Assembly (NCBI GenBank): GCA_023229765.1
Contig: JALNYO010000001.1
Coordinates: 322,993 to 386,992, forward strand
DNA: 64,000 nt
Source: Syntrophales bacterium
GTDB lineage: Bacteria > Desulfobacterota > Syntrophia > Syntrophales > UBA5619
Direction: 5' to 3'
Shown here: positions 1 through 64,000 of the stretch, one piece after another
Numbering within the stretch: position 1 is the first letter of the stretch
How the letters are laid out: each line of letters starts with the position of its first letter
Translations under genes and position numbers: made by a program
Notes under the pieces: model-generated
The model's input: the letters and a program-made list of their open reading frames with translations, nothing else
Databases searched by the model: none
What the model was told of the DNA's origin: nothing

Positions 1-49
1 CGCCGCAGAGAATTACAACAGGGATGTTCTTATTGCTTTCTTTTTTCAT
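1..49 (-). CDS. 5' end of a gene leaving the window (MKKESNKNIPVVILCG...); possibly a sugar-phosphate nucleotidyltransferase (RfbF-like), but only 16 codons are visible
   Basis: ATG at 49-47 on the minus strand, open to the window edge. The VVILCG(G) start resembles NTP-transferase N-termini, and rfbG/rfbH are neighbours. Confidence 0.3.
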   Translation of the reverse strand, partial: MKKESNKNIPVVILCG

Positions 50-99
50 GACTTTTTCCCAAAACGGATCTTTCTAAAAAGATTTTATCGTTTGATTAT

Positions 100-546
100 T
101 TACTTTCCTGAAAAATCTTCAAGTATCAAAACATTAATGTCTTTCACTTTCTTCAAACCGGAGTCATTGGTTAAAAACATAGCAGCGCCATATAGGATTC
201 CGACAGCTATCTGAATTGCATCAGGAGTCCTGATTGCATATTTTGCCCGGAGCTTTGCCGACAATTCGGAAACTTCATGAACAATCTCATACGTTGTTAA
301 TCCTTCAGCGTGCAGCAATATCTCCCGGTATTCTTCGGCCAGAGATTCATTTTCCTTCTTGAATGGAAGGACCAATACCTCTAACAGTGTGATTGTTGAA
401 GTCAGGGCTTCAATGTTCCCGGCATCAATTTCAGCAAAAATCGGTCTTACTACGTTCAGATATTTAGGATCCTTTTCAATGAAATAGATAAAGGGAGCGG
501 TGTCGATACAAATTATTTTTCCTCGCAATTGATCGACTAACTCCAT
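100..546 (-). CDS. vapC: PIN-domain toxin (VapC family)
   Basis: 148 aa. Early acidic residue in IICIDTAPFIYF, then LLEVL, TPDAIQIA and FLTND motifs typical of PIN nucleases. The start overlaps the upstream small gene by 10 nt. Confidence 0.8.
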   Translation of the reverse strand: MELVDQLRGKIICIDTAPFIYFIEKDPKYLNVVRPIFAEIDAGNIEALTSTITLLEVLVLPFKKENESLAEEYREILLHAEGLTTYEIVHEVSELSAKLRAKYAIRTPDAIQIAVGILYGAAMFLTNDSGLKKVKDINVLILEDFSGK

Positions 547-767
547 GACTCTCTCTCCTTCTGAACATAATCATGCGCATCAATCCCTTTCCATAGGTTA
601 GCACCCAGTCCCTCAAGCTGCATAATGCTACTTTTTTTCTTTTGGCCGATGGATTTTTTTAGTCTGGCTGATATGATCTCCAACAGGGTCAACTGTTCTT
701 CTATGTTTAAAAAATTTATTCCTTTTACGCAGTCGCTATAGGTAATCGATGTTTTTCTTGCTTCCAT
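537..767 (-). CDS. Putative antitoxin partner of the PIN toxin
   Basis: Small ORF overlapping the vapC start. C-terminus ...LEGLGANLWKGIDAHDYVQKERESWS is typical of type II antitoxins. ATG at 767 has an AAGGA Shine-Dalgarno sequence; the ORF-track start at 791 has none. Confidence 0.55.
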   Translation of the reverse strand: MEARKTSITYSDCVKGINFLNIEEQLTLLEIISARLKKSIGQKKKSSIMQLEGLGANLWKGIDAHDYVQKERESWS

Positions 768-897
768 TTTGTCGTATCCTTTCAGTTTCATTCTTGGGCT
801 TCAAGTTCAATCATTTCCGATGCAATTCCTGTGCAAGTTTTCTGCCAAAACTTGAAACGAGAGTTAATATCCGGAAAGTTCTTTAACATTCTGGACC

Positions 898-2520
898 TTA
901 TCTACAAAAACCTCTCAGTGTTTCCAGCATATATCCCATCATTCCCTCCGTCATCCCCGGATACACCCCGACCCAGAAGGCATCGCGCATGATGCGGTCG
1001 GTCGTGGGCAAATCGCCAATCACCTGGTAATTTTTGCCGGCCTTGCGCATCTCGTCAAAACAAGGGTGCTTGATAAGATTACCGGCGAAAAGCATCCGGG
1101 TCTGGATTCCTTTTTGTTCGAGGTGGTTCACCATCATCTCACGGGTAAAGCCTGCATCTTCACGCACGGTGAGCAGAAAACCAAACCACGATGGATCAGA
1201 ATTTGCGGTAGCTTCGGGCAGAATGAAACGCTCCTCCAGGCCGCTTATGCCGTCACGCAGAATTTTCCAGTTTCGCTTACGCGCCTCGATGAAGGAAGGC
1301 AGCTTCTCAAGCTGGGCGCAACCAATGGCGGCCTGCATATCGGTTGCCTTCAAGTTGTAGCCAAAATGGGAATAGACATATTTATGATCGTAACCCAAGG
1401 GAAGTTCACCGAACTGCCGGTCAAAGCGATTGTGGCAGGTATTGTCCCGGCCGGGTGGGCACCAGCAATCGCGGCCCCAGTCGCGGAAGGATTCTACAAG
1501 CCGTTTAAGTTTTGAATCATTGGTATAGACAGCCCCGCCTTCGCCCATGGTGATGTGGTGGGCGGGATAAAAGCTTGATGTGCCGATGTGCCCTGATGTT
1601 CCGGTATAACTCCAAGAACCGTTTTGAAAATAGCGTGAGCCGAGGGCATCACAATTGTCTTCAATCAGCCAGAGGTCGTTCTTGTCGCAGAAGGCTTTAA
1701 CCGCCGCGAGATCAAACGGGTTGCCCAACGTATGTGCCAACATAACCGCTTTTGTTTGGTTTGAAAGCGCGGCCTCCAATTGCGTGACATCAATATTGCA
1801 GGTCGGAAGCGATATATCGACAAAGGCCGGCACGGCGCCATATTGGATGATGGGGGAAACGGTGGTGGGAAAAGCGGCCGCTACAGTGATCACTTCATCT
1901 CCCGGCTTGATCCGGCGTTCACCCAGCTCGGGCGAAGTAAGCGCCATGAAGGCCAGCAGATTGGCGGAGGAACCGGAATTGACTAATGAACAATGCTGCA
2001 CACCGAGGAACGCGGCAAACTCTTTCTCAAACTTCTCTGCATAGCGACCGGTAGTCAGCCAGAAATCGAGTGAGGAATCTACCAATGAGGTAATCTCGCG
2101 CTCATCGAAAACCCGACCGGCGTAAGGAATACGGTCCCCGGGGGTGAAGGAGCTTTTGGATGTCCGGGAATGAACACCATCGTAGTGGGAAACAACGGTG
2201 TTACGTACACTGGCTCGAAGCAGTTCATCGATTTTTGCATTGGACAGGCGACCGATACCGGCACGCTTGATGTTTTTTTCGGTTATCACCAGCACCTTAT
2301 CGGCCCGTATAACGCTCCTTTTGAGGATGGCGCCGCACTCAAGATCAGTTGGATCAATGACTACGGCAGAGGTGTCGAAACAGTAATTATCAACCTCACT
2401 GGTCATGTAGGCTACTGTAATATCTCCCAATTCTGATGATTGTGAAATGATAACGGCTGGGCGCACTTTTGAGCCGGCCTGATTGGTATAGGGAAAGTCA
2501 AGCAGGACAATTTCTCCCAC
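898..2520 (-). CDS. rfbH: Fusion protein: N-terminal PemK/MazF-like toxin domain plus full-length CDP-6-deoxy-D-xylo-4-hexulose-3-dehydrase (RfbH/DdhC, DegT/DnrJ/EryC1 family)
   Basis: N-terminus [26 protein letters not shown]...[24 protein letters not shown] matches the PemK/MazF pattern. The rest ([60 protein letters not shown]) matches RfbH end to end. It is one open frame. The likely start is GTG 2520 (AGGA upstream, 10 nt after the antitoxin stop); the ORF is open back to 2586. Confidence 0.8.
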
Positions 2521-2530
2521 CCGGGCATTC

Positions 2531-2788
2531 CTATTTGAGTTCAAAATAGGCCTCCCAGTCAACATTGGCATCATCATTTGTGTCAAAAAAGGCAGCCAGA
2601 CCTATTTGCTTGAACTCTTCATCGCTTGACCTTCGGCGGGCATGATACTCCGCAGCGGGGATTGTCGTCTCATTAGTTTCTTCTGACGGTATCACAATAA
2701 TATTGAGTTCTGCTGAAAGGATATCCGCAGGTATCGGCTCGATTAATTCAATTCGTCCCGCCTTATACTGCGCTTTTATCGCCAGCAT
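2531..2788 (-). CDS. Putative antitoxin (AbrB/looped-hinge-like N-terminus, acidic C-terminus) cognate to the PemK-like domain
   Basis: 85 aa: [20 protein letters not shown]...NIIVIP, then ...[23 protein letters not shown]. Sits immediately upstream of the toxin domain and overlaps the rfbG 3' end by 26 nt. Confidence 0.5.
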
Positions 2789-3881
2789 GACTGTCCTCCT
2801 TTTGTGGCTTTTCTTCGTACTTGCGGATCTGCTCCAGACAGAACTGATGCATGTCTTTTGTTTGAGGTTCCGAGTAAAATTCTTTATACCAATCCGCTGT
2901 CATTTGCAAACATTCGTCAATGGTGAGAACGCTGTGCCAGTGGAGATAAGCGTGGGCCTTGTCGCAATTCAGCTTGAGAAGGTTCGCCTCATGAAGGGAC
3001 TGCGGATCTGATAGGTCATTCCAGGAACCTTTGCCCCAGTATTTTATCAATCGCTCAGCCATTTCGGCGACGGTCAGATGACTGCTGTCCTCCGGGCCGA
3101 AGTTCCAGGCGTCGGAATATTTTTGAGGGTTTTGCCACAGGGCGGCGCCGAGCAGCAGATAACCACCGAGGGGCTCCAGTACGTGCTGCCAGGGGCGAAT
3201 GGCATTGGGGTTGCGGATGCCGATGGGTTGCTTACTGCTCAGGGCGCGGATGCAATCGGGAACCAAGCGATCTGCACCCCAATCGCCGCCGCCGATGACG
3301 TTGCCCGCCCGGGCGGAGGCGGCGCCGATCGGCCTGCTCTGTGCGGCGTTCGGAGAAAAGAACGACTTCAGATAAGCGCTGAAAACAAGTTCCGCACACC
3401 CTTTGGAGGCGCTGTACGGGTCATGACCGCCCATCGGGTCATTTTCCCGGTAGCCCCAAACCCATTCCCTGTTTTCATAGCATTTGTCGCTGGTGATGTT
3501 GACCAGGACTTTGACGCTGGAGGTTTTACGGACGGCCTCGAAAACGTTGACCGTGCCGCCGACGTTCGTGTCGAAGGTCAATTTCGGCTCTTCGTAGGAG
3601 CGGCGAACAAGGGGCTGGGCGGCGAGGTGGAAAACAAATTCCGGCTGATATTTTTCAAAAGTCTCCATCAACCGGTCGAGATCGCGGATATCTCCGTGGA
3701 TATGGGTGATCTTTTCCCGGAGCTTCGTTGCCTCAAAAAGGCTTGGCTCGCTTGGCGGATCAAGGGAATAGCCGATGACATCCGCCCCCAGTTCCTTCAG
3801 CCAAATCGCCAGCCACGACCCCTTGAATCCGGTGTGGCCGGTGATCAAAACCCGCTTACTTTTGTATATGTTATCGAACAA
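2763..3881 (-). CDS. rfbG: CDP-glucose 4,6-dehydratase
   Basis: 372 aa. N-terminal VLITGHTGFKGSWL Rossmann motif, YSASKGCAE catalytic motif, and the length and overall pattern of RfbG/DdhB. Confidence 0.9.
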   Translation of the reverse strand: MFDNIYKSKRVLITGHTGFKGSWLAIWLKELGADVIGYSLDPPSEPSLFEATKLREKITHIHGDIRDLDRLMETFEKYQPEFVFHLAAQPLVRRSYEEPKLTFDTNVGGTVNVFEAVRKTSSVKVLVNITSDKCYENREWVWGYRENDPMGGHDPYSASKGCAELVFSAYLKSFFSPNAAQSRPIGAASARAGNVIGGGDWGADRLVPDCIRALSSKQPIGIRNPNAIRPWQHVLEPLGGYLLLGAALWQNPQKYSDAWNFGPEDSSHLTVAEMAERLIKYWGKGSWNDLSDPQSLHEANLLKLNCDKAHAYLHWHSVLTIDECLQMTADWYKEFYSEPQTKDMHQFCLEQIRKYEEKPQKEDSHAGDKSAV

Positions 3882-3884
3882 TGA

Positions 3885-4205
3885 TCAATTCTCCGAAGGT
3901 TTGTACACGGAATATCTTTTCCAAAACGGGTCGAAACGGATATGGCTGTCGTGCAGGTAGTTGGGGCTGCAAATAGAGACATAATCAATCTTTTTATTTT
4001 TTTCGCGGCGGTATTTGTCCACGAAGCGGTCAATAAGCTCAAATTCGGAAAAAAATGCCGCTTTTGGGGAAAAACTGTCAATTATGCCGATGCTGTCGTT
4101 TTTGTCGAGGGCGGCAACGAGGGTGTTTCCGGTATCCTTGATGGCTTTCAGATGTCGGGGGACGATGTCGCCGGCAACGTCGATAAGCGCAAAACTATTT
4201 GTCAT
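3885..4205 (-). pseudogene. Truncated Gfo/Idh/MocA (WbpB-like) oxidoreductase, N-terminal ~90 codons only
   Basis: MTNSFALIDVAGDIVPRHLKAIKDTGNTLVAALDKNDSIGIIDS...YVSICSPNYLH matches the N-terminal Rossmann part of WbpB-type dehydrogenases (normally >300 aa). The frame then diverges and stops 4 nt before the rfbG start. Confidence 0.55.
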
Positions 4206-4393
4206 ATCAGGCCTTTTATCAATATTTAGAAGTCATCTTTTAATGTTTCAGCTAATGCCTCTTTTTTTACCACAGCACCTGATCGAAATTAAGCAATTAT
4301 AATGCCGTTGAAATTATCAGTCCCTTATGTTCACGGTTTTTCATTCTTGACTGAGAGGCTGTCCCGCTACGTATCTATAATTTGTTTTATGAA

Positions 4394-4546
4394 GAGCTAA
4401 TTGCAAAACGCTTTGTCATGCCCGAATGCTTCTGTCTGGCATCCATGATTTCAAACACTTACAAACTGGATTATGAACATTAAGCTTCGCTTTCCCGCCC
4501 CAAAGAGTCGCGGGAATGACAGAGCTGGGAGTTTTGCAATTACCTC
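4394..4546 (+). mobile_element. MITE-like non-autonomous element, copy 1 (153 bp), TSD TGAA
   Basis: Ends GAGCTAATTGCAAAACG...GTCATGCCCG and CGGGAATGAC...GTTTTGCAATTACCTC are inverted repeats. Flanked by direct TGAA (4390-4393 and 4547-4550). Carries one 21-nt unit at 4471-4493. Confidence 0.7.
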
Positions 4547-4566
4547 TGAAGATAAAACTTAAACGC

Positions 4567-5322
4567 TCAGGAATCTATCTTCCCCGTTTCGCGAATATAT
4601 TTCAGCAGTTTGATCCCTTCAGCAAAATCATGATTGATCTTGAGGCCTTCGTTGATTGTTTCGGCCGCCGTTTTCCATTCTTCCTGGGCAATGTAAACCC
4701 GGGCCATGTTGTAATAAATTCCCTCATCCCGAGGCGAGGCGACGAGGGCCTTTTTGAACTCCTGCAGAGATTCATCATAACTGCCCGCCCGGCGGTGTTC
4801 TATGCCGGCCGTGTTGAAAGCTTCGGCAAGGAGTTCTGCAAGATCATCCTTGTTTTTCAGCAACTCCAGCGCTGCCGTCGGATTTCCGTTTTCAATGAGT
4901 GTTTTAATTATGTTTAATTGAGCTTCTGTGTCGTTAGCCGGGGGAGCGGGATTCGCAGTGCTTTCCTTCTTTTCTTTCGGTTCCTCCAATAGGTCCGTCA
5001 TTTCATCGCTTTTTATTTCAATGAGTTGCTTCATCAATTCGAGAGTGGGGGCGATTTCGTTGTCTCGAAACGTGACAGGCCCATAGATATCGCGGAATTG
5101 TTTGCTCTCCGCGAGGGTCTTCTGGAAATCGTTGATCTCCTTTTGCAGCGCCTTTTCGTCGGCGGGGATCATGTTGGTGGAGCTAATTTTCTCCAGAACC
5201 TCTTTGAATTTCAAGAGGCAGGAAAAAACATTCCCCTTTTGCAGAACGTTTCGGCATTCGGTCAGCCTGTGGGCTATCTTGCCGGCGTCATCCCTGTTTA
5301 TTGCCTCTGTCATTTTGTGCAT
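4567..5322 (-). CDS. TPR-repeat protein
   Basis: 251 aa. The C-terminal half has TPR-like repeats (AFNTAGIEHRRAGSYDESLQEFKKAL; GIYYNMARVYIAQEEWKTAAETINEGL). Confidence 0.65.
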   Translation of the reverse strand: MHKMTEAINRDDAGKIAHRLTECRNVLQKGNVFSCLLKFKEVLEKISSTNMIPADEKALQKEINDFQKTLAESKQFRDIYGPVTFRDNEIAPTLELMKQLIEIKSDEMTDLLEEPKEKKESTANPAPPANDTEAQLNIIKTLIENGNPTAALELLKNKDDLAELLAEAFNTAGIEHRRAGSYDESLQEFKKALVASPRDEGIYYNMARVYIAQEEWKTAAETINEGLKINHDFAEGIKLLKYIRETGKIDS

Positions 5323-5396
5323 TCCTCCATAAATCGATGATGGTTTTCATGCGAACAAAGTGAAAATTTACTCGGATGAAATAAAGATTTTCGGCT

Positions 5397-5570
5397 GAGC
5401 TAATTGCAAAACGCTTTGTCATGCCCGAAAGCGCAGCTTAATGTCCATAATGCTTCTGTCGGGCATCCATGATTTAAAACACTTACAAACTGGATTATGA
5501 ACATTAAGCTTCGCTTTCCCGCCCCAAAGAGTCGCGGGAATGACAGAGCTGGGAGTTTTGCAATTACCTC
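5397..5570 (+). mobile_element. MITE-like element, copy 2 (174 bp), TSD GGCT
   Basis: Same as copy 1 except for two substitutions and an exact 21-bp insertion (AGCGCAGCTTAATGTCCATAA, 5430-5450), which is an inverted copy of the 21-nt unit. Flanked by direct GGCT (5393-5396 and 5571-5574). Confidence 0.7.
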
Positions 5571-5658
5571 GGCTGCCTAATTTTACATATAGCACATTCT
5601 CCGAAAAACGTGCAAGATTGGGGAGATGAAAAAAATGTTATCGTCCTGAAAAAAATAT

Positions 5659-5686
5659 TAAAGTTTTTGCATTTTACTGCCGATCA
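5659..5686 (+). promoter_or_regulatory. Sigma-28 (FliA)-type promoter candidate
   Basis: TAAAGTTT (5659-5666), 12 nt, GCCGATCA (5679-5686), against the consensus TAAAGTTT-N11-GCCGATAA. Lies 37 nt upstream of the 73-codon ORF. Confidence 0.5.
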
Positions 5687-5722
5687 ATGATATGCCGGAA
5701 TACATTGTAGAGGGAGGTTTAT

Positions 5723-5944
5723 ATGGTAGTATCCATGTATAGCGTTGATAGCATGATCAACGCTTACAACAAGCAGCAGCGGGTTAAAGCCAGACACGCT
5801 GCCCCTGACGATTGGGGCGGATCGGGAAAGGGAAAAACCAACGATGAAGTTACTCTGTCCAAACAGGGCATTGAGGCTGCGGACATCTACAATAAACTGA
5901 CGAACAAACTTATCGATAACATGCTGAAAGAAGAAAAAAAATAA
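5723..5944 (+). CDS. Small hypothetical protein (73 aa); weak FlgM-like flavour only
   Basis: Strong Shine-Dalgarno GAGGGAGG 6 nt upstream of the ATG, and it is the first gene downstream of the sigma-28-like promoter. The DEVTLSKQG...LIDNMLKE segment only loosely recalls anti-sigma-28 factors. Confidence 0.45.
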   Translation: MVVSMYSVDSMINAYNKQQRVKARHAAPDDWGGSGKGKTNDEVTLSKQGIEAADIYNKLTNKLIDNMLKEEKK

Positions 5945-6038
5945 CTGACGGCATGGTTGTTGATTCCGTTTCCTCATTCGTTTATCTGGTTTTTTAGAGA
6001 AATCGGGAGGCTGGCTGGTTTTGCTTGATGCCGCAAAA

Positions 6039-7508
6039 ATGGAAAAGGTAAATAGTAAAGTTGTCCTGGTTGTGGACGATTACGCGCCCACCCGGATTCT
6101 AATTTTGGAGGCGCTTGAGCAGCAGGGTGAGTACGAGGGCCTGGAAGCCGCAAACGGGGTTGAGGCGATTGCGCTTTTAGAAAAGAATCCCTGTGATATG
6201 GTGATTACCGACGTCATGATGCCCGGTATGGGCGGCATGGAGTTGCTGCAGTCTCTGCGGGAGAGGAATTTTGATATTCCGGTAATCATGATGACCTCCC
6301 GCCCCGCTGTTGATCTTACCGTTTCCGCGATGAAAAGCGGCGTCGTTGATTTTCTGCAGAAACCCTTTGATATCGATAAAATGATCTTCAAGGTTGACCT
6401 GTATCTCCGGGAGGGCTCTGGTCCCACACCTGTTTCCCGGCAGGATTCCCTGGCCATGAAAGAGGAGCGGGAGCAACTCTCCCTGAAAAGCTATGTCTAT
6501 GAGGCGGTTGAACGAGCCGCTGGCGACAATGATGAGATTTTTCAGACCATTGTCGAATTGGCGATGCGGATTGTAGATGGTGAGAGCTGCGCGCTTTTCC
6601 TCTACGATAAAGAATATCGTAAATTTTATCCGAAGGCGCAGAAGGGAGAGGATTACGGTTTTTATGGGGCCAACACCATCTCAACCATAACCGATATCTA
6701 TCAGGAGGCGGTCGATAAAAAAGACGCGCTGATGGTGCATTCCGACAGCGACCCTTTTATTTCCCCGTCCATTATTTGCGCGCCCTTGCTGATCCACGGA
6801 AGCGTTCTCGGGGTGCTGAGCATCCGGAAAAAGAGCCTTGGCGGGGTTTTTACGAAGAACGACCTCCAGCAGATTTTGGGCCTGGCGAAAAGGGCCTCCC
6901 TGAACCTCGAAAACAAAATCCTCTATGAAAGCATGTTTGATAATTTGACGAGCACCTTTATGGCGCTTGTGGCGGCGATTCAGGCGCGGGATCACTACAC
7001 GGAGGAACATTCCCGCCGCGTTACCGAGACCGCCGTCAACATAGCTCAACAAATGGGGTTATCTCCGACCGAGGTGGAGCGGCTGCGGGTTGCCTCGCTG
7101 CTTCATGATCTCGGGAAAATATCCATTCCCGACAACGTGCTGCTCAAACCGGGCGGACTTACTGATAAAGAATTTGAAATTATCAAACAGCATCCCGTTA
7201 ACGGCGATGCGATATTGAGTCATATTGCCCTGCTTGACGATGAGCGCTTGATAGTTCGACACCACCATGAAAGGTGGGATGGCCGGGGCTATCCCGACGG
7301 CCTTGCCGGGAATGATATCCCGCTTTTGGCGCGGATCATGGCGGTGGCCGATTCCTTTGACGCGATGACAAGCGATCGTCCGTATCGAAAAGGTATGAAT
7401 ATTAAAGCGGCGGTAGGCGAGCTGATAGCAAATAAAAACAAGCAGTTTGACGAGAAAATCGTGGATGTTTTTCTGGAAATTTTGGCGGACGATAATAGCT
7501 TTTCCTGA
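6039..7508 (+). CDS. Response regulator with REC, GAF and HD-GYP domains (c-di-GMP phosphodiesterase type)
   Basis: VLVVDDYAPTR...DMVITDVMMPGMGG (receiver), a central GAF-like region, then HDLGKISIP...HHERWDGRGYPDGL (HD-GYP). An alternative TTG start lies at 6021. Confidence 0.9.
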   Translation: MEKVNSKVVLVVDDYAPTRILILEALEQQGEYEGLEAANGVEAIALLEKNPCDMVITDVMMPGMGGMELLQSLRERNFDIPVIMMTSRPAVDLTVSAMKSGVVDFLQKPFDIDKMIFKVDLYLREGSGPTPVSRQDSLAMKEEREQLSLKSYVYEAVERAAGDNDEIFQTIVELAMRIVDGESCALFLYDKEYRKFYPKAQKGEDYGFYGANTISTITDIYQEAVDKKDALMVHSDSDPFISPSIICAPLLIHGSVLGVLSIRKKSLGGVFTKNDLQQILGLAKRASLNLENKILYESMFDNLTSTFMALVAAIQARDHYTEEHSRRVTETAVNIAQQMGLSPTEVERLRVASLLHDLGKISIPDNVLLKPGGLTDKEFEIIKQHPVNGDAILSHIALLDDERLIVRHHHERWDGRGYPDGLAGNDIPLLARIMAVADSFDAMTSDRPYRKGMNIKAAVGELIANKNKQFDEKIVDVFLEILADDNSFS

Positions 7509-7633
7509 ATCTTCATTTATCTCTGTGAAAAATAGAAAATGCCCCATACTATCTATGCTGGCAAAAACATCAATGCGCGTATTTCCAGTTATTATAAAAA
7601 TGGCGACAACCTGTTTTCCCTGGGGTGGCTGCC

Positions 7634-8626
7634 ATGCGGTCCTTAGTCAGGCTTAAAGCCGGCGAGCTTAAGGTCGGCATGTATGTAGTAATGCCCGCCT
7701 CCTGGGATGAGCACCCCTTCCTGAAGAATGAGTTTATTCTCGATTCGGCAAAACAGATCGATAAGATAATAAAGTACGGCATGGAATTTGTCCTGGTTGA
7801 CGCCGGCAAGAGCTTGATCCCGGTTTCGCCATCCGCCGGCGAACGGCCCACTGCTGCTGAAATGCCGGAGGCGCCATCCGCCGATAATTCGCCTGTTGTT
7901 CCAGACGAGCTTTACGAGGCGATTCATAACGCCTCGGTGCTCCCCGTCGAGAAAGCCCGCTTGGTGAGGAAAAACAGTCTGCTGATGATGGAGGGTCTCC
8001 TGCAGCAGCCGACGGCGGATAATATCCGGGAAAGCAAAAAGGCAATAACCGAAATTGTGCAGCTTATACTGAAGGACGACGATGCCGCGAGCGCCCTTAT
8101 CAAGATAACAGATCATGATTATTACACATATACCCACTCGGTCAATGTAGGATTTTGGGCGGTGTCGCTGGCGAAGGTGTTGTTCCGGGATTCATTTCTG
8201 CATGATCTTCATGAATTGGGGTGCGGGTTTTTCCTGCACGATATCGGCAAGGTCCGGATCAAGCAGAGCATTATAACGAAGCCGGGGCGTTTGTCGGAGG
8301 AGGAGATGAACGAAATGCGCAGGCATCCGGTGTTTGGCTTCCGGATTCTCGACGAGGCCCACCAGCTTACCGAAGAGTCCAAGATAATTGTTCTTCAGCA
8401 TCACGAACGGTATGGCGGCAATGGCTATCCCAAGGGGCTGCGGGGTGATCAGATACACATCTATGCGAAAATATGCTCGCTTGCCGATGTTTACGACGCT
8501 CTGACGTCAGACCGTCCCTACCGGAAGGGGAGTAAGCCTTTTGAGGCACTGAGGATTATGAAAGATGAAATGATCGGTCATTTTCAGCAGGATCTTTTTG
8601 AAAAATTTGTGCGACTGCTGCTGTAA
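7634..8626 (+). CDS. HD-GYP domain protein with DUF3391-type N-terminus
   Basis: N-terminus LKAGELKVGMYVVMPASWDEHPFL (DUF3391 pattern). C-terminus HDIGKVRI...HHERYGGNGYPKGL. An alternative GTG start lies at 7625. Confidence 0.85.
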   Translation: MRSLVRLKAGELKVGMYVVMPASWDEHPFLKNEFILDSAKQIDKIIKYGMEFVLVDAGKSLIPVSPSAGERPTAAEMPEAPSADNSPVVPDELYEAIHNASVLPVEKARLVRKNSLLMMEGLLQQPTADNIRESKKAITEIVQLILKDDDAASALIKITDHDYYTYTHSVNVGFWAVSLAKVLFRDSFLHDLHELGCGFFLHDIGKVRIKQSIITKPGRLSEEEMNEMRRHPVFGFRILDEAHQLTEESKIIVLQHHERYGGNGYPKGLRGDQIHIYAKICSLADVYDALTSDRPYRKGSKPFEALRIMKDEMIGHFQQDLFEKFVRLLL

Positions 8627-8663
8627 TTGAATGAAAGTTTTAGCAATTGGCGGATAATATTTT

Positions 8664-8692
8664 TTGACAACGCCAATAGTTTATTGTAGATT
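8664..8692 (+). promoter_or_regulatory. Sigma-70-like promoter candidate for the PilZ gene
   Basis: TTGACA (8664-8669), 17 nt, TAGATT (8687-8692). Confidence 0.4.
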
Positions 8693-8789
8693 CCCCCACA
8701 TTTATTGTCATTGTGATTTTAATGTCATTAACGCCGGACATTGAGGCATTGAGGATTGTTCCCTGCAAATAAAGTAGTTATGTGACAAA

Positions 8790-9446
8790 ATGTCGGAAAA
8801 TATTAAAGAAAAAATTATCGATCTTCCCGGGATTTCGTTTGGAATGATTATTCAGATTCAGGCAGAAGGGTTGGGAATGTCCCACAGCCGCCTGATCGGC
8901 GTAGATTCCGGGGCGTTTCTTATAGTAAAAACTCCTCCCATAATCGATATAGCCACTAAACTATATGATAAGAATAAGATAGTTATCCGCTATTTTTCCG
9001 CTGGATGGGTTTATGCGTTTCGCTGCACTCTGCTTTCTCTGATCAAAGAACCATCGCGTTTGTCCATTCTTTCTTATCCTGAGAACATTGAAAAAATCAA
9101 TATCAGGAAACATGACCGGGTTGACTGCAATATCCCGGTTGAGATGATAATAGAAAAGAAAACATATAATGGCATTGTGACGAACATAAGCGCCGGCGGC
9201 CTATCTTTGGAGATTGCCAAAACAGGGGATGAGGAGGCGCCGCAATTGAATATCCAGGATGTTATTTCCCTGACGGTGCAGCGCGAGGCGGAGCAGGCTA
9301 CATCTTTAAAAACGATAGTCCGCAATATTAAAATAGAGCGGACCGTGATGAAAATTGGCATGGAGTTCTACGCTCAGGGTGCTTCACAGGGTGAAGGGCA
9401 GGGCGAAAAAAAGTGGCTGGAGGATTTAGTTTCTGAAAATCTGTGA
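8790..9446 (+). CDS. PilZ-domain c-di-GMP receptor, YcgR-like (flagellar brake type)
   Basis: RKHDR (RxxxR) followed by NISAGG (N/DxSxxG). The N-terminal half resembles the YcgR N-domain. Confidence 0.8.
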   Translation: MSENIKEKIIDLPGISFGMIIQIQAEGLGMSHSRLIGVDSGAFLIVKTPPIIDIATKLYDKNKIVIRYFSAGWVYAFRCTLLSLIKEPSRLSILSYPENIEKINIRKHDRVDCNIPVEMIIEKKTYNGIVTNISAGGLSLEIAKTGDEEAPQLNIQDVISLTVQREAEQATSLKTIVRNIKIERTVMKIGMEFYAQGASQGEGQGEKKWLEDLVSENL

Positions 9447-9504
9447 TTTTTTAAGCTGATTATAAATAAGCAGTATTCCTAATTTTTTTTCTTTGGGGGA
9501 GTTG

Positions 9505-10293
9505 ATGCGACTTAACGAATTATTCAGTTTGCGCGGCAAGACTGCGCTGGTTACAGGCGGAGGCCGGGGAATAGGGAAATTCATCGCCACAGGTTTTGCC
9601 GAAGCCGGCGCTGATCTGCTGCTCGTCTCTCGGAAGATGAAAAATCTGGAGGCGACGGCCTCGGCTTTGGCTGCTGAATTTGGAGTCAGGGCAATTCCCC
9701 TTGCCTGCGATGTTTCAAGTCCCGAAAATATTGAGGCGATGCTGCAAAAGGCGCGGGAGTATTTCCCGCGGATCGATATTCTTGTTAATAACGCGGGCGC
9801 TTCCTGGGGGGCGCCGACGCTGGAATTCCCCCTTGCTCAATGGGATCGCCTGTTCGATGTGAACGTGCGCGGGGTCTGGATGATAACCCAGAAGGTGGCG
9901 CAGCTTATGAAAGAGCAAGGCGGCGGCAATATCATCAACATCTCGTCTGTGATGGGTTTCCGGGGATCTGAAGAGCTGGTGCATCCGGCGGTTCCCTACA
10001 ACTCCACCAAGGCGGCGATCAACCTGCTGACGATGAACCTTGCCGTCAAGCTTGCGCCTTATCACATCCGCGTCAACGCGATTGCCCCCGGTTTTTTCCG
10101 GACCGACATGATGGCCTATATTGAAAAGCCGGAATTCAAGGCCGCCCATGACCTGACGCTGTCCGCCATTCCGCTCGGCCGCATCGGCGATATTGACGAC
10201 ATGAAGGGGCTCGCCGTTTTTCTTGCCTCCAACGCCTCCGCCTACATGACCGGGCAGATACTGATCAACGACGGCGGCATGCTTGCGAAATAG
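9505..10293 (+). CDS. SDR-family oxidoreductase
   Basis: TGGGRGIG glycine motif, NNAG, and YNSTK (YxxxK). The ORF is open from TTG 9493. Confidence 0.85.
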   Translation: MRLNELFSLRGKTALVTGGGRGIGKFIATGFAEAGADLLLVSRKMKNLEATASALAAEFGVRAIPLACDVSSPENIEAMLQKAREYFPRIDILVNNAGASWGAPTLEFPLAQWDRLFDVNVRGVWMITQKVAQLMKEQGGGNIINISSVMGFRGSEELVHPAVPYNSTKAAINLLTMNLAVKLAPYHIRVNAIAPGFFRTDMMAYIEKPEFKAAHDLTLSAIPLGRIGDIDDMKGLAVFLASNASAYMTGQILINDGGMLAK

Positions 10294-10471
10294 CAAAAAT
10301 AAAAATATCAATCACATCTTATGTTTTGTGCAATAATTGGGGATGGGTATAAGGATAATCCCCCATGACGGCATGCCGCCACAAAGCAGGATGAAAATTG
10401 GCGGGATGCGCTCCGTCGCGTCCGTGGCGGCTTTATAGGCATGAAGCTTCGCTTTCAGTTAAGGAGAAACA

Positions 10472-11296
10472 GTGAATAAAGAACCGACAGACGCCGCGAC
10501 CGTTGTTCTGCTTTCCAACCGATCTTCGGGCGGCTGCGAGATATTCCTTATGAAACGGGTGAAGAGCAGCACCTACCGGGAGGAAATTTATGTTTTCCCC
10601 GGCGGCCTGCTGGAGGAGGCCGATCTTGATCCGGAATTGGAGGGCTGCGCGGAGGAATTCAGTGGTGTAAAAGCGAAGCGTCTTCTCCAGGAACCTGATA
10701 TTTCTGAATCTTTGGCCCTTGGCCTGTTTATGGCGGCGATAAGGGAAACCTTTGAAGAAGCCGGGGTTCTGCTGGCGCGTGATTCCTCCGGGGGAGTCGT
10801 TGACCTGTTGGAACCGGATGCGGCCTCCCGTTTTGCCGGCTATCGCCGGGAAGTCTATCAGCGGCGGCTGTCCTTGAGCGAGTTGGCCAGAAGGGAGAAG
10901 CTGGTTTTTGCGCCTGATCTGCTTGTGCCCTATTCGCATTGGATCACCCCGGAGATTGTACCCCGGCGTTTCAATGCCCGCATCTTTCTAACATTCCTTC
11001 CTGCCGGTCAGAAGCCGGAGCATGACAATCTCGAATTGACGGATTCCTGCTGGCTAACCCCCGTGCGGGCGATTGCCGCATACAGCGCCCGCCGGATGTT
11101 CATGATGCCCCCCACCATAAGGACAATTGAGGAACTGAATGAATCCCCCGATGCCGAAGAATTATTCACGACATCCCGCAGTCGAAAAATAGAGGTCATC
11201 CTCCCCGAGGCGTTCCGGACGGCAGAGGGTTTAAAGGTGCGTCTGCCGGATGGTCGGGAATATTTCCCCGCGCCAAAGTCGCTGGAGGCAAACTGA
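10472..11296 (+). CDS. NUDIX hydrolase family protein
   Basis: Nudix-box-like segment GGLLEEADLD...AAIRETFEEAGVLL. GTG start preceded by AAGGAGA. Confidence 0.7.
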   Translation: MNKEPTDAATVVLLSNRSSGGCEIFLMKRVKSSTYREEIYVFPGGLLEEADLDPELEGCAEEFSGVKAKRLLQEPDISESLALGLFMAAIRETFEEAGVLLARDSSGGVVDLLEPDAASRFAGYRREVYQRRLSLSELARREKLVFAPDLLVPYSHWITPEIVPRRFNARIFLTFLPAGQKPEHDNLELTDSCWLTPVRAIAAYSARRMFMMPPTIRTIEELNESPDAEELFTTSRSRKIEVILPEAFRTAEGLKVRLPDGREYFPAPKSLEAN

Positions 11297-11394
11297 GCCC
11301 CGGATGTGCAAGCGCGAAGACGTAGCGTGGCTTGAATTAAATATATTGTCCTCGGAATTGTTATGTGCCAGTAATCATTAGGAGGGGGCTACCC

Positions 11395-12528
11395 ATGAAA
11401 AGGGGCCGGGATTTCTTCTTTGCTGCTTTTTCCGTCGCGCTGCTGGTTTTTTTGACGATCCTGTTTTCCTCGTGTCAAAGGGAAAAGCCGCAAATTAAAA
11501 TCGGTTTCGCCGGCGGTCTGACCGGTCGCTATTCTGATCTTGGAACTGCGGGTAGAAACGGGGCGAATCTTGCCGTCGAGGAGATCAACCAAACGGGCGG
11601 CATCAGAGGTCGTCAGGTTTTGCTGATTTCAAAAGATGACAAGCAGGATGAGTAGACGGCCGTCCGGGTGGATCGGGAACTGATCGCGGAGGGGGCAGTG
11701 GCGATCATTGGTCACATGACAAGCTCCATGTCGGTAGCCGCCCTGCCGCTGATGAACGAAAAGGGGATTGTGCTGCTCAGCCCGACGTCCACCACGAATG
11801 TTTTGAACGGCAAAGACGATTTTTTTATCAGGCTTGAGCCTGCCAATAAAAAGCAGACGGAGGATCTGGTTGTCTACGCATCTAAAAAGATGAGACTTAA
11901 AAGGATTGCGGCTGTTTACGATCTTTCCAACCAGAGTTACACTGAAGATTATTTCCGTCTTTTTTCTTCGCTTTTCAGGGAGCTTGGGGGAGAAATTGTT
12001 GCGGTTGAGACTTACAAAAGCACCGCTGGTTTCTCTTTTGCAAAGATTGCATCCCGACTGCTGAAGAACAAACCGGAGGGAATTTTATTAATAGCAAATG
12101 CCCTTGACGCCGCCGACTTTTGTCAGCAGATCAGAAAAGCCGGTTCGCGGGCCGTCATTCTTTCTTCCGGATGGGCGATGACGGAGAGTTTTTTAAGCAA
12201 TGGCGGAAAGGCTGTGGAAGGTGTTGTTTTTGACAATTTGATAAACGTTAACAGCCGCAATCAAAGATATATTTGGTTCAAAAACAGTTATAAGCTCCGT
12301 TTTGGAGAATATCCGGGTTTCGGCGCCGTTCATGGTTACGAGGCGGCCCGCCTGCTTTTGGACGCGCTCAAGGTAAACGAAGATCCGAAACGATTGAAGG
12401 AAACAATTCTCGGGCTTAAAGGGGTTTATGGATTATTCGGTGATTTCAGGCTTGATCGTTTTGGCGACGCCGAAAGGGATTTTTTTATAATGTCTGTAAA
12501 GGGCGGACATTTTCAACAGTTGGAGTAA
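11395..12528 (+). pseudogene. LivJ/Peripla_BP_6-type ABC substrate-binding lipoprotein interrupted by one in-frame TAG (11653-11655)
   Basis: AGGAGG then ATG 11395. Signal peptide plus lipobox LFSSC. ORFs 11365..11655 and 11668..12528 are in the same frame. The TAG falls inside the conserved DDxxDxxxA...GAVAIIGH region. Confidence 0.7.
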
Positions 12529-12531
12529 GCT

Positions 12532-15500
12532 ATGCGCAGCCGTTTTACAATCAGAAAAGCCTTGACGTTAAACTTCATCCTTGTGGCCATTCTGCCCCTG
12601 GCGCTGGTCGGCGCCATCGCTCTCCAGATATTTTCCAGAACCATGGAACAGGATATATCCAATAGAAACATACAGATTGCCCTTGCACTGTCGGGAGAAA
12701 TAGACAGATTCATCGCCGAACCGCTCCGGGTTCTGGCGCTTGTCAACGACCGCACCGGATACACGCGGCAGGGCGTCAATCCTGATGATTTTCTGCGCCT
12801 GCTGCAGGGTCGGTTCGATGTTTTTGAACGGATTGAATTAGTCGATCGGCAGGGTAGAATAGGATATACGGGGCCTTTGCAAAAGGAGCGGATAAACACG
12901 GATATATCCGGACAGCCCTTTTTCAGGGAAGCGCTGGCAACGGGGCAGGTCGTCTTTTCGGATACCTTCCCCTCTTTGTTTACCGGTTTGCCGACAATCG
13001 CCGTGGCCCTGCCCGGGAAAGAGACGGTTGCCATCGGCTATATCAACCTTGCCGCACTTAAAGGCATTATCAATAAGGTCAGCATAGGAAAGAAAGGTTA
13101 TGCCGTCGTATTCGACCGGCTCGGCAACATCATCGCCCATCCCGAACAGCGGCTTGTTGACGAGCGGGTAAACATTAAGCAGGTCGAACCGGTCAGGCGG
13201 GCCTTAAACGGTGAAACCGGAACCTTTCCCTACAGTTTCCAAAATCAGCAAAAAATTGGCAGCACGGCGATCGCCTACGCCACCGGTTGGGGGGTGTTGA
13301 TAGCCCAGTCTGAGGAAGATGCTTTTGGCAAGATTGCGGAAATAAGAACTATTTACCTGACGAGTATGGCCGTTACTATCATTCTGGCATTGCTTTTAGC
13401 CGCTCTGGTTTTGAAAAAGCCCCTGCGTTCCGTGTCCGGTCTGGTTGCTGCCGCGGGAAAGATTGCCGAAGGAGACTACCGACTCGAAGATGTGCCGCCC
13501 AGTTATCCGGAAATAGATTTGCTGGTGGACGGATTCAAAGGGATGGTCGAGGAAATTGCCAATCGTGAGAATGCCTTATTGAAAACAGAAGAAAGATACC
13601 GGAATCTTGTCGAGGGGAGCTTTGACGGGATATTCGTCCAGAAGGGCCTGAAGATAATCTTCGTCAATCATCGCTTTTGCGAGATGCTGGGCTACGAAGA
13701 AAATGAGCTGCTCGGGGAGGAGCATTGGCGCATCTATGCTCCCGAATATCGCGAAATTACAAAGGAGAGAGCCATAGCGCGCCTGAAAGGCGAGGTTGTG
13801 ACGCCGCGCTATGAGGTAAAACTGCTGCGTAAAGACGGATCTTCGTTTGCGGGGGAGATCTCGGCCCGGGTTATAAAGATCGAAAATAAGCCGGGCATTC
13901 AGGTCTGGGTAAGGGACCTCTCGGAGCAGAAGCGCGTGGAGGCTCAGCAAGCGCTTTCCGAACAGCGTTTTGGCGATCTATACAATGCCGTCTCCGATTT
14001 TGTCATGACGCAGGACCTCCAGGGTCGTTTTCTTTCCGTGAACAGGGCTATGTGTGATGCTCTCGGTTTTTCCCGCCAGGAATTCATCAATTCGCAGGTT
14101 TCCGATTTCATGAAACCGGAAATGGTTCCGCTTTTTGAAGCCGAATACCTGTGCAACCTCAAGGAACATGGCCATTATGAGGGGACAGCCGCCTATTTTA
14201 CCAAAGATAAGCGCAAGATATACCTCGAGTACAAAAGCGATCTTATCCGTCCCCCGCAGGGTAAGCCTTTTATCAGTGGCATCGCCCGGGATGTCACCGA
14301 ACGTATTCTTGCCGGCAGGGCGATCCGGAAAAGCGAGGAAAATATGCGGGCGGTGCTGGATGCCTCCCCCAATCCGATCGTGGCTTACGATCCGGTCGGT
14401 CGTGTTCGTTTTATCAACAGGGCTTTTACCAACATTTTCGGTTGGACGCTGGACGATTTGCAGGGAAAACCGATTCCTTTTGTACCGGATGATCAGAGGG
14501 ACAAAACAGAGGGGCCCATCAGGGAACTGTTCAGCAGGAAAGAGCCGGCGCCTATAACGATGGAGACAACGCGTCTGACCAAGGATGGAACAATTCTGGA
14601 TATTTATGTAAGCGCCGCGTTGATCCTCGACTCGAAGGGAGAGCCGGCGGGGATGGTTGTTTCGCTTTCGGATATAACGCAGAAGAAGAAGATGGAGGCG
14701 AATCTTCAGCAGGCGCAGAAGATGGAGGCCATAGGTCTCCTTGCCGGCGGCATTGCCCATGATTTCAACAACATGCTGATGGGAATCCAGGGGAATGTTT
14801 CGCTTGCCCTCCTCAATGTGGGCTTGGATGACAGGCTGCGCCGGAACATCGAAAACATCGAAGCGCTGGTGGGCAGGGGGGCAAGCCTGACGCGACAGCT
14901 TCTCGGGTTTGCCCGGGGCGGGAAGTACGAGGTCAAGCAACATGATTTCAGTGAGATACTGAAGGAAGAGGGGGAGCTTTTTGGCGACACCAGAAAAGAC
15001 ATAGTGATAGAGATAAAGTCTGCGCCGGATCTATGGAAGGTAGAGGCTGATCGCTCCCAGATGGAGCAGGTGTTGATGAATCTCTTCGTCAATGCCGGTC
15101 AGGCGATGCCGACCGGGGGCCATCTTTATCTGAATGCCGGAAATGTCATTATTGATGATAATTTTGTAAGGCCCTTCGATATCAGAACCGGCAGGTATGT
15201 TATGTTTTCAGTGATGGACACGGGTCAGGGAATGGACGAAGCCACGAAAAAAAGGATATTTGAGCCGTTTTTTACAACCCGGGAAAGGGGAGAAGGCACC
15301 GGGCTTGGCCTTGCCTCCGTTTACGGGATAATTAAAAATCATGGCGGCTTTATTAACGTTTACAGTGAAACAGGCAAGGGCACGTCCTTTAATATTTACC
15401 TGCCGGCAAGCAATTCCGGGACGGCAAAAATTGAACCGGCGTCCGGAAGAGAAGCGGGACTTATCAGAGGAGAGGGAACTATCCTCTTGGTCGATGACGA

Positions 15501-15858
15501 GCAGATGATTCTGGATGTAGGAAAAGTGATGCTGGAAGCCATGGGGTATAAGGTTTTCACCGCCGCCGGCGGCAGTGAAGCTATCGCAAAATTCACCGCC
15601 GTCAAAAACGGGGTCGGGGAGGTGGAAAAGATCGATCTGGTCATTCAGGATATGATTATGCCGGAAATGGGGGGTGGCGCTGTTTTTGACCGCTTGAAGG
15701 AGATCGAGCCGAATGTACAGGTACTCCTTTCCAGCGGCTACAGCATCAACGGCCAGGCCAAGGAGATACTCGCCCGCGGCTGTCGGGGTTTCCTGCAGAA
15801 GCCGTTTTCGATGGAGGCGCTGAGCCGCAAGGTGTCTGAGGTTATGAAGGCTCCGTGA
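12532..15858 (+). CDS. Hybrid sensor histidine kinase (periplasmic Cache-like domain, HAMP, about three PAS, HisKA, HATPase, receiver)
   Basis: TM-flanked extracytoplasmic domain, PAS-like repeats, HDFNNMLMGIQG (H-box), GTGLGLASVYG (G2 box), and a C-terminal ILLVDDE...QDMIMPEMGG receiver. Confidence 0.9.
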   Translation: MRSRFTIRKALTLNFILVAILPLALVGAIALQIFSRTMEQDISNRNIQIALALSGEIDRFIAEPLRVLALVNDRTGYTRQGVNPDDFLRLLQGRFDVFERIELVDRQGRIGYTGPLQKERINTDISGQPFFREALATGQVVFSDTFPSLFTGLPTIAVALPGKETVAIGYINLAALKGIINKVSIGKKGYAVVFDRLGNIIAHPEQRLVDERVNIKQVEPVRRALNGETGTFPYSFQNQQKIGSTAIAYATGWGVLIAQSEEDAFGKIAEIRTIYLTSMAVTIILALLLAALVLKKPLRSVSGLVAAAGKIAEGDYRLEDVPPSYPEIDLLVDGFKGMVEEIANRENALLKTEERYRNLVEGSFDGIFVQKGLKIIFVNHRFCEMLGYEENELLGEEHWRIYAPEYREITKERAIARLKGEVVTPRYEVKLLRKDGSSFAGEISARVIKIENKPGIQVWVRDLSEQKRVEAQQALSEQRFGDLYNAVSDFVMTQDLQGRFLSVNRAMCDALGFSRQEFINSQVSDFMKPEMVPLFEAEYLCNLKEHGHYEGTAAYFTKDKRKIYLEYKSDLIRPPQGKPFISGIARDVTERILAGRAIRKSEENMRAVLDASPNPIVAYDPVGRVRFINRAFTNIFGWTLDDLQGKPIPFVPDDQRDKTEGPIRELFSRKEPAPITMETTRLTKDGTILDIYVSAALILDSKGEPAGMVVSLSDITQKKKMEANLQQAQKMEAIGLLAGGIAHDFNNMLMGIQGNVSLALLNVGLDDRLRRNIENIEALVGRGASLTRQLLGFARGGKYEVKQHDFSEILKEEGELFGDTRKDIVIEIKSAPDLWKVEADRSQMEQVLMNLFVNAGQAMPTGGHLYLNAGNVIIDDNFVRPFDIRTGRYVMFSVMDTGQGMDEATKKRIFEPFFTTRERGEGTGLGLASVYGIIKNHGGFINVYSETGKGTSFNIYLPASNSGTAKIEPASGREAGLIRGEGTILLVDDEQMILDVGKVMLEAMGYKVFTAAGGSEAIAKFTAVKNGVGEVEKIDLVIQDMIMPEMGGGAVFDRLKEIEPNVQVLLSSGYSINGQAKEILARGCRGFLQKPFSMEALSRKVSEVMKAP

Positions 15859-15901
15859 AATTACGGTAAGTGAAGGCTTTGGATATCTATCAGGTTATTG
15901 T

Positions 15902-15925
15902 GGGAGCGGGTTTCAAACCCGCCCC
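15902..15925. terminator. GC-rich palindromic hairpin between convergent genes (REP-like / bidirectional terminator candidate)
   Basis: GGGAGCGGGTTTCAAACCCGCCCC is a near-perfect inverted repeat. It lies between the kinase stop (15858) and the ppdK stop (15988). Confidence 0.5.
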
Positions 15926-15987
15926 TACAATTTTCATATAAACCCGCAAGGTTGCCACGGCGCTGTGTGCCTCGCAATGGCAGGAGA

Positions 15988-18717
15988 TTATGTTGCCGCT
16001 TTCCCGGCCTTTATCGCCGCCTGGGCGGCGGCGAGGCGGGCGATCGGCACCCGGAACGGGGAGCAGCTCACATAGGTGAGGCCCAGTTCGTAACAGAACT
16101 CGACGGATGCCGGGTCTCCTCCGTGCTCGCCGCAGATGCCTATCTTGAGATTCGGGCGAGTCGCACGTCCTCTTTCGACGGATATCTTGATCAACTGGCC
16201 GACGCCGTCGCGGTCGATCGTCTGGAACGGATCGGCGGGGAGGAGTTTTTTGTCAAGGTAATCATGCATGAAGCCACCGATGTCATCGCGGCTGAAGCCG
16301 AAGGTCATCTGGGTCAGGTCGTTGGTGCCGAACGAGAAGAATTCGCAGTTCTTCGCCATCCGGTCGGAAAGCAGCGCGGCGCGAGGGATCTCGATCATCG
16401 TGCCGTATTTGTACTCCAGTTCCTTCATCCCGAATTTTTCTATGACCTCCTTGTAGATGCGGTCGGTTACCTTCTTGGTCTCTTCGGTCTCGGAGACGTC
16501 GCAGGTGACAGGCACCATGATCTCCGGCAGGCATTTTCTGCCTTCCGCGATAAGTTCGGCCGCCGACTCGAAGATCGCGCGCACCTGCATCTCGGTGACT
16601 TCCGGATAGGTGATGCCGAGGCGAACCCCGCGGTGCCCCATCATCGGGTTTGATTCGTGGAGTTCCTCGCCCCGTTTTTTTACCTCCTCCGGGGTTATCG
16701 AAAGCGAGCGGGCAAGCTCTGCCTGCTTTTCGGCGCCCTGCGGCACGAATTCGTGCAGCGGCGGGTCGAGGAGCCTGATTGTTACCGGGAGCCCCTCCAT
16801 AGCCGTAAGCGTCCCTTTTATGGAGGCCTTGACGAATGGATAAAGCTCGTTCAGGGCGGCTTTTCTTTCTTCCTTAGTATTGCTCAAAATCATCTTGCGC
16901 AGGAAGAAGAGGGGCTCAGCGGAGCCTTCGCCATAGAACATGTGCTCGGTGCGCAAAAGCCCGATCCCCTCGGCGCCGAAGGCGCGGGCGACCGTGGCGT
17001 CCCGCGGGGTGTCGGCGTTGGTGCGGACGCCCATTGTGCGAAACTTGTCCGCGAGGGTCATGAACTGCTGGAAACGCGGGTTTTCGGTCGCATCCATCAT
17101 TGGGAGAGCGCCTATGTAAACATGGCCCCGCGTGCCGTTCAGCGTGACGATGTCGCCTTCTTTCAAGACGATAGAGGAACCGCTGATTTTTGCGGTCTTG
17201 GTTTTGGCATCCACCTGCAGGCTGCCGGCGCCGACGATGCAGCATTTTCCCCAGCCGCGGGCAACGAGGGCCGCGTGCGAGGTCATGCCGCCCCGGGCGG
17301 TGAGGATGCCGACTGCCGCGCGCATTCCTTCGACGTCCTCCGGGTTTGTCTCTTCGCGGATAAGGATGCACTTCCTGCCGGCCCGGGCGGAGGTAACTGC
17401 GTCTTCGGCGGTGAAGACAAGAGCCCCGGATGCCGCTCCCGGCCCGGCCGGAAGCCCCTTGGCAATAGCTGCGTGTCCCGCTTCGGTACTAGTGTCGATT
17501 ATCGGATAGAGCAGCTCAACCAACTGCACCGGGGCAACGCGCGTAACGGCTGTTTTTTCGTCAATGAGTCCCGCCTCAAGCATATCGAGGGCCATGTTCA
17601 GGGCGGCAACGCCGGTGCGTTTGCCGACGCGGCACTGGAGCATCCAGAGTTTTCCCTCCTGGATGGTGAATTCGATATCGAGCATATCTCTGTAATTATT
17701 TTCCAGCTTATTGCGGATGTCGTCGAGCTCCCCGTAGGTTTCCGGCATGGCGTGCTGGAGGCTGACAAGGTGCTTGTTCTGTTCGTTTTTGGTGTCGTCG
17801 TTGATCGGACTCGGGGTGCGGATCCCGGCGACGACGTCTTCGCCCTGGGCGTTGACGAGCCACTCGCCGTAGAACTTGTTGTCCCCGGTGGCGGGGTCGC
17901 GGGTGAAGGCCACCCCCGTTGCGGAAGAGTCACCCATGTTGCCGAAGACCATTGCCTGGACGTTGACGGCGGTTCCCCAGTCGTCCGGGATGCCCTCTAT
18001 CCGCCTGTAAGAAATGGCCTTTTTCCCATTCCAGCTCTTGAAGACCGCCGCGATTGCCCCCCACAACTGCTCCAGCGGGTCATCGGGAAAGGGTTTGCCA
18101 AGGTGTTTTTCGATCAGTTTCTTGAAGTCTTCCGCGAGTTTCTGAAGTTCCTCGGCAGTAAGCTCCGTATCGGACAAGTAGCCTCGGCGGTGTTTTGCCT
18201 CGTCGAGTTTTTCATCGAGCAGCTTGCGGATGCCCTTTCCCGCTGCCGGTTCCAGCCCTTCCGCCTTTTCCATGACGACGTCGGCGTACATCATGATGAG
18301 CCTGCGGTAAGAATCCCAGACGAATCGAGGGTTTCCGGTCTTGGCAATCATCCCGGGGATGGTCGCGGTGCAGAGTCCCACATTCAAAACGGTGTCCATC
18401 ATGCCGGGCATTGAGGAGCGCGCCCCGGAGCGGCAGGAGACGAGCAGCGGATTGACCGGGTCTCCGTATTTCATCGCCATGATCGCCTCTGTTTGCCTGA
18501 GGGCGGCGGGAACCTGTTCGTTCAGCTCTCCGGGAAGTTTGCAGTCATTTTCGTAATAGGCGGTGCAGCACTCTGTGCTGATTGTGAAGCCCGCCGGCAC
18601 GGAAATCCCCAGCGCGCACATCTCAGCGAGATTGGCGCCCTTGCCGCCCAAAAGGTTCTTGTCGCTTGCCTTGCCCTCGGCGCCGCCGCCGCCGAACGTG
18701 AATACGTACTTCGTCAT
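15988..18717 (-). CDS. ppdK: Pyruvate, phosphate dikinase
   Basis: 909 aa. N-terminus YVFTFGGG...LLGGKGANLAEM, GGMTSHAALVARG phosphohistidine motif, and a C-terminal PEP-utilising TIM-barrel pattern. Confidence 0.95.
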   Translation of the reverse strand: MTKYVFTFGGGGAEGKASDKNLLGGKGANLAEMCALGISVPAGFTISTECCTAYYENDCKLPGELNEQVPAALRQTEAIMAMKYGDPVNPLLVSCRSGARSSMPGMMDTVLNVGLCTATIPGMIAKTGNPRFVWDSYRRLIMMYADVVMEKAEGLEPAAGKGIRKLLDEKLDEAKHRRGYLSDTELTAEELQKLAEDFKKLIEKHLGKPFPDDPLEQLWGAIAAVFKSWNGKKAISYRRIEGIPDDWGTAVNVQAMVFGNMGDSSATGVAFTRDPATGDNKFYGEWLVNAQGEDVVAGIRTPSPINDDTKNEQNKHLVSLQHAMPETYGELDDIRNKLENNYRDMLDIEFTIQEGKLWMLQCRVGKRTGVAALNMALDMLEAGLIDEKTAVTRVAPVQLVELLYPIIDTSTEAGHAAIAKGLPAGPGAASGALVFTAEDAVTSARAGRKCILIREETNPEDVEGMRAAVGILTARGGMTSHAALVARGWGKCCIVGAGSLQVDAKTKTAKISGSSIVLKEGDIVTLNGTRGHVYIGALPMMDATENPRFQQFMTLADKFRTMGVRTNADTPRDATVARAFGAEGIGLLRTEHMFYGEGSAEPLFFLRKMILSNTKEERKAALNELYPFVKASIKGTLTAMEGLPVTIRLLDPPLHEFVPQGAEKQAELARSLSITPEEVKKRGEELHESNPMMGHRGVRLGITYPEVTEMQVRAIFESAAELIAEGRKCLPEIMVPVTCDVSETEETKKVTDRIYKEVIEKFGMKELEYKYGTMIEIPRAALLSDRMAKNCEFFSFGTNDLTQMTFGFSRDDIGGFMHDYLDKKLLPADPFQTIDRDGVGQLIKISVERGRATRPNLKIGICGEHGGDPASVEFCYELGLTYVSCSPFRVPIARLAAAQAAIKAGKAAT

Positions 18718-18741
18718 GCAGAATCTCCTTTTCTCTATATT

Positions 18742-18915
18742 GAGGTAATTGCAAAACTCCCCATTCTTGTCATTCCCGCAACGATTCTGAGCGGGAATCT
18801 GGTTCTAATTGCTTGAAAAACCATATTATGAACATTAAGCTTCGCTTTCCCGATAGAGACATTATGAACATTAAGCTTCGCTTTCGGGAATGACAAATGG
18901 TTTTGCAATTATCTC
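18742..18915. mobile_element. MITE-like element, copy 3 (174 bp), TSD TATT
   Basis: Left end GAGGTAATTGCAAAACTCCCCATTCTTGTCATTCCCGC, right end CGGGAATGACAAATGGTTTTGCAATTATCTC. Flanked by direct TATT (18738-18741 and 18916-18919). Contains two 21-nt units (18826-18848, 18862-18884). Confidence 0.7.
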
Positions 18916-18919
18916 TATT

Positions 18920-19498
18920 TTATTGAAATTTTACCTGCGGCGCGGCCTGGGCGGTTGCCGGCGCCTCAAAGAAGGCCGCCTTTGCGAAGCCGAACATCCC
19001 AGCCACCATATTGGCGGGGAAGCTGCGGATCAGCACGTTGTAGGTTTGCACCGCTTCGTTGTAACGCTTTCTCTCGACGGCGATCCGGTTTTCCGTTCCG
19101 GCCAGCTCATCCTGGAGCCGCAGAAAATTTACATTGGACTTTAAATCCGGGTACTTTTCGACAACGACCAAAAGCCTGCTCAAGGCGCCGGTAAGCTCGT
19201 TATTGGCAGTTATTTTATCGGGAACGTTTGACGCCCCGCCTACCCTGGCGCGCGCGTTGGTCACCTCGACGAGAACGTCCTTTTCCTGTTTCGCATAGCC
19301 CTTTACCGTTTCCACCAGATTCGGGATCAGGTCGTATCGGCGCTGGAGCTGATTTTCCACCTGTGCCCAAGACGCCTTGACCCCCTCGTCGAGGGTGACG
19401 AACTGGTTATACGTGCCCTTGAAAAAGGAGTAAAAGGCGCCAGCCAGCAACACGATCACAATGACAGCGATCAAAAATATTTTCTTTCCACTTGTCAT
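18920..19498 (-). CDS. lemA: LemA family membrane protein
   Basis: MTSGKKIFLIAVIVIVLL (TM), then VKASWAQVENQLQRRYDLIPNLVETVKGYA...YNEAVQTYN. AGGAGGA Shine-Dalgarno before ATG 19498. The longer ORF back to 19717 only translates a DNA repeat. Confidence 0.85.
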   Translation of the reverse strand: MTSGKKIFLIAVIVIVLLAGAFYSFFKGTYNQFVTLDEGVKASWAQVENQLQRRYDLIPNLVETVKGYAKQEKDVLVEVTNARARVGGASNVPDKITANNELTGALSRLLVVVEKYPDLKSNVNFLRLQDELAGTENRIAVERKRYNEAVQTYNVLIRSFPANMVAGMFGFAKAAFFEAPATAQAAPQVKFQ

Positions 19499-19535
19499 AA
19501 CATCCTCCTGTAAATGTTGTAAAACCAATAAATGT

Positions 19536-19715
<180 letters not shown>

Positions 19716-19726
19716 ATGTCCTTCCA

Positions 19727-20458
19727 TTACATCTCCAGCCGGTCGATCTGTTTGCAGAGGCGGCCGACGGACAGCAAATAGTTTTGGAAGAGCGTTTTTA
19801 TTTCCGCTGCGGAAAAATGATCGGCCCCCCTACGGACATCCTCGCAATTCAGAAAGACGTGAGCATTGAAACCGAAGGTATCCCCTGCGGCAGTTATAAT
19901 ATCTCGTTTATTGTTGGGAATTTCTATACCTTTCATATAGAGAAGGGCGCTGAAGAGGGAGATGAAGGAGGTCAGCGAAAGGCCGATCAGCTCCCTGATT
20001 TTTTTAGGCTTTCCTTCCGTCGCCAGCCAGCCTGTCCTCAAATGCAGCAGTTTTCCCCGGAGTTCCCGCTCGATCTGGAGACGGACGTATTTATTGTCGA
20101 AGGAGAGAGGCGCCAGCATGTCTTCGCCGTAAACGAGCTTGTACCGGTGTTTGATGTTCAAGAATTCCACCGGGTACGAGTCCAGGGAGCCGGATATGTA
20201 AGAAGGGGTGAAGAAGAGGGGCAGCGCCACGGCGCCTTTGCGCCACCTCTTGATCATTTCCATCGCTTTTTCCAGTGATTCGATCCCCCCATCGGTCAGG
20301 GTTATCATGAAATTGAGGTCCGATTTGCCGGGCAGGTAATCAGCCCCGGCGCCGCTGCCGTAAAGAATAATTGATAGCAGTTCATCGCCAAAAACCGCCT
20401 GGCAGTCAGCGATGATAACAGGGAAAATATCTTCAGGCTTTTTGGGTATTTTGGACAT
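19727..20458 (-). CDS. Nucleotidyltransferase-domain-like protein (hypothetical)
   Basis: LYGSGAGADYLPGKSDLNFMI resembles the GS-x-G...D-x-D/N motif of pol-beta-type nucleotidyltransferases. The remainder is helical. Confidence 0.45.
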   Translation of the reverse strand: MSKIPKKPEDIFPVIIADCQAVFGDELLSIILYGSGAGADYLPGKSDLNFMITLTDGGIESLEKAMEMIKRWRKGAVALPLFFTPSYISGSLDSYPVEFLNIKHRYKLVYGEDMLAPLSFDNKYVRLQIERELRGKLLHLRTGWLATEGKPKKIRELIGLSLTSFISLFSALLYMKGIEIPNNKRDIITAAGDTFGFNAHVFLNCEDVRRGADHFSAAEIKTLFQNYLLSVGRLCKQIDRLEM

Positions 20459-20473
20459 GCGCCACCCCCTTGT

Positions 20474-21256
20474 TCAGAATCCGCGGCTCGAGCCGCCCCC
20501 GCCGCTCATACCGCCGCCAAACCCGCCGAAGCCGCCGCCGAAACCGTCGTCGCCGCCGCGCCTTCCCCCGCCGCCGCTGTTCATCAGCAACAGCAGAATC
20601 CAGGGCAGCATGGCCCGGCCCTGTTTTGTCCCGAGGAGAAATCCCGCGGCGACAATCAGCAATAATAATTGGAAAATGCTTATTTTTCTTTGCGGTTTTA
20701 CCTGTTTTTGAGGCGGGCTGTTCACGCCTTCGGCGCCGATGGTTACGCCGGCGTCTTTGGCGACGATCTTGGCAATAACCGATAATGTTTCATAAAGGCC
20801 CTTGCCGTAATCGCCGGCGCGAAAATTGGGAACGGCGTGCTGATCGAGAATTTCGCCGGTCAGGCCGTCGGGCAGAATGCCCTCTACCCCGTAACCTGTT
20901 TCGATGCGAACCCGCCGCTCCTTGACGGTCAGAAGGATCAGCGCCCCCTTGTCCTCGCCTTTTTTCCCGATTCCCCACGCCTGGTAAAGGCGGTTGGCAT
21001 AGTCGTTCAGGTCGCCCTCCCCGATCGTGGGTATGGTGGCGACAACCAGCGCCGTCCCCGTGCTTTGAAAAATTTCCCGGGCGATATTTTCCATTGGGGC
21101 TTTATAGACGTCCGGAATTACGCCGGCGAAGTCGTTGATCGCCCCCGCTGGTTTCGGAAAAGCGGCATCGGCTGCCGAAGCCACTGACGCGAAAGTCATG
21201 AATGCCAGGGCAAACAGCAGGGAGACGATTATTTTGAAAGAGGATTTGTTTTTCAT
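20474..21256 (-). CDS. TPM-domain (YgcG-like) protein with a TM segment and glycine-rich tail
   Basis: Signal peptide. INDFAGVI...LVVATIPTIGEGDLNDYANRLYQAWGIGKKGEDKGALILLTVKERRVRIETGYG matches the TPM phosphatase-domain pattern. C-terminus GGGGRRGGDDGFGGGFGGFGGG. Confidence 0.8.
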   Translation of the reverse strand: MKNKSSFKIIVSLLFALAFMTFASVASAADAAFPKPAGAINDFAGVIPDVYKAPMENIAREIFQSTGTALVVATIPTIGEGDLNDYANRLYQAWGIGKKGEDKGALILLTVKERRVRIETGYGVEGILPDGLTGEILDQHAVPNFRAGDYGKGLYETLSVIAKIVAKDAGVTIGAEGVNSPPQKQVKPQRKISIFQLLLLIVAAGFLLGTKQGRAMLPWILLLLMNSGGGGRRGGDDGFGGGFGGFGGGMSGGGGSSRGF

Positions 21257-21294
21257 CCGCGTATCATAACCATAAGAGAGTAAAATAGCAATAG

Positions 21295-21585
21295 CTACAG
21301 ACTCTCATCCAGCGGCATTATGAAAAGGCGGACACCGGCATGGGGACTTTCGCTCTCCAACTCGCGGATATATTTCCGGATATGCGGGAGTTCCTCATCA
21401 GGAAGGGTGAAAAAGAGGACATTATTTTTACCGGGCCAGATGTGTGTGCCCAGCTTCGGTTCGGTTTGGGTTCCCTCGCCGCGGGCCTCGACCATCTTGG
21501 TGTAACCGTTGATTCCCGCTTCCTTGACAGCCGCAATTACCAACTCATCGGCTGCCTCTGTATAGACAAGCATGCACATCTTCAT
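21295..21585 (-). CDS. Small PII-like / transporter-associated protein (function unknown)
   Basis: 96 aa, with a beta-alpha-beta pattern (MLVYTEAADELVIAAVKEAGINGYTKM...). Lies 27 nt downstream of the RND pump. Confidence 0.45.
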   Translation of the reverse strand: MKMCMLVYTEAADELVIAAVKEAGINGYTKMVEARGEGTQTEPKLGTHIWPGKNNVLFFTLPDEELPHIRKYIRELESESPHAGVRLFIMPLDESL

Positions 21586-21611
21586 GGCTTTTCACCTTCC
21601 TGCGTCATTTT

Positions 21612-24600
21612 TTAGATGGCGTCCTTTTTTACCAGGCCGCTTTTCACTTTCCTGTTCCGCGTGAAGAAATTCTGGAAGTCGTCAAACAGGTCGTAGGCGG
21701 CGGGAACCACGACCAGCGTCAGAAAGAGGGATGTTAGCAGGCCGCCGATCACCGCGATCCCCATCGGCGCCCTTGTCTCGGCTCCTTCCCCCACCCCGAA
21801 GGCAACCGGAATCATCCCGAAAACCATCGCAAAGGTCGTCATCAGAATCGGCCTCAGCCGGACCGGGCCGGCATGGAGGATTGCCTCGCGTTTGGAATAG
21901 CCGCGTTCCCGCAAAATGTTTGCGTAATCGACAAGGAGGATCGCGTTTTTCTTGACGAGCCCCATTAACAGAATCAGGCCGATGAAACTGAAAATGCTCA
22001 GGGTCTGCCCGGTTAGCAGCAGCGCGCCGAAGGCCCCGATAAAGGAAAGGGGCATCGCCAGAAGCACCGTGAACGGGTGGACAAAGCTTTCGAACTGGGC
22101 GGCCAGCACCATGTAGGCCATGCCCACCCCAAGCATGATCGCGAACATTAGAAAGCCGAACGATTCCGTCATTGTATCTGCTTGCCCGCTGTATTTGGGG
22201 ATGTAATCGGGGGGCAGGATGCCCGCGGCGATTTCGTTCAAATCGGTCATGGCCGCGCCCAGCGGCTTGTCTTCCAGACTGGCGAAGAGGGTGATTGCCC
22301 TCTGCCGGTCAACCCGGTTGATGACGCTGGGCCCGCCTCCCTCGTGAATCCAGATCAGGTTGCGCAACTCAACGAGGTTCCCGCTCTTTGAGCGCACGTA
22401 AAGCAGACCGAGATCGTCGGGATTGCTCCTATCTTCGGGATTAAGGCGGATGCGCAGGTCGTAGCGCTTGCCCCGGCTGTCGTCCTTGAACTTGGTAACC
22501 TCCGCCTCGCCGCTGACGAGCAGGTTGATCGCTTCGGCAATAGTCGCCACGTCAACGCCGAGATCGGCCGCCTTGTCGCGGTCGATCGTCACCTTCAGCT
22601 CCGGTTTTCCCATTTCGAGCGAGGTGTCGATATCGACGAATCCCTGTTTTTTTGCCAATGTCGAGGAAATCTGCCGGGTATAATCCCGGAGCGCCTCGAT
22701 ATCGTTTCCCCGAATGCTGTACTGGATCGGCACCTGCCGCTGCCCGCCGCCGATCATCGAAAAATCCTCTGCCGAGGCTTTAAGACCAGGAAATTCGTGT
22801 AATCTTTGACGAATTTCCTTTTTCAGATCCATTTGGGTTTTGGCGCGCTCGCTTTTCGGCTTCAGCGAGACCATCATAATCGCCCGATACACCGTTCCCC
22901 CGATTCCCTGAACGTAATAAACCGCCCGAACCTCCGGCATTCCCCGGACGATCTGCTCCGCCGGCTGGAAGAGTTCATCCGCCTTGGCGACCGAGTAGTC
23001 GATTGGCGCCTCGAGACGGACGAGGAACTGCCCCTGATCTTCAGGCGGGGTGAGTTCCTTGCCGAGAAAGCGGGTCATGTAGATGCTGCCGATAAAAAGA
23101 ACAAGCGCTCCGATCAGCATGAGCCCTCGATGATTCAGCGAAAAGCGCAGAACATGGCGGTAGCCGTTTTCTACTTTCTTATAGCCATTTTCGAAGAGCG
23201 CTGAAAAGCGGCTGGTTATGCCGGGGCGGGAAGAAGCAGCGGCGCCTTTATGAAGATCAACGCGTTTGAGAAAAATAGAGGCGAGCATCGGCGTCAGCGT
23301 AAAGGAAACCAGAAGCGAGATGAGCACCGAAAAGACGACCGTTAGGGCGAACTGGATGAAAAAGCGGCCGATCATTCCCTTCATGAACGCGACGGGCAAA
23401 AAGATCGCGACAATCGCGAAGGTGGTCGCCATGACGGCCAGACCGATCTCCGAGGTTGCAAATGTTGCCGCCTCGCGCGGGGCCATTCCCTCTTCGACAT
23501 GCCGGTAGATGTTTTCGATGACGATGATCGCGTCGTCGATTAGCAGGCCGACGGAGAGGGTGAGGGCAAGCATCGTCATGTTATTGAAGGTGAAATCGAA
23601 GGCGCGCAAAAGCGCAAATGTGGAGATGATCGAGATCGGGAGCGCCACGGCGCTGATCAGCGTCGTCCGGACGTTGCGCAGAAAGATGAAGACGGCGAGG
23701 ATGGCAAACAGGCTTCCCAGAATAAGGTGTTTTTTCACCTCGTCGATCGAGCGGCGGATGAAGTTGGACTGGTCGATCGCGATGTTGAGGGTCATCCCCG
23801 GCGGCAGCGTGGCGCGGATATTATCAATTTCCTTCCTGACCGCGTTGACGACGGCGACGGTGTTCGTCCCCGACTGTTTCTGAATCCCCATTGCCACCGC
23901 CGGCACGCCGTTGAAGCGGACGATGGAGCGTTGTTCCTCCATCCCGTCTTCCGCCCGGCCGACGTCGCGCAGGCGGATCGGGGCGCCCTTGTCATAGGCA
24001 ACGACCAGATCGTTGAAAGCGGCGACGTTGGGAAATTCCCCTTTGATTTTGACCGTGTACTCCTTCGTCAGGCTCTCGATCCGGCCGGCCGGCAGTTCGA
24101 TGTTCTGTCGCTGGAGGGCGGAAGCTATATCGCCGGCTGTCAGTCCGTAGGCCTTGAGCCTTTTCGCGTCGAGCCAGACCCGCACCTGCCGGAGCCGCAA
24201 TCCCCAGAGCTGGATGTCGCCGACGCCGTTTATCCGCTGGAGTTTTTCCTTGAGCACCTCATCGACGTAAGTGGATATATCTCTGACCGATTTCTGTCCG
24301 GCCAGATTCAGCCACATTACCGCCGTTGCGTCGGGATCTACCTTCGCGATCCGCGGCTCTTCGATGTCTTCAGGGAGCTTGTTTCGGATCAGCGCCACCT
24401 TTTCCCGGACATCCTGCACGGCCAGATCAATGTCCCGCTCCAGGACGAACTCCACTGTGATGCGCGAGCCTCCTTCGGTGCTGCTCGACGTGATCGATTT
24501 TACCCCGTTGATCGTATTTACCGCTCCTTCGATCTTGTCGGTGATGTCAACGTCAATTACCTCGGGGCTTGCCCCATTGAGGTGGGTGGAAATAGTCACG

Positions 24601-24731
24601 ATCGGGAAATCGACCTTCGGAAAGAGATCGACGCCGATTTCCGGATAACTGACCACGCCCAAAACCACCAGGGCCATGATGAACATGGTGGCGAAAACCG
24701 GTCTCTTGACGGAGGTGTCAGCGAGCCACAT
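21612..24731 (-). CDS. RND efflux transporter permease (AcrB/HAE1 type)
   Basis: 1039 aa, 12-TM architecture with two large periplasmic loops. Conserved LLIDDAIIVIENI and VKKNAILLVDY motifs. Confidence 0.95.
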   Translation of the reverse strand: MWLADTSVKRPVFATMFIMALVVLGVVSYPEIGVDLFPKVDFPIVTISTHLNGASPEVIDVDITDKIEGAVNTINGVKSITSSSTEGGSRITVEFVLERDIDLAVQDVREKVALIRNKLPEDIEEPRIAKVDPDATAVMWLNLAGQKSVRDISTYVDEVLKEKLQRINGVGDIQLWGLRLRQVRVWLDAKRLKAYGLTAGDIASALQRQNIELPAGRIESLTKEYTVKIKGEFPNVAAFNDLVVAYDKGAPIRLRDVGRAEDGMEEQRSIVRFNGVPAVAMGIQKQSGTNTVAVVNAVRKEIDNIRATLPPGMTLNIAIDQSNFIRRSIDEVKKHLILGSLFAILAVFIFLRNVRTTLISAVALPISIISTFALLRAFDFTFNNMTMLALTLSVGLLIDDAIIVIENIYRHVEEGMAPREAATFATSEIGLAVMATTFAIVAIFLPVAFMKGMIGRFFIQFALTVVFSVLISLLVSFTLTPMLASIFLKRVDLHKGAAASSRPGITSRFSALFENGYKKVENGYRHVLRFSLNHRGLMLIGALVLFIGSIYMTRFLGKELTPPEDQGQFLVRLEAPIDYSVAKADELFQPAEQIVRGMPEVRAVYYVQGIGGTVYRAIMMVSLKPKSERAKTQMDLKKEIRQRLHEFPGLKASAEDFSMIGGGQRQVPIQYSIRGNDIEALRDYTRQISSTLAKKQGFVDIDTSLEMGKPELKVTIDRDKAADLGVDVATIAEAINLLVSGEAEVTKFKDDSRGKRYDLRIRLNPEDRSNPDDLGLLYVRSKSGNLVELRNLIWIHEGGGPSVINRVDRQRAITLFASLEDKPLGAAMTDLNEIAAGILPPDYIPKYSGQADTMTESFGFLMFAIMLGVGMAYMVLAAQFESFVHPFTVLLAMPLSFIGAFGALLLTGQTLSIFSFIGLILLMGLVKKNAILLVDYANILRERGYSKREAILHAGPVRLRPILMTTFAMVFGMIPVAFGVGEGAETRAPMGIAVIGGLLTSLFLTLVVVPAAYDLFDDFQNFFTRNRKVKSGLVKKDAI

Positions 24732-25845
24732 GAACCAGCGCTCCTTCCATCAGATTGTTTTGTCCCACGGTCACAATGACTTCCTTGTCGTGCAGGCCTT
24801 CGACGATTTCCATGTATTCCCCGTATTTACTTCCTGTTATCACGTTTTTCTCCCGGGCCTTCTCTCCCTCGACGACAAAAAGTTTCGTTTTGGAGTTATC
24901 ATAGAGGAGGGAGGTAACCGGCGCGACGACCCTCTCCCGCGCGGGGCCGGTATAGAGGGTTATCCGCGCGAAGAGGCCCGGTTTGAGACGTCCGTCGGCA
25001 TTGGCGACGAGCGCCTCCACCTGGAGGGTGCGGGTGCGTTCATCGAGGGCCGGCAGGATGGCGGAAAGCCGGCCGCGAAATTTTTGATCAGGAAATGAAT
25101 CAGTAATAAAGTCAACCTCCTGTCCCAGTTTTAGACTTCCGACATCCTTTTCGGAGACGGAAAAGATCAGCTTCAGCAGATCGGTCCGGACGATTGACGC
25201 CAGAAAGGAGCCATTGCGGACGTAATCGCCCGCCGTTGCCCTTTTTTCCTTAACGGTTCCCGCAAGCGGGGAAAAGATTCTGGTGCGGGCAAGCCGTTCT
25301 TTTGCCAGGTTTTGTCCGGAGTGGGCCCGGGCGACCTCCGCTTCGGCCAGCTTGACGCGCGCGGCAATATCGTCAAATTGCTGCTTAGTCAAAAGCTCCT
25401 CCCGGTAGAGGGCCTCCTTGCGCTCATACTCCTGCCTTGCGTTGGCAAGGCCCGTTTCACTCTGGGCAAGCTGGGCAGCCGCCTGTTCGAGCGCCAGCCG
25501 ATAATCCGTGGGCCGGATCTCGGCGATTGCCTGACCCTTCTTGACGGCAGTGCCCTCATCAACGGAAATTGAATCGAGAATGCCGTCCAACTCGGAGCTG
25601 ACAGTGACTTGATCGCGGGGTGCGAGCGAACCTATTGATTCCACAAACGGTCGGAGCGAGCGTGTTTCCGCTGCTTGCACCCGCACGTTTACCGCCGCCT
25701 GTTTGCGAACTTTTTCCGGCGGTTTAGTGCAGCCGATGAAGCCGATTATAATAAATACGATTAGAATCAAGATGGTCTGCCGATTGATGAACATATCTGG
25801 CGACAGAGATTCCTGTCGATCCGGGAACTGCCGGTTTTTACTCAT
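24718..25845 (-). CDS. RND efflux periplasmic adaptor (MFP)
   Basis: Lipobox GFIGC, a coiled-coil hairpin region, and beta-barrel/MP domains. Overlaps the RND start by 14 nt. Confidence 0.9.
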   Translation of the reverse strand: MSKNRQFPDRQESLSPDMFINRQTILILIVFIIIGFIGCTKPPEKVRKQAAVNVRVQAAETRSLRPFVESIGSLAPRDQVTVSSELDGILDSISVDEGTAVKKGQAIAEIRPTDYRLALEQAAAQLAQSETGLANARQEYERKEALYREELLTKQQFDDIAARVKLAEAEVARAHSGQNLAKERLARTRIFSPLAGTVKEKRATAGDYVRNGSFLASIVRTDLLKLIFSVSEKDVGSLKLGQEVDFITDSFPDQKFRGRLSAILPALDERTRTLQVEALVANADGRLKPGLFARITLYTGPARERVVAPVTSLLYDNSKTKLFVVEGEKAREKNVITGSKYGEYMEIVEGLHDKEVIVTVGQNNLMEGALVHVAR

Positions 25846-25950
25846 TTACCGCTCCTTCTAATGCTGATTTTTCCCTCTTATTTTCACGCGAAATGCATGC
25901 CGATAAATTGTTGATTTATAAATGGTTCCCTTCCAGGCAACCTCGACGGG

Positions 25951-25992
25951 CATTAAAATTCGTTTTTTGAACATTAAACTTCGTTTTCATCC
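25951..25992 (+). repeat. Two degenerate 21-nt units (CATTAAAATTCGTTTTTTGAA / CATTAAACTTCGTTTTCATCC)
   Basis: Exact 21-nt period (25951 and 25972), between the TolC stop and the MFP start. Confidence 0.5.
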
Positions 25993-26023
25993 TTCTTTGT
26001 GACGGCAAGCCGTCATGAGGGTT

Positions 26024-27352
26024 TCACTTTCCCGGCGCGGGGATGCCAATTGCTGCCAGGGCCCACGGCAGACCGGCGGCTTTTTTGAGACGCAACGACG
26101 CCAGTTGGAGACGGAAAGCTGCCGCTGCCGCCTTCCGTTCCGCTGAAACCAGTAGCGTATTGGCATCCATCACGTCAAGGCTGTTGGCCAGCCCGACTTC
26201 AAACTGTCGAAAAACCGCATGATAATTTTCGCGGGCAAAAAGCAGTTGGTCTTCGAGAAAGCGCAGGATGCCCTGTTGCGTCGTCAGCTCCAGGTGGGCA
26301 GCCTTCACCTCAATAGCAATCTCCTTTTTTACATCCTCTATTCGCAGATCTGCCTGGCGTTCGCGCACCCTCGCCTCGGAAACGTCTGCCTTCCTGAGGC
26401 CACCGTCGAAAAGCGGAAAATTCAGGGCGATTCCCCCATAAAAACTATCCCTGTTGAGGCTGCTGGTAGCCGGTTGCTGATCGGCGCCGGCGTACGCGCC
26501 GGTAACAGTCAGCGAAGGCAGAAACGCCCCTTGGGCAAAGCTGATCTGGCTGCTTGCCATCTTTTTTTGCATCTTGAGGCTTTTAATTTCCGCCCGACGA
26601 AAAAGAGCCTGTTTCTGGAGTTCGTCCAGTTCCGGGATCTCAACTTTTCGGGCAGGTTCCGGCTGGAGCGTGAAGGGGGGCTGAATTCCTACCTGGCTGG
26701 CCAGGACGGCGATCGCCAGCTCGAGGGTATTTTGAGCCTGGAGCTGATCGGATTTTGCCCCGGAAAGCTCGCTTTCGGCACGCAGCAGCGCCGTTTTGGT
26801 CACGTCGCCGATGCGTAGCCGTTTTTCGGCCGCATCCCGATAGCGGCTCAACCTCTCCAGATTCACAGCGGCGATCTCGAGATTGCGCCCGGCCAGCAGG
26901 ACGTCGTAATAGGCCGCCGCGACATTGCCGAGCAGGTAATCATCGCGCAGCGCCTCGACATCATAACGGGTTTTGAGAAGCGATTGCCGGGAAATTTCGA
27001 GCGCCGTCAACTCGCGGCCGCTGAGCGAAAGGGTTTCGTCCATCCTGACGCCCCAAGTGGAGGCGCTCTCCGGCTGCAAGACGCTGCCGGCGCTTGTAAA
27101 TTTACGTTCGGAATACCGTGTCATGCCGCCCGCCGCTGTAAGGCGCGGATAAAGGTAGGAACGGGCCTTTTCGGTTCCGATTTCTGCAAGCGCGATGTTC
27201 TGCTCGGCGAGTTTCAGCTTTTCCGAGGAGGCCAGGGCGATTCGGCAGAGATCCTCCAAGGTGTAAGAATCGGCAAAAAGAGGGGCGGGCGCAGCCGCCA
27301 TAATCAACAGCAGGATTCCTGCCTGCATAAATCTCATACTTTGCTTCATCAC
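26024..27352 (-). CDS. TolC-family outer-membrane efflux protein
   Basis: 442 aa, signal peptide, and two tandem OEP repeats with typical coiled-coil segments. Confidence 0.9.
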   Translation of the reverse strand: MMKQSMRFMQAGILLLIMAAAPAPLFADSYTLEDLCRIALASSEKLKLAEQNIALAEIGTEKARSYLYPRLTAAGGMTRYSERKFTSAGSVLQPESASTWGVRMDETLSLSGRELTALEISRQSLLKTRYDVEALRDDYLLGNVAAAYYDVLLAGRNLEIAAVNLERLSRYRDAAEKRLRIGDVTKTALLRAESELSGAKSDQLQAQNTLELAIAVLASQVGIQPPFTLQPEPARKVEIPELDELQKQALFRRAEIKSLKMQKKMASSQISFAQGAFLPSLTVTGAYAGADQQPATSSLNRDSFYGGIALNFPLFDGGLRKADVSEARVRERQADLRIEDVKKEIAIEVKAAHLELTTQQGILRFLEDQLLFARENYHAVFRQFEVGLANSLDVMDANTLLVSAERKAAAAAFRLQLASLRLKKAAGLPWALAAIGIPAPGK

Positions 27353-27638
27353 TGTTCCTTAATATGAAAATACCCCGTCCGCCATCTTTTCCTTAACGGG
27401 AGAGGGTTGTTCTGGGAGTGATTTTCATCCTTCGCAATGTCTGTCACGGGCATGATCTGAAAACTTAAAAACTGGCTACCCCATATTTTATGAGAGAATG
27501 GTATGAAGAGCGCCCACAATTGTCAAGGGGAATTTATTCTAAAATCATTTCTGTTGACACTTTTTCCTATTTAGGTTTAAACAACTCCACACTCATCGGC
27601 AGTTTATCCGAAAACCACAGAGCCTTTGGAATAATTGT

Positions 27639-28145
27639 ATGGGAAGGCAAATATTACATAAACAGACGTATTCCTCTCTGGCCATCTTTCTGGTTGCCAT
27701 TGCGGTGTTTTTTATAGCCTTTAGGGGCCCTCTTTATGCCGGATTCTGGGATAAGATCAATGAAAATCTGCTGCTGATGCGCTTGGTCGGGATCGGGCAG
27801 TTCATTGGCTATCAGCGAAACGTTGATACTAAAGACCCGCTTTTCCCGATTGAGGTTGTCAGCGACGGTTTCAAAATGATCCGTGTTTACCAGGATCTTA
27901 GGGGCGCCTATCTGGTTGAGTGGAGTTGGCGGGTGCTTTTGAAAAACAAGTCATCCCGCGCGCTGGGAATCACCTTAGAGTACAAACTGCAAGATGAAGA
28001 TGACTTTCTGGTGGCCGCAAGCAAGGAATCTTTGCCGAAAATTGAGGCAGGGGGGACGGTTGCCCTCGAAAAAACCGACTATCTCCTCTATGATACAGCC
28101 AAAAGGGTTGTGAACAGCAACTGGTACGTCCATCTTCAAAACTGA
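27639..28145 (+). CDS. Hypothetical membrane-anchored protein
   Basis: ORF with an N-terminal TM segment (LAIFLVAIAVFFIAF). No family recognised. Confidence 0.35.
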   Translation: MGRQILHKQTYSSLAIFLVAIAVFFIAFRGPLYAGFWDKINENLLLMRLVGIGQFIGYQRNVDTKDPLFPIEVVSDGFKMIRVYQDLRGAYLVEWSWRVLLKNKSSRALGITLEYKLQDEDDFLVAASKESLPKIEAGGTVALEKTDYLLYDTAKRVVNSNWYVHLQN

Positions 28146-28188
28146 GGGGCGGAGGTTTTTCGCTGGATAATTCATCTTTTTCTTAATC

Positions 28189-28217
28189 TTGACAGCCGCA
28201 ACGATTTTGTTTAAGCT
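28189..28217 (+). promoter_or_regulatory. Sigma-70-like promoter candidate with a long leader
   Basis: TTGACA (28189-28194), 17 nt, TAAGCT (28212-28217). Lies about 175 nt before the binding-protein start. Confidence 0.4.
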
Positions 28218-28394
28218 CTCGGCCCAATGTGCAACCGGTTATTATCAGAAGATGAGCCGGGCGCCGGAAAAGGGGATGGGGGAACTCTAAAAGCTGTACT
28301 GCTTTGCCATTGCCCCTGCGAATGAATGACCACGCGGACGGAGGGTTAGACAAATTCAAGGTTTTATAATTAAATTTTGAGGGGAATGGAGTTT

Positions 28395-29156
28395 ATGAAG
28401 AAAAAAGCGGTTTTAGGAATTTTTTTGGGGTTATCGGCGGTTTTCATGATGCTTGCGGCAGCGGCTGTTGCTGCGGAAAAGGTTTATATCAACGGGATTG
28501 ACGCCAATTTCCCGCCGTTCGCGTATGTTGACAAGGCCGGCAATCCGGATGGATTCGACGTCAAGGCGCTGGACTGGATTGCCAGGGAGATGAAATTCAA
28601 GGTCAAACATCAGCCGATGGACTGGGACGGCATTATTCCCAGCCTGAAGGCAAAAAAGATCGATGTAGTCGCCTCCGGGATGAGCATCACCGAGGAGCGC
28701 AAAAAACAGGTTGATTTTACGACTGCCTACTGGAAGATTAAACAGGTTCTCGTCGCGAAGAAGAATGCCGCGGTAACCGCCGAGAAGGCCCTCGCCGACG
28801 GCAACAAGATCGGGGTGCAACGCGGCACCACCGAGGCGAAGTGGATCGAGGAGAATCTGATCAAAAAGGGCGGCAAGAAATTCGAGCTCGTCCAGTACGA
28901 TTCCGCGCCGCTGGCAATCGAAGATGTGGTGAACGGTCGGATTATTGCAGCCGCGATGGATGACGCCCCGGCGCTCGACGCGGTCAAGAAGAAGCCCGTC
29001 AAGATTCTGGGCGGTTTCGGGATGAAGGATGAAGAGTTCGGCTACGCAGTGCGCAAGGATGACAGGGAGTTTCTGAAAAAGCTTAACGATGGGCTGAAAA
29101 AACTGATGAAGTCGCCCTACTGGGCTGAGCTGAAAAAGAGCTACCTTGACAAATGA
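28395..29156 (+). CDS. Amino-acid ABC transporter substrate-binding protein (family 3)
   Basis: Signal peptide MKKKAVLGIFLGLSAVFMMLAAAAVA. GIDANFPPFAY...GFDV...DVVASGMSIT pattern. The ORF is open from 28377. Confidence 0.85.
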   Translation: MKKKAVLGIFLGLSAVFMMLAAAAVAAEKVYINGIDANFPPFAYVDKAGNPDGFDVKALDWIAREMKFKVKHQPMDWDGIIPSLKAKKIDVVASGMSITEERKKQVDFTTAYWKIKQVLVAKKNAAVTAEKALADGNKIGVQRGTTEAKWIEENLIKKGGKKFELVQYDSAPLAIEDVVNGRIIAAAMDDAPALDAVKKKPVKILGGFGMKDEEFGYAVRKDDREFLKKLNDGLKKLMKSPYWAELKKSYLDK

Positions 29157-29308
29157 TGTTGGCGCGGAGGAAGTCAGACCAGAGCTTTGAAAAATGCTGA
29201 ATTACCGGGGCGAAGAAAAACTCTTAAGACATTAAGACAGATGCCGGAAGGTCAGCGTGCCGACGCCTTTTAAAATTGTGCGTTTCGTTTCCGTAGAAGC
29301 GCGTATCG

Positions 29309-29343
29309 GGAAGGCCCCTCCAGAAAGGGGCCTTCCATTTTTC
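29309..29343 (+). terminator. Rho-independent terminator/attenuator hairpin inside the ABC operon
   Basis: GGAAGGCCCCT-CCAGAA-AGGGGCCTTCC followed by ATTTTTC. Confidence 0.6.
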
Positions 29344-29360
29344 AGGGTCTTGTTAAGCCA

Positions 29361-30032
29361 ATGCCGGAAAGTTTGATCGCTATTATCGACGCCCTTCCGT
29401 ATCTGTTGCAGGGTTCACTGGTTACCATCGCCGTTGTCGCCGGGGCGCTGAGTTTTGGTTTTCTGATTGGCGTTCCGCTGGCGGCCGGGCAGGTCTATGG
29501 CGGCGCGGCGATCCGCCGGAGCGTCGGAGTTTATGTCTGGTTTTTTCGCGGCATCCCGCTGCTTGTTTTTCTTTTTCTCTTTTACTTCGGTCTCTGCACG
29601 GCCCTGGGGATCAACCTTTCGGCCTTTACCGTCGCAATCATTGTGCTGGGTCTGATCAGCTCCGCCTACCAGTCCCAGATCATCCGCGGGGCGATTCAGG
29701 CGCTGCCGGAGGGACAGTTGAAGGCGGCGCGGGCGCTGGGTATGAGCGATTTTATGGCGATCTCCTCCATTATTATTCCCCAGGCGCTACGGCTTTCCAT
29801 CCCCGGTTTTTCCAACGAATACTCCATTCTGCTGAAGGATTCGGCGGTTACCTACGCGCTCGGCGTGGCCGAGATCATGGCGCGCACGCACTTTGTGGCG
29901 ACCAGAACCTATCAGCACTTCCCGCTCTATTTTGCGGCGGGGGTTATTTTCATGATCCTTACCTGGCTTGGCGTAAAAGGGTTGCGGCTTCTTGAAGACA
30001 AGGTAAGAATCCCCGGATATTCACATAATTGA
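29361..30032 (+). CDS. Amino-acid ABC transporter permease
   Basis: HisM/GlnP-type permease pattern, including the EAA-like loop QLKAARALGMS. Confidence 0.9.
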   Translation: MPESLIAIIDALPYLLQGSLVTIAVVAGALSFGFLIGVPLAAGQVYGGAAIRRSVGVYVWFFRGIPLLVFLFLFYFGLCTALGINLSAFTVAIIVLGLISSAYQSQIIRGAIQALPEGQLKAARALGMSDFMAISSIIIPQALRLSIPGFSNEYSILLKDSAVTYALGVAEIMARTHFVATRTYQHFPLYFAAGVIFMILTWLGVKGLRLLEDKVRIPGYSHN

Positions 30033-30045
30033 ACGCAGGAATGAA

Positions 30046-30804
30046 ATGACGTCTCCTATTTTGCGGATTGAAAATCTATCGAAAAGATATGGGCAGCGGG
30101 AAGTTCTGAGAGGGGTGTCGCTGGAGGTGGACAAGGGCGACTTGAAAATCCTCATCGGTCCCTCCGGAGCGGGGAAAAGCACGTTTCTACACTGCATCAA
30201 TTTTTTGGTGAAGCCGGATCAGGGGCGGGTCTGGCTGGACGAGCGGGAGATTCATCCCGAGCGCAAACGCGAACTGTACGCCTACCGCCAGAAGGTGGGG
30301 ATGATCTTTCAGGATTTCAACCTCTTCGATCACCTCAACGCCTTGGAGAACGTCCGGATCGGTCTTACTAAGGTCAAGGGGATAGGCCGGGAGGAGGCGG
30401 GTGAGCGCGCACGGCTGGAACTCGAACGGGTCGGTTTGAAAGAGCATATCCAGAAGTACCCGGCCCAGTTGTCGGGGGGGCAGAAACAGCGGGTCTCGAT
30501 CGCGCGGGCGCTGGCTATGGACCCGGAGGTGATGCTTTTGGACGAGCCCACCTCGGCCCTCGATCCGGAATTGATCGGCGAGGTGCACGCGGTTATCCGC
30601 GATCTGGGCGCGAACGGGATGACGATGATCATGGCGACTCATCAGATTGGCTTTGCCAGTTCGCTGGCAAGCGAGATCATCTTTATGGAGAACGGCTTGA
30701 TCGTTGAGCAGGGAACGCCGGACAAGATATTCAACGATGCCGAACATTCGCGAACCCGCGAATTCTGCTCAAAGATCACCGATCTCTATGGGGAACGCGG
30801 ATGA
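30046..30804 (+). CDS. Amino-acid ABC transporter ATP-binding protein
   Basis: Walker A GPSGAGKST, signature LSGGQKQR, Walker B MLLDEPTSALD. Confidence 0.95.
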   Translation: MTSPILRIENLSKRYGQREVLRGVSLEVDKGDLKILIGPSGAGKSTFLHCINFLVKPDQGRVWLDEREIHPERKRELYAYRQKVGMIFQDFNLFDHLNALENVRIGLTKVKGIGREEAGERARLELERVGLKEHIQKYPAQLSGGQKQRVSIARALAMDPEVMLLDEPTSALDPELIGEVHAVIRDLGANGMTMIMATHQIGFASSLASEIIFMENGLIVEQGTPDKIFNDAEHSRTREFCSKITDLYGERG

Positions 30805-31478
30805 CCGAAGGACTGCTCTATATACAAACAGAAGTCCTGCCCGCGCTTTTCCGGGGGTTCGGGGTCAGTTTGCAGCTCATTGTTCCCTCGGCGCTCGCCG
30901 GCCTCACACTCGGAACAGCCGTCGGGGTTTTCCGGGTGTACGGCAGCAGTCTCGTCCGCCGGGCGGCCGATGTCTATGCCGCCTTGTTTCGGGGGATCCC
31001 GCTTGTCATCCAGCTTTTCATCTGGTATTTCGGCTTGCCCTACTTCAACATCTACCTTAGCCCGTTTGCCGCGTCGGTTCTCGGTTTTTCACTCTGCAGC
31101 GGGGCTTACAATTCAGAATATGTTCGGGGGGCGCTCTTGTCGATCAAGCGGGGGCAGATGCTTGCCGCCGAATCGCTCGGTTTCAGCCGAATCCGGATGA
31201 TTGTCTCGATCATCCTGCCGCAGGCGGTGCGCCGAGCCCTGCCCGGGTGCGGAAATGAGGTTATCTACCTGATTAAATATTCCTCGCTGGCCTACATGGT
31301 GACCTGTATCGAGCTTACCGGCGAGGGGAAGATCCTGGCGTCGAACTCCTTCCGGTTCACCGAGGTGTTCCTGATAGTCGGGGCCTGCTACCTGCTGATG
31401 ACGTCGGTTGCGGGGTTGATCCTTGCCCGGATGGAAAATCATTTGAGAATCCCCGGCTTCGAGCAGCAGCGAACGTGA
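30801..31478 (+). CDS. Amino-acid ABC transporter permease (second)
   Basis: Same family, with EAA-like loop GQMLAAESLGFS. ATGA overlap with the ATPase stop. Confidence 0.9.
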   Translation: MTEGLLYIQTEVLPALFRGFGVSLQLIVPSALAGLTLGTAVGVFRVYGSSLVRRAADVYAALFRGIPLVIQLFIWYFGLPYFNIYLSPFAASVLGFSLCSGAYNSEYVRGALLSIKRGQMLAAESLGFSRIRMIVSIILPQAVRRALPGCGNEVIYLIKYSSLAYMVTCIELTGEGKILASNSFRFTEVFLIVGACYLLMTSVAGLILARMENHLRIPGFEQQRT

Positions 31479-31832
31479 AGTACACCCTGTATCTTGCTTG
31501 TCGCAATTCCTTTTCAACACAGGAAATATCAATATTTTGACAAGATATTCACATAGTTACGCTTAAAAATGACGCAAGATGCCATAAGATTATATAGTTA
31601 TATAGATATACGTTTATAATCTATGTTCTGTAAGCATCCGGAATGTCACTGTAAAAAATGATCTTTGGTAAAGCGCTTGACAAATAAAACAACTTGTAGT
31701 CGATTAATCACGCGGAAGCATCATCAACCCCGAAAAAATAAAGCGCCGGTTTCATGCGTTTACCGCCGGTATCTGGAACGGCGAAGTTAATCTCAAGGGC
31801 CATGACTTTTACTGAAAAAGGAGGATCGACGA

Positions 31833-32840
31833 ATGAAGAAGCATAGTTGGGGAAAGGTTTGGTTTGCGGCCGCGGTATTTGCGGTGGTGCAGATAATAAG
31901 CGGACCCGCAGCATTGTGGGCGAAGACGGAAATAAGACTTTCTAACCAGTTGCCGCCTTCCCACCACATTTCCAAGGGGCTGGCAGTATTTGCCGAAAAG
32001 GTAAAGGAGTATTCCAAAGGCGCGGTTGAGGTGAAGGTGTTTGATTCCGCGCAGCTTTTCAAGGATACAGAGATTGTCGAGGCGCTTCAGGAAGGACTGG
32101 TCGATTCCGGGCTTGTTCCCATCAACAAATGGTCGGGAATGATTCCCGCTGCCGATGTCTTTGAGATGCCGTTCATTTTCAAGGATTTCTCTTCAACAAA
32201 GCAATTCATCGAAGCGGGGGCAGGGGAGCTGCTCGACGCGGAGTTCCAGAAAAAGGCCGTTAAAACCCTTTTTTGGGTTGATTACGGCTACATCCAGTTT
32301 TTCAACAACAAACGTCCTCTAACAACCCCCGCTGATTTCAAGGGGCTGAAAATGAGATCCTTCAGCAGTGGCGATGCCGAGACGCTCCGGGCGCTCGGCT
32401 CGGCGCCTACGGTCATGAGTTCCTCGGAGATGTATATGGCGCTCCAGCGGGGAACGGTTGACGGGGCGACAACCGGAATGCCTGCCGCGGTTTCCCGCAA
32501 GCTTATGGAAGTGCAGAAGTACATGACGGAGGCAAACTATACGACGGCGCAATTTGCCGTGCAGGCGAATCTGAAGAGCTGGCAGAAGCTGCCGAAGGAT
32601 CAGCAGGAAGCCATCCTGAAAGCAGGGAAAGATGCCGAGGCATGGATCCGTGGGGCAATTGCCGATTCGGAAAAAAAGGCCAGGGAGACGATTGTAAAGG
32701 CGGGGGTGGCGATTCAGACGCTGACGCCGGCAAACCGCAAGCTGTTTATCGCGGCGACCGAGCCGGTGCGCAAGAACTTTGCCGACAAGACAGGCGCTTT
32801 GGCCAAAAAACTGATGGATATCGCGCTGGGAATGAAATAA
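31833..32840 (+). CDS. dctP: TRAP transporter substrate-binding protein (DctP family)
   Basis: Signal peptide and a DctP-like pattern. Followed by small and large TRAP permeases. Confidence 0.9.
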   Translation: MKKHSWGKVWFAAAVFAVVQIISGPAALWAKTEIRLSNQLPPSHHISKGLAVFAEKVKEYSKGAVEVKVFDSAQLFKDTEIVEALQEGLVDSGLVPINKWSGMIPAADVFEMPFIFKDFSSTKQFIEAGAGELLDAEFQKKAVKTLFWVDYGYIQFFNNKRPLTTPADFKGLKMRSFSSGDAETLRALGSAPTVMSSSEMYMALQRGTVDGATTGMPAAVSRKLMEVQKYMTEANYTTAQFAVQANLKSWQKLPKDQQEAILKAGKDAEAWIRGAIADSEKKARETIVKAGVAIQTLTPANRKLFIAATEPVRKNFADKTGALAKKLMDIALGMK

Positions 32841-32844
32841 TTCA

Positions 32845-32885
32845 GAGGGACGGTGCGGTGCGCTCTTGCTGCCGCACCGTCCCTC
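32845..32885 (+). promoter_or_regulatory. Perfect 14-bp-stem intercistronic hairpin after dctP
   Basis: GAGGGACGGTGCGG (32845-32858) pairs with CCGCACCGTCCCTC (32872-32885). There is no T-tract afterwards. Confidence 0.55.
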
Positions 32886-32947
32886 AAAAGCGTTAAAGCC
32901 GCTGCGGCTGATTTTCCCTGTCTCCGGGAAAAGTGAAAGGGCGTGCC

Positions 32948-33463
32948 ATGATGGAGAAAATCCGGGCGATCATTGAAAAAAGCAACCTCTATTTAGGAAT
33001 TATCAGCGGGATGGGGATCCTTTTCATGGGACTGATCCTGGCTTACGAGGTTGTCTGCCGCTATATTTTTAACGCACCGACGATCTGGACACAGGAGGTT
33101 TCCATCTACCTGTTCATGTGGACGATGCTCGCGGCTTCGTCTTATACGCTTCAGACCGGCAAGCACGTGCGCGTAGATCTGCTCTTGGAGAGAATGCGCG
33201 TCAGAACAAGGCTGCTTACGGAGGGGGCGACCGGCATTGTCGGCGCCTTGTATTGCCTGATTGTTGCGCAGCAGGCCTGGCAGATGCTGGCCATGTCGAT
33301 TGAATACGGAAAGCTGTCGGCCACCCCGCTGCGGGTGCCTCTGTGGATACCTCAGTCGGCCCTGCTGATCGGTTTTGTGCTGCTTACCCTGCAATTTATC
33401 ATAATCGTTCTGAAGAGGTTATCGGAATTGCGCGCCATAGGAAACAGGGGGGCAGTCAGATGA
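32948..33463 (+). CDS. dctQ: TRAP transporter small permease (DctQ family)
   Basis: Four-TM small subunit pattern. ATG at 32948/32951; the ORF is open from GTG 32933. Confidence 0.85.
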   Translation: MMEKIRAIIEKSNLYLGIISGMGILFMGLILAYEVVCRYIFNAPTIWTQEVSIYLFMWTMLAASSYTLQTGKHVRVDLLLERMRVRTRLLTEGATGIVGALYCLIVAQQAWQMLAMSIEYGKLSATPLRVPLWIPQSALLIGFVLLTLQFIIIVLKRLSELRAIGNRGAVR

Positions 33464-34737
33464 TAACATTTCTCATTGTCCTTGCCCTCATTTTAATTCT
33501 GCTTTTTGCCGGATTGCCGGTGGCCTTTTCCCTCGGCTCGGCCTCGGTGTTGCTGCTGTTTTTTTACGACCTGCCGCTGAAGATTATCGGCAGCACCGTT
33601 TTCGGCTCGCTGGACAGCTTCGTTCTGCTGGCCATTCCGCTTTTTGTCATGATGAGCCAAGTGCTGCTCGACGGCCGGATCGGGGATGACCTGTTCGATA
33701 CCGTCAATGTTTGGGTCCGCCATCTGCCGGGAGGGCTCGCGATCGCGACCGTTATTGCCTGCGCGTTCTTCGCGGCGATCACCGGCTCCGGGGCCGCTTC
33801 GGCCGCGACGATCGGGATGGTGGCGTATCCCGCGATGCTGGCGCGGGGATATGACAAGAAATTTACGCTGGGATTGCTGGGAACCGGCGGCACGCTGGGG
33901 ATACTCATCCCGCCCAGCATTCCGCTTATCATCTACGGCGAGGTGGCCGAGGAGTCTGTCGGCAGGCTTTTTATGGCCGGAGTCGTTCCCGGGATTGTCC
34001 TGACGACGATTCTGGTTCTGTACGCGGCCTTTCGCAGCGTCAGAGGAGGTTATCAGCGTCTTGAGCCCGCGTCCTGGCCGGAGAGGCTGCGGGTGACGAG
34101 AAAGAACCTCTGGGGCATCATGCTGCCGGTTATAATTCTGGGCGGCATTTACAGCGGCATTTTCACGCCTACCGAGGCCGCCGCCGCCGGGCTGGTTTAC
34201 AGCCTCTTCATCACGCTGTTCATTTATCGCACCATTCGCTTACGCGATGTTCCGGAGATTGGCCTCAAATCGGCAGCCACTTCGTGCATGATCGCGATGA
34301 TTATCACCGGAGCGATGCTGTTCGGCAGGGTTATGACTTTGCTGGAGATTCCCCAGCAGCTCACGGAACTTATCATTCAGTGGAAACTTTCCCCTCTCAT
34401 GTTCGTGGTGGCGATGAATATTCTGATGATTCTCCTGGGGTGCATTCTGGAGACCGTCTCGATCATCCTGTTGACGATGCCGCTGGTTGTTCCGATCATC
34501 CATACGCTGGGGATCGACCCGATCTGGTACGCGATCGTGCTTACCGTCAATATGGAGATGGCGCTGGTGACGCCGCCCGTCGGGATGAACCTCTACGTCA
34601 TCAGCGGGCTTGCTCCGGAGATCCGCATGGCGGAGGTGATCAGGGGCATAACGCCCTTTATCATCATCCTCTTTCTTTTCCTTGTTTTAACGATCGCTTT
34701 CCCGGCGATGAGCACCTGGTTGCCGTCGGTTATGTGA
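33460..34737 (+). CDS. dctM: TRAP transporter large permease (DctM family)
   Basis: MITFLIVLALIL..., about 425 aa, polytopic. ATGA overlap with the dctQ stop; the upstream extension to 33343 overlaps dctQ. Confidence 0.9.
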   Translation: MITFLIVLALILILLFAGLPVAFSLGSASVLLLFFYDLPLKIIGSTVFGSLDSFVLLAIPLFVMMSQVLLDGRIGDDLFDTVNVWVRHLPGGLAIATVIACAFFAAITGSGAASAATIGMVAYPAMLARGYDKKFTLGLLGTGGTLGILIPPSIPLIIYGEVAEESVGRLFMAGVVPGIVLTTILVLYAAFRSVRGGYQRLEPASWPERLRVTRKNLWGIMLPVIILGGIYSGIFTPTEAAAAGLVYSLFITLFIYRTIRLRDVPEIGLKSAATSCMIAMIITGAMLFGRVMTLLEIPQQLTELIIQWKLSPLMFVVAMNILMILLGCILETVSIILLTMPLVVPIIHTLGIDPIWYAIVLTVNMEMALVTPPVGMNLYVISGLAPEIRMAEVIRGITPFIIILFLFLVLTIAFPAMSTWLPSVM

Positions 34738-34749
34738 GCTCTCAAGAGG

Positions 34750-35823
34750 TCATCCCTTGGCGATATAATCAGCAATCAAATCGCCTACTTCTTTTGTGCC
34801 TCGGCCCATGTTTCCGGAAGCGAGGCTGCGGATGTCCTGGATAAGCGCCTTTTTTACCGCATTTTCGACGCGCGCTGCCGCGGCGGATTGTCCCAGATGT
34901 TCGAGCATCATGGAGGCCGCCATGATCGCGGCCAGCGGATTGATAACGTTTTGTCCGGCGTATTTCGGCGCCGAACCGCCGATGGGTTCAAACATCGAAA
35001 CCCCGGCGGGGTTGATGTTGCCGCCGGCGGCGATTCCCAGCCCGCCCTGGATCATCGCGCCGATGTCGGTGATGATGTCTCCGAACAGATTGTCGGTGAC
35101 GATTACGTCGAACCATTCCGGGTTCTTGATCATCCACATGGAAACCGCGTCAACATGGGCGTAATCGGTGGTTACATCCGGGTATTCCGCCGCCACCAGG
35201 TGAAAGACCCGTTCCCAGAGATCAAACGCATAGGTCAGGACGTTCGTTTTGCCGCAGAGCGTCAGTTTCTTGCGTTTGCCCCGTTTTCGGCAGTATTCGA
35301 AGGCATAGCGAATACAGCGCTCGACGCCGTAGCGGGTGTTGATTGACTCCTGGATCGCCACTTCCTGTTGAGTTCCTTTTCTCAGGAACCCCCCCCCGCC
35401 GGTGTACAGACCCTCCGTGTTTTCCCGGACGACGGCAAAGTCAATCTCTTTGGGGCCCTTGTTCTTCAACGGCGTTTCCACGCCGTCATAAAGGGCAACC
35501 GGCCGGAGGTTGATGTACTGATCCAGCCGGAAGCGCAACTCCAAAAGCAGACCCTTTTCCAGGATGCCCGGCTTCACGTCTGGGTGGCCGATTGCCCCGA
35601 GCATAATCGCATCCATTTTTGCAATTTCCGCCAGAACGCTTTCCGGAAGGATTTCGCCTGTCTTGAGAAACCGCTCGCCGCCGAGATCATAGTGGTGCAG
35701 ATCGAAGTGGAGCTGGTCGCGGCTCCCTGCCGCTTCCAGGGCTTTCAGCGCCTCCCGGATCACCTCCGGACCGGTGCCGTCGCCGGGAAGGACGGCGATG
35801 GTAAATGTCGTTTTTCCGCTCAT
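34750..35823 (-). CDS. Tartrate dehydrogenase / D-malate dehydrogenase (decarboxylating) / 3-isopropylmalate dehydrogenase family enzyme
   Basis: IAVLPGDGTGPEV, VRENTEGLY, NLFGDIITDIGA and FEPIGGSAPKYAGQNVINP motifs. AGGAGA Shine-Dalgarno before ATG 35823. Confidence 0.85.
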   Translation of the reverse strand: MSGKTTFTIAVLPGDGTGPEVIREALKALEAAGSRDQLHFDLHHYDLGGERFLKTGEILPESVLAEIAKMDAIMLGAIGHPDVKPGILEKGLLLELRFRLDQYINLRPVALYDGVETPLKNKGPKEIDFAVVRENTEGLYTGGGGFLRKGTQQEVAIQESINTRYGVERCIRYAFEYCRKRGKRKKLTLCGKTNVLTYAFDLWERVFHLVAAEYPDVTTDYAHVDAVSMWMIKNPEWFDVIVTDNLFGDIITDIGAMIQGGLGIAAGGNINPAGVSMFEPIGGSAPKYAGQNVINPLAAIMAASMMLEHLGQSAAAARVENAVKKALIQDIRSLASGNMGRGTKEVGDLIADYIAKG

Positions 35824-35956
35824 GTTTTGTCTCCTTTTTTTGTGGTAAAATTCTGCATCGATCCATCGTTGGGCGGCGGATGTCACAGATGCTGGTTAAA
35901 AATGAGGGAGAGGGGATTTCACCCCCCCCCGCTTTAACCCCATTGGTTTCTCTATG

Positions 35957-36466
35957 TCAAATCTGCGGTCCGGCTTTTGCGTCCCCCGGCGGAGTCAATC
36001 CTGACTTGATAAGAACCGCATACTGAAGCGCCAGCAGTAAAAAACCAAGCGGGAGAAAAAGATAGGGAATGAACATCGGCGTGCCGAGCGATGTGGACAT
36101 CCGGTCATGGTGCTGCCAGGCCTGAATGGTCATCACTGAGCCTTTCCAGATCATCGCGGTGCAGAAAAGAATTCCCAGCGCGCCGCGAAGAACTCCCAGT
36201 CGTTGAACAACGCGCCCTGACAACCGCTCGGTCAGAAAGGTGACGCGGATGTGAACCCCGGAACTCAGAACATCCGCTGTCGGGATCGTGCAGACGAACA
36301 AGAGCAGGAACGTATTAACCTCCAGCGCCCAATGGGTCGGGGCGGCAAAGATGTAGCGCATCAGCACATCGTAAAAGATGCTGACCACCATGAAGGCCAT
36401 CGCCGCCTGTCCCAGGATGCCTGTAGTTTTGGAAAGCCCTGGAATGATTCCCGCCGGTTCATTCAT
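35957..36466 (-). CDS. dctQ: TRAP transporter small permease (DctQ family)
   Basis: 169 aa, four predicted TM segments, adjacent to TRAP P and M genes. Confidence 0.8.
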   Translation of the reverse strand: MNEPAGIIPGLSKTTGILGQAAMAFMVVSIFYDVLMRYIFAAPTHWALEVNTFLLLFVCTIPTADVLSSGVHIRVTFLTERLSGRVVQRLGVLRGALGILFCTAMIWKGSVMTIQAWQHHDRMSTSLGTPMFIPYLFLPLGFLLLALQYAVLIKSGLTPPGDAKAGPQI

Positions 36467-36471
36467 CTTAT

Positions 36472-37509
36472 TCAGCCTTTCCCCAAGGCGAGGTTAATCG
36501 CCTTCTGGCCGGTTTCCTCCCCGACCTGTTTTTTCCACCATGCCCAGACAGGCATGCTCTTTTCTTCAAAGTCCTTCAATTCAGCTGCGGTGGGTTTGAA
36601 TATCTGGAGCCCCGCCTTTTGCAACTGCGGCCAGAACTGTTCCGGATAAAATTTCCGGTTAATGTCGGCTGCGTAGGTGCGGTCAAACTCTTGGGACGCA
36701 TCCCAGAAAGCGGCTTTTATCTTGTCGGGGAGTTTGTCCCACTTGTCTTTGAGGAAAAAAATCGCTATCGAGAAACCGGTCATCGGCAGCTTGTAGCAAT
36801 ATTTGACCTGCTCGTAGATTTTTCGCCCCATGATCGTGCTGATGTTGGCAAGCGTTGCATCTACGGTCCCGCGCTGAACGGCGAGGTAAAGCTCCGAAGA
36901 GGGTACGCGCGCGCCGCCGACGCCATAAGCTTTCAGCACCTCTTCCGCTTCGAAGGCGACCGTCCGGATGCGCTTTCCTTTCAGGTCGGCAAGGCTGGCG
37001 ATTCTGTTCTTTCCGCTCCAGATGTATTCCGGCTCGAGGATGCCGCCGCCCGCGGTCAGCATGAAGGTATTGTCCTTTGCCAGGGAATCGTTGATCAGCT
37101 TCCACAGGGGGCTTTCCATCGCGAGTCGCTCCCCGTGTTCGTAGAGGTTGTCACAGAGGCTGGGGAGCCCGAGAAGGCCAAGAATCGGGTAGTTGCGCGT
37201 GATGTACGAGGTCGTGTGGAACATGAACTGGATTGTCCCCGCCCGCAGCGCCGACACCTGTTCGTCCGCCTTGACAAGGGTTCCGGAATCGAAGAAGTCC
37301 ATCTTCAGCAGGTCGGGATGTTTCTTCAGGCGATCAACAAACGTGACGATCGGCGGGAAGAGGTCTTTGTAGGCGGGGGTCAGATAGGTGACGCCCGTAT
37401 AAGTCGGCGGCGCGGCAAACGCCTCGGTGAGCCAGCGATCGGACAAGCCGAGCATGACAATGCCTGTCCCTGCCGTTGTTAAGAAATCTCTGCGTGTGAT
37501 TTTTCCCAT
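36472..37509 (-). CDS. dctP: TRAP transporter substrate-binding protein with twin-arginine signal
   Basis: MGKITRRDFLTTAGTGIVMLGL (Tat motif RRDFL), with a DctP-like body. Confidence 0.85.
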   Translation of the reverse strand: MGKITRRDFLTTAGTGIVMLGLSDRWLTEAFAAPPTYTGVTYLTPAYKDLFPPIVTFVDRLKKHPDLLKMDFFDSGTLVKADEQVSALRAGTIQFMFHTTSYITRNYPILGLLGLPSLCDNLYEHGERLAMESPLWKLINDSLAKDNTFMLTAGGGILEPEYIWSGKNRIASLADLKGKRIRTVAFEAEEVLKAYGVGGARVPSSELYLAVQRGTVDATLANISTIMGRKIYEQVKYCYKLPMTGFSIAIFFLKDKWDKLPDKIKAAFWDASQEFDRTYAADINRKFYPEQFWPQLQKAGLQIFKPTAAELKDFEEKSMPVWAWWKKQVGEETGQKAINLALGKG

Positions 37510-37560
37510 AGCTTTTTCCTCCTTGTCCTTTCTTTTGTTTGGGTTTTCCCTGTTTAAAAA

Positions 37561-38856
37561 TTACTTGACCATGCCTGGCAGCCAGAGGCTTAACGGTGGA
37601 TATAACGTAAACAGTATTAAACACAGCAACTGAATCATCAGAAACGGGATGCTGCTTCTGATAATTTCCTGAAGCGAAAGCGACGGGACGCAGCTTTTTA
37701 GTGTGTAGAGGTTCAGCCCGACGGGAGGCGTCACGACGGCCAGCTCGAGATTGATAACCAGGACAATGCCATACCAGAGCGGATCGTAGCCGAGGGCTTT
37801 CACCAGGGGCAGTAGAATTGGGGTGGTGATGACGATGAGCGAGGCGGCATCCACGAACATTCCTCCTATAATCAGGAGGAGCTGGATCGCGAAGATCAGA
37901 ACCAGCGGATGCAGATGGAGGTCGATCAGAAAATTGCTCAGCAACTCCGGGACACGCACCATGTTGAGATAGGAGCCAAAGATCATCGCGCAGCCGATGA
38001 TGACCATAATGGCAACGCTGATCCTCATGCTTTCCTTGATGATTTCGATAATCCGGCGCAGATTGACGGTGCGGTAGGCGATACTGGCAATAATTAAAGC
38101 CCCGACGACCCCGATCGCCGAAGCCTCCGTCGGGGTCGCGATGCCGGCGTAGATTGAACCCAGCACCATAATGATCAGGATGCCAGTGTGCCATACCTCT
38201 AAAAGGCTGGACCAGCGCTCTTTCCAGGTAAATCCGGCGTTGGCGCCCCGGGGCGCCAGCTCGGGCGAGATGAGGCACCTGATGAGGACGTAGAGGCTGA
38301 GCATGGTGGCCATAACCAGCCCCGGGACGATGCCGCCGATGAAAAGCTTGGCGATGGACTCGCCGGAGATGGCGCTGTAGATTATGAAGGGAACGCTGGG
38401 CGGGATCAGCATCGCGAGGGCGCCCGCCGTGACGACGGAGCCAGCGGCTATTTTTGAAGAATACCCGCGTTTGAGCATCTCCGGAACCGCCATCGAGCCG
38501 ATCGCTGCAACGCCGGCGACGCTGACGCCGCTTACCGCGCCGAAGACGGTGCAGGCGCCGATTGAGGCAATGGCCAGACCGCCGGGCAGCCAGGAGAGCC
38601 ATCTGGTCGCCATAGTGTAAAGATCGCCGCCGATCGGGCTTTTGGCCAGGATATTGCCCATCAGCACGAACAGGGGAAGCGCCAGCAATTCGAAGGTAGT
38701 TTCCTGGCCGAAAAAGGCCGTTGCCGCGAGCGTCAGCGCATCGGGGCCGCGGAAAAGCAGTATCCCCAGAACGCCGGATAAGCCAAGGGAGATGAAGATA
38801 TCCACCCCTATGGCGATCATGAGCAAAAGCAGCAGAAGCACGAATATCGTCAGCAT
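37561..38856 (-). CDS. dctM: TRAP transporter large permease (DctM family)
   Basis: 431 aa polytopic protein, closely similar in pattern to 33460..34737. Confidence 0.9.
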   Translation of the reverse strand: MLTIFVLLLLLLMIAIGVDIFISLGLSGVLGILLFRGPDALTLAATAFFGQETTFELLALPLFVLMGNILAKSPIGGDLYTMATRWLSWLPGGLAIASIGACTVFGAVSGVSVAGVAAIGSMAVPEMLKRGYSSKIAAGSVVTAGALAMLIPPSVPFIIYSAISGESIAKLFIGGIVPGLVMATMLSLYVLIRCLISPELAPRGANAGFTWKERWSSLLEVWHTGILIIMVLGSIYAGIATPTEASAIGVVGALIIASIAYRTVNLRRIIEIIKESMRISVAIMVIIGCAMIFGSYLNMVRVPELLSNFLIDLHLHPLVLIFAIQLLLIIGGMFVDAASLIVITTPILLPLVKALGYDPLWYGIVLVINLELAVVTPPVGLNLYTLKSCVPSLSLQEIIRSSIPFLMIQLLCLILFTLYPPLSLWLPGMVK

Positions 38857-38959
38857 TAAATTCCCTCTTTATGGGCAAAAAAACCAGTACCCCGCGAATT
38901 GCTGTCGCTGATTGTTCAGGCTATGTTTCAGGGGTAATTATATCCCCATTGCGCACTGA

Positions 38960-39817
38960 TTACGAGAATTTCTTTTCCAGGGCGCGCATTTCGCCTACGC
39001 CGACAAGGTTGTTGAACTCTTCAAAGCTGACGAGGTCTTCAAGACAATTCTCCGTGGAGCCTTTCTCCCGCAAGTGGGTCAAGACCTTCATCATTGCCTT
39101 GGTTGCTGCGTATAGGGTTGAAACTGGGTAGATCGCGATCTTGTAGCCGATTTGCTCCAGTTCCTCCGCGGGGAGAAAAGGCGTCTTTCCCTTTTCGACC
39201 ATATTGGCGATCAGCGGAAGTTTCAGTTCGCGGGCGATCTCCTTCATCTCCGCTATAGTCTGCGGCGCCTCGACGAAGAGCACATCCGCGCCGGCCTCGG
39301 CATAGGCAACCGCTCGGGCGATCGCGTCCTTCAGGTTGGTTACCGCCCGGGCATCGGTGCGGGCGACAATGACGAAATCTTCGGACTGCCTCGCATAAAC
39401 GGCGGCGCGTACCTTTGCCGCCATTTCTTCTTGGGGGATGAGTTGTTTTCCTTCCATGTGTCCGCAGCGCTTGGGAAAAACCTGATCTTCGAGTTGCAGG
39501 CCGGCGATGCCCGCTTTTTCGAACTCGCGCACCGTTCGCATGACGTTCAGAACCCCGCCGTAACCGGTATCCCCGTCGGCGATAAACGGGATAGCGACGG
39601 CGGAAGCCATATTCCCGGCTTGACTGACCACCTCCGACATCGTCATCAAGCCGATATCGGGCTGGCCGAGAACGCTTGCCGAGGCGCCATAGCCGGTCAT
39701 ATAGACGGCAGAAAAACCCGCCATTTCCACCAGGCGCGCGGACCAGGCGTCGAAAGCGCCAGGGGCTCGCACAAGGCCCGGTTTCTGTAGAAGCTCACGT
39801 AATTTTTTCCTTTTCAT
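38960..39817 (-). CDS. Isocitrate lyase/PEP mutase family enzyme (methylisocitrate-lyase / oxaloacetate-decarboxylase-like)
   Basis: PGAFDAWSARLVE..GF.AVYMTGYG, IADGDTGYGG, LEDQVFPKRCGHMEGK and VARTDA motifs. Start taken at ATG 39817. Confidence 0.85.
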   Translation of the reverse strand: MKRKKLRELLQKPGLVRAPGAFDAWSARLVEMAGFSAVYMTGYGASASVLGQPDIGLMTMSEVVSQAGNMASAVAIPFIADGDTGYGGVLNVMRTVREFEKAGIAGLQLEDQVFPKRCGHMEGKQLIPQEEMAAKVRAAVYARQSEDFVIVARTDARAVTNLKDAIARAVAYAEAGADVLFVEAPQTIAEMKEIARELKLPLIANMVEKGKTPFLPAEELEQIGYKIAIYPVSTLYAATKAMMKVLTHLREKGSTENCLEDLVSFEEFNNLVGVGEMRALEKKFS

Positions 39818-39872
39818 GCTCCAATGTCTCCTGTTCCTGAATTTATCCGTTATAAGTCGTCTGTCCCTGCTC

Positions 39873-41081
39873 TCAGTTTTCAGTGGCGCCAGGAGCGGCA
39901 AAGACAGCGCCTGCATTGAGTAAAGCGTCTATTTCTGCTTCCGGATAGCCCAGCTCACGCAATACCGAAACGGTATTCTCGCCGATCTGGGGCGACGGTT
40001 TATGCAGTCGGGCGGACGTTCTGGAGAACTTGACCGGAAATCCCGGCATCTTGACCGGCCCGCCGGGCTGAGCCGACTCGATCACCATCTCCTGATGGAG
40101 CACCTGGGGATCGGAAAAAACCTGCTTCAGATTGTTTACTGGACCGCAGGGCACCCCGGCCTGGTTGAGCAGCTCGATCCACTCGTCCCGTTTTTTGGTC
40201 GCTATTATTCCTTGAATTATTTCATTTATTTCACTTCTGTTCTGACGGCGTTTCTGCTGGGTGTCAAAACGCGGGTCGGTGGGGAGATCGTCCCGCTTCA
40301 GCGCGGCGCAGAGCTGAAGCCAGTTTTTTTCAGCGCTGGGAGCGATGGCTACCGGGCCGTCGGCGGCATTGAAGAGTCCATACGGAGAGACAACCATGTG
40401 ATCATTGCCGTTGCGGGGCGGGAGTTCCCCGGTCGCAAAAAAGGCGGAAGAGGCGAAGGTGAACATGCTGATCAGCCCGTCCACCATCGCTGTCTGGATT
40501 TCCTGGCCCCGCCCGCTCTTCTCCCGCTCCCGCAGGGCGGCCAATATTCCGAACGCCGCATAGAGCCCCGCGATCGTGTCGCTGATGGGGACTCCGACCC
40601 GGAGCGGTGGCATCTGTTCGTTGCCGTTGAGGCTCATAAAGCCCGACATCGCCTGGGCGATGAAATCAAAGGCGGGGCGATCCTTGTAGGGGCCCGATTT
40701 GCCGAAGCCGCTGATTGCGGCGTAGATCAAGGAGGGGTTCAGCGCGCTCAATTCCTTGTACCCGAGGCCGAGGCGGTCCATCACCCCCGGCCGGAAATTT
40801 TCTACAACGATATCCGCTTTTTCAGCGAGACGCCGAATGATCTCCTTGCCTTCTGGTTTTTTCATGTCAACCGTAATGGCCCTTTTATTTCTGTTGAGGT
40901 TTACAAAATAGGGATTCTCGCCCTTGCCCATGATCCCGGTAACGCGGGACGGATCGCCTTCAGGCGCCTCTATTTTGATGACGTCCGCCCCCAGATCGGC
41001 CAGGAGCATTGTGCAGAAGGGGCCTGATACGACCCTGGTCAAATCAAGAACCTTTAATCCTGTAAGTGGCATGGCTGGCAA
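39873..41081 (-). CDS. Class III CoA-transferase (CaiB/BaiF family)
   Basis: LTGLKVLDLTRVVSGPFCTMLLADLGADVIKIE N-terminal signature, 402 aa. Confidence 0.9.
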   Translation of the reverse strand: MPAMPLTGLKVLDLTRVVSGPFCTMLLADLGADVIKIEAPEGDPSRVTGIMGKGENPYFVNLNRNKRAITVDMKKPEGKEIIRRLAEKADIVVENFRPGVMDRLGLGYKELSALNPSLIYAAISGFGKSGPYKDRPAFDFIAQAMSGFMSLNGNEQMPPLRVGVPISDTIAGLYAAFGILAALREREKSGRGQEIQTAMVDGLISMFTFASSAFFATGELPPRNGNDHMVVSPYGLFNAADGPVAIAPSAEKNWLQLCAALKRDDLPTDPRFDTQQKRRQNRSEINEIIQGIIATKKRDEWIELLNQAGVPCGPVNNLKQVFSDPQVLHQEMVIESAQPGGPVKMPGFPVKFSRTSARLHKPSPQIGENTVSVLRELGYPEAEIDALLNAGAVFAAPGATEN

Positions 41082-41097
41082 CTCCTGTCTTTTAAAA

Positions 41098-42036
41098 TTA
41101 ATGGGTTATGCCGCAGATTGCGGCCGCCAGCAGAGGATCGCGGGGGCCGCTTTTCATCACCTGCCCGGGCAGCGTTCTGCCGAGAATTGACTCAAGCTGC
41201 TGTGCGGCTTCTATAATTTTCAGCAGATCGATGCCGGTATCATACCCCATGTCTTCCAGCATGAAAACCACGTCCTCCGTGGGAAGATTGCCGGCGGCCA
41301 GTGGAACGTTCGGGCAGCCGCCGATCCCGCCCAAAGCCGCGTCAAACGTGTCGGCGCCCGCTTCCAGCGCTGCGTAGAGATTGGCCATCGCAGTCCCCCG
41401 GTTGTTGTGCAGATGGAGGGAGTAGGGGATTTGGGGGAAGCGGCTCGTGAATCCCTTGATCATTTTAATTATTCTGGTCGGCGTCGCCATTCCCGTCGTA
41501 TCGGCAAGAATGACCGAGGCTGCGCCGCCATTGATATAGGCGTCGGCGAGGCGATAAACCTCGTCATCCGACACATCGCCCTGGTACGGACAGCCGAAGG
41601 CGACGGCCAGGGCGCCCATCACCGGTTTGTTCCGCTCCCGGGCAAGCGTAAAGATTGCCTGCAAATCCGTCACTGACTCCGCCACGGTTCTGCGCACGTT
41701 TGCCAGATTATGGGCATCAGTTGTTGAAATCACTACTACCAGCTTATCCGCGCCGTGGTCGAGCGCGAGCTGGGCCCCCTTGAGGTTCGGGACGAGCGGG
41801 CTGTGGATGCATCTGTTTTTGGGGAGTCCCGCCATAACTTCTGCCGCGTCGCGCATCTGGGGTATCGCCTTGGGGCTCACAAAGGAGGTGGTTTCCATCT
41901 CCGTTATCCCCGCTTCGAGCAGCCGGCGGATGACGGTGATTTTTTTTTCGGTCGGGACGAATTCCGGCCAGGACTGGAAACCGTCGCGGGGCGCGACTTC
42001 GCGAATATGTATCTTTCTTGATTCTGACGATTTCAT
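41098..42036 (-). CDS. HMG-CoA-lyase-like (HMGL family) acyl-CoA lyase
   Basis: IREVAPRDGFQSWPEFVPTEKKI..LLEAGITEMETTSFVSPKAIPQMRDA. The later LHLHNNRGTAMAN is the typical HMGL metal-site pattern. Confidence 0.85.
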   Translation of the reverse strand: MKSSESRKIHIREVAPRDGFQSWPEFVPTEKKITVIRRLLEAGITEMETTSFVSPKAIPQMRDAAEVMAGLPKNRCIHSPLVPNLKGAQLALDHGADKLVVVISTTDAHNLANVRRTVAESVTDLQAIFTLARERNKPVMGALAVAFGCPYQGDVSDDEVYRLADAYINGGAASVILADTTGMATPTRIIKMIKGFTSRFPQIPYSLHLHNNRGTAMANLYAALEAGADTFDAALGGIGGCPNVPLAAGNLPTEDVVFMLEDMGYDTGIDLLKIIEAAQQLESILGRTLPGQVMKSGPRDPLLAAAICGITH

Positions 42037-42049
42037 TTAAATCACCCTT

Positions 42050-42784
42050 CTAAAAAGATATTTTTGTTTTATAGACGTATAGGTCGCCGCGAAAATGGAT
42101 GCAGGAGACTTCGACCGGCGCTTGGGACATGTCCATGTAGGTATTTTCAACAAGGAACAACGCCTCTCCGAAACCTATTCCCAGTTTTGCGGAGGTATCG
42201 ATGTCGGCGACGGTTGCGCGCACCATTTGTTCGACGCTGGCCAACTGCACGCCGCAATGATCGCGAAAGACGGTGAGAAAGGGCTGTTTTAAGAACATTT
42301 CCTTATTGACGCCGGACATCAGCTCGGGAAGGGCGTAGTTGACGATAAAGGAGGCAGGATGTCCATTTAACTTTCTAATCCGCTTCATGCGCCATATCGG
42401 GGCACTGCCTTTTGTGTGGAGCAACTCGGCTATCCTTCGGGGACAGGGAACGGTGGCAAGCTCCAGCACCTCTGTCTCCGTCTGCAAATTTCTGGTCAGC
42501 GCGGAATCGGCCCAGTTCCAAAAATTGCCGGACAATTTAAGTTCCACAATTTCCTCGGGGCGCTTGGTAACCCTTGTTCCCACGCCCTGTTTCGGTTCTA
42601 CATACCCCTCCTGAACGAGGATGCTCATCGCCTTGCGGATGGTTATGGCGCTTACCCCGAATTCCTGTTCAAGATCGCGGGCGGGGGCGAGCAGCTCCCC
42701 TGCCCGGTATTCCTCCTGCAGGATGCGGCCTTTCAGTGTTTCGGCAAGCTGGACGTAGATGGGTGCTTTTCGATTGTCGCTCAT
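42050..42784 (-). CDS. GntR-family transcriptional regulator, HutC subfamily (UTRA effector domain)
   Basis: PIYVQLAETLKGRILQEEYRAGELLAPARDLEQEFGVSAITIRKAMSILVQEGYV winged helix. Start taken at ATG 42784. Confidence 0.85.
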   Translation of the reverse strand: MSDNRKAPIYVQLAETLKGRILQEEYRAGELLAPARDLEQEFGVSAITIRKAMSILVQEGYVEPKQGVGTRVTKRPEEIVELKLSGNFWNWADSALTRNLQTETEVLELATVPCPRRIAELLHTKGSAPIWRMKRIRKLNGHPASFIVNYALPELMSGVNKEMFLKQPFLTVFRDHCGVQLASVEQMVRATVADIDTSAKLGIGFGEALFLVENTYMDMSQAPVEVSCIHFRGDLYVYKTKISF

Positions 42785-42885
42785 GGCAGGAAGTGTCCCG
42801 GAAAGATAGTTTTTAATGATATCAAACGCATATACTGAAAAAAGTCGGCTTTCCACTAAACAACGCCGGTAGCGGAGGACGATCA

Positions 42886-42907
42886 ATTTGTATATGTTTA
42901 TACAAAT
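42886..42907. promoter_or_regulatory. Perfect 9-bp inverted repeat, candidate GntR/HutC operator
   Basis: ATTTGTATA-TGTT-TATACAAAT, about 100 nt upstream of the GntR start codon. Confidence 0.45.
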
Positions 42908-42962
42908 ATCATGTCTGACTGTCAAGAAAAATATAAATCAATAAAAAATTCGGGCAAGCGGT

Positions 42963-43706
42963 CTACCAGGTGCGAACCTTTTCTGATATTTTTTTGAAAT
43001 TATTTGCCATCCCGGAATGAGGGGAGGCAAGAACGGCTATTTTCTGCGTGAGGATAGACTGGGATGCCAGTTCATCGTTGAGGATATGGCCGGTATAATG
43101 GAGATCGAAGCCCAGAAACTTTTTGCAGATGGAATTGATATGGTTGAAAAGCCGCATCGCCTCGTTTTCGTTGGCTACGGCATTGGCGATAATGCCGAAA
43201 TCCTTGCGCTCAAATACCTGAAACATCACCTTGATCATGGAATAGGCGTCGGTAAGGCAGGTAAGCTCCTTGTTGATTATAACGATGTTTTTGGAGGCGA
43301 GCAGATTGAACTGCAGCACAACCTCGGAAATGCCGGCGCCGGTGTCGAGCATGATCATATCGTAATCGGTGAACTCCAGGATCATCGCTTTTACCAATTC
43401 GATCTTTTCAAAAAGGAGCTGCGCCATATCCCTGACCCCGGAACTTGACGGAATCAGATCGAAGCCGCCTTTTGTCGGAATCACTATATCCCGCAGGTTT
43501 TTGTCTCCAAAAATCACATCCTGCAGCGTATGGGGAGGGTTAATTCCCAGCATGATATCAATATTGGCCAGTCCCAGATCGCAATCCACGACAAGGATTT
43601 TCTTTTTTGTCTGAGCCAGCGTCGCGGCCAGATTGAGGGTGGTGAATGTCTTGCCAACGCCGCCCTTCCCGCTGGTTACCGAGAGGATTAGAGGCTTTTT
43701 TTTCAT
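42963..43706 (-). CDS. MinD/ParA-family ATPase, FlhG(YlxH)-like
   Basis: Deviant Walker A SGKGGVGKT, DCDLGLANIDIMLG, IMLDTGAGIS. Confidence 0.85.
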   Translation of the reverse strand: MKKKPLILSVTSGKGGVGKTFTTLNLAATLAQTKKKILVVDCDLGLANIDIMLGINPPHTLQDVIFGDKNLRDIVIPTKGGFDLIPSSSGVRDMAQLLFEKIELVKAMILEFTDYDMIMLDTGAGISEVVLQFNLLASKNIVIINKELTCLTDAYSMIKVMFQVFERKDFGIIANAVANENEAMRLFNHINSICKKFLGFDLHYTGHILNDELASQSILTQKIAVLASPHSGMANNFKKISEKVRTW

Positions 43707-44386
43707 TGCTTTTCCATTTCGTTTATTTCGGCAAAGCGCACGGAAAGCGCTTTTCTTTCCGCATTGTTGACGGCGGTGTTTTCAGCTTTCGCATCGAGGT
43801 CGTGGAAGATATGGTTTTTACCTGTTTTTTTTGCTTGGCAAAGATTGCCGTCCGCCTGTTGGAAAAAGGCGTCAACACTCATCTTGTGAGACGATTTATA
43901 AATGGCAAGGCCGACACTCACCGACACGCGTCGGCCTTCGGCCGTATAAACCGTGAAATCAAAGCTTTTCAGAGAATTTTGGATTCGTTTGGCGACACCG
44001 ATGCCTTCGGTAAGCCCGGAGGAGGGCATGATTATGAAAAACTCGTCCCCGCCGAAACGGCAGGCAAAGTCGGTTGGTCGGACGCTTTTGCCCAAGATGC
44101 CGGCGAACTGAGACAGGAGCTGGTCCCCGATATAATGTCCGAAGGTATCATTGACATTCTTGAAGTTGTCCAGGTCCAGAGCAATTAAGGTGCAGGGCTG
44201 ACCGGTGCGTCTGGCCCGAGTAGTTTCCACCTCCAGTTGCAGATAAAAGAAGCGCTTGTTGTACAAACCAGTCAGTTCATCGGTAAGAAGCAGGGATTTC
44301 AGCCGCTCGTTCTCATTTTCCAGTTCTGTTACCCGCCTTAGCAGCTCATCCAAGGGAGTTATCTTTTGCCTTTTTGTTTCAGCCAT
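43703..44386 (-). CDS. Diguanylate cyclase (coiled-coil plus GGDEF domain)
   Basis: DELTGLYNKRFF...ALDLDNFKNVND..GH..GD...RFGGDEFFIIM. ATGA overlap with the downstream ATPase gene. Confidence 0.9.
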   Translation of the reverse strand: MAETKRQKITPLDELLRRVTELENENERLKSLLLTDELTGLYNKRFFYLQLEVETTRARRTGQPCTLIALDLDNFKNVNDTFGHYIGDQLLSQFAGILGKSVRPTDFACRFGGDEFFIIMPSSGLTEGIGVAKRIQNSLKSFDFTVYTAEGRRVSVSVGLAIYKSSHKMSVDAFFQQADGNLCQAKKTGKNHIFHDLDAKAENTAVNNAERKALSVRFAEINEMEKQ

Positions 44387-44599
44387 CTTTTACCCCGACT
44401 GTCATCCTGAAATATATCCCCCTGCAAGCGCCTTTTGCGTTCGCGGAAAATACCCGCTCTTCTGATAATAATCGCAGGGCGCAACCATTCGTGAGGGGCT
44501 CTTTACAACATATTTGGCCTATATAAAACAAATTTTTTGGATAAGAAAATTATTGCTGCCGGCAAGTATCAGAAAAAATAGCCAGTTAGACGCAGCTCC

Positions 44600-45514
44600 T
44601 TAACGCGCCGGTCCCTTGTTTTCCATATATCCGAATTCCTTCAGTAAACGAGGGTCGCTGGTCCAGTCTTTCGCCACGCGGACAAAGAGTTCCAGAAAGA
44701 CCCGGGAAGCGAAGAACCTCTCCATCTCCAGCCGCGCCTTTGTGCCTATCTCCTTGAGCATCGCGCCCCCCCTGCCGATGACGATCCCCTTTTGTGAATC
44801 CTTTTCAACATTGATCGTAGCCTTGATGCGGATCATGTTTTTGGCCTCGTCTTCCTGGAAGGAATCGACGACGACGGCGGTTACGTATGGTATTTCCTGA
44901 TGCAGACGGAGGGTGATCTTTTCTCTGATGATTTCGGCGGCGATAAAGCGCTCGGAGCGGTCTGTCATCATCTCTTCGGGGAAGTAGCGGGGCCCCTCGG
45001 GAAGGAGCTTCCAAATCTCGGAGACAAGGTGCGCTACTCCGTCATTTTTTAAAGCGGAAACGGGAATGATTTCGCGAAATGGGTAAAGGGCGCTGAAGGA
45101 GTCGATAAGGGGCAGAAGGCGCTGCTTTTCGATGAGGTCGGTCTTGTTGATAACCAGGATTACGGGTTTTGTCAGACCTGCCAGCGATTCGATGATGAAG
45201 CGGTCGTCACTGCGCGGCGCCTCCTCCGCTTCGACTAAAAGCAGAAGCAGATCAACATCGCCGATGGTTCCAGAGGCCGTCTCCACCATGGCCTTTCCCA
45301 AGGGAGTCTTAGCCCTGTGAATGCCGGGCGTGTCGAGAAAGATCAGTTGCCCGGGGTTCGGTTCATCAAGGTTTTTTATCCCCATGATCCGGTTGCGCGT
45401 CGTCTGGGGTTTACGGGTGGCAATGGCGATTGTCTCCCCTACGAGCTGATTGAGCAGGGTGGATTTGCCGACGTTGGGCCGCCCGATGATGCCGATGAAG
45501 CCTGATTTGAACAA
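44600..45514 (-). CDS. era: GTPase Era
   Basis: GRPNVGKSTL, DTPG, NKTD and a C-terminal KH domain. TTG 45514 has GGAGG 5 nt upstream; the ORF is open to ATG 45565. Confidence 0.9.
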   Translation of the reverse strand: MFKSGFIGIIGRPNVGKSTLLNQLVGETIAIATRKPQTTRNRIMGIKNLDEPNPGQLIFLDTPGIHRAKTPLGKAMVETASGTIGDVDLLLLLVEAEEAPRSDDRFIIESLAGLTKPVILVINKTDLIEKQRLLPLIDSFSALYPFREIIPVSALKNDGVAHLVSEIWKLLPEGPRYFPEEMMTDRSERFIAAEIIREKITLRLHQEIPYVTAVVVDSFQEDEAKNMIRIKATINVEKDSQKGIVIGRGGAMLKEIGTKARLEMERFFASRVFLELFVRVAKDWTSDPRLLKEFGYMENKGPAR

Positions 45515-45659
45515 GTCTGCCTCCGTTTTAAAGGAAAAACTCCCTGCCTTATCCACATTTCGCAAATAAAGTGTCCGGTATTGATATCACGCCGGGACTA
45601 TCTATGCAAACATTTTGCCGAACGCTGAGCGCCGCCGGCAAAAAACGACAGCCGGCAGT

Positions 45660-46715
45660 TCAAAGTTCGTCAATCCTTCCGGAAAAATCCGTCCTTAATT
45701 TTTTGCCCTCGTCGGCAATGACCAGGGTTCCCCTTGCCAGCGAGGGATCAACTTCCACATGGATATTTTCTAACCGATAGTTTTCCTTCAGCGTGGCAAT
45801 GTTTCCCCGCCGCAAACCCTGGAGGTTGGAAACGTCTTGAGGGGAGACGATAAATTTGATTTCTTTTTTTCTTCCAGCGGCAACATTGAGGAGCGTTTCG
45901 GCCATTTCGAGAAAGATTGCCGCCTCGACAAGCGCTCGGAAGGCCGGATGAAAAGGCCCACCGAGCACGGCGCCCGGCTCTTCCAGTTCGCCCGTTGTCT
46001 GCAGGCCCAGGCGGATAACGGGAATGCCCGCTTTTGTAAACTTTTTGAGAGCCTCTTTAGACAGTTCCGTTGCCTCCAAAAGAGTAAGCGGCTGGTATTT
46101 TTTCTTTATGAAATCCCTGGCCAGGGCGGTGTTTTCAAGGACAATGGTCGGGTGGATCCGCACTGTGTCGGGACGCAGGGCGATCGCCGTCTCCACCGTT
46201 TTGGCGAAGCGTTCCGGGGTGTCCCCGGGAAGCCCGACCATCAGGTGAATCCCGGTTGTAAACCCCCCTTCCTTGAGCAGTTTTATCGCCCGGATATTGT
46301 CCGCCGCGGTATGCCCCCGCCGGGACTGAAGCAGAACCCCGTCGTCAAAGGACTGTACCCCTATTTCGACGGCAGCTACGCCCGACCGCTTTAAAAAAGC
46401 GAGATTATCGGGGGCGATCTCGTCCGGGCGGGTGGAAATCCGGATGCTTTCAACCCTGCCTTCCCTCAAAAAAGGGGCGGCGAGCATAAGCAGTCTTTCC
46501 TGTTCCGCATGCTCCATGCCGGTAAAGGTTCCCCCGTAAAAGGCGATCTGAACGGGGCCCTGCTTGCGGGAGGGCTTGGCCAGGTGGGTGCGGATGATGT
46601 CGTTGAAGTCATCATCGGTTATCCGGGCCGGGTGGCTGCCCGCGGTAAGGATTTCATTGCAGAAGATGCAGCGATGCGTGCAGCCCCCGTTCATTATGAA
46701 GATCGGAATGATCAC
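45660..46715 (-). CDS. Radical SAM protein (ELP3-like family)
   Basis: CTHRCIFC (Cx3Cx2C) near the N-terminus and a TIM-barrel-like pattern. GTGA overlap with the rnc stop. Confidence 0.8.
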   Translation of the reverse strand: MIIPIFIMNGGCTHRCIFCNEILTAGSHPARITDDDFNDIIRTHLAKPSRKQGPVQIAFYGGTFTGMEHAEQERLLMLAAPFLREGRVESIRISTRPDEIAPDNLAFLKRSGVAAVEIGVQSFDDGVLLQSRRGHTAADNIRAIKLLKEGGFTTGIHLMVGLPGDTPERFAKTVETAIALRPDTVRIHPTIVLENTALARDFIKKKYQPLTLLEATELSKEALKKFTKAGIPVIRLGLQTTGELEEPGAVLGGPFHPAFRALVEAAIFLEMAETLLNVAAGRKKEIKFIVSPQDVSNLQGLRRGNIATLKENYRLENIHVEVDPSLARGTLVIADEGKKLRTDFSGRIDEL

Positions 46716-47437
46716 CCGCCTGTTTCCTCTTGCTCCCGCCGGAGAGTTAAAAGCGCAGTCCGTGCCGCTTGCTTTTCGGCCTCTTTCTTGCTTTTCCCGC
46801 TTCCCGCGGCAATGAATCTCTCCCCGATAAAGAGACCCATTTCAAAGAGTTTGTCGTGGTCAGGGCCGGTTTCGGACAGCACGCTGTAGCGGGGGATTGT
46901 TTTAAAGAGGAGCATGCTTCGCTCCTGGAGGGCGGTCTTGTAGTCCAGACAGGTTGAGTCGGCATCCCCTTCCCGGAGAAGGGGTTCAAAAATTGTGCCG
47001 AGAAAGGCGGCTGCACATTCAAAGCCCTTGTCCAGAAAAATCGCAGCGATAACGGATTCAAGGGCGTTTGCCAAAAGCGACGGTTTTGTCCTTCCCCCGG
47101 AGGCCTCTTCCCCTTTTCCAAGCAGCAGGTGCTCTCCGATTGTGAATTTACGGGACAGTTCGGCAAGCGGATGTTCGTTAACGGCAGAGGCGCGGAGTTT
47201 TGAGAGCTGCCCCTCTGTGTAGGTGGGGAATATTTTCATCAGCATGTCGCTTACAATCAACTGCAATACCGCGTCTCCGAGAAACTCCAGCCGCTCATTG
47301 TCGCCGTTCGCTATGGATGCGTTTTCATTGGCGAAAGATCGGTGGGTAAGCGCCCGGTTGAGGAGGGACTTATCGGTGAAATTCCAGCCGAGACGCGCTT
47401 CAAGTTCGGCAAGGCTTTGCAGTCGTTCATTATCCAT
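46712..47437 (-). CDS. rnc: Ribonuclease III
   Basis: NERLEFLGDAVL signature and a C-terminal dsRBD (GPDHDKLF...GSGKSKKEAEKQAA). ATG 47437 has a GAGGA Shine-Dalgarno; an alternative TTG lies at 47452. Confidence 0.9.
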   Translation of the reverse strand: MDNERLQSLAELEARLGWNFTDKSLLNRALTHRSFANENASIANGDNERLEFLGDAVLQLIVSDMLMKIFPTYTEGQLSKLRASAVNEHPLAELSRKFTIGEHLLLGKGEEASGGRTKPSLLANALESVIAAIFLDKGFECAAAFLGTIFEPLLREGDADSTCLDYKTALQERSMLLFKTIPRYSVLSETGPDHDKLFEMGLFIGERFIAAGSGKSKKEAEKQAARTALLTLRREQEETGG

Positions 47438-47456
47438 TATTTCGATCCTCAAAATG

Positions 47457-48812
47457 TCAGCAACCTATGGCGTTCGCAATGAGGCGCTCACCGTCCAGAG
47501 ATTCCGGGACAACTCTTACGATGCTGTTGACTTTCACCCCGCTGCCGCGGACGGCCACGGGGATGTAGTTTTCTGAAAATCCGGTCGGGTGCCCTGTCTC
47601 TTTATCGGTTCGGCGTTCGATGAGCACCTTGAGCGGCTTTCCCAGGAAGCGCTCCGCAAAGCTGCGACGCTTTGCCGCTCCCGCTTCCCGGAGAAGCTTT
47701 ACGCGGTTTTTCTTTACATTATCAGTGACTTGTCCAGGCATCGTCGCCGCGGGCGTGCCTGGCCTGCGGGAGAAGGGAAATGCGTGCAGGTATGCCAGAG
47801 GCAGCTCTTCGATCAAACTTAGAGTTTCGGCGAACTCCTCCTCCGTCTCTCCGGGGAAGCCCGCGATCACGTCTATCCCGATGGCAAGACCAGGAATTGC
47901 GCATTGGAGCTTCAAGACGAGTTCCCGGAAAAAAGCCGTATCGTAATTGCGCCGCATCTGCTTAAGGATTCTGTTGCTGCCGCTTTGCAGCGACAGGTGC
48001 AGATGGGGACAGATAATATCGGAGCCCCTGATCAGGGAGAGCAGTCCCGTGGTCACCTCGCGCGGTTCCAGGGAGCTGATGCGGAGACGTTCAAACAGTC
48101 GTTTTTCCACAATTTTCCCCAGAAGGGAGGTAAAATTGGAGGGAGGGCGTAGGTCGCGTCCCCAGGCGCCGAGATGGATTCCGGTCAGGACGATTTCCCG
48201 ATAGCCGTTGGCGGCCAGTCGCGCCAGCCTCTGCATGGTCTCCTCCGGAAAAAGGCTGCGGCTTGTTCCCCGCGTGTAGGGTACTATGCAGTAACTGCAA
48301 AAGGCGTCGCAGCCATCCTGAATCTTCAGGAAAGCCCGGGTATGTTCGGGAAAGACCGCTGCTCCCAGCGGGGAGATGGCCTTTTCCTTACGGATATCGC
48401 CGACAATAATTTCATTCTTGGCGATCTCAGGAAAGAAGCTTTCTTCGCCGCTATTTGTTAAATTTAAGCTGCGCTTGCCCGTCTGAAGCAGCAGATCGGG
48501 GATCAATGCCTTTTCGGTGTTGCCGATGACGAAATTAACCCCGGCAAGCGAGGATAGTTCCTGGGGCGCCCTTTGAGCGTAGCAGCCGGTGACGATAATT
48601 ATTGCCTCCGGATTCTTTCGGAGGGCCCGGCCGACGAGCTGCCGGGACTGATAATCGGTTTTTCCTGTAACTGTGCAGGTATTGATTATATAGGCATCCG
48701 ACTTTTCATTAAACGGGACAATCGTCAATCCCCGGGCGCCAAGCATTTCGGATATTGACGCCGATTCGCACTGGTTTAACTTGCAGCCGAGGGTGGCGAC
48801 CGCTGCCGTCAT
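47457..48812 (-). CDS. mtaB: MiaB-family radical SAM methylthiotransferase, MtaB-like
   Basis: N-terminus VATLGCKLNQCES, radical SAM motif IQDGCDAFCSYC, and a C-terminal TRAM-like domain. Start taken at ATG 48812. Confidence 0.85.
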   Translation of the reverse strand: MTAAVATLGCKLNQCESASISEMLGARGLTIVPFNEKSDAYIINTCTVTGKTDYQSRQLVGRALRKNPEAIIIVTGCYAQRAPQELSSLAGVNFVIGNTEKALIPDLLLQTGKRSLNLTNSGEESFFPEIAKNEIIVGDIRKEKAISPLGAAVFPEHTRAFLKIQDGCDAFCSYCIVPYTRGTSRSLFPEETMQRLARLAANGYREIVLTGIHLGAWGRDLRPPSNFTSLLGKIVEKRLFERLRISSLEPREVTTGLLSLIRGSDIICPHLHLSLQSGSNRILKQMRRNYDTAFFRELVLKLQCAIPGLAIGIDVIAGFPGETEEEFAETLSLIEELPLAYLHAFPFSRRPGTPAATMPGQVTDNVKKNRVKLLREAGAAKRRSFAERFLGKPLKVLIERRTDKETGHPTGFSENYIPVAVRGSGVKVNSIVRVVPESLDGERLIANAIGC

Positions 48813-49052
48813 GATTTTCCCAATTTTTTTTGGATCTTTTTGTGCAGTCAATCTTGCCGCTTCCTTTTTAGCCCTTCCTCTAATCGCCGCAGCTCGCGTT
48901 GTCAAGTAAAACCGCTTTTTTAACCGCGGCGCTGCTGCAGCCGAGACATTTCAGCGGATTTCCAAATCAATGGCACAAGCCGCTTTGGCGACCATTTCCA
49001 GAATTGTCTGAAAAATACGCTAAGGCGAAGCTTGATATTTCGACAAACCTTA

Positions 49053-49091
49053 TTGACAATTGCTCCCGACTTAGTGTAGTCTTTTAGACTA
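49053..49091 (+). promoter_or_regulatory. Promoter-like TTGACA plus palindrome TAGTCT-TTT-AGACTA upstream of the amidohydrolase gene
   Basis: TTGACA at 49053-49058. The perfect 6-bp inverted repeat at 49077-49091 overlaps the expected -10 region. Confidence 0.3.
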
Positions 49092-49213
49092 ATCAGCTTG
49101 TTATTGGACTTCATCAACCGGGAAATCGCGATTCCTGCCCTGAGCAGCGCTGCAAATTACAGGGCAACCGGAAAGCGGACAACAATTCATTAATGCTTTA
49201 GGGGGAGACGATT

Positions 49214-50218
49214 ATGAAAATAGATATTTTTAATCACATTTTTCCACAGGCGTACTTTGACAAAATGGTAGAGCTGGCGCCGAACGGCGCCGATATGCAC
49301 AAGCGGGTGCGCAACATACCTTGTATTGTGAACCTTGATGAGCGTTTCCGCATCATGGATTTGTTCGGCGATTATCAGCAGGTCATCTGTCTGGGGGCGC
49401 CCCCGATTGAGGTTTTTGGCCCGCCCGCGGTTGCCAATGAACTGGCCCGTTTGGCCAATGACGAGATGGCGAAACTCGTCCGTAAATATCCGGACCGTTT
49501 CCCCGGCTTTATTGCTTCACTGCCGATGAATGATCCCGAGGGGTTGCTCAAGGAAGCAAAGAGAGCCGTTTCCGAGCTGGGCGCGGTTGGGGTGCAGGTG
49601 TATTCGAACGTGCTCGGCAGTCCCTTGACCAGACCAGAAACCATGCCCTTGTTCGATCTGATGGTGGAACTCGACCGGCCCATTTGGCTCCACCCGGCCC
49701 GGGGGGCGGATTTCCCTGATTACAAGAATGAAAAAAAGAGCCACTATGAAATCTGGTGGACCTTCGGCTGGCCCTATGAGACCAGTGTGGCGATGGCGCA
49801 TATCGTTTTTGCCGGGCTTTTTGACCGGCTCCCTTCGCTGAAGATTATTGCCCACCATCTGGGCGCCATGATTCCCTATTTTGCCGGCCGGGTCGGGCCG
49901 GGCTGGGATCAACTCGGCAGCCGCACATCCGACGAGGACTATACTACGCTGCTCCGGCAGTTAAAGAAACGGCCCATTGATTATTTCCGCATGTTTTATG
50001 TGGATACCGCTATCTTTGGCGCTCGCGACGCCACGATTTGCGGCTTGAACTTTTATGGAGCGGAAAAGGCGTTATTTGCCTCCGACATGCCCTTTGATCC
50101 GGAAAAAGGGACGGCGTATATCAGGTGGACGATCGATATTATCGACAGCCTGGACATAACGCCGGCCGAGCGTCAGGCCATCTATGAAGGCAATGCCCGC
50201 AAACTGCTGCATCTCTAA
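49214..50218 (+). CDS. Amidohydrolase-2 family protein (ACMSD-like decarboxylase/hydrolase fold)
   Basis: MKIDIFNHIFP... N-terminus and ...WLHP...HHLGAMIPY...FASDMPFD metal-site pattern. Confidence 0.8.
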   Translation: MKIDIFNHIFPQAYFDKMVELAPNGADMHKRVRNIPCIVNLDERFRIMDLFGDYQQVICLGAPPIEVFGPPAVANELARLANDEMAKLVRKYPDRFPGFIASLPMNDPEGLLKEAKRAVSELGAVGVQVYSNVLGSPLTRPETMPLFDLMVELDRPIWLHPARGADFPDYKNEKKSHYEIWWTFGWPYETSVAMAHIVFAGLFDRLPSLKIIAHHLGAMIPYFAGRVGPGWDQLGSRTSDEDYTTLLRQLKKRPIDYFRMFYVDTAIFGARDATICGLNFYGAEKALFASDMPFDPEKGTAYIRWTIDIIDSLDITPAERQAIYEGNARKLLHL

Positions 50219-50273
50219 AGTTTGTTGGGCAATACCTTATTCGGGATTATTTTCAAGGGGTTATTAATATAGT

Positions 50274-50726
50274 ATGGAGAGAATAATCGGCATCGCCTCC
50301 GAATACCATCTAATCGCTATAGCGATAGGTTTTTTGATTTTACTGGTGGTCTATTTCTTCCTCAAAAGCTTGATGAAAATCGCTCTTTTTGTATTGATAA
50401 TCGTAATCGCGATCGGGAGTTATTTTTACTTCCAGCACCCGGGGACAGACCAGGTAAGCGTTAAAGACGCCTTCAATAGGGCGAAAACCGATTCCGAAAA
50501 GGTTGTGGAAAAGGGGCAGGATGCCTGGGGAAAGGGTAAAAAGTTGGTGGGGGAGGGCAGAAAGGCATACGAAAAAGGGAAAAAAACCATAGAAAACGGC
50601 AAAGAGTTGCTTGATAAGGGGGTCGAAAAGGGGGACGATTTTGTTGAAAAAGTGAAAAAGATTGTGAGAAAAATATATCTTCTTTTCGAGACGAAAACTG
50701 ATGACGGCGCACAGCAGAAAAAGTGA
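50274..50726 (+). CDS. Hypothetical membrane protein with a Lys/Glu/Gly-rich repetitive tail
   Basis: Two TM segments followed by repeated EKG/KGK motifs. No family recognised. Confidence 0.4.
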   Translation: MERIIGIASEYHLIAIAIGFLILLVVYFFLKSLMKIALFVLIIVIAIGSYFYFQHPGTDQVSVKDAFNRAKTDSEKVVEKGQDAWGKGKKLVGEGRKAYEKGKKTIENGKELLDKGVEKGDDFVEKVKKIVRKIYLLFETKTDDGAQQKK

Positions 50727-50792
50727 CTTGCAGGAAAATATTAACGCTTTGATGGGGCCGGGTTTACTTACACCCGGACAGGAGTCCTCTTC

Positions 50793-50811
50793 TTATGAAC
50801 ATTAAGCTTTA
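50793..50811 (+). repeat. Partial 21-nt unit (TTATGAACATTAAGCTTTA)
   Basis: Matches the unit core. Lies between convergent genes. Confidence 0.5.
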
Positions 50812-50828
50812 CTGGCCAAAGCAGTCTT

Positions 50829-51242
50829 CTACCAGAGAAGATCAACCCCCATCGCCCGCACCGGGCATGCCAAAACGCATAGTTCACAGCCTGTGCAAAG
50901 CTCCGTATCGAAATTAACCCGCCATGATTCGCGATCCAGATGCAGGGCGCCGGTGGGACAGACGCCGGTGCAGGTTCCGCAGTGGATGCACTTTTCGGTG
51001 TTTTGACTGACGCTTTTGGAAAGCGGTTCGACGCCGAGTCCGAGCGACTTGAGGTAACGAATGCCGTCGTCGAAATTTTCTTTTGTGCCGCTCAGCTCCA
51101 GAACGAGGAGCCCTTCGCGTCTGGGCAGGATTCTGGCCTTCAGGATATTCAACATCAGATCGTACCGCTTCACCAACTCGTAGATAATCGGTCTCTCCGA
51201 AGATTCCGCAGGGTAGTGGATAACCACCTTTTTTGAGTGCAT
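50829..51242 (-). CDS. NIL-domain plus 2x[4Fe-4S] ferredoxin-domain protein
   Basis: N-terminal NIL-like fold (VVIHYPAESSERPIIYELVKRYDLMLNILKARI), then CIHCGTCTGVCP and CTGCELCVLACP. Start taken at ATG 51242. Confidence 0.75.
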   Translation of the reverse strand: MHSKKVVIHYPAESSERPIIYELVKRYDLMLNILKARILPRREGLLVLELSGTKENFDDGIRYLKSLGLGVEPLSKSVSQNTEKCIHCGTCTGVCPTGALHLDRESWRVNFDTELCTGCELCVLACPVRAMGVDLLW

Positions 51243-51247
51243 TTTTC

Positions 51248-51745
51248 TTATGATCTCCTTATTTCCAAAAGATTGTCCCATTCTATTGCCGGGAATGTCG
51301 CAAGCAGGCTGTGGTCGTCTTTGACGAGGCGATAATCGAGATTCCGAAAAATAGACTGCGCGACCTCGCAAGTAGGTTCCGGAAGAACGACGGTGTCTTC
51401 GCTTCCCTGGTAGAGTGTGACTGGCATCTGAAGTGGCTCGCGGCAGCGGGCGTGGAAGTCTGCATAGGCGAGGGCCGGGGCGAGCAGCACGAGACGCCGG
51501 ACGCGCTTTTCGTTCTCACAGGCGAAAATTGCCGCCATGAGACCGCCGAAACTTGAGCCAACGATGATTATATTGTCTTTACTTCCAATATATTCCGAGA
51601 GTTTGCTCATCCTTTCATTTAACGTTCCCTGGTAGTCACCGACCATCATCTCGGGGTATCTTTTTCTGAAGTATCTTCCCTTTGTTCCCTGGCTGCTGCT
51701 GTCCAACCCGTGGATAAATACGTGTGTAATATCGTCCATTCCCAC
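51248..51745 (-). CDS. Alpha/beta hydrolase (YqiA-like esterase)
   Basis: HVFIHGLDSS..., nucleophile elbow GSSFGG, and a C-terminal D..H. Confidence 0.7.
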   Translation of the reverse strand: MGMDDITHVFIHGLDSSSQGTKGRYFRKRYPEMMVGDYQGTLNERMSKLSEYIGSKDNIIIVGSSFGGLMAAIFACENEKRVRRLVLLAPALAYADFHARCREPLQMPVTLYQGSEDTVVLPEPTCEVAQSIFRNLDYRLVKDDHSLLATFPAIEWDNLLEIRRS

Positions 51746-51787
51746 ACTCCCGTTTTATAGATTTCTTCTTGGGGCGCAGGTAGGCTG

Positions 51788-51834
51788 AAATCGAAGATTA
51801 ATGTTCATAAATCGAAGATTAATGTTCATAAAGC
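51788..51834 (+). repeat. Two tandem 21-nt units in a divergent promoter region
   Basis: AAATCGAAGATTAATGTTCATAAATCGAAGATTAATGTTCATAAAGCG. Confidence 0.85.
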
Positions 51835-52000
51835 GTCCGCCTACCCCGTTTTTTTAAAAAATTCTGCAAGAATTATTGCTTTCCTTATCCCGGTATGTTA
51901 AAAATTTGCAAGCAAAATGAATGAAACGGCAGCCGTTTTTGTTATAAAATGCCATACTTCTCAATAATTGACGCGCCGTTCGGAAAGAAGGGAGAGGAAG

Positions 52001-53347
52001 ATGTCGATAGTGGTGCCGTTCAGGGCGCTGCGGCCGCGGGGTGAGTTTGTCGGCGCAGTCGCCGCGCTTCCCTATGATGTTATGAGTGTGGAGGAGGCGC
52101 GGCAGCAGATAAAAAAAAATCCGCTCAGTTTCCTGCGGGTGGAGAAGGCCGAATGCGATTTTCCCGGTGAAGAGGAGACTGCTGAACAGATTGTCTGTCA
52201 AAGAGCCAAGGATAATCTGGAAAGGATGATTAAAGAGGGCATCCTTGGTCAGGATGAATCTGCCTCGTTTTATCTCTATCGGCAGCAAATGGGTGGGCAT
52301 GTGCAAACGGGTGTCGTGGCCTGTGTCAGCGTTGATGAATACAGAAAAGGCCGGATAAAAGCCCATGAGCTTACCCTGGAAGCCAAGGAAAGGGGACGGA
52401 CGCTGCATATCGACAGCATTGGGGCGCAGACCGGGCCGGTATTTCTTACCTATCGGGGCCAGGAACAGATAGACAGTTTGCTGGCGAAAGTGGCAAAACA
52501 GGTTCCCGAGTATGATTTTACGGCGGACGACGGAATTCGTCACACTGCGTGGATAATTGGCGAGCTTGCGGATATAAAGGCGCTTCAAAAGGCCTTTTTG
52601 CCGGTTGAGTACCTTTACATAGCCGATGGCCACCACCGCGCCGCCGCCGCCGTCCGGGTAGCCGGTCTGCGGGCGGAACTTTCGTCCGGGAAATCGAAGA
52701 TTAATGTTCATAAATCGAAGATTAATGTTCATAAAGCGGAGCTTAGTGTTCATAAAAAGGCGGTCAGCGAGCATGATTTTATGCTGGCGGTACTGTTTCC
52801 CAGCGACCAGTTGCGGATCATGGATTACAACCGTGCCGTCAGGGATTTAAACGGCCTTGCCAGGGACGAGTTTTTGGAAGAGATAGCGGATAAATTTCTT
52901 ATAGCGAAAGACTTTCCGGAGAAAGCGGAGCTTAATGTTCATAAATCGAAGATTAGTGTTCATAAATTGCCCCGGCGGCCCCATGACTTCGGCATGTATC
53001 TGCAGGGAAAATGGTATCTTCTGTCGGCCCGTGAAAAGGCGCTGCCAAAGGCAAAACAGGCCGCCGCGCTTGATGTTTCCGTTTTGCAGGATAACATCCT
53101 GGGGCCGGTTCTCGGGATCGAGAACCCGCGCACGGATAAGCGAATTGCCTTCATTGGAGGGGCACGCGGTGCAGCCGGTCTGGAGAGCATTGTTGACAGG
53201 GATGGTTTTGCCGTCGCCTTTTCCCTTTTTCCGCCGACAGTTGAGCAGATGATGGCCGTGGCTGATGCAGGGATGGTCATGCCGCCCAAATCCACCTGGT
53301 TTGAGCCGAAGCTGCGGAGCGGCTTGTTCGTCCATCTTATCGATTAG
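52001..53347 (+). CDS. DUF1015-family protein carrying two in-frame repeat insertions
   Basis: MSIVVPFRALRP...LPYDVMS...YLYRQ...HELT...YIADGHHRAAAA pattern of DUF1015. GGAGAGGA Shine-Dalgarno before ATG 52001. Insertions lie at 52691-52756 and 52921-52966. Confidence 0.8.
   Translation: MSIVVPFRALRPRGEFVGAVAALPYDVMSVEEARQQIKKNPLSFLRVEKAECDFPGEEETAEQIVCQRAKDNLERMIKEGILGQDESASFYLYRQQMGGHVQTGVVACVSVDEYRKGRIKAHELTLEAKERGRTLHIDSIGAQTGPVFLTYRGQEQIDSLLAKVAKQVPEYDFTADDGIRHTAWIIGELADIKALQKAFLPVEYLYIADGHHRAAAAVRVAGLRAELSSGKSKINVHKSKINVHKAELSVHKKAVSEHDFMLAVLFPSDQLRIMDYNRAVRDLNGLARDEFLEEIADKFLIAKDFPEKAELNVHKSKISVHKLPRRPHDFGMYLQGKWYLLSAREKALPKAKQAAALDVSVLQDNILGPVLGIENPRTDKRIAFIGGARGAAGLESIVDRDGFAVAFSLFPPTVEQMMAVADAGMVMPPKSTWFEPKLRSGLFVHLID
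52691..52756 (+). repeat. Three tandem 21-nt units inside the DUF1015 CDS (encode KSKINVHKSKINVHKAELSVHKK)
   Basis: Direct reading. The 21-nt period keeps the frame. Confidence 0.9.
52921..52966 (+). repeat. Two tandem 21-nt units inside the DUF1015 CDS (encode KAELNVHKSKISVHK)
   Basis: Direct reading, in the same frame as the first insertion. Confidence 0.9.
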
Positions 53348-53349
53348 CT

Positions 53350-54123
53350 ATGAGTGGCAATTTTTTGCAGCGGGAAGGGGAGAAGATCGATCGGATCCTC
53401 GCCGGCCGGCTCCGGATCATTCAGAAGGAGAGGGGTTATCGCTTTTCGATAGATGCCCTTTTGCTTGCCCATTTCGTCAATTTAAATGCCGGCGATGACC
53501 TTATTGAGCTGGGAACGGGAAGTGGGATTGTTGCGCTTATCCTGGCGCAACACCCTGGCCTCGGGCGTGTTTTGGGGATCGAGATTCAGGAACAGCTTGT
53601 TGCCATTGCCCGAAGCAATGTTTCCCTGAACGGCCTGACCGACAGGGTTGAAATCAGGCAGGCAGACGTCCGCTTTCCGGAATCCCTTTGTCGGCCGCAA
53701 GCCTTTTCCGTCGCGGTATTCAACCCCCCTTACCGGCGGATGCGCTCGGGCAGGCTCAATCCCGATGCGGAGAAGGCCGCCGCCCGCCACGAAGTCTTCG
53801 GAACGGTGAAGGATTTTATCGCCGCTGCCGCTTACGCCCTGCGGCCGGGCGGACGGATGTTTGCAATTTATCCCGCGACCAGAATGGTGGAGTTGATCGC
53901 ACGGATGCGATCATTCCGGATCGAGCCCCGGCGGCTGCGACTTGTCTATTCCCGAACCGGCGTGGCGGCTGTTTTTGTTCTCGTGGAGGGAACAAAGGGG
54001 GGCGGTGAGAGCCTGGACGTTCTGCCGCCGCTTCTCATTTACGAGGCAAAGGGGGAATATACAGCCGCAATGAACGATATTTTCAAGGATCTTGCCGCTT
54101 TTGAATCGCCCGGCGCCGGCTGA
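53350..54123 (+). CDS. SAM-dependent methyltransferase, tRNA1(Val) m6A37 (YfiC/TrmN6)-like
   Basis: LELGTGSGIVALIL SAM motif and the FNPPYR (NPPY) catalytic motif. Confidence 0.8.
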   Translation: MSGNFLQREGEKIDRILAGRLRIIQKERGYRFSIDALLLAHFVNLNAGDDLIELGTGSGIVALILAQHPGLGRVLGIEIQEQLVAIARSNVSLNGLTDRVEIRQADVRFPESLCRPQAFSVAVFNPPYRRMRSGRLNPDAEKAAARHEVFGTVKDFIAAAAYALRPGGRMFAIYPATRMVELIARMRSFRIEPRRLRLVYSRTGVAAVFVLVEGTKGGGESLDVLPPLLIYEAKGEYTAAMNDIFKDLAAFESPGAG

Positions 54124-54604
54124 TCTCCCTGATCATCGTCCTTTCGATCGCCGCTCGGAGTTCCGGATCCCCGATCGCAGCGAGGCTCTGCTCCACCATT
54201 TGCCGGTCTCGTAATCGGAGCTTCTGGATGACCAAAGCGGGGGGGGGCTTGTCGGGCGCCTGGGAAGGGCTCTCAGGAACCTCGCCGATCGAGAAAAAAA
54301 GACGCCTGAATTCGTCCGTGCCGGACAGTTCGTTAAGCTTGACGAGGATTTCCTCCTTGAGAAACTGCAGTTGATGAAGCCAGACCGTGGTAGAAACGAT
54401 CACGTACAGCGAACCCCTTTTGAGATTTTCCGGCAGGGTGCGCGAGGCGATCAGGGGGCCAACAGCGCGTTCCCACAAATCTACAAGACGGCGGTCTGTC
54501 CTTTGGTGGGGAATGTCCATTTTTTTTAGAACCTTGTGGAGGATATCCCCGAGCGGTTCCGGTTTTCTGGATGAAGTTCTCTTGCGCATGGTCTCTTTTC
54601 TCAC
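54083..54604 (-). CDS. DUF721 (DciA-like) protein
   Basis: LGDILHKVLKK...LVDLWERAVGP.IA..T.P..LKRGSLYV.V.....L..L.F pattern. Confidence 0.7.
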   Translation of the reverse strand: MRKETMRKRTSSRKPEPLGDILHKVLKKMDIPHQRTDRRLVDLWERAVGPLIASRTLPENLKRGSLYVIVSTTVWLHQLQFLKEEILVKLNELSGTDEFRRLFFSIGEVPESPSQAPDKPPPALVIQKLRLRDRQMVEQSLAAIGDPELRAAIERTMIREISRRRAIQKRQDP

Positions 54605-54745
54605 ATTTTGCGGTTGCGGGTCAAGCAGCAGGGTTTTCCCGGGGTAAAATATTTCGCTTGACCTCTTCGCTGTTGCCGGGTTAGCAGAAACAAACGCTTT
54701 ATCGGCTTGACAGGGGCGTATTTTGAATGAGGGAGGGAAAACTGT

Positions 54746-55096
54746 ATGAGTTTAACAGCCATGATCGACAGTATCAAGGGACAACCCGATTACAAACGAG
54801 TGGGGATGATTGTCTGTCACAACGGGGTTGTGCGGGGAACAGCGAGGGACGGCAGAGTGGTGAACGAGATCGAGGTAACCGCTGATCGCCGCCGGCTTGA
54901 CGATATAATTGCGGAAATGAGAACCCGGCCAGGAATCATCGCTGTTCTGGTGGAGGTTTATGAGGGAAGACTGAAGGTCGGCGACGATATCATGTGTGTG
55001 GCGGTGGCCGGCGATATCCGGGAGAACACCTTTCCCGTCCTGGAGGATGCGGTCAACGCGATTAAGCGGGATGTTGTAACGAAGGTTGAAATCTAA
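54746..55096 (+). CDS. MoaE-like (molybdopterin synthase large-subunit fold) small protein
   Basis: GMIVCHNGVVRG...VEVYEGRLKVGDDIMCVAVAGDIRENTF..LEDAVNAIKRDV resembles the MoaE pattern. Confidence 0.55.
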   Translation: MSLTAMIDSIKGQPDYKRVGMIVCHNGVVRGTARDGRVVNEIEVTADRRRLDDIIAEMRTRPGIIAVLVEVYEGRLKVGDDIMCVAVAGDIRENTFPVLEDAVNAIKRDVVTKVEI

Positions 55097-55116
55097 GGAA
55101 TTTTCAGGATGGGAAT

Positions 55117-55773
55117 GTGGCGGACATCTTTCAGAAACAAAGACTAAAAATGGTTGACCTCCAGGTGCGGGGAAGGGGGATATCCGATCAGCGGTTGCTC
55201 AGGGCAATGGAGAAGATTCCGCGCCATCTCTTCATCGCGGAGGGCTTGCGCGACCAGGCGTACAACGACCGTCCCCTTCCCATTGAAGAGCAGCAGACGA
55301 TCTCGCAGCCCTATATCGTGGCTTTGATGTCCGCAGCGCTGGAACTGACGGGAAGAGAAAGGGTGCTGGAGATCGGAACCGGTTCCGGATATCAAACGGC
55401 GATTCTTGCCGAGCTGGCCGAACGGGTCTTTTCCATCGAGCGCATTGCCGCTTTGGCCGCCGGGGCAAGAAGGACTCTCGATGCCCTCGCTTATTTCAAT
55501 GTTGCCATCCGCGTTGGCGACGGAACCTTCGGGTGGCGCGAGGAGTCGCCTTTTGCGGCGATCATGGCGACCGCCGGCGCCCCGCAAGTTCCCAGACTGT
55601 TAATCGAACAACTGGCCATCGGCGGCCGTCTGGTGATTCCTGTGGGTGGGCGCAATTCCCAAACCCTGCTCAGACTGACCAGGCTCTCGGATGATCCTGA
55701 AGATCTCAGGCAGGAAGAACTATGCGGGTGCCGTTTTGTAGATCTGATTGGGGAACACGGATGGAAAAACTGA
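55117..55773 (+). CDS. pcm: Protein-L-isoaspartate O-methyltransferase
   Basis: QTISQPYIVALM, VLEIGTGSGYQTAILA, GGRLVIPVG. Confidence 0.9.
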   Translation: MADIFQKQRLKMVDLQVRGRGISDQRLLRAMEKIPRHLFIAEGLRDQAYNDRPLPIEEQQTISQPYIVALMSAALELTGRERVLEIGTGSGYQTAILAELAERVFSIERIAALAAGARRTLDALAYFNVAIRVGDGTFGWREESPFAAIMATAGAPQVPRLLIEQLAIGGRLVIPVGGRNSQTLLRLTRLSDDPEDLRQEELCGCRFVDLIGEHGWKN

Positions 55774-56726
55774 ACAAAGAGTTTTATCGTCCTATTTCTC
55801 CAGCGGGAAGATGGGGCGCCCTTGCCTTTTTTCTGCTTTTATTTATCATCATTTCCTGTTCAGGGTTGCCCTTTAAGGAAGCCGGACCGAGTGGGGTTTA
55901 TCACCGGGTAAAAAGCGGGGAGACACTCTCTGCCATTGCCAAAGCTTACCACACCGATCTGCAGAGTCTGGCCGAGATTAACAATATAACCAATCCTTCC
56001 CTGATCGAGAAGGACAGCGTGATCTTTATCCCCCATGCACAAATGGTTATCGACGAAATAGAAATTATCGCCAGAGCTAAAAAAACAAAGACAAAAAGCA
56101 CCGTAAAGGAACCCGTCCTTGAAAAGAGAACCTTCCCCACTGGCCAAGTTGTTCAAGATCCCCGGAAAAAATCGGACGTTGCCCAAAAAAATCGGAAAAA
56201 TGTTTCAGACGACCTTCTGAAGGAAGAGACCATATACCCCTCCCAGGAGACCGCCAGGAAAAGCGCCGCGGGAAGTCCTGAAGAAAAAATCACATTGTGG
56301 AAACCCGAGAAAGCGGCGGGTAAAAATGAAAAACAGGAGCAGGTGCGTTTTAATAAAAACATTTTCATTTGGCCGGTTAAAGGAAAGGTTGTCTCTTTTT
56401 TTGGCGTACAGCCCAACCGAATGGTTTTCAACGGGATTCGGATTGCGGCCCCTGAAGGCGCCGTTGTTGTTGCAGCCGGGGATGGCGTTGTCATCCATTC
56501 GGACCCTTTAAAATATTATGGCGAGACAATAATCATCCAGCATGCGGATGATTATGCATCTGTTTATGCCAATCTGGGCGTCCGTATCGCCGGTTTAAAC
56601 GAGCGGGTGAAAAAGGGCGACAGGATTGGTTTTATCGGCAGCGACTCCAGAACGGGGGAGGCAACTCTCCATTTTGAGATCAGAAATAAAAATAAGGCCA
56701 GAAATCCCCTTTTTTTCCTTCCCTGA
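55761..56726 (+). CDS. nlpD: LysM plus M23 peptidase lipoprotein (NlpD-like)
   Basis: LysM YHRVKSGETLSAIAKAYHTDLQSLAEIN. M23 GIRIAAPEGAVVVAAGDGVV...IIQHADDYASVYANL...LHFEIR. The ORF is open from 55722. Confidence 0.85.
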   Translation: MEKLNKEFYRPISPAGRWGALAFFLLLFIIISCSGLPFKEAGPSGVYHRVKSGETLSAIAKAYHTDLQSLAEINNITNPSLIEKDSVIFIPHAQMVIDEIEIIARAKKTKTKSTVKEPVLEKRTFPTGQVVQDPRKKSDVAQKNRKNVSDDLLKEETIYPSQETARKSAAGSPEEKITLWKPEKAAGKNEKQEQVRFNKNIFIWPVKGKVVSFFGVQPNRMVFNGIRIAAPEGAVVVAAGDGVVIHSDPLKYYGETIIIQHADDYASVYANLGVRIAGLNERVKKGDRIGFIGSDSRTGEATLHFEIRNKNKARNPLFFLP

Positions 56727-56770
56727 AAACGGAGTTTAGTGTTCATAAAGCGGAGCTTAGTGTTCATAAA
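56726..56770 (+). repeat. Two tandem 21-nt units starting at the nlpD-like stop codon
   Basis: AAAACGGAGTTTAGTGTTCATAAAGCGGAGCTTAGTGTTCATAAA. Confidence 0.85.
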
Positions 56771-56921
56771 ACGAAAAAGCCTTGTCGGACATATAAAAAA
56801 CTGGTTTCCGGCAAGTGGAGTTCATAACCCGCAAGCTTCTCGAAACATCGCGAATCGCATTGACTATTCTTGAAAAATCTGATATCATCGCTATCCAAAA
56901 CTAAACACTATAGGTGTAAAA

Positions 56922-57407
56922 ATGTTCAATGTTGGCGATTTAGCGGTATATCCAGCGCAGGGAGTGGGAATCATCGAGGCAATTGAAAACAGGGAAGTTG
57001 GAGGCGCCAGGCAGAAGTTCTACATAATGAAAATTATGAGCAATGGGATGAAAATCATGATCCCCCTGGATGGCGCCCAGACTGCCGGTTTGCGCAAGGT
57101 GATCAAGGAAAAGGAGATCCCCAAGATATACGAGATTCTGAAAAACAGGGATTTTACGATTGACAAGCAGACGTGGAACAAAAGATACAGGGAATATCTG
57201 GAAAAGATAAAAACGGGCTCGGTATTTGAGATAGCCAGGGTTCTGCGGGATCTTTGCGTTCTTAAAATCGACAAGAACCTCTCTTTTGGCGAGCGGAAGA
57301 TGATGGATACGGCCAAGGGGCTCCTCGTCAAGGAGATTTCCGTTGCGACCAATGCCGAGGAGGCGAAGATCGAAGAGGATATCAATACGATCTTTACCGT
57401 GCAGTGA
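56922..57407 (+). CDS. carD: CarD/CdnL-family transcriptional regulator
   Basis: MFNVGDLAVYPAQGVGIIEAIE...FYIMKI... is the RNAP-interacting Tudor-like N-terminus. Confidence 0.9.
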   Translation: MFNVGDLAVYPAQGVGIIEAIENREVGGARQKFYIMKIMSNGMKIMIPLDGAQTAGLRKVIKEKEIPKIYEILKNRDFTIDKQTWNKRYREYLEKIKTGSVFEIARVLRDLCVLKIDKNLSFGERKMMDTAKGLLVKEISVATNAEEAKIEEDINTIFTVQ

Positions 57408-57502
57408 AGTTTTATCTCGCCTGTTAGGGGGAAGGAGTTTTTGCAGATGAAGGGGGGTGAATAGAACTGATTGTAAAGGCGATACTGATTATTTTATGTT
57501 CC

Positions 57503-58468
57503 TTGAGCGGTTATTTCATCGCCTATCACAGCTATTACGACTGGTGGAAATGGATCGTCGGCGTTGTTGTCGGGGCGCTGGCGGCAGTGCTGGTAATCCA
57601 GATCGAGAAGATTGCCCGCCGGGTTTCATTGCGGGTTATCCTCGGCGGCGTTGTCGGGATGCTGATTGGTCTTTTAATTGCTTTTTTACTTGCCTATGGT
57701 TTGAATTTCGTCAGCAATATTATGGAGAACCGCCAGGTTGTCCCCTGGATTTATACGCTTCTTACCGCGGCATTGGGTTATATGGGGCTGGTTCTCGGCT
57801 CGCAGAAGGTCGAGGAAGTCAGCATGTTCGGCTGGGGGCCCGCTCGGGAAATCAGTGATTATCGGATACTGGATACCAGCGTTATCATCGATGGACGGAT
57901 TGCCGATATTGCGGATACCGGTTTTCTGGAAGGCAATCTGATTGTTCCCCGCTTTGTGCTCGATGAACTCCAGTATGTTGCCGATTCCGCCGATTCCCTC
58001 AAAAGGGCGCGCGGCCGGCGAGGGCTCGATATCCTCAACCGGATGCAGCGCAGCAATGGGATTTTTATTGATGTCGTAGATCATGATTTTCCGAAGATCA
58101 AAGGCGTTGATTCGAAACTTGTTGCCCTGGCGAAAAAGACGAATGGCCGGATTATTACCAATGATTTTAACCTCAACAAGGTCGCCGAGCTGCAGGGGAT
58201 CAGGATTCTCAATGTAAACGAACTGGCCAATGCCCTGAAGCCGGTTGTTCTGCCGGGAGAACTGATGACGGTGAAAATAATCAAGGACGGCAAGGAACCG
58301 GGGCAGGGGGTTGCGTACTTGGAAGACGGCACCATGATCATTGTTGATAACGCGCAGCGCTACCAGGGAGAGAATGTCGAGGCCCTGGTAACCAGTGTTT
58401 TGCAGACAACCGCCGGACGGATGATTTTTTCCGAAATGAAGACGGCGGCAAACGATAAAAAATCTTGA
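57503..58468 (+). CDS. PIN/TRAM-domain membrane-associated protein (YacL-like)
   Basis: N-terminal TM helices, [15 protein letters not shown]...[10 protein letters not shown], and a C-terminal TRAM-like domain. The start is uncertain; the frame is open upstream without a canonical start codon. Confidence 0.8.
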
Positions 58469-58543
58469 AATATATTAAAAAACACTATTGCCATTCGGAA
58501 CGGAACCGGAGTCATTTCGGGTCAGGGGATTGGGGTGGATGGC

Positions 58544-58592
58544 GAAAACGAAGTTTAATGTTCACAAATCGAAGATCAATGTTCATAAAGCG
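58544..58592 (+). repeat. Two tandem 21-nt units upstream of ispD
   Basis: GAAAACGAAGTTTAATGTTCACAAATCGAAGATCAATGTTCATAAAGCG. Confidence 0.85.
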
Positions 58593-58631
58593 CGTATTTG
58601 CCATTCGCCGTTCGTTTCCCAGGTCTGCGGC

Positions 58632-59369
58632 ATGAAAACGAAGTTTAATGTTCATAAAACAGTGGCGATAATACCCGCCGGGGGAACGGGAAGGAGAATG
58701 GGCGGCAGCATCTCCAAACAGTACCTGCTCCTTTCCGGGAAACCGGTTCTTGTTCGCGCCTTACAGCCATTTCAGGATTCACCATTAATAGATGAAATAA
58801 TGCTCGCCGTTCCGGAGGAAGATGTTGTGCAGGTGCGGGAAAACATTGTTGAAAGATACTTCCTGTCGAAGCTTAACCGCGTTGTTGCCGGGGGAAAAGA
58901 ACGACAGGATTCCATCAGAAATGCGCTTGCCTGTATTGCCGATGAAACGGAGATCATTGTCATTCACGATGGAGTCCGTCCGCTTGTTACGACTGAGCTG
59001 ATTGAGATGGCAATCGAACGTGCGGGAAAGTTGGGCGCTGTTGCGACGGGCATTGGCATCCGGGATACGGTGAAACGGGTCGATAAAACAGGAAAAATCG
59101 AAGAGACAGTGCTTAGGGACGGTTTGTGGCTGACGCAAACTCCCCAGGCCTTTAAGCGGGACATTCTTCTCGCCGCTTACCGCGTGGCGGAGGAAACGGG
59201 ATTTTACGGTACCGACGACGCCTCGCTCGTCGAGAAGGCCGGAATACCCGTCTGGATGATTCCCGGCGACAGGGAAAATCTCAAGGTGACGACGCAAGAG
59301 GACATGATGATCTGCGCAAGGATCCTGCAGTACCGAGAAAAAGACTTGAGTGATATCAGGCGGATCTGA
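58632..59369 (+). CDS. ispD: 2-C-methyl-D-erythritol 4-phosphate cytidylyltransferase
   Basis: VAIIPAGGTGRRMG...KQYL, VIHDGVRP, TQTPQAF. ATG 58632 lies inside a 21-nt unit; an alternative GTG start is at 58662. Confidence 0.9.
   Translation: MKTKFNVHKTVAIIPAGGTGRRMGGSISKQYLLLSGKPVLVRALQPFQDSPLIDEIMLAVPEEDVVQVRENIVERYFLSKLNRVVAGGKERQDSIRNALACIADETEIIVIHDGVRPLVTTELIEMAIERAGKLGAVATGIGIRDTVKRVDKTGKIEETVLRDGLWLTQTPQAFKRDILLAAYRVAEETGFYGTDDASLVEKAGIPVWMIPGDRENLKVTTQEDMMICARILQYREKDLSDIRRI
58634..58660 (+). repeat. Single 21-nt unit forming the first codons of ispD
   Basis: GAAAACGAAGTTTAATGTTCATAAAAC, translated as KTKFNVHK. Confidence 0.85.
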
Positions 59370-59842
59370 TGAAAACCGGTTTCGGATATGACAGCCACCG
59401 CCTTACGGCTGGACGCAGACTTATCCTGGGGGGGGTGGAGATTCCCCATGAAAAGGGGCTTGCCGGCCATTCGGATGCCGATGTTCTTGTTCACGCCGTT
59501 TGCGATGCGCTAATTGGCGCCCTGGCCATTGGCGACATCGGCAGGCTTTTCCCCGATGATGACCGCGCCTTCAAGGATATTTCCAGTCTGATTTTGTTGA
59601 AGCGGGTCGGGACGCTGGTTTCTGAACATGGTTATCAGGTGCGCAATATCGATGCGACGATCGTTCTGGAGAAGCCAAAATTGGCCGGCTATCTGCCCGT
59701 GATGGCGCAAAATATTGCCGACGTTCTGGCGATCTCCGGGTCTGCTGTAAGCGTCAAGGCCAAAACAAATGAAGGAATGGGCATGATCGGCGCAGGAGAA
59801 GGGGCCGCGGCATTTGCCGTTATCTTGATCGAAGAAGCCTGA
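59369..59842 (+). CDS. ispF: 2-C-methyl-D-erythritol 2,4-cyclodiphosphate synthase
   Basis: GFGYDSHRL...GHSDADVLVHA..DA..GA...GDIG. Confidence 0.95.
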   Translation: MKTGFGYDSHRLTAGRRLILGGVEIPHEKGLAGHSDADVLVHAVCDALIGALAIGDIGRLFPDDDRAFKDISSLILLKRVGTLVSEHGYQVRNIDATIVLEKPKLAGYLPVMAQNIADVLAISGSAVSVKAKTNEGMGMIGAGEGAAAFAVILIEEA

Positions 59843-59930
59843 CGGCAGCCGGAAACTGAAAAAGGGTTTTCCCCGATATTTCAGCAGGGCAGGGGACGAT
59901 TATAACGCAGGAACTGACTAAGGAGGCATC

Positions 59931-61118
59931 ATGAAATTCATAGACGAATTAGACATTCATGAAAAAAAGGTGTTGTTCCGCTTCGATTTTAACGTTCCCT
60001 TGGACAGTTCTCAAAACATTACCGACGATATCCGCATCCGGTCGGCCCTCCCCTCGATAAATTACGCCCTCGATGAAAAGGCCAGGGTGATTATCGTTTC
60101 GCATCTTGGCCGTCCCAAGGGAAAGGTTGTGCCGGAGATGAGTCTGGCCCCGGTGGCGAAACGCCTCTCGCGGCTTCTGGGTAAGGATGTCCAGTTTGCC
60201 CCGGATTGCATTGGTGAGGATGTCCGCCGGAGGGTGGATGCCTTGCAAGCCGGCGACGTGCTGCTTTTGGAAAACCTGAGATTTCATAAAGAGGAAGAGA
60301 AAAACGACGAGGCATTCGCCGCCGAACTGGGCGGTCTTGCTGATATTTATATTGACGACGCTTTCGGCAACGCCCATCGTGCGCATGCCTCCAACGTCGG
60401 CATTACCCGGTTTGTGAAGGTGCGCGGCGCAGGGTTTCTGATCAAAAAGGAGCTCGAATATCTTGGCGGGGCGCTGGAAAAGCCGGCCCGGCCGTTTGTT
60501 GCGATTGTCGGCGGCTCCAAGATCTCCGGAAAGCTGGAGGCCGTTGCCAACCTGATTCGGAAGGTTGATAAGATCATCCTGGGCGGGGGCATGGCCTTTA
60601 CGTTTTTGAAGGCCCTTGGCTACGGCATCGGTAAATCCGTTGTGGAGGATGAGCTGATCGGCAGGGCTGCCGAGGTGATGAAGGCGGTAAAGGAACTGGG
60701 TGTAAAGCTCTATCTGCCGGTTGACTGCGTGATCGCCGAAAGCAGGGAAGCGGGCGCCCAGATCAAAGTAGTGCCTGTTCAGGAGATTACTCCGGGCTGG
60801 ATGGGGCTGGATATTGGCCCTGCAACGGTAACCCTCTTTGCCGAGGCGTTGGAAAATGCCAAGACGATACTCTGGAACGGGCCGATGGGCGTCTTTGAGA
60901 TACCGGCCTTCAGCCACGGCACAACAGCGATGGCAAGAACTCTCGCGAACTCTGCGGCGGTAACGATTGTGGGCGGCGGCGATACGGACGTGGCCATCCA
61001 GCAGGCTGGTGAAAGCGACAAGATTACCTATATTTCAACCGGCGGCGGCGCCTCGCTGGAACTTCTTGAGGGCAAGGTATTGCCGGGGGTGGCCGCTTTG
61101 GAGCAGGACGGCCAATAG
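59931..61118 (+). CDS. pgk: Phosphoglycerate kinase
   Basis: RFDFNVPL, SHLGRPKG, GGAKVSDK-like GGSKISGK, STGGGASLE. Confidence 0.95.
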   Translation: MKFIDELDIHEKKVLFRFDFNVPLDSSQNITDDIRIRSALPSINYALDEKARVIIVSHLGRPKGKVVPEMSLAPVAKRLSRLLGKDVQFAPDCIGEDVRRRVDALQAGDVLLLENLRFHKEEEKNDEAFAAELGGLADIYIDDAFGNAHRAHASNVGITRFVKVRGAGFLIKKELEYLGGALEKPARPFVAIVGGSKISGKLEAVANLIRKVDKIILGGGMAFTFLKALGYGIGKSVVEDELIGRAAEVMKAVKELGVKLYLPVDCVIAESREAGAQIKVVPVQEITPGWMGLDIGPATVTLFAEALENAKTILWNGPMGVFEIPAFSHGTTAMARTLANSAAVTIVGGGDTDVAIQQAGESDKITYISTGGGASLELLEGKVLPGVAALEQDGQ

Positions 61119-61151
61119 GCGTAACGAACAAGACGAGAGAGTTCGATATAT

Positions 61152-61913
61152 TTGGATTCGCAGGTTAAAGACGGCAGGAGAAACATCCGGCTGACAGTCG
61201 AATATGATGGCACTGATTATTGCGGCTGGCAGTGGCAGAAAAACGGGCTTTCCCTTCAGCAGGTTATCGAGGAGGCAATCGGCCGGATAACCGGGGAAAA
61301 AATCAGGATCAACGGCTCGGGGAGGACGGACAGCGGGGTACATGCCTTGGGCCAGGTTGCCAATTTTCATACAAATTCAATACTTCCGGAAAGGAGCCTC
61401 CTGCTGGGGATCAACAGTCTGCTGCCGCCGGATATCGCCGTCCGCGAGCTGGAGGAGGCCGACCCGGAGTTTCACGCCCGGTTTTCCGTAAAGAGCAAGG
61501 TTTATCTGTATTATATCTGCAACCGTCCGGTCCGTCCGGTCCGGGAAAGGCGTTACTCCTGGTTTATCTGGGAGCCTCTTCGTGTCGAGAAGATGCGGGA
61601 GGCTCTAACTGTTTTTCAGGGAAGGCATGATTTTACCTCGTTTTGTTCAACCCATACCGACAGCGCCGATCACGTGCGCACGATTCTTGGCGCGACTCTG
61701 GAAAAAGACGCCGGGGAGATGATAACGATCTCGATTGAGGCGGATGGGTTTTTGCGCTACATGGTGCGGACGCTCGTTGGCACGCTTGCTTATGCGGGGC
61801 TGGGAAAATGCACGCAAGCGGAGGTGTCCGCGATTCTTGAGGCAAAAGACAGGCGCAAGGCCAAACTGACCGCGCCGCCGCAGGGATTGTTTCTCAAACA
61901 GGTGAATTATTGA
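61152..61913 (+). CDS. truA: tRNA pseudouridine(38-40) synthase
   Basis: IRLTVEYDGTDYCGWQWQ, GSGRTDSGVHALGQV. Confidence 0.9.
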   Translation: MDSQVKDGRRNIRLTVEYDGTDYCGWQWQKNGLSLQQVIEEAIGRITGEKIRINGSGRTDSGVHALGQVANFHTNSILPERSLLLGINSLLPPDIAVRELEEADPEFHARFSVKSKVYLYYICNRPVRPVRERRYSWFIWEPLRVEKMREALTVFQGRHDFTSFCSTHTDSADHVRTILGATLEKDAGEMITISIEADGFLRYMVRTLVGTLAYAGLGKCTQAEVSAILEAKDRRKAKLTAPPQGLFLKQVNY

Positions 61914-62779
61914 TGAAGATACTGATTTTGGGCGCGAAGGGGATGCTGGGATGCGATCTGCTCAGGCAGCTTGCAGGGTCGCACCAGGCAACCGGGTTGG
62001 ATTCAGCCGAGTGCGATATTGCTTCGCTTGAAGATTGCCGGCGCGCCGTTGCGGAATATGCCCCGGATGTTGTCGTCGACGCCGCCGCCTATACGGATGT
62101 TGACGGCTGCGAAACAAAGCGGGAGGCATGCTTTGCCGTTAATGCCGAAGGTGTGAAAAACATCGCTCTGGCCTGCCGGGGCACGGGGGCGCTGGTCGTT
62201 CATTTCAGCACCGACTACGTGTTTGACGGCAGCGCCGATGCGCCCTATCTTGAAGATGATACCCCGGCCCCGATCAATGTTTACGGTTCTTCCAAACTGC
62301 AGGGAGAGCGGTATCTTGAGGAATTTGCCGACCGCTGGCTGCTTATTCGCACGTCCTGGCTTTACGGTCCTTGCGGCCGGAACTTTGTCAAGGCCATTCT
62401 GGCGAAGGCTGAAACCGTGAGTATCCTGGAGGTGGTAAACGATCAGATCGGCTCTCCCACCTTTACCCGCGATTTTGCCTCTGCTGCGGGTGTTTTGATA
62501 GAGGGTATGAAGACGGGCGTCTATCACCTGACCAACCGCGGCCAGTGCAGTTGGTACGAATTTGCGTGCAAAATATTGAAATGCGTTGGGAAAACCGACG
62601 TCGTTGTCCGGCCGATCAGCTCCGATATGCTGAAGAGGGCGGCCTCCCGCCCCTCCTGGAGCGTACTTTCAACGGACAAGTTTACAAAAGATACCGGCCT
62701 GGAGATGAGACATTGGGAGGTTGCGCTCAGGGATTATCTGACGCAGACCGGCGCGCTTAAAGCTGGTATGACTGATTGA
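61910..62779 (+). CDS. rfbD: dTDP-4-dehydrorhamnose reductase
   Basis: MKILILGAKGMLG, AAYTDVD.CE, STDYVFDG, YG.SK..GE. Confidence 0.9.
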   Translation: MMKILILGAKGMLGCDLLRQLAGSHQATGLDSAECDIASLEDCRRAVAEYAPDVVVDAAAYTDVDGCETKREACFAVNAEGVKNIALACRGTGALVVHFSTDYVFDGSADAPYLEDDTPAPINVYGSSKLQGERYLEEFADRWLLIRTSWLYGPCGRNFVKAILAKAETVSILEVVNDQIGSPTFTRDFASAAGVLIEGMKTGVYHLTNRGQCSWYEFACKILKCVGKTDVVVRPISSDMLKRAASRPSWSVLSTDKFTKDTGLEMRHWEVALRDYLTQTGALKAGMTD

Positions 62780-62789
62780 GGGCACGAAA

Positions 62790-63551
62790 ATGGTTTACGC
62801 GGTTCCCGATGGCGGCTTTGTTCGTTCCTGGATAATTGCGACCGAGGATGGTCTGATTGTTGTGGATCCGGGCAGCGTCGGTGTTGCCGAATCGGTAAAG
62901 GCTTTCATTCGCGGGAAGCCGGGCTGGAAAATGGGAGACGTCCGAGGGATTGTTGCCACCCATTTCCACATCGACCACATAGGCGGAATCGGGCGGCTGC
63001 TGCGGGCCTGCCCAGAAGAAACGGTTGTGTTTTTTCACTGGCGCATCCAGGATTACCTGACCGGCGAGCGAGATTTGCCCCGTCTGCAGAACTGGTCATC
63101 TGAATTCCTGCCGGTTGCCCTGAAAAGCCTCCGGCTTTGCCGACACCCGCTCCAGCTTGTCGTGGAAAGCCTTGCCGGCATTCCGCTTTGGGGATTCGGG
63201 AACCGTTTTCGCCTGCCGATTCCGCTCGAAAAAATTTACTGGCTTTGCGGGGAGGAACTGAAGCGCTGCGCGCTTGGGTTCGGAGACTGGGAAGTAATTG
63301 AAACGCCCGGCCATACCGCCGATTCCCTTTCCCTGTACAGCGAATCATCCCGAGAGCTTATCTGCGGCGACCTTATCTTGAATATGGACAACGACGGCGG
63401 CCATCTCAATGCCTTTTGTGAAAACGTGGAGGAGACGGAGGAGACATTCATCTCTCTCTCCGCCTCCATCCAGCCCCGGACCATTTACCCCGCGCACGGG
63501 GAGGAAATTCATCACGGAACCAACGCCCTGCTTCTGGTAAAAACTGGTTAA
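62790..63551 (+). CDS. MBL-fold metallo-hydrolase
   Basis: THFHIDHIGG (HxHxDH) and TPGHTADS. Confidence 0.75.
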   Translation: MVYAVPDGGFVRSWIIATEDGLIVVDPGSVGVAESVKAFIRGKPGWKMGDVRGIVATHFHIDHIGGIGRLLRACPEETVVFFHWRIQDYLTGERDLPRLQNWSSEFLPVALKSLRLCRHPLQLVVESLAGIPLWGFGNRFRLPIPLEKIYWLCGEELKRCALGFGDWEVIETPGHTADSLSLYSESSRELICGDLILNMDNDGGHLNAFCENVEETEETFISLSASIQPRTIYPAHGEEIHHGTNALLLVKTG

Positions 63552-63669
63552 ACAGGGTAGTGCTGATATTTTGCCACCGGTGACCGCCGGGATTTTGCCG
63601 TCTGTTCGGCCATGTTTTGCACGGGGTAAAAATTATGACGCCGGCGGATGCCTTTGACGAGGTGCTAAA

Positions 63670-64000
63670 TTGTCTAATAAAATAATAGTTCTGCCGGAGA
63701 CCTTGACCCACCGGATTGCGGCGGGCGAGGTGATCGAGCGGCCGGCTTCGATTGTCAAAGAACTCGTCGAAAATTCCCTTGACGCCGGGGCGACTGATCT
63801 GGCGGTGGAGCTCGAGAAGGGGGGAACTCAGTCGATTCGCGTGACGGACAACGGGGAGGGGATGGGGCCGGACGATATCCTTTTGGCCTTTTCCCGACAC
63901 GCCACAAGCAAGATCACCCAATTCGACGATTTGTACAGCGTGCGCTCCTTCGGGTTCCGGGGCGAAGCCCTGCCGAGCATTGCCTCGATCGCCCGCGTGG
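63670..64000 (+). CDS. mutL: DNA mismatch repair protein MutL, 5' part (continues beyond the window)
   Basis: Translated by hand from TTG 63670: [41 protein letters not shown]...VTDNGEGM...RHATSKI...[13 protein letters not shown]. Confidence 0.9.

Follow-up and report, generated by a model that had tools for sequence, protein, structure and literature searches.

A MazF/PemK-like domain fused in frame to the sugar dehydrase RfbH appears to belong to a swappable toxin/partner cassette in a surface-glycan operon

A gene in which a MazF/PemK-like domain is fused in frame to the nucleotide-sugar enzyme RfbH was identified in a 64 000 nucleotide stretch of DNA from a Syntrophales bacterium (contig JALNYO010000001.1 of assembly GCA_023229765.1), the whole of which is referred to here as the window. 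The fusion is real and is not unique to the source genome. The evidence favours a self-contained, swappable cassette, made up of the toxin-like domain and a small partner gene, that seems to evolve independently of the enzyme core. On balance, we consider that this conserved three-part insert between rfbG and the body of rfbH is probably an addiction or conflict module that has entrenched itself in the surface-glycan locus. The relevant features of the window, with the evidence for each, are as follows.

100..791, minus strand: a second, separate toxin-antitoxin pair directly downstream, consisting of an 84-aa ORF (537..791) and a PIN-domain, VapC-like ORF (100..546; PF01850)
898..2544, minus strand: the mazF-like::rfbH fusion gene (ORF list, Pfam, NCBIfam, start codon and Shine-Dalgarno analysis, homologue lengths)
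898..2124, minus strand: the RfbH/E1 core, a PMP-dependent CDP-6-deoxy-D-xylo-4-hexulose-3-dehydrase (residues 133-540 and stop codon)
2125..2882, minus strand: the cassette, comprising the 3' tail of rfbG, the small ORF, the MazF domain, the junction helix and the linker (blastn against the unfused locus L011)
2158..2241, minus strand: the junction helix (residues 94-121; DSSP of the AlphaFold2 model, pLDDT 88-96)
2242..2520, minus strand: the MazF/PemK-like domain, a predicted beta-barrel (residues 1-93 in the numbering of the 540-aa product; PF02452, 38.9-43.3 bits)
2531..2788, minus strand: the 85-aa antitoxin-like partner gene (conserved ORF; Shine-Dalgarno AGGAGG at 2795..2800)
2763..3881, minus strand: rfbG, CDP-glucose 4,6-dehydratase, the upstream operon neighbour (TIGR02622, 507.5 bits, cut-off 278)

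The frame of the fusion (898..2586, minus strand) is open back to a TTG at 2586, from which 562 amino acids would be read; initiation at TTG 2544 yields a product of 548 amino acids and initiation at GTG 2520 one of 540. Analysis of start codons and Shine-Dalgarno sequences located a GGGAGG 6 nt upstream of TTG 2544, and 548 amino acids was the commonest length among homologues with the N-terminal domain type of the window. TTG 2544 is the more likely start, with GTG 2520 as the alternative, and TTG 2586 is unlikely. An earlier note, made by reading this DNA without database searches, had pointed out a GTG with a Shine-Dalgarno sequence; the 85-aa ORF does end 10 nt before GTG 2520, as the note described, but TTG 2544 is to be preferred.

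Within the 540-aa product, PemK_toxin (PF02452) matched residues 2-103 (E 1.1e-9, 38.9 bits, cut-off 23.1) and DegT_DnrJ_EryC1 (PF01041) matched residues 142-535 (E 1.9e-87). The NCBIfam equivalog for RfbH, NF011936, covered residues 99-539 (profile positions 7-436 of 440) and scored 728.7 bits (cut-off 423). It overlapped the PemK profile at residues 99-103. The N-terminal domain scanned by itself scored 43.3 bits against PF02452, covering profile positions 3-104 of 109. The reading of the earlier note, a PemK/MazF domain fused to a complete RfbH, was upheld by matches above the curated cut-off for both parts. No in-frame stop codon separates the two units and residues 79-145 contain no in-frame ATG, GTG or TTG; the note had observed the same for the codons of the junction. 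An internal restart of RfbH was consequently rejected, and in its absence production of RfbH would always entail production of the toxin domain.

An AlphaFold2 model of the fusion (pLDDT 84.4, pTM 0.84) contained a single unbroken helix at residues 94-121, which is predicted to serve both as the C-terminal helix of MazF and as the N-terminal helix of RfbH. The proposal that the last helix of the toxin domain merges with the first helix of RfbH is thus supported by the model and by the profile overlap. The sequence of this helix is specific to each cassette type, and it is followed by a short non-helical linker at residues 122-132 (pLDDT 74-78). Two proteins might still arise from the one frame, with RfbH translated from an internal start or with toxin and enzyme parted by proteolysis of the linker, and the lower confidence of the linker, which is not helical, would be compatible with cleavage. 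However, the lack of start codons in residues 79-145, a junction formed by an unbroken and confidently modelled helix that includes the N-terminal helix of RfbH itself, and maintenance of the frame in all homologues make this improbable.

The N-terminal domain was modelled as strands at residues 3-92 (pLDDT ∼86-96 except in the 11-20 loop), followed at high pLDDT by the helix beginning at residue 94. The matches listed from a Foldseek search with the full fusion model were of the aminotransferase fold only, and no MazF superposition was among them. The domain profile matched MazF/EndoA entries in the PDB, including 4of1 and 4mzm (E 5e-6 to 1e-5), and the domain aligned end to end with MazF of Staphylococcus aureus and Bacillus subtilis. 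The predicted catalytic residues are R20, T40 and S69 (540-aa numbering); HMMER alignment to 4me7 equated R20 with R25 and T40 with T48 of B. subtilis MazF, and S69 aligned with S73 of MazF. The catalytic Arg and Thr are taken by us to be R25/T48 in B. subtilis MazF and R29/T52 in Escherichia coli MazF. R20 was kept in all 84 fused homologues, residue 40 was Thr in 76 of the 84 and Ser in six more (82/84), and S69 was kept in 79. The dN/dS of the toxin domain was 0.12, compared with 0.09 for the enzyme core; the domain is under purifying selection. From these sequence data we infer that the N-terminal domain may be an active RNase, but conservation of the Arg and Thr might reflect a ligand-binding or structural part instead of a catalytic one.

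The 85-aa ORF shares 26 nt with the 3' end of rfbG, whose stop lies at 2763, and 14 nt with the fusion gene when the latter is read from TTG 2544. Its placing at the rfbG 3' end had led to the suggestion that the cassette is integrated into the sugar operon, and this stands. Besides the window, 17 distinct fused loci were examined (20 rows when the window and duplicates are counted), and all had a small upstream ORF, which abuts or overlaps the start of the fusion gene; no such ORF lay upstream of rfbH at the three unfused loci. The small gene is translationally coupled to the fusion gene. The note's antitoxin-like gene upstream of the fusion is therefore a conserved feature of every fused locus examined. 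Among 47 homologues of the protein, all were 'hypothetical' or unnamed save one evident misannotation, and none of this family has a Pfam domain. Residue W78 was invariant among the homologues and lies in an acidic, Trp-bearing C-terminal tail. AlphaFold2 predicted an N-terminal hairpin and a C-terminal half of low confidence (pLDDT 63.5 for the whole protein). Judged by a dN/dS of 0.17-0.18, the small partner is under purifying selection, and hhalign showed homology among the different types of small protein (probability 88%, E 2.9e-6).

Searches of Pfam, NCBIfam and PADLOC with the 85-aa protein and its relatives gave no significant match; an AF2212-like match in one of 43 family members was weak (E 0.52). 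A profile of the family retrieved nothing from the PDB at E values up to 10, and Foldseek, with a model of such low confidence, gave no fold match and only meaningless hits. No significant profile or structure match thus placed the protein among the MazE/AbrB, RHH, PHD or AF2212-like families. The MazE-type antitoxin beside a Methanohalobium PemK shared with it only a weak C-terminal motif, '...EEDETWKDL' (hhalign probability 10.6%), a likeness that may be taken as a lead but not as evidence. A scan and an alignment of the region upstream of the small ORF for a conserved promoter, operator or terminator found only the Shine-Dalgarno sequence to be conserved, and classic toxin-antitoxin autoregulation is therefore not evident.

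The enzyme portion is complete and apparently functional. It is 51% identical to the Yersinia E1 dehydrase 3bcx, which was also matched by Foldseek (E 1.6e-44, TM-score 0.90 normalized to the target). His220 of E1 is conserved in the window protein, in which an 11-residue segment aligns with E1 residues 216-226, and the active-site His (H321) was invariant across 120 RfbH homologues. rfbF was not found within the 64 kb window, where the operon extends beyond the left end, and it was present at most other loci examined; at the 11 loci for which gene tables were available, the Pfam-annotated genes included no E3 reductase. The VapBC-type pair downstream, in which the 84-aa ORF and the VapC-like ORF (PIN, PF01850, E 1.9e-14) overlap by 10 nt, lies outside the fusion and forms part of the context of the locus. 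Toxin-antitoxin genes (HicA, PIN and AbiEii) were also carried by other glycan loci examined.

The limits of the cassette were drawn by comparison with L011, the closest unfused rfbG-rfbH locus. Homology by blastn was confined to 3845..2883 (84%) and 2124..889 (87.5%), and the intervening 2125..2882 had no DNA homology to that locus. The core of the window protein was 89% identical to an unfused homologue (P0041), and both comparisons speak for a gain or loss of the cassette at a recent date. The small protein and the N-terminal domain fall into at least seven sequence types; between types both are ∼20-25% identical and the RfbH core ∼80%. Divergence of the small protein followed that of the N-terminal domain (rho 0.77) and not that of the core (rho −0.07). 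Tandem cassettes were present in L014 and a truncated orphan cassette in L021; tandem arrays lie in CAIMCT010000123.1 and CAJXJU010000032.1. These data show that cassettes come and go, undergo duplication and may persist as orphans, and the tandem and orphan copies elsewhere argue that 2125..2882 of the window is likewise swappable. A neighbour-joining tree of RfbH cores was poorly resolved. Misassembly could contribute to the tandem arrays because most carriers are metagenome-assembled genomes, but in L014 the pair of copies share only 93% identity.

Of the 120 best RfbH homologues, 84 carried an N-terminal domain of this toxin type, in answer to whether relatives carry the same fusion or separate genes, and the 84 fused proteins were 61-90% identical to the query over 99-100% of its length. 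They came from the named species Desulfonauticus submarinus (WP_159427682.1) and from metagenome-assembled genomes that are assigned to at least six phylum-level groups and bear the names Syntrophales, Desulfuromonadaceae, Geobacter, Desulfobacteraceae, Verrucomicrobia/Kiritimatiellaeota, Sphingomonadales, Nitrospirota/Dissulfurispiraceae and Ghiorsea. The reading frame across the junction was maintained in all homologues. A genome scan with an alignment of the type-A N-terminal domain found at least nine loci, a lower bound because a single peptide pattern was used. In a representative library the N-terminal domain matched only fragments and distant stand-alone PemK proteins, full-length fusions presumably being hidden by clustering with RfbH representatives. 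Relatives of the domain at more than 40% identity that ran past its end all continued into RfbH, and clear stand-alone PemK proteins appeared only at ∼38% identity or less. Plasmid and phage collections yielded no MazF::RfbH fusion, only stand-alone PemK at 28-30% identity.

These observations bear on the possibility, raised in the earlier note, of a decayed toxin-antitoxin insertion, or equally of a sequencing or assembly artefact, in which a mazEF pair between rfbG and rfbH had lost its stop codon through an indel or misassembly. Glycan loci are indeed littered with toxin-antitoxin genes such as the VapBC pair of the window and those noted elsewhere, and the cassette in L021 is truncated. 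However, this junction recurs in over 80 sequences that are independent of one another and derive from different samples and phyla, and those relatives of the domain above 40% identity that extend past its end all lead into RfbH. Decay is refuted by purifying selection on the domain and its partner, by conservation of the catalytic residues and by recurrence of the fusion (84 of 120 homologues) across several phyla, and this explanation as a whole is highly improbable. The note had also offered a coupling of toxin activity or stability to O-antigen synthesis; such a coupling may exist, but the data lean towards a self-contained cassette that evolves apart from the enzyme core.

Public databases hold dozens of these fusions annotated as RfbH only, and the literature search found no description of a PemK-RfbH, MazF-3-dehydrase or PF02452-PF01041 combination. 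Papers mentioning PemK with DegT, or toxin-antitoxin with RfbH, concerned unrelated subjects as judged from titles and abstracts; in one of them (PMC7285500), rejected as a PemK and DegT report, 'DegT' is the name of an author. The fusion is not mentioned by Makarova et al. (2009). The earlier statement that no described precedent was known accordingly agrees with the literature searched but not with the databases, in which the fusions already lie under the label RfbH.

As an addiction or conflict module, the cassette would have three working parts: the 85-aa antitoxin-like protein, a MazF/PemK-family endoribonuclease domain and a rigid shared helix leading into RfbH. By analogy with MazE and MazF, the small protein would use its acidic C-terminal tail, with the Trp, to inhibit the RNase of the N-terminal domain. 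The cassette would ride on transcription of the operon, and its loss by frameshift or nonsense mutation would cost the cell 3,6-dideoxyhexose synthesis; obligate co-production of toxin and RfbH, together with this cost, is the reason for which the cassette might behave as such a module. The toxin would be released once a labile partner was no longer replenished, for example after loss of the locus, transcriptional shut-off or phage infection. Speculatively, the role might then be one of addiction or of abortive infection.

A bolder and distinctly tentative extension is that the cassette represents an unrecognized class of conflict element, in which growth arrest at the RNA level is tied to the synthesis of glycan, a phage receptor. 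A hypervariable toxin/immunity-like pair would have colonized the 5' end of a glycan gene by in-frame fusion and would spread through homologous recombination within the rfbG and rfbH sequence on either side, and the cell would depend for its survival on the 3,6-dideoxyhexose operon remaining expressed. Such an element may instead sense the cofactor or substrate state of E1, or shut-off induced by phage.

It is possible, though we rather doubt it, that the MazF fold has been exapted and is no longer toxic, the N-terminal domain and its partner forming a regulatory or structural appendage of E1 whose RNA cleavage is by now harmless or absent. Possible roles are control of dimer assembly, docking of a reductase or Fe-S donor, and binding of operon mRNA for autoregulation. 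Rigid attachment through the shared helix in one confidently modelled unit would suit an appendage, as would the want of an autonomous promoter or operator, a small protein in which no antitoxin or DNA-binding domain is recognizable, and loci at which neither an E3 reductase nor, in the window, rfbF was found. A docking partner of a conserved enzyme should itself be conserved, yet the N-terminal domain and the small protein diverge far beyond the core and co-vary only with each other. Moreover, closely related RfbH enzymes (89% core identity) function without it, every type retains the MazF catalytic Arg, Thr and Ser positions, and orphan and tandem cassettes resemble the dynamics of conflict systems.

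If the preferred reading, that of an addiction or conflict module, is true, a MazF-family RNase domain joined rigidly and heritably to a nucleotide-sugar enzyme in many phyla, with a partner that co-evolves and cassettes that are swapped, would constitute a new route by which a toxin-antitoxin module entrenches itself, and possibly a new cellular link between growth control and cell-surface glycan synthesis. The system is defined and testable, with D. submarinus as a carrier from a named species. Dozens of database entries named 'RfbH' conceal a toxin domain, and an unannotated antitoxin-like family of ∼85 aa is newly flagged.

Among known proteins, the E1 dehydrase (RfbH/DdhC/AscC, CDP-6-deoxy-L-threo-D-glycero-4-hexulose-3-dehydrase, 3bcx) resembles the fusion in the active-site His of the core and in being preceded by rfbG. 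The fusion differs in having ∼100 additional N-terminal residues of predicted toxin fold and a cassette-specific helix in place of the N-terminal helix of RfbH. To our knowledge, it is rare for a type II toxin to be anything other than a small free protein. MazEF/PemIK (Kid-Kis) systems share with the cassette a toxin domain that passes the PF02452 threshold and keeps the catalytic Arg and Thr, the antitoxin-first order with a small, translationally coupled gene ahead of the toxin, and a partner whose N-terminus is predicted to be ordered and whose acidic C-terminus, which contains a Trp, is predicted to be disordered. However, the toxin here departs from the free-standing PemK/MazF format (∼100-130 aa): it is not a free protein of ∼110 aa but is fused in frame, through its last helix, to a 45 kDa PMP enzyme. 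Its partner matches no MazE, AbrB, RHH or PHD family, and the pair has no detectable promoter or operator of its own and sits within a biosynthetic operon. Polymorphic toxins (CDI, Rhs) likewise combine a conserved body with a hypervariable toxin domain, each type having an adjacent small cognate protein, and undergo the cassette swapping, tandem duplication and orphan truncation seen in L014 and L021. The resemblance is limited to these dynamics: the variable domain is N-terminal here and C-terminal there, the body, a metabolic enzyme of the cytoplasm, has no secretion, delivery or trafficking domain, and the partner gene precedes its toxin as it does in toxin-antitoxin systems. MazF-mx of Myxococcus, a solitary MazF regulated by MrpC (PMC2701414), is similarly a MazF-family toxin that has left the canonical two-gene arrangement and become part of host physiology, but it is not fused to an enzyme, whereas the cassette described here retains a dedicated small partner gene.

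The fusion gene (mazF-like::rfbH), the small ORF encoding its antitoxin-like partner and rfbG are located in the window as follows:

898..2586, minus strand, fusion ORF (ORF list)
2531..2788, minus strand, small ORF of 85 aa (ORF list)
2763..3881, rfbG, CDP-glucose 4,6-dehydratase (TIGR02622, 507 bits)

Read from GTG 2520, the fusion gene encodes a product of 540 aa, by which residues are numbered here. The earlier note had claimed a PemK/MazF domain fused in frame to RfbH and had proposed profile searches of the two parts; both profiles scored above their cut-offs within the one ORF. PemK_toxin (PF02452, gathering score 23.1) matched residues 2-103 with an E value of 1.1e-9 and 38.9 bits, rising to 43.3 bits when the N-terminal domain was scanned alone. 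DegT_DnrJ_EryC1 matched residues 142-535 (Pfam, E 1.9e-87), and the RfbH equivalog NF011936 of NCBIfam matched residues 99-539 with 728.7 bits (cut-off 423). The latter match spans positions 7-436 of a 440-position profile, the RfbH part is therefore complete, and the PemK and RfbH profiles share five residues. The absence of an internal restart codon was also borne out, as no in-frame ATG, GTG or TTG is found between residues 79 and 145. TTG 2544, which has GGGAGG 6 nt upstream, gives a product of 548 aa, the commonest length among homologues with the same type of N-terminal domain; on these features it is a more likely start than 2586 and no less likely than 2520.

The structure prediction that the note had called for was made with AlphaFold2 and a 120-sequence alignment, giving a model of the fusion with a pLDDT of 84.4 and a pTM of 0.84. 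The model consists of beta strands (3-92), a single unbroken helix (94-121, pLDDT 88-96), a short linker and the enzyme. In the model this helix serves both as the last of the toxin fold and as the first of RfbH, which agrees with the proposed merging of the two. The enzyme part is 51% identical to the Yersinia E1 dehydrase 3bcx, with a TM-score of 0.90 (normalised to the target), and retains the catalytic His220 of E1; it is a genuine RfbH/E1.

When the 540-aa product was used as query, dozens of proteins of 536-603 aa were retrieved, with 61-90% identity and 99-100% query coverage. Comparison of fused and separate genes in related genomes, as the note had suggested, placed an N-terminal domain of ∼105 aa in 84 of the best 120 homologues. 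The fused homologues stem from independent samples and include MAGs of Syntrophales, Desulfuromonadaceae, Verrucomicrobia, Sphingomonadales and Dissulfurispiraceae, and one named species, Desulfonauticus submarinus; a search with the N-terminal domain added a partial fusion in Ghiorsea. When species-representative genomes were scanned with a single type-A peptide pattern, further carriers emerged among MAGs of Geobacter, Desulfobacteraceae, Kiritimatiellaeota, Nitrospirota and Desulfohalobiaceae. Recurrence in so many independent genomes rules out that the fusion arose by a local indel or misassembly. Database entries for the fused proteins are annotated simply as RfbH; no description of a MazF::RfbH fusion was found in full-text searches of the literature outside paywalls, nor does it appear in the 2009 TA census. 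Several fused homologues (P0020, P0010, P0074, P0117 and P0017) have low-complexity inserts, in frame and at two shared positions of the core, such as 'STIQQFNDSPLQQFNDSTIQQFNAS...' and 'SQLHNFSPSA'/'SQLFNFSTSA', which may represent small repeats that inserted without shifting the frame; the window protein lacks them.

The N-terminal domains among the top matches fell into at least six clusters, A (37 members, including the window), B (32), C (8), D, E and F, and a seventh was found in L021, a locus described below. Identity between types is only about 20-25%. A profile of all types matched the S. aureus MazF structures 4of1 and 4mzm (E 5e-6 to 1e-5), and also B. subtilis EndoA (4me7, 4mdx and 1ne8), M. 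tuberculosis MazF6 and B. anthracis PemK. In the alignment the invariant R20-P21 corresponds to B. subtilis R25-P26, T40 to T48 and S69 to S73, where R25 and T48 are the catalytic pair of MazF in published structures. Among the 84 fused proteins R20 and P21 are present in all, T40 in 76 (Ser in a further six) and S69 in 79. These data indicate a MazF-family domain whose predicted active site is intact. In the one pair from which dN/dS was calculated, the window and a relative 85% identical to it (L013), values were 0.12 for the N-terminal domain and 0.09 for the RfbH core; the small ORF gave 0.17-0.18 and the helix plus linker 0.30. The domain is thus being maintained rather than decaying; the low dN/dS, the retained catalytic residues and the recurrence of the fusion refute the suggestion of a decayed TA insertion.

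The small ORF and the 3' end of rfbG share 26 nt; GTG 2520 follows 10 nt after the small ORF ends. An ORF of 71-111 aa, overlapping or abutting the start of the fusion gene, lies directly upstream in 20/20 fused rows (the window and 17 other distinct loci, with three rows repeating loci and all seven types included), and none is present at 3/3 unfused rfbG-rfbH loci. Across 15 loci its divergence follows that of the N-terminal domain (Spearman 0.77) and not that of the RfbH core (Spearman -0.07). The antitoxin-like gene noted between rfbG and rfbH is thus upheld, and covariation identifies it as the predicted cognate partner of the domain. The 47 homologues of the 85-aa protein are 'hypothetical' or unnamed, save one evident misannotation, and contain no Pfam domain. 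The small proteins share a beta-rich N-terminus, 'M.A[LIV][KR]...G.[IL]....IP......[IL]I[IV].P', an acidic linker and a Trp near the C-terminus, W78 being invariant; profile-profile comparison supports homology of type-A and non-A proteins (probability 88%, E 2.9e-6). For the 85-aa protein AlphaFold2 gave the N-terminal hairpin moderate and the C-terminal half low confidence, as is usual for type II antitoxins that become folded upon the toxin.

A Methanohalobium evestigatum plasmid (L023, NC_014254.1, 550..1115) encodes a stand-alone PemK with 30% identity to the window domain, together with an AbrB/MazE-type antitoxin ending '...EEEDETWKDL'. This tail resembles the C-termini of type B and D small proteins ('SEDVWNDL', 'EEDEVWK'), though with weak statistical support (hhalign probability 10.6%), and because of this resemblance there is a hint that the acidic Trp tail is the toxin-binding element.

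At the DNA level the window matched the unfused locus L011 over rfbG (84%, window 3845..2883) and the rfbH core (87.5%, window 2124..889), with no match between 2124 and 2883, which delimits the cassette:

2125..2882, minus strand, cassette of rfbG tail, small ORF, toxin domain, helix and linker, absent from the L011 DNA match

RfbH cores are about 72-91% identical to the window core whatever the N-terminal type, the second-closest being an unfused enzyme (P0041, 89%), and types and unfused enzymes are mixed in a neighbour-joining tree of cores. L014 (Desulfobacteraceae MAG CAIMCT010000123.1, 19..2971) contains tandem fusion genes, type A then type F, the second accompanied by a type-F small ORF of its own (1895..2125); identity between the two cores is 93% in DNA over 437 nt. 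L021 (Desulfohalobiaceae MAG CAJXJU010000032.1, 350..3808) contains a cassette array. A type-G small ORF and fusion gene are followed by a type-A small ORF and a truncated type-A toxin domain, of which about 71 residues remain before it runs into a 73-nt copy of the rfbG 3' end (90% identity to L021 240..312); behind these lie a 95-aa ORF, a type-B small ORF and its fusion gene. The extra units resemble orphan cassettes that recombination left behind, and these comparisons show that the cassette is modular, mobile and swappable.

Other genes adjoin the fusion gene and rfbG, including a second toxin-antitoxin pair directly downstream of the fusion gene (100..791, minus strand):

100..546, minus strand, 148-aa PIN-domain VapC-like ORF
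537..791, minus strand, 84-aa ORF of the second pair, without Pfam match, overlapping the PIN ORF by 10 nt
3885..4205, minus strand, 106-aa ORF directly upstream of rfbG

HicA, PIN and AbiEii genes are present in related glycan loci. The 106-aa ORF is probably a truncated gene, its match to GFO_IDH_MocA oxidoreductases being confined to their N-terminal Rossmann part. rfbF (glucose-1-phosphate cytidylyltransferase), which precedes rfbG in most related loci, was not found within the 64-kb window, past whose left end the operon continues. Beyond the glycan genes, 6021..15858 (plus strand) encodes a cluster of signalling proteins: a large Cache-PAS hybrid histidine kinase, a PilZ protein and two HD_5 proteins, one of them a response regulator that also has a GAF domain and whose HD_5 domain is of the HD-GYP type. 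The cluster suggests c-di-GMP signalling with no evident link to the fusion.

A conserved, selected, partner-dependent MazF-domain::E1 fusion on a swappable cassette is near-certain as an architecture; the biological role of the cassette is speculative. The domain may be an RNase that the small protein neutralises through its acidic Trp tail, in the manner of MazE and MazF, and the chances that the pair is an active toxin and antitoxin are about evenly balanced. Since there is no restart codon, RfbH could not be translated without the toxin domain, so the cassette would borrow the expression of the operon, and its loss by nonsense or frameshift mutation would cost the sugar pathway. In this way it would act as an addiction or conflict module entrenched in a surface-glycan locus, a reading that we consider somewhat probable. 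The main rival, that the domain and its partner are an exapted, non-toxic regulatory appendage of E1, would fit the finding of neither a conserved promoter or operator nor a recognisable antitoxin domain in the small protein, but appears rather unlikely given a hypervariable pair next to a constant core, near-identical enzymes that lack the appendage, and the retained catalytic residues.

The proposed addiction or conflict cassette shares with polymorphic toxin systems its cassette behaviour alone, the L014 and L021 arrangements resembling their orphan arrays; such a system was rejected because the fusion has no delivery domain. The cassette would work in the manner of MazEF/PemIK, and the N-terminal domain passes the sequence tests of the MazF family. 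However, the partner belongs to no described antitoxin family, and the toxin, free-standing in MazEF/PemIK, is here fused to RfbH.

Follow-up and report, generated by a model that had tools for sequence, protein, structure and literature searches.

A dispersed 21-nt repeat in frame at two sites of a Syntrophales DUF1015 gene

The window, the whole 64,000-nt stretch of Syntrophales DNA analyzed here, contains a DUF1015-family gene that carries two arrays of a 21-nt repeat within its reading frame (Table 1). The gene runs from an ATG at 52001 to a stop at 53345-53347 and encodes 448 aa plus stop, intact as originally predicted. The units number 3 + 2 tandem copies, have the sequence AAANCGNAGN'TTAATGTTCAT, and are read as K-x-x-x-N/S-V-H. 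The original prediction, which placed 21-nt units in frame at two sites of this gene, was borne out by direct sequence reading, by the ORF and by TRF, which picked up the insert array. Its translations, KSKINVHKSKINVHKAELSVHKK and KAELNVHKSKISVHK, were correct. It had put the first insertion shortly after the conserved IADGHHR motif; this motif occupies residues 207-213, and the insert starts at residue 231. The arrays were located correctly, but the ends given as 52756, 52921 and 52966 included flanking A's, and the true ends are 52753, 52922 and 52963. Insert 1 is made of units at 52691-52711, 52712-52732 and 52733-52753 (two of the T-A type and one G-C/GGA), and insert 2 of units at 52922-52942 and 52943-52963; AAA follows each array.

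Table 1. Features carrying the 21-nt unit in the window
Feature	Position	Strand	Details
DUF1015-family gene, two inserts	52001..53347	+	ORF of 448 aa, Pfam PF06245 E=8e-100
Insert 1, three tandem units	52691..52753	+	residues 231-251, KSKINVH KSKINVH KAELSVH
Insert 2, two tandem units	52922..52963	+	residues 308-321, KAELNVH KSKISVH
Intergenic two-unit array upstream of DUF1015 gene	51788..51829	+	both units match units 1 and 2 of insert 1 with 100% identity
Intergenic two-unit array	56726..56767	+	begins on last base of TGA stop of M23-peptidase-like ORF 55722-56726
Two units upstream of ispD	58545..58586	+	in frame with ispD
Single unit in ispD	58635..58655	+	between ATG (58632-58634) and codon 2; M-[KTKFNVH]-KTVAIIPAGG
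Intergenic array, one good and one decayed unit	25946..25987	-	between two minus-strand efflux genes, co-oriented
Partial or decayed unit	50795..50815	-	3' 16 nt intact
Element copy A, ~145 nt	4398..4542	+	terminal inverted repeats TAATTGCAAAAC...GTTTTGCAATTA; one unit at 4473-4493 (minus)
Element copy B	5401..5566	+	units at 5428-5448 (plus, at CCCG^AATG) and 5497-5517 (minus)
Third element copy	18746..18911	+	units at 18828-18848 and 18864-18884 (minus), two different internal positions

Typical DUF1015 orthologues have 413 aa and neither insert segment. At sites 1 and 2, the window carries 3 + 2 units, the related locus L001 2 + 2 (protein 92% identical) and L002 4 + 0 (84%), while the L003 orthologue (75% identical) and all others have 0 + 0. 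The unit was absent from 75 more distant DUF1015 loci, and a metagenome scan yielded no further insert-bearing lineage. In DNA alignments against the empty sites, the extra segments are exact multiples of 21 nt. The empty site for insert 2 reads CGG-AAAAATTG in L002 and L003 and is filled in the window and L001; a further change, GAA to GAG, is required at this site for G at position -1. The empty sites are devoid of any proto-repeat. Three independent assemblies from different samples carry inserts, each with the ORF intact and under purifying selection. Based on these alignments, the two DUF1015 segments are confined to three closely related orthologues and are best read as lineage-specific, in-frame insertions of a dispersed 21-nt repeat.

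The DUF1015 gene had a dN/dS of 0.22-0.25 (about 0.23) in all lineages, with or without inserts. These values indicate that the gene is under purifying selection and should still be functional despite the inserts. In the AlphaFold model, pLDDT fell below 50 at residues 232-254 and 308-320, coinciding with the inserts, so that both are predicted to map to low-confidence loops. The unit sequences also vary among relatives, including KARLDVH and KSQLNVQ, with K to R, N to D and H to Q changes. The original prediction had left it between tolerated loops and co-opted peptides. With copy number and unit sequence drifting between relatives, the former fits better, and from the copy-number variation and the low model confidence we infer that the peptides are neutral passengers rather than functional modules.

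Elsewhere in the window the 21-nt unit recurs about 10 times, against 0 matches expected by chance (0/100 shuffles), in agreement with the claim that it is shared with intergenic DNA. An Rfam search of the window returned no family at the gathering threshold. At the place orthologous to the array at 51788, L002 has 4 units and L003 none. The array at 56726 has orthologous arrays in L001 (at 14607) and L003 (at 13798, decayed), and the window and L001 arrays show coordinated differences at unit positions 4 and 10. Judged by alignment, these arrays show an apparently old site at which unit types have turned over. The unit in ispD forms a filled/empty pair at ATG^AAA with L003, where the ATG is followed by AAAACAGTG; L001 has two units there.

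A scan of the genome collection found the repeat in at least 120 stretches, all from Syntrophus, Syntrophaceae, Syntrophales or unclassified delta-proteobacterial MAGs. In 0.9 Mb of related loci from partial genomes, 237 units were counted in 195 arrays of 1-4 copies. Invaded genes were censused at the DNA level, as a concatenated heptad query of the protein database was too short and repetitive (6 weak hits). The unit consensus is AAANCGNAGNTTAATGTTCAT. Its first part is a mini-hairpin, A-A-N-C / G-N-A / G-N'-T-T, at positions 2-12 with a 4-bp stem and a 3-nt loop, and its second part is a conserved 9-nt tail, AATGTTCAT. Positions 4 and 10 were Watson-Crick in 224/237 units (G-C 142, A-T 58, T-A 24), and 14/24 of the T-A units lie in the window's one syntenic region. 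None of 500 shuffles reached the observed 4/10 covariation score, which three founder subfamilies could mimic because just one of the four hairpin pairs varies. The hairpin is the minimum-free-energy fold of the unit; its nearest-neighbor energy (-0.4 to -1.7 kcal/mol) is weak and no better than that of shuffles. Adjacent units within one array can belong to different subfamilies.

Position -1 was G in 64/75 distinct stand-alone arrays, and positions +1 to +3 were AA(A/T), where the AA at +1 and +2 is partly imposed by the search pattern and also holds in the pattern-independent copies of the window and L001-L003. The filled/empty pairs permit at most a 2-nt AA repeat and are equally compatible with no target duplication. 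Gain and loss are precise and involve complete 21-nt modules at junctions of G with AA(A/T).

Units also sit within another repeat, a ~145-nt element with 12-bp terminal inverted repeats. Copies A and B are near-identical and differ by exactly one unit; in copy A, the position after GTCATGCCCG is empty. Among 28 copies, the unit is independently present or absent at no fewer than 4 internal positions, in 0, 1 or 2 copies, a pattern that either gain or loss would give. This host element is MITE-like and has probably been invaded by the 21-nt unit. A search for IS-length pairs of its terminal repeats found no IS-length partner. The TPR gene between two element copies was considered as a RAYT candidate and rejected, as Pfam gives TPR repeats alone.

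The unit has open frames at +1, +2 and -1, and two TAAs close frame +3. The frame used in DUF1015 was correctly predicted to be stop-free, but it is not the sole one, three of six being open. Units also produce spurious antisense ORFs, such as 51854-52774. In at least 11 real genes, including ispD, a unit lies exactly between ATG and codon 2. Ten N-terminal cases belong to real families: directly behind the units, the Pfam domain starts at position 1-3 of its profile. In RibE, the units are read in frame +3, using a C13+C21 variant that lacks both stops, and comparison with the riboflavin synthase in PDB left a clean 14-residue gap at the units. HipA was dropped as an insertion case, since its unit lies in a loop that E. 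coli HipA likewise has in a long form. The stand-alone arrays show a strong sense orientation. Because gene strand matched GC skew in all but 3 loci, orientation relative to transcription and relative to replication are inseparable.

Taken together, we consider the unit, with a probability of roughly three in four, to be a lineage-specific non-coding micro-repeat, a 21-nt "small dispersed repeat", that has inserted in frame at two sites of DUF1015. It falls outside the definitions of REPs, Rickettsia palindromic elements (RPEs) and MITEs, and most resembles the small dispersed repeats (SDRs) of cyanobacteria. SDR1-8 of Nostoc punctiforme and relatives are reportedly 21-27 nt long and devoid of coding capacity. 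Where sequences are identical in all else, some are said to carry them and others not, also when nested within other repeats, and they reportedly have a short preferred insertion site. Going by that description, our unit is likewise a dispersed 21-nt sequence (237 copies in 0.9 Mb) with no coding capacity, inserted at a short preferred site, present in a subset of near-identical sequences and nested in the ~145-nt element. It may differ in its exact 21-nt tandem period, its G^AA target, its frequent placement after start codons and its in-frame coding inserts. Its host belongs to Syntrophia, not Nostocaceae, and its sequence is apparently unrelated. The SDR work of Elhai et al. 2008 (Genome Res 18:1484) is cited in PMC3116915 and PMC5861425.

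The original prediction likened the inserts to RPEs, and this was right in kind. According to the passages of PMC10969869 that summarize Ogata et al. 2000 and 2002, RPEs are palindromes of about 100-150 bp that encode 30-50 residues, are inserted singly, and occur in obligate intracellular alpha-proteobacteria. In both systems, a selfish repeat encoding a conserved peptide lies in frame in unrelated functional genes and is predicted to be compatible with the fold; such in-frame insertion was found here at two sites in DUF1015, in RibE, and in ispD and other N-termini. The likeness did not extend to form. Our unit is about 7 times smaller, has a 4-bp stem in place of a long imperfect palindrome, occurs in tandem arrays, and is hosted by free-living anaerobes. 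It is closer to cyanobacterial SDRs and intragenic REPs than to RPEs. Bacterial MITEs measure 70-300 bp, have terminal inverted repeats of 15-30 bp and are accompanied by target duplications (PMC10969869). The unit shares with them non-autonomy, dispersal and a capacity for in-frame fusions, but it is too short and has no terminal inverted repeats. As with intragenic VNTRs and mycobacterial MIRUs, its period is a multiple of three, its copy number varies between strains, and some of the arrays (56726, 58635) overlap the stop or start codon of a neighboring gene. VNTRs arise in situ. Our unit, in contrast, occurs at hundreds of unrelated sites with exact empty-site counterparts. A CRISPR array was rejected, as units are directly adjacent without spacers and dispersed over many loci.

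One rival to be weighed is that these are canonical REP/REPIN units mobilized by a RAYT (TnpA-REP) encoded elsewhere, with the gene inserts being ordinary intragenic REPs. REPs measure 21-65 nt (PMC6006769), so that the unit sits at their lower bound, and it consists, as they do, of a hairpin plus a conserved flank. REP/REPIN sequences are also short, high-copy and mostly intergenic, with in-frame insertions and a proposed mobilization in trans (PMC6006769, PMC3733652, PMC3116915), and intragenic, N-terminal and double REP insertions are documented (PMC3733652). The precise gain and loss without obvious target duplication would suit this origin as well. However, neither the consensus nor its flanks have a GT[AG]G or CGTC tag at the hairpin foot, the 4-bp stem is far shorter than the basal stem of 7-20 nt that defines REPs (PMC6006769), and the arrays are mostly direct tandems, not inverted doublets. 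Neither a Y1 transposase nor a RAYT gene flanked by repeats (REPtron) was detected across the window and 0.9 Mb of related loci. We judge a canonical REP origin unlikely. Local slippage of a Lys-rich coding stretch, that is, an ordinary intragenic VNTR, or an assembly artifact would account for the identical adjacent units at 52691 and 52712 and for the copy-number differences between relatives, and short-read assemblers do break at such repeats. These accounts are hardly credible given that unrelated loci hold more than 200 matching copies, that the empty sites contain nothing for slippage to expand, that arrays mix subfamilies, and that three independent assemblies agree on inserts within an intact, selected ORF.

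Selection for the peptides or the DNA would offer another explanation. The heptapeptides may have been co-opted as Lys/His-rich loops, as N-terminal tags, or through A/T-rich post-start sequence that enhances initiation. Many arrays lie exactly after ATG and hence must be translated; about 20% of stand-alone arrays are post-ATG, which by a rough estimate looks above intergenic G^AAW sites. Arrays also persist across a dS of about 0.3-0.5 and show the strong sense orientation described above. Yet neither copy number (3, 2 or 4 units) nor sequence is conserved between close relatives, the host proteins are unrelated, and the inserts are predicted to be disordered. The unit occurs in non-coding DNA as well, and in either orientation within another repeat, and no function needs to be invoked for the ATG-AAA placement, for which a G^AAA target and purifying selection together suffice. 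Co-option is thus improbable in our estimation. Units that serve as iteron- or operator-like sites for a DNA-binding protein, spread through regulatory use with incidental intragenic copies, would be consistent with a 21-bp period of two helical turns, with the partial dyad GAAnnTTAAnnTTC, with the clustering near gene 5' ends and with the orientation bias. We rate this explanation very unlikely: arrays keep no fixed promoter distance, promoter and terminator scans at arrays were not above shuffles, and units are found in coding loops, at the 3' ends of genes and, at variable positions, inside an element that looks mobile. The base-exact junctions at G^AA speak for a mechanism of insertion and not for selection on binding.

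For the preferred reading, a non-coding micro-repeat that inserts at G^AA, the reading frame is kept upon insertion before an in-phase AAA or AAT codon because the unit, 21 nt long and starting with AAA, provides a frame that is open and hydrophilic (K-x-K/E-L/I-N-V-H). The units that survive in genes occupy loops and N-termini. The probable cause is that insertions are retained only at places that can accommodate seven additional residues per unit, namely in surface loops, as at the two DUF1015 sites, and just after the initiator ATG when the second codon is AAA. Arrays would then change through more insertion at the regenerated G/T^AAA junction, through slippage, and through unit replacement by conversion. 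The inserting activity presumably acts in trans, and our best guess is an enzyme of the HUH/tyrosine-transposase type that recognizes the hairpin on single-stranded DNA; an RNA-templated route would be an alternative. By tblastn with IS200 and IS608 TnpA queries, no TnpA of this type was found in the 0.9 Mb, which covers parts of genomes, and no transposase-like ORF there or in the window was flanked by units. Genes flanked by units were ordinary, encoding a TPR protein, an aldehyde-oxidoreductase-like protein and an isochorismatase-like protein. A more ambitious and unlikely proposal is that the unit is the substrate of an undescribed Syntrophia insertion machinery, with a minimal GNA-triloop hairpin, a G^AA target and a real preference for the junction of start codon and AAA second codon, or that post-ATG copies have been recruited as translation-initiation enhancers. 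If true, such machinery would amount to natural "N-terminal and loop tagging", a continual remodeling of protein ends.

Our findings describe the unit as a new and unusually small case of a known phenomenon, the invasion of protein-coding genes by selfish repeats. They push the lower size limit of gene-invading repeats to 21 nt, or 7 residues, and the hosts are syntrophic anaerobes with a free-living habit, not reduced intracellular genomes. To our knowledge, how ultra-small dispersed repeats move has been an open question since the cyanobacterial SDRs were described. The Syntrophales repeat provides a tractable system, in which both the unit and its target (G^AA) are defined, filled/empty pairs are numerous and there is a candidate for a structural signal. 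In practice, units lead to mis-called start codons, spurious antisense ORFs and contig breaks, and the resulting length-polymorphic proteins could serve as strain markers. For the organisms that carry it, the repeat illustrates a frame filter, in which selection sorts an open, hydrophilic repeat with a multiple-of-three length into loops and N-termini, and, where the frame is closed, as in RibE, a stop-free variant is found.

Two sites within a conserved DUF1015 gene carry head-to-tail 21-nt units (table), which are translated as KSKINVH-KSKINVH-KAELSVH at site 1 and KAELNVH-KSKISVH at site 2. As originally noted, insert 1 lies soon after the IADGHHR motif (residues 207–213), beginning at residue 231, and the reading frame used (+1) is free of stops, leaving the ORF intact. 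The typical DUF1015 orthologue among 8000 homologues has 413 aa, 35 residues (5 × 7) fewer than the window protein. When 26 orthologues were aligned, only three proteins had residues at either position. The window protein has three units at site 1 and two at site 2, P0002 (92% identity to the window protein) two and two, and P0003 (84%) four and none; neither site holds a unit in P0004 or any other orthologue (75% or less). In relatives with the same gene order around this gene, DNA alignments showed inserts whose lengths are whole multiples of 21 nt. An empty site 2 reads CGG-AAAAATTG and a filled one CGGAG-(two units)-AAATTG, and the predicted lineage-specific insertion was thereby confirmed. 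A metagenome scan found no additional insert-bearing DUF1015 lineage, and no unit occurred within 1.5 kb of 75 more distant DUF1015 loci.

Coordinates of features in the window and, where named, in related loci
Feature	Position	Strand	Description
Insert 1	52691-52753		three head-to-tail 21-nt units; read from sequence, array reported by Tandem Repeats Finder
Insert 2	52922-52963		two head-to-tail 21-nt units; read from sequence
Host ORF	ATG 52001 to stop 53345-53347		448 aa; DUF1015, Pfam E=8e-100
Antisense ORF	51854-52774	minus	306 aa; crosses insert 1
Upstream T-A units	51788-51829		two units
T-A-rich syntenic region	51788-58655		~7 kb
Arrays after M23-peptidase gene	window 56726; L001 14607; L003 13798		one shared site
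MITE-like element copies	4398-4542; 5401-5566; 18746-18911		~145 nt
TPR-protein gene	4567-5322	minus	
LemA-family ORF	18920-19717	minus	
Heptanucleotide array	19599-19714		AACCG-N-N, about 16.6 copies
CCG-rich repeats	20499-20577		periods 3, 9, 12, 21
ORF with Gly-rich tail	20474-21256	minus	
Ferredoxin-like ORF	50829-51371	minus	
Its counterpart in L001	9273-9344		71 nt only
Partial 21-nt unit	50795-50815		
Der/EngA GTPase ORF, L011	about 5800-5960		

Synonymous distances among the DUF1015 loci of the window and three relatives (L001–L003) gave the tree ((window, L001), L002), L003, by which insertion at site 1 came before that at site 2. Every pair of these genes, with inserts or none, had a dN/dS of 0.22–0.25, so the gene shows no decay. 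An AlphaFold2 model reached a mean pLDDT of 77.5, and its sole long segments below pLDDT 50 were residues 232–254 and 308–320, which are the two inserts. Insert 1 is predicted to follow helix 211–228 and insert 2 to lie between strands 299–303 and 329–334. The structures nearest to this model were the ParB/Srx-fold free serine kinases SerK (5x0b, 5x0j) and SbnI (5uje, 6nr6), with a Foldseek probability of 1.0 and a target-normalised TM of about 0.5. By this modelled likeness, DGHHR-bearing DUF1015 proteins may be nucleotide-dependent small-molecule kinases or their relatives.

The unit follows the pattern AAA-N-CG-N-AG-N-TTA-A/G-TGTTCAT and recurs on either strand at about ten further places in the window; shuffled window sequence gave zero matches. 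When one genome per species was scanned, it turned up in at least 120 stretches (L001–L120), and among the matches listed every record was a MAG named Syntrophus, Syntrophaceae, Syntrophales or unclassified delta-proteobacterium. The window and the scan loci, 0.9 Mb together, contain 195 arrays with a total of 237 units; 162 of the arrays are singles, 26 doublets, 5 triplets and 2 quadruplets. C at position 5 and G at position 9 hardly vary, and the loop reads GAA in 187 units and GGA in 32. Positions 4 and 10, which define the subfamilies, form a Watson–Crick pair in 224 of the 237 units (G-C 142, A-T 58, T-A 24), and none of 500 shuffles of the 67 distinct unit sequences matched the covariation score of this single varying pair. 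The minimum-energy fold is a hairpin, AANC-GNA-GN'TT, weak by nearest-neighbour parameters. The DNA mini-hairpin d(GCGAAGC) is unusually stable. The window matched no Rfam family at the gathering threshold. The unit is lineage-restricted and has a conserved dyad.

Among 75 distinct stand-alone arrays, the preceding base was G in 85%, and the arrays continued into AA(A/T). This downstream AA is partly imposed by the search pattern and also holds for pattern-independent copies in the window and L001–L003. Target duplication beyond AA is unnecessary to account for the insertions. About 60% of arrays (115/195) lie within a larger MITE-like element. Its terminal inverted repeats span 12 bp (TAATTGCAAAAC...GTTTTGCAATTA), GC-rich hairpins occupy its interior (GTCAT(T/G)CCCG...CGGGAATGAC), and L001–L120 hold about 25 copies of it. 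In an alignment of 28 copies, units were present or absent at no fewer than four internal positions, in either orientation and in 0, 1 or 2 copies, always at C(C/G)GG^AA(T/A). The two direct copies at 4398-4542 and 5401-5566, which flank the TPR-protein gene, are distinguished by a few substitutions and by a single additional unit, inserted as CCCG^(unit)^AATG. Whole units are therefore gained and lost precisely at G^AA. No IS-length or autonomous partner of the element was found.

Three frames of the unit are open, +1 (KAKLNVH), +2 (KRSLMFI) and -1 (MNIKLRF), and two TAAs close +3. Two units occupy frame +3 in a RibE gene of L016; both are of the C13+C21 variant, which is free of the two stops, and they face a clean 14-residue gap in the alignment with a solved riboflavin synthase. 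One unit in the reverse frame of a HipA gene is a candidate insertion. Roughly one stand-alone array in five comes immediately after an ATG. In ten of these cases the gene belongs to a genuine Pfam family whose domain begins at profile position 1–3 right after the units: a MocA-type oxidoreductase, two NifX-like proteins, RpiB, a class-V aminotransferase, a POR subunit, YitT, an HD-domain protein, GNAT/RimI and penicillin amidase. The IspD start is empty in L003 (ATG-AAA ACA GTG, M-K-T-V-A-I-I-P) and filled in the window (ATG-AAAACGAAGTTTAATGTTCAT-AAA ACA GTG), and L001 has two units at this junction. Units survive only where the frame is open and the position tolerant; a G^AAA target and purifying selection together suffice to explain why survivors use frame +1 within loops and behind ATG-AAA. 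Separately, the Der/EngA ORF apparently reads M-K-A, several heptad units (partly N-masked) and conserved KPVIAIIGRPNVGKS, perhaps an N-terminal extension of 6–7 units. The ORF antisense to DUF1015 crosses insert 1 through an open reverse frame (FMNINLRFMNINLRF), the type of spurious annotation ORF such repeats can generate.

At site 1 of L002 the four units are almost identical, the pattern expected from slippage. Insert 1 is ordered T-A, T-A, G-C, and such mixed arrays make slippage alone insufficient. Its two T-A units are identical to two units 900 nt upstream, and 14 of the 24 T-A units (AAATCGAAGATT...) fall in one syntenic region of three genomes (window, L001, L002), a sign of possible local spread or conversion. 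The orthologous arrays that follow the M23-peptidase gene share one site with coordinated differences at positions 4 and 10. Together, this clustering and subfamily change hint that neighbouring arrays exchange units by local hopping or gene conversion.

The leading candidate for the mechanism, at low confidence, is an HUH-type or comparable site-specific enzyme that would mobilise the hairpin in trans as single-stranded DNA; an RNA-templated route would be the alternative to such an enzyme. No IS200/IS605-type TnpA was found in the 0.9 Mb searched, and none of the unit-flanked genes there is transposase-like. Stand-alone intergenic arrays between same-strand genes were co-oriented in 16 cases vs 4 opposed, and embedded arrays split 23 vs 23. 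The sense strand is the G-rich strand in 36/44 arrays and the main gene strand in 41/55; because these disagree in only three loci, replication and transcription are not separable. Promoter and terminator scans gave nothing above shuffled sequence at the arrays.

The window holds other short-period repeats. The LemA-family ORF has the heptanucleotide array, which also scores with a period of 21, at its 5' end, where translation of the array would give GSRFPVTG-like repeats; the true start is probably the downstream MTSGKK, which may leave the array as a 5' leader. The array recalls cyanobacterial STRR heptamer repeats. CCG-rich repeats encode a Gly-rich C-terminal tail (GGGGRRGGDDGFGGGFGGFGGG...). 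An extra ORF with ferredoxin-like CxxCxxCxxxCP motifs (by eye) lies between a 150-aa ORF and an alpha/beta-hydrolase gene, with a partial unit just downstream; the 92%-identical relative L001 has only 71 nt in its place.

Closest to the unit are the small dispersed repeats of cyanobacteria, reportedly 21–27 nt long (Elhai 2008). Literature searches pairing Syntrophus with such repeats found nothing. In-frame gene invasion is known for ~150-bp RPEs in Rickettsia (PMC10969869). REPs of the GTAG/CGTC kind also invade genes in many species, with N-terminal and double insertions among the cases (PMC3733652; PMC6006769). The original likening to RPEs holds for gene invasion but fails on size and long palindrome. 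The unit likewise lacks the tag and stem of 7 or more that define REPs, and the TIRs and size that define MITEs. Both the original observation and its reading as in-frame insertion are upheld. The 21-nt unit is probably (about 0.75) a selfish micro-repeat tolerated in loops.
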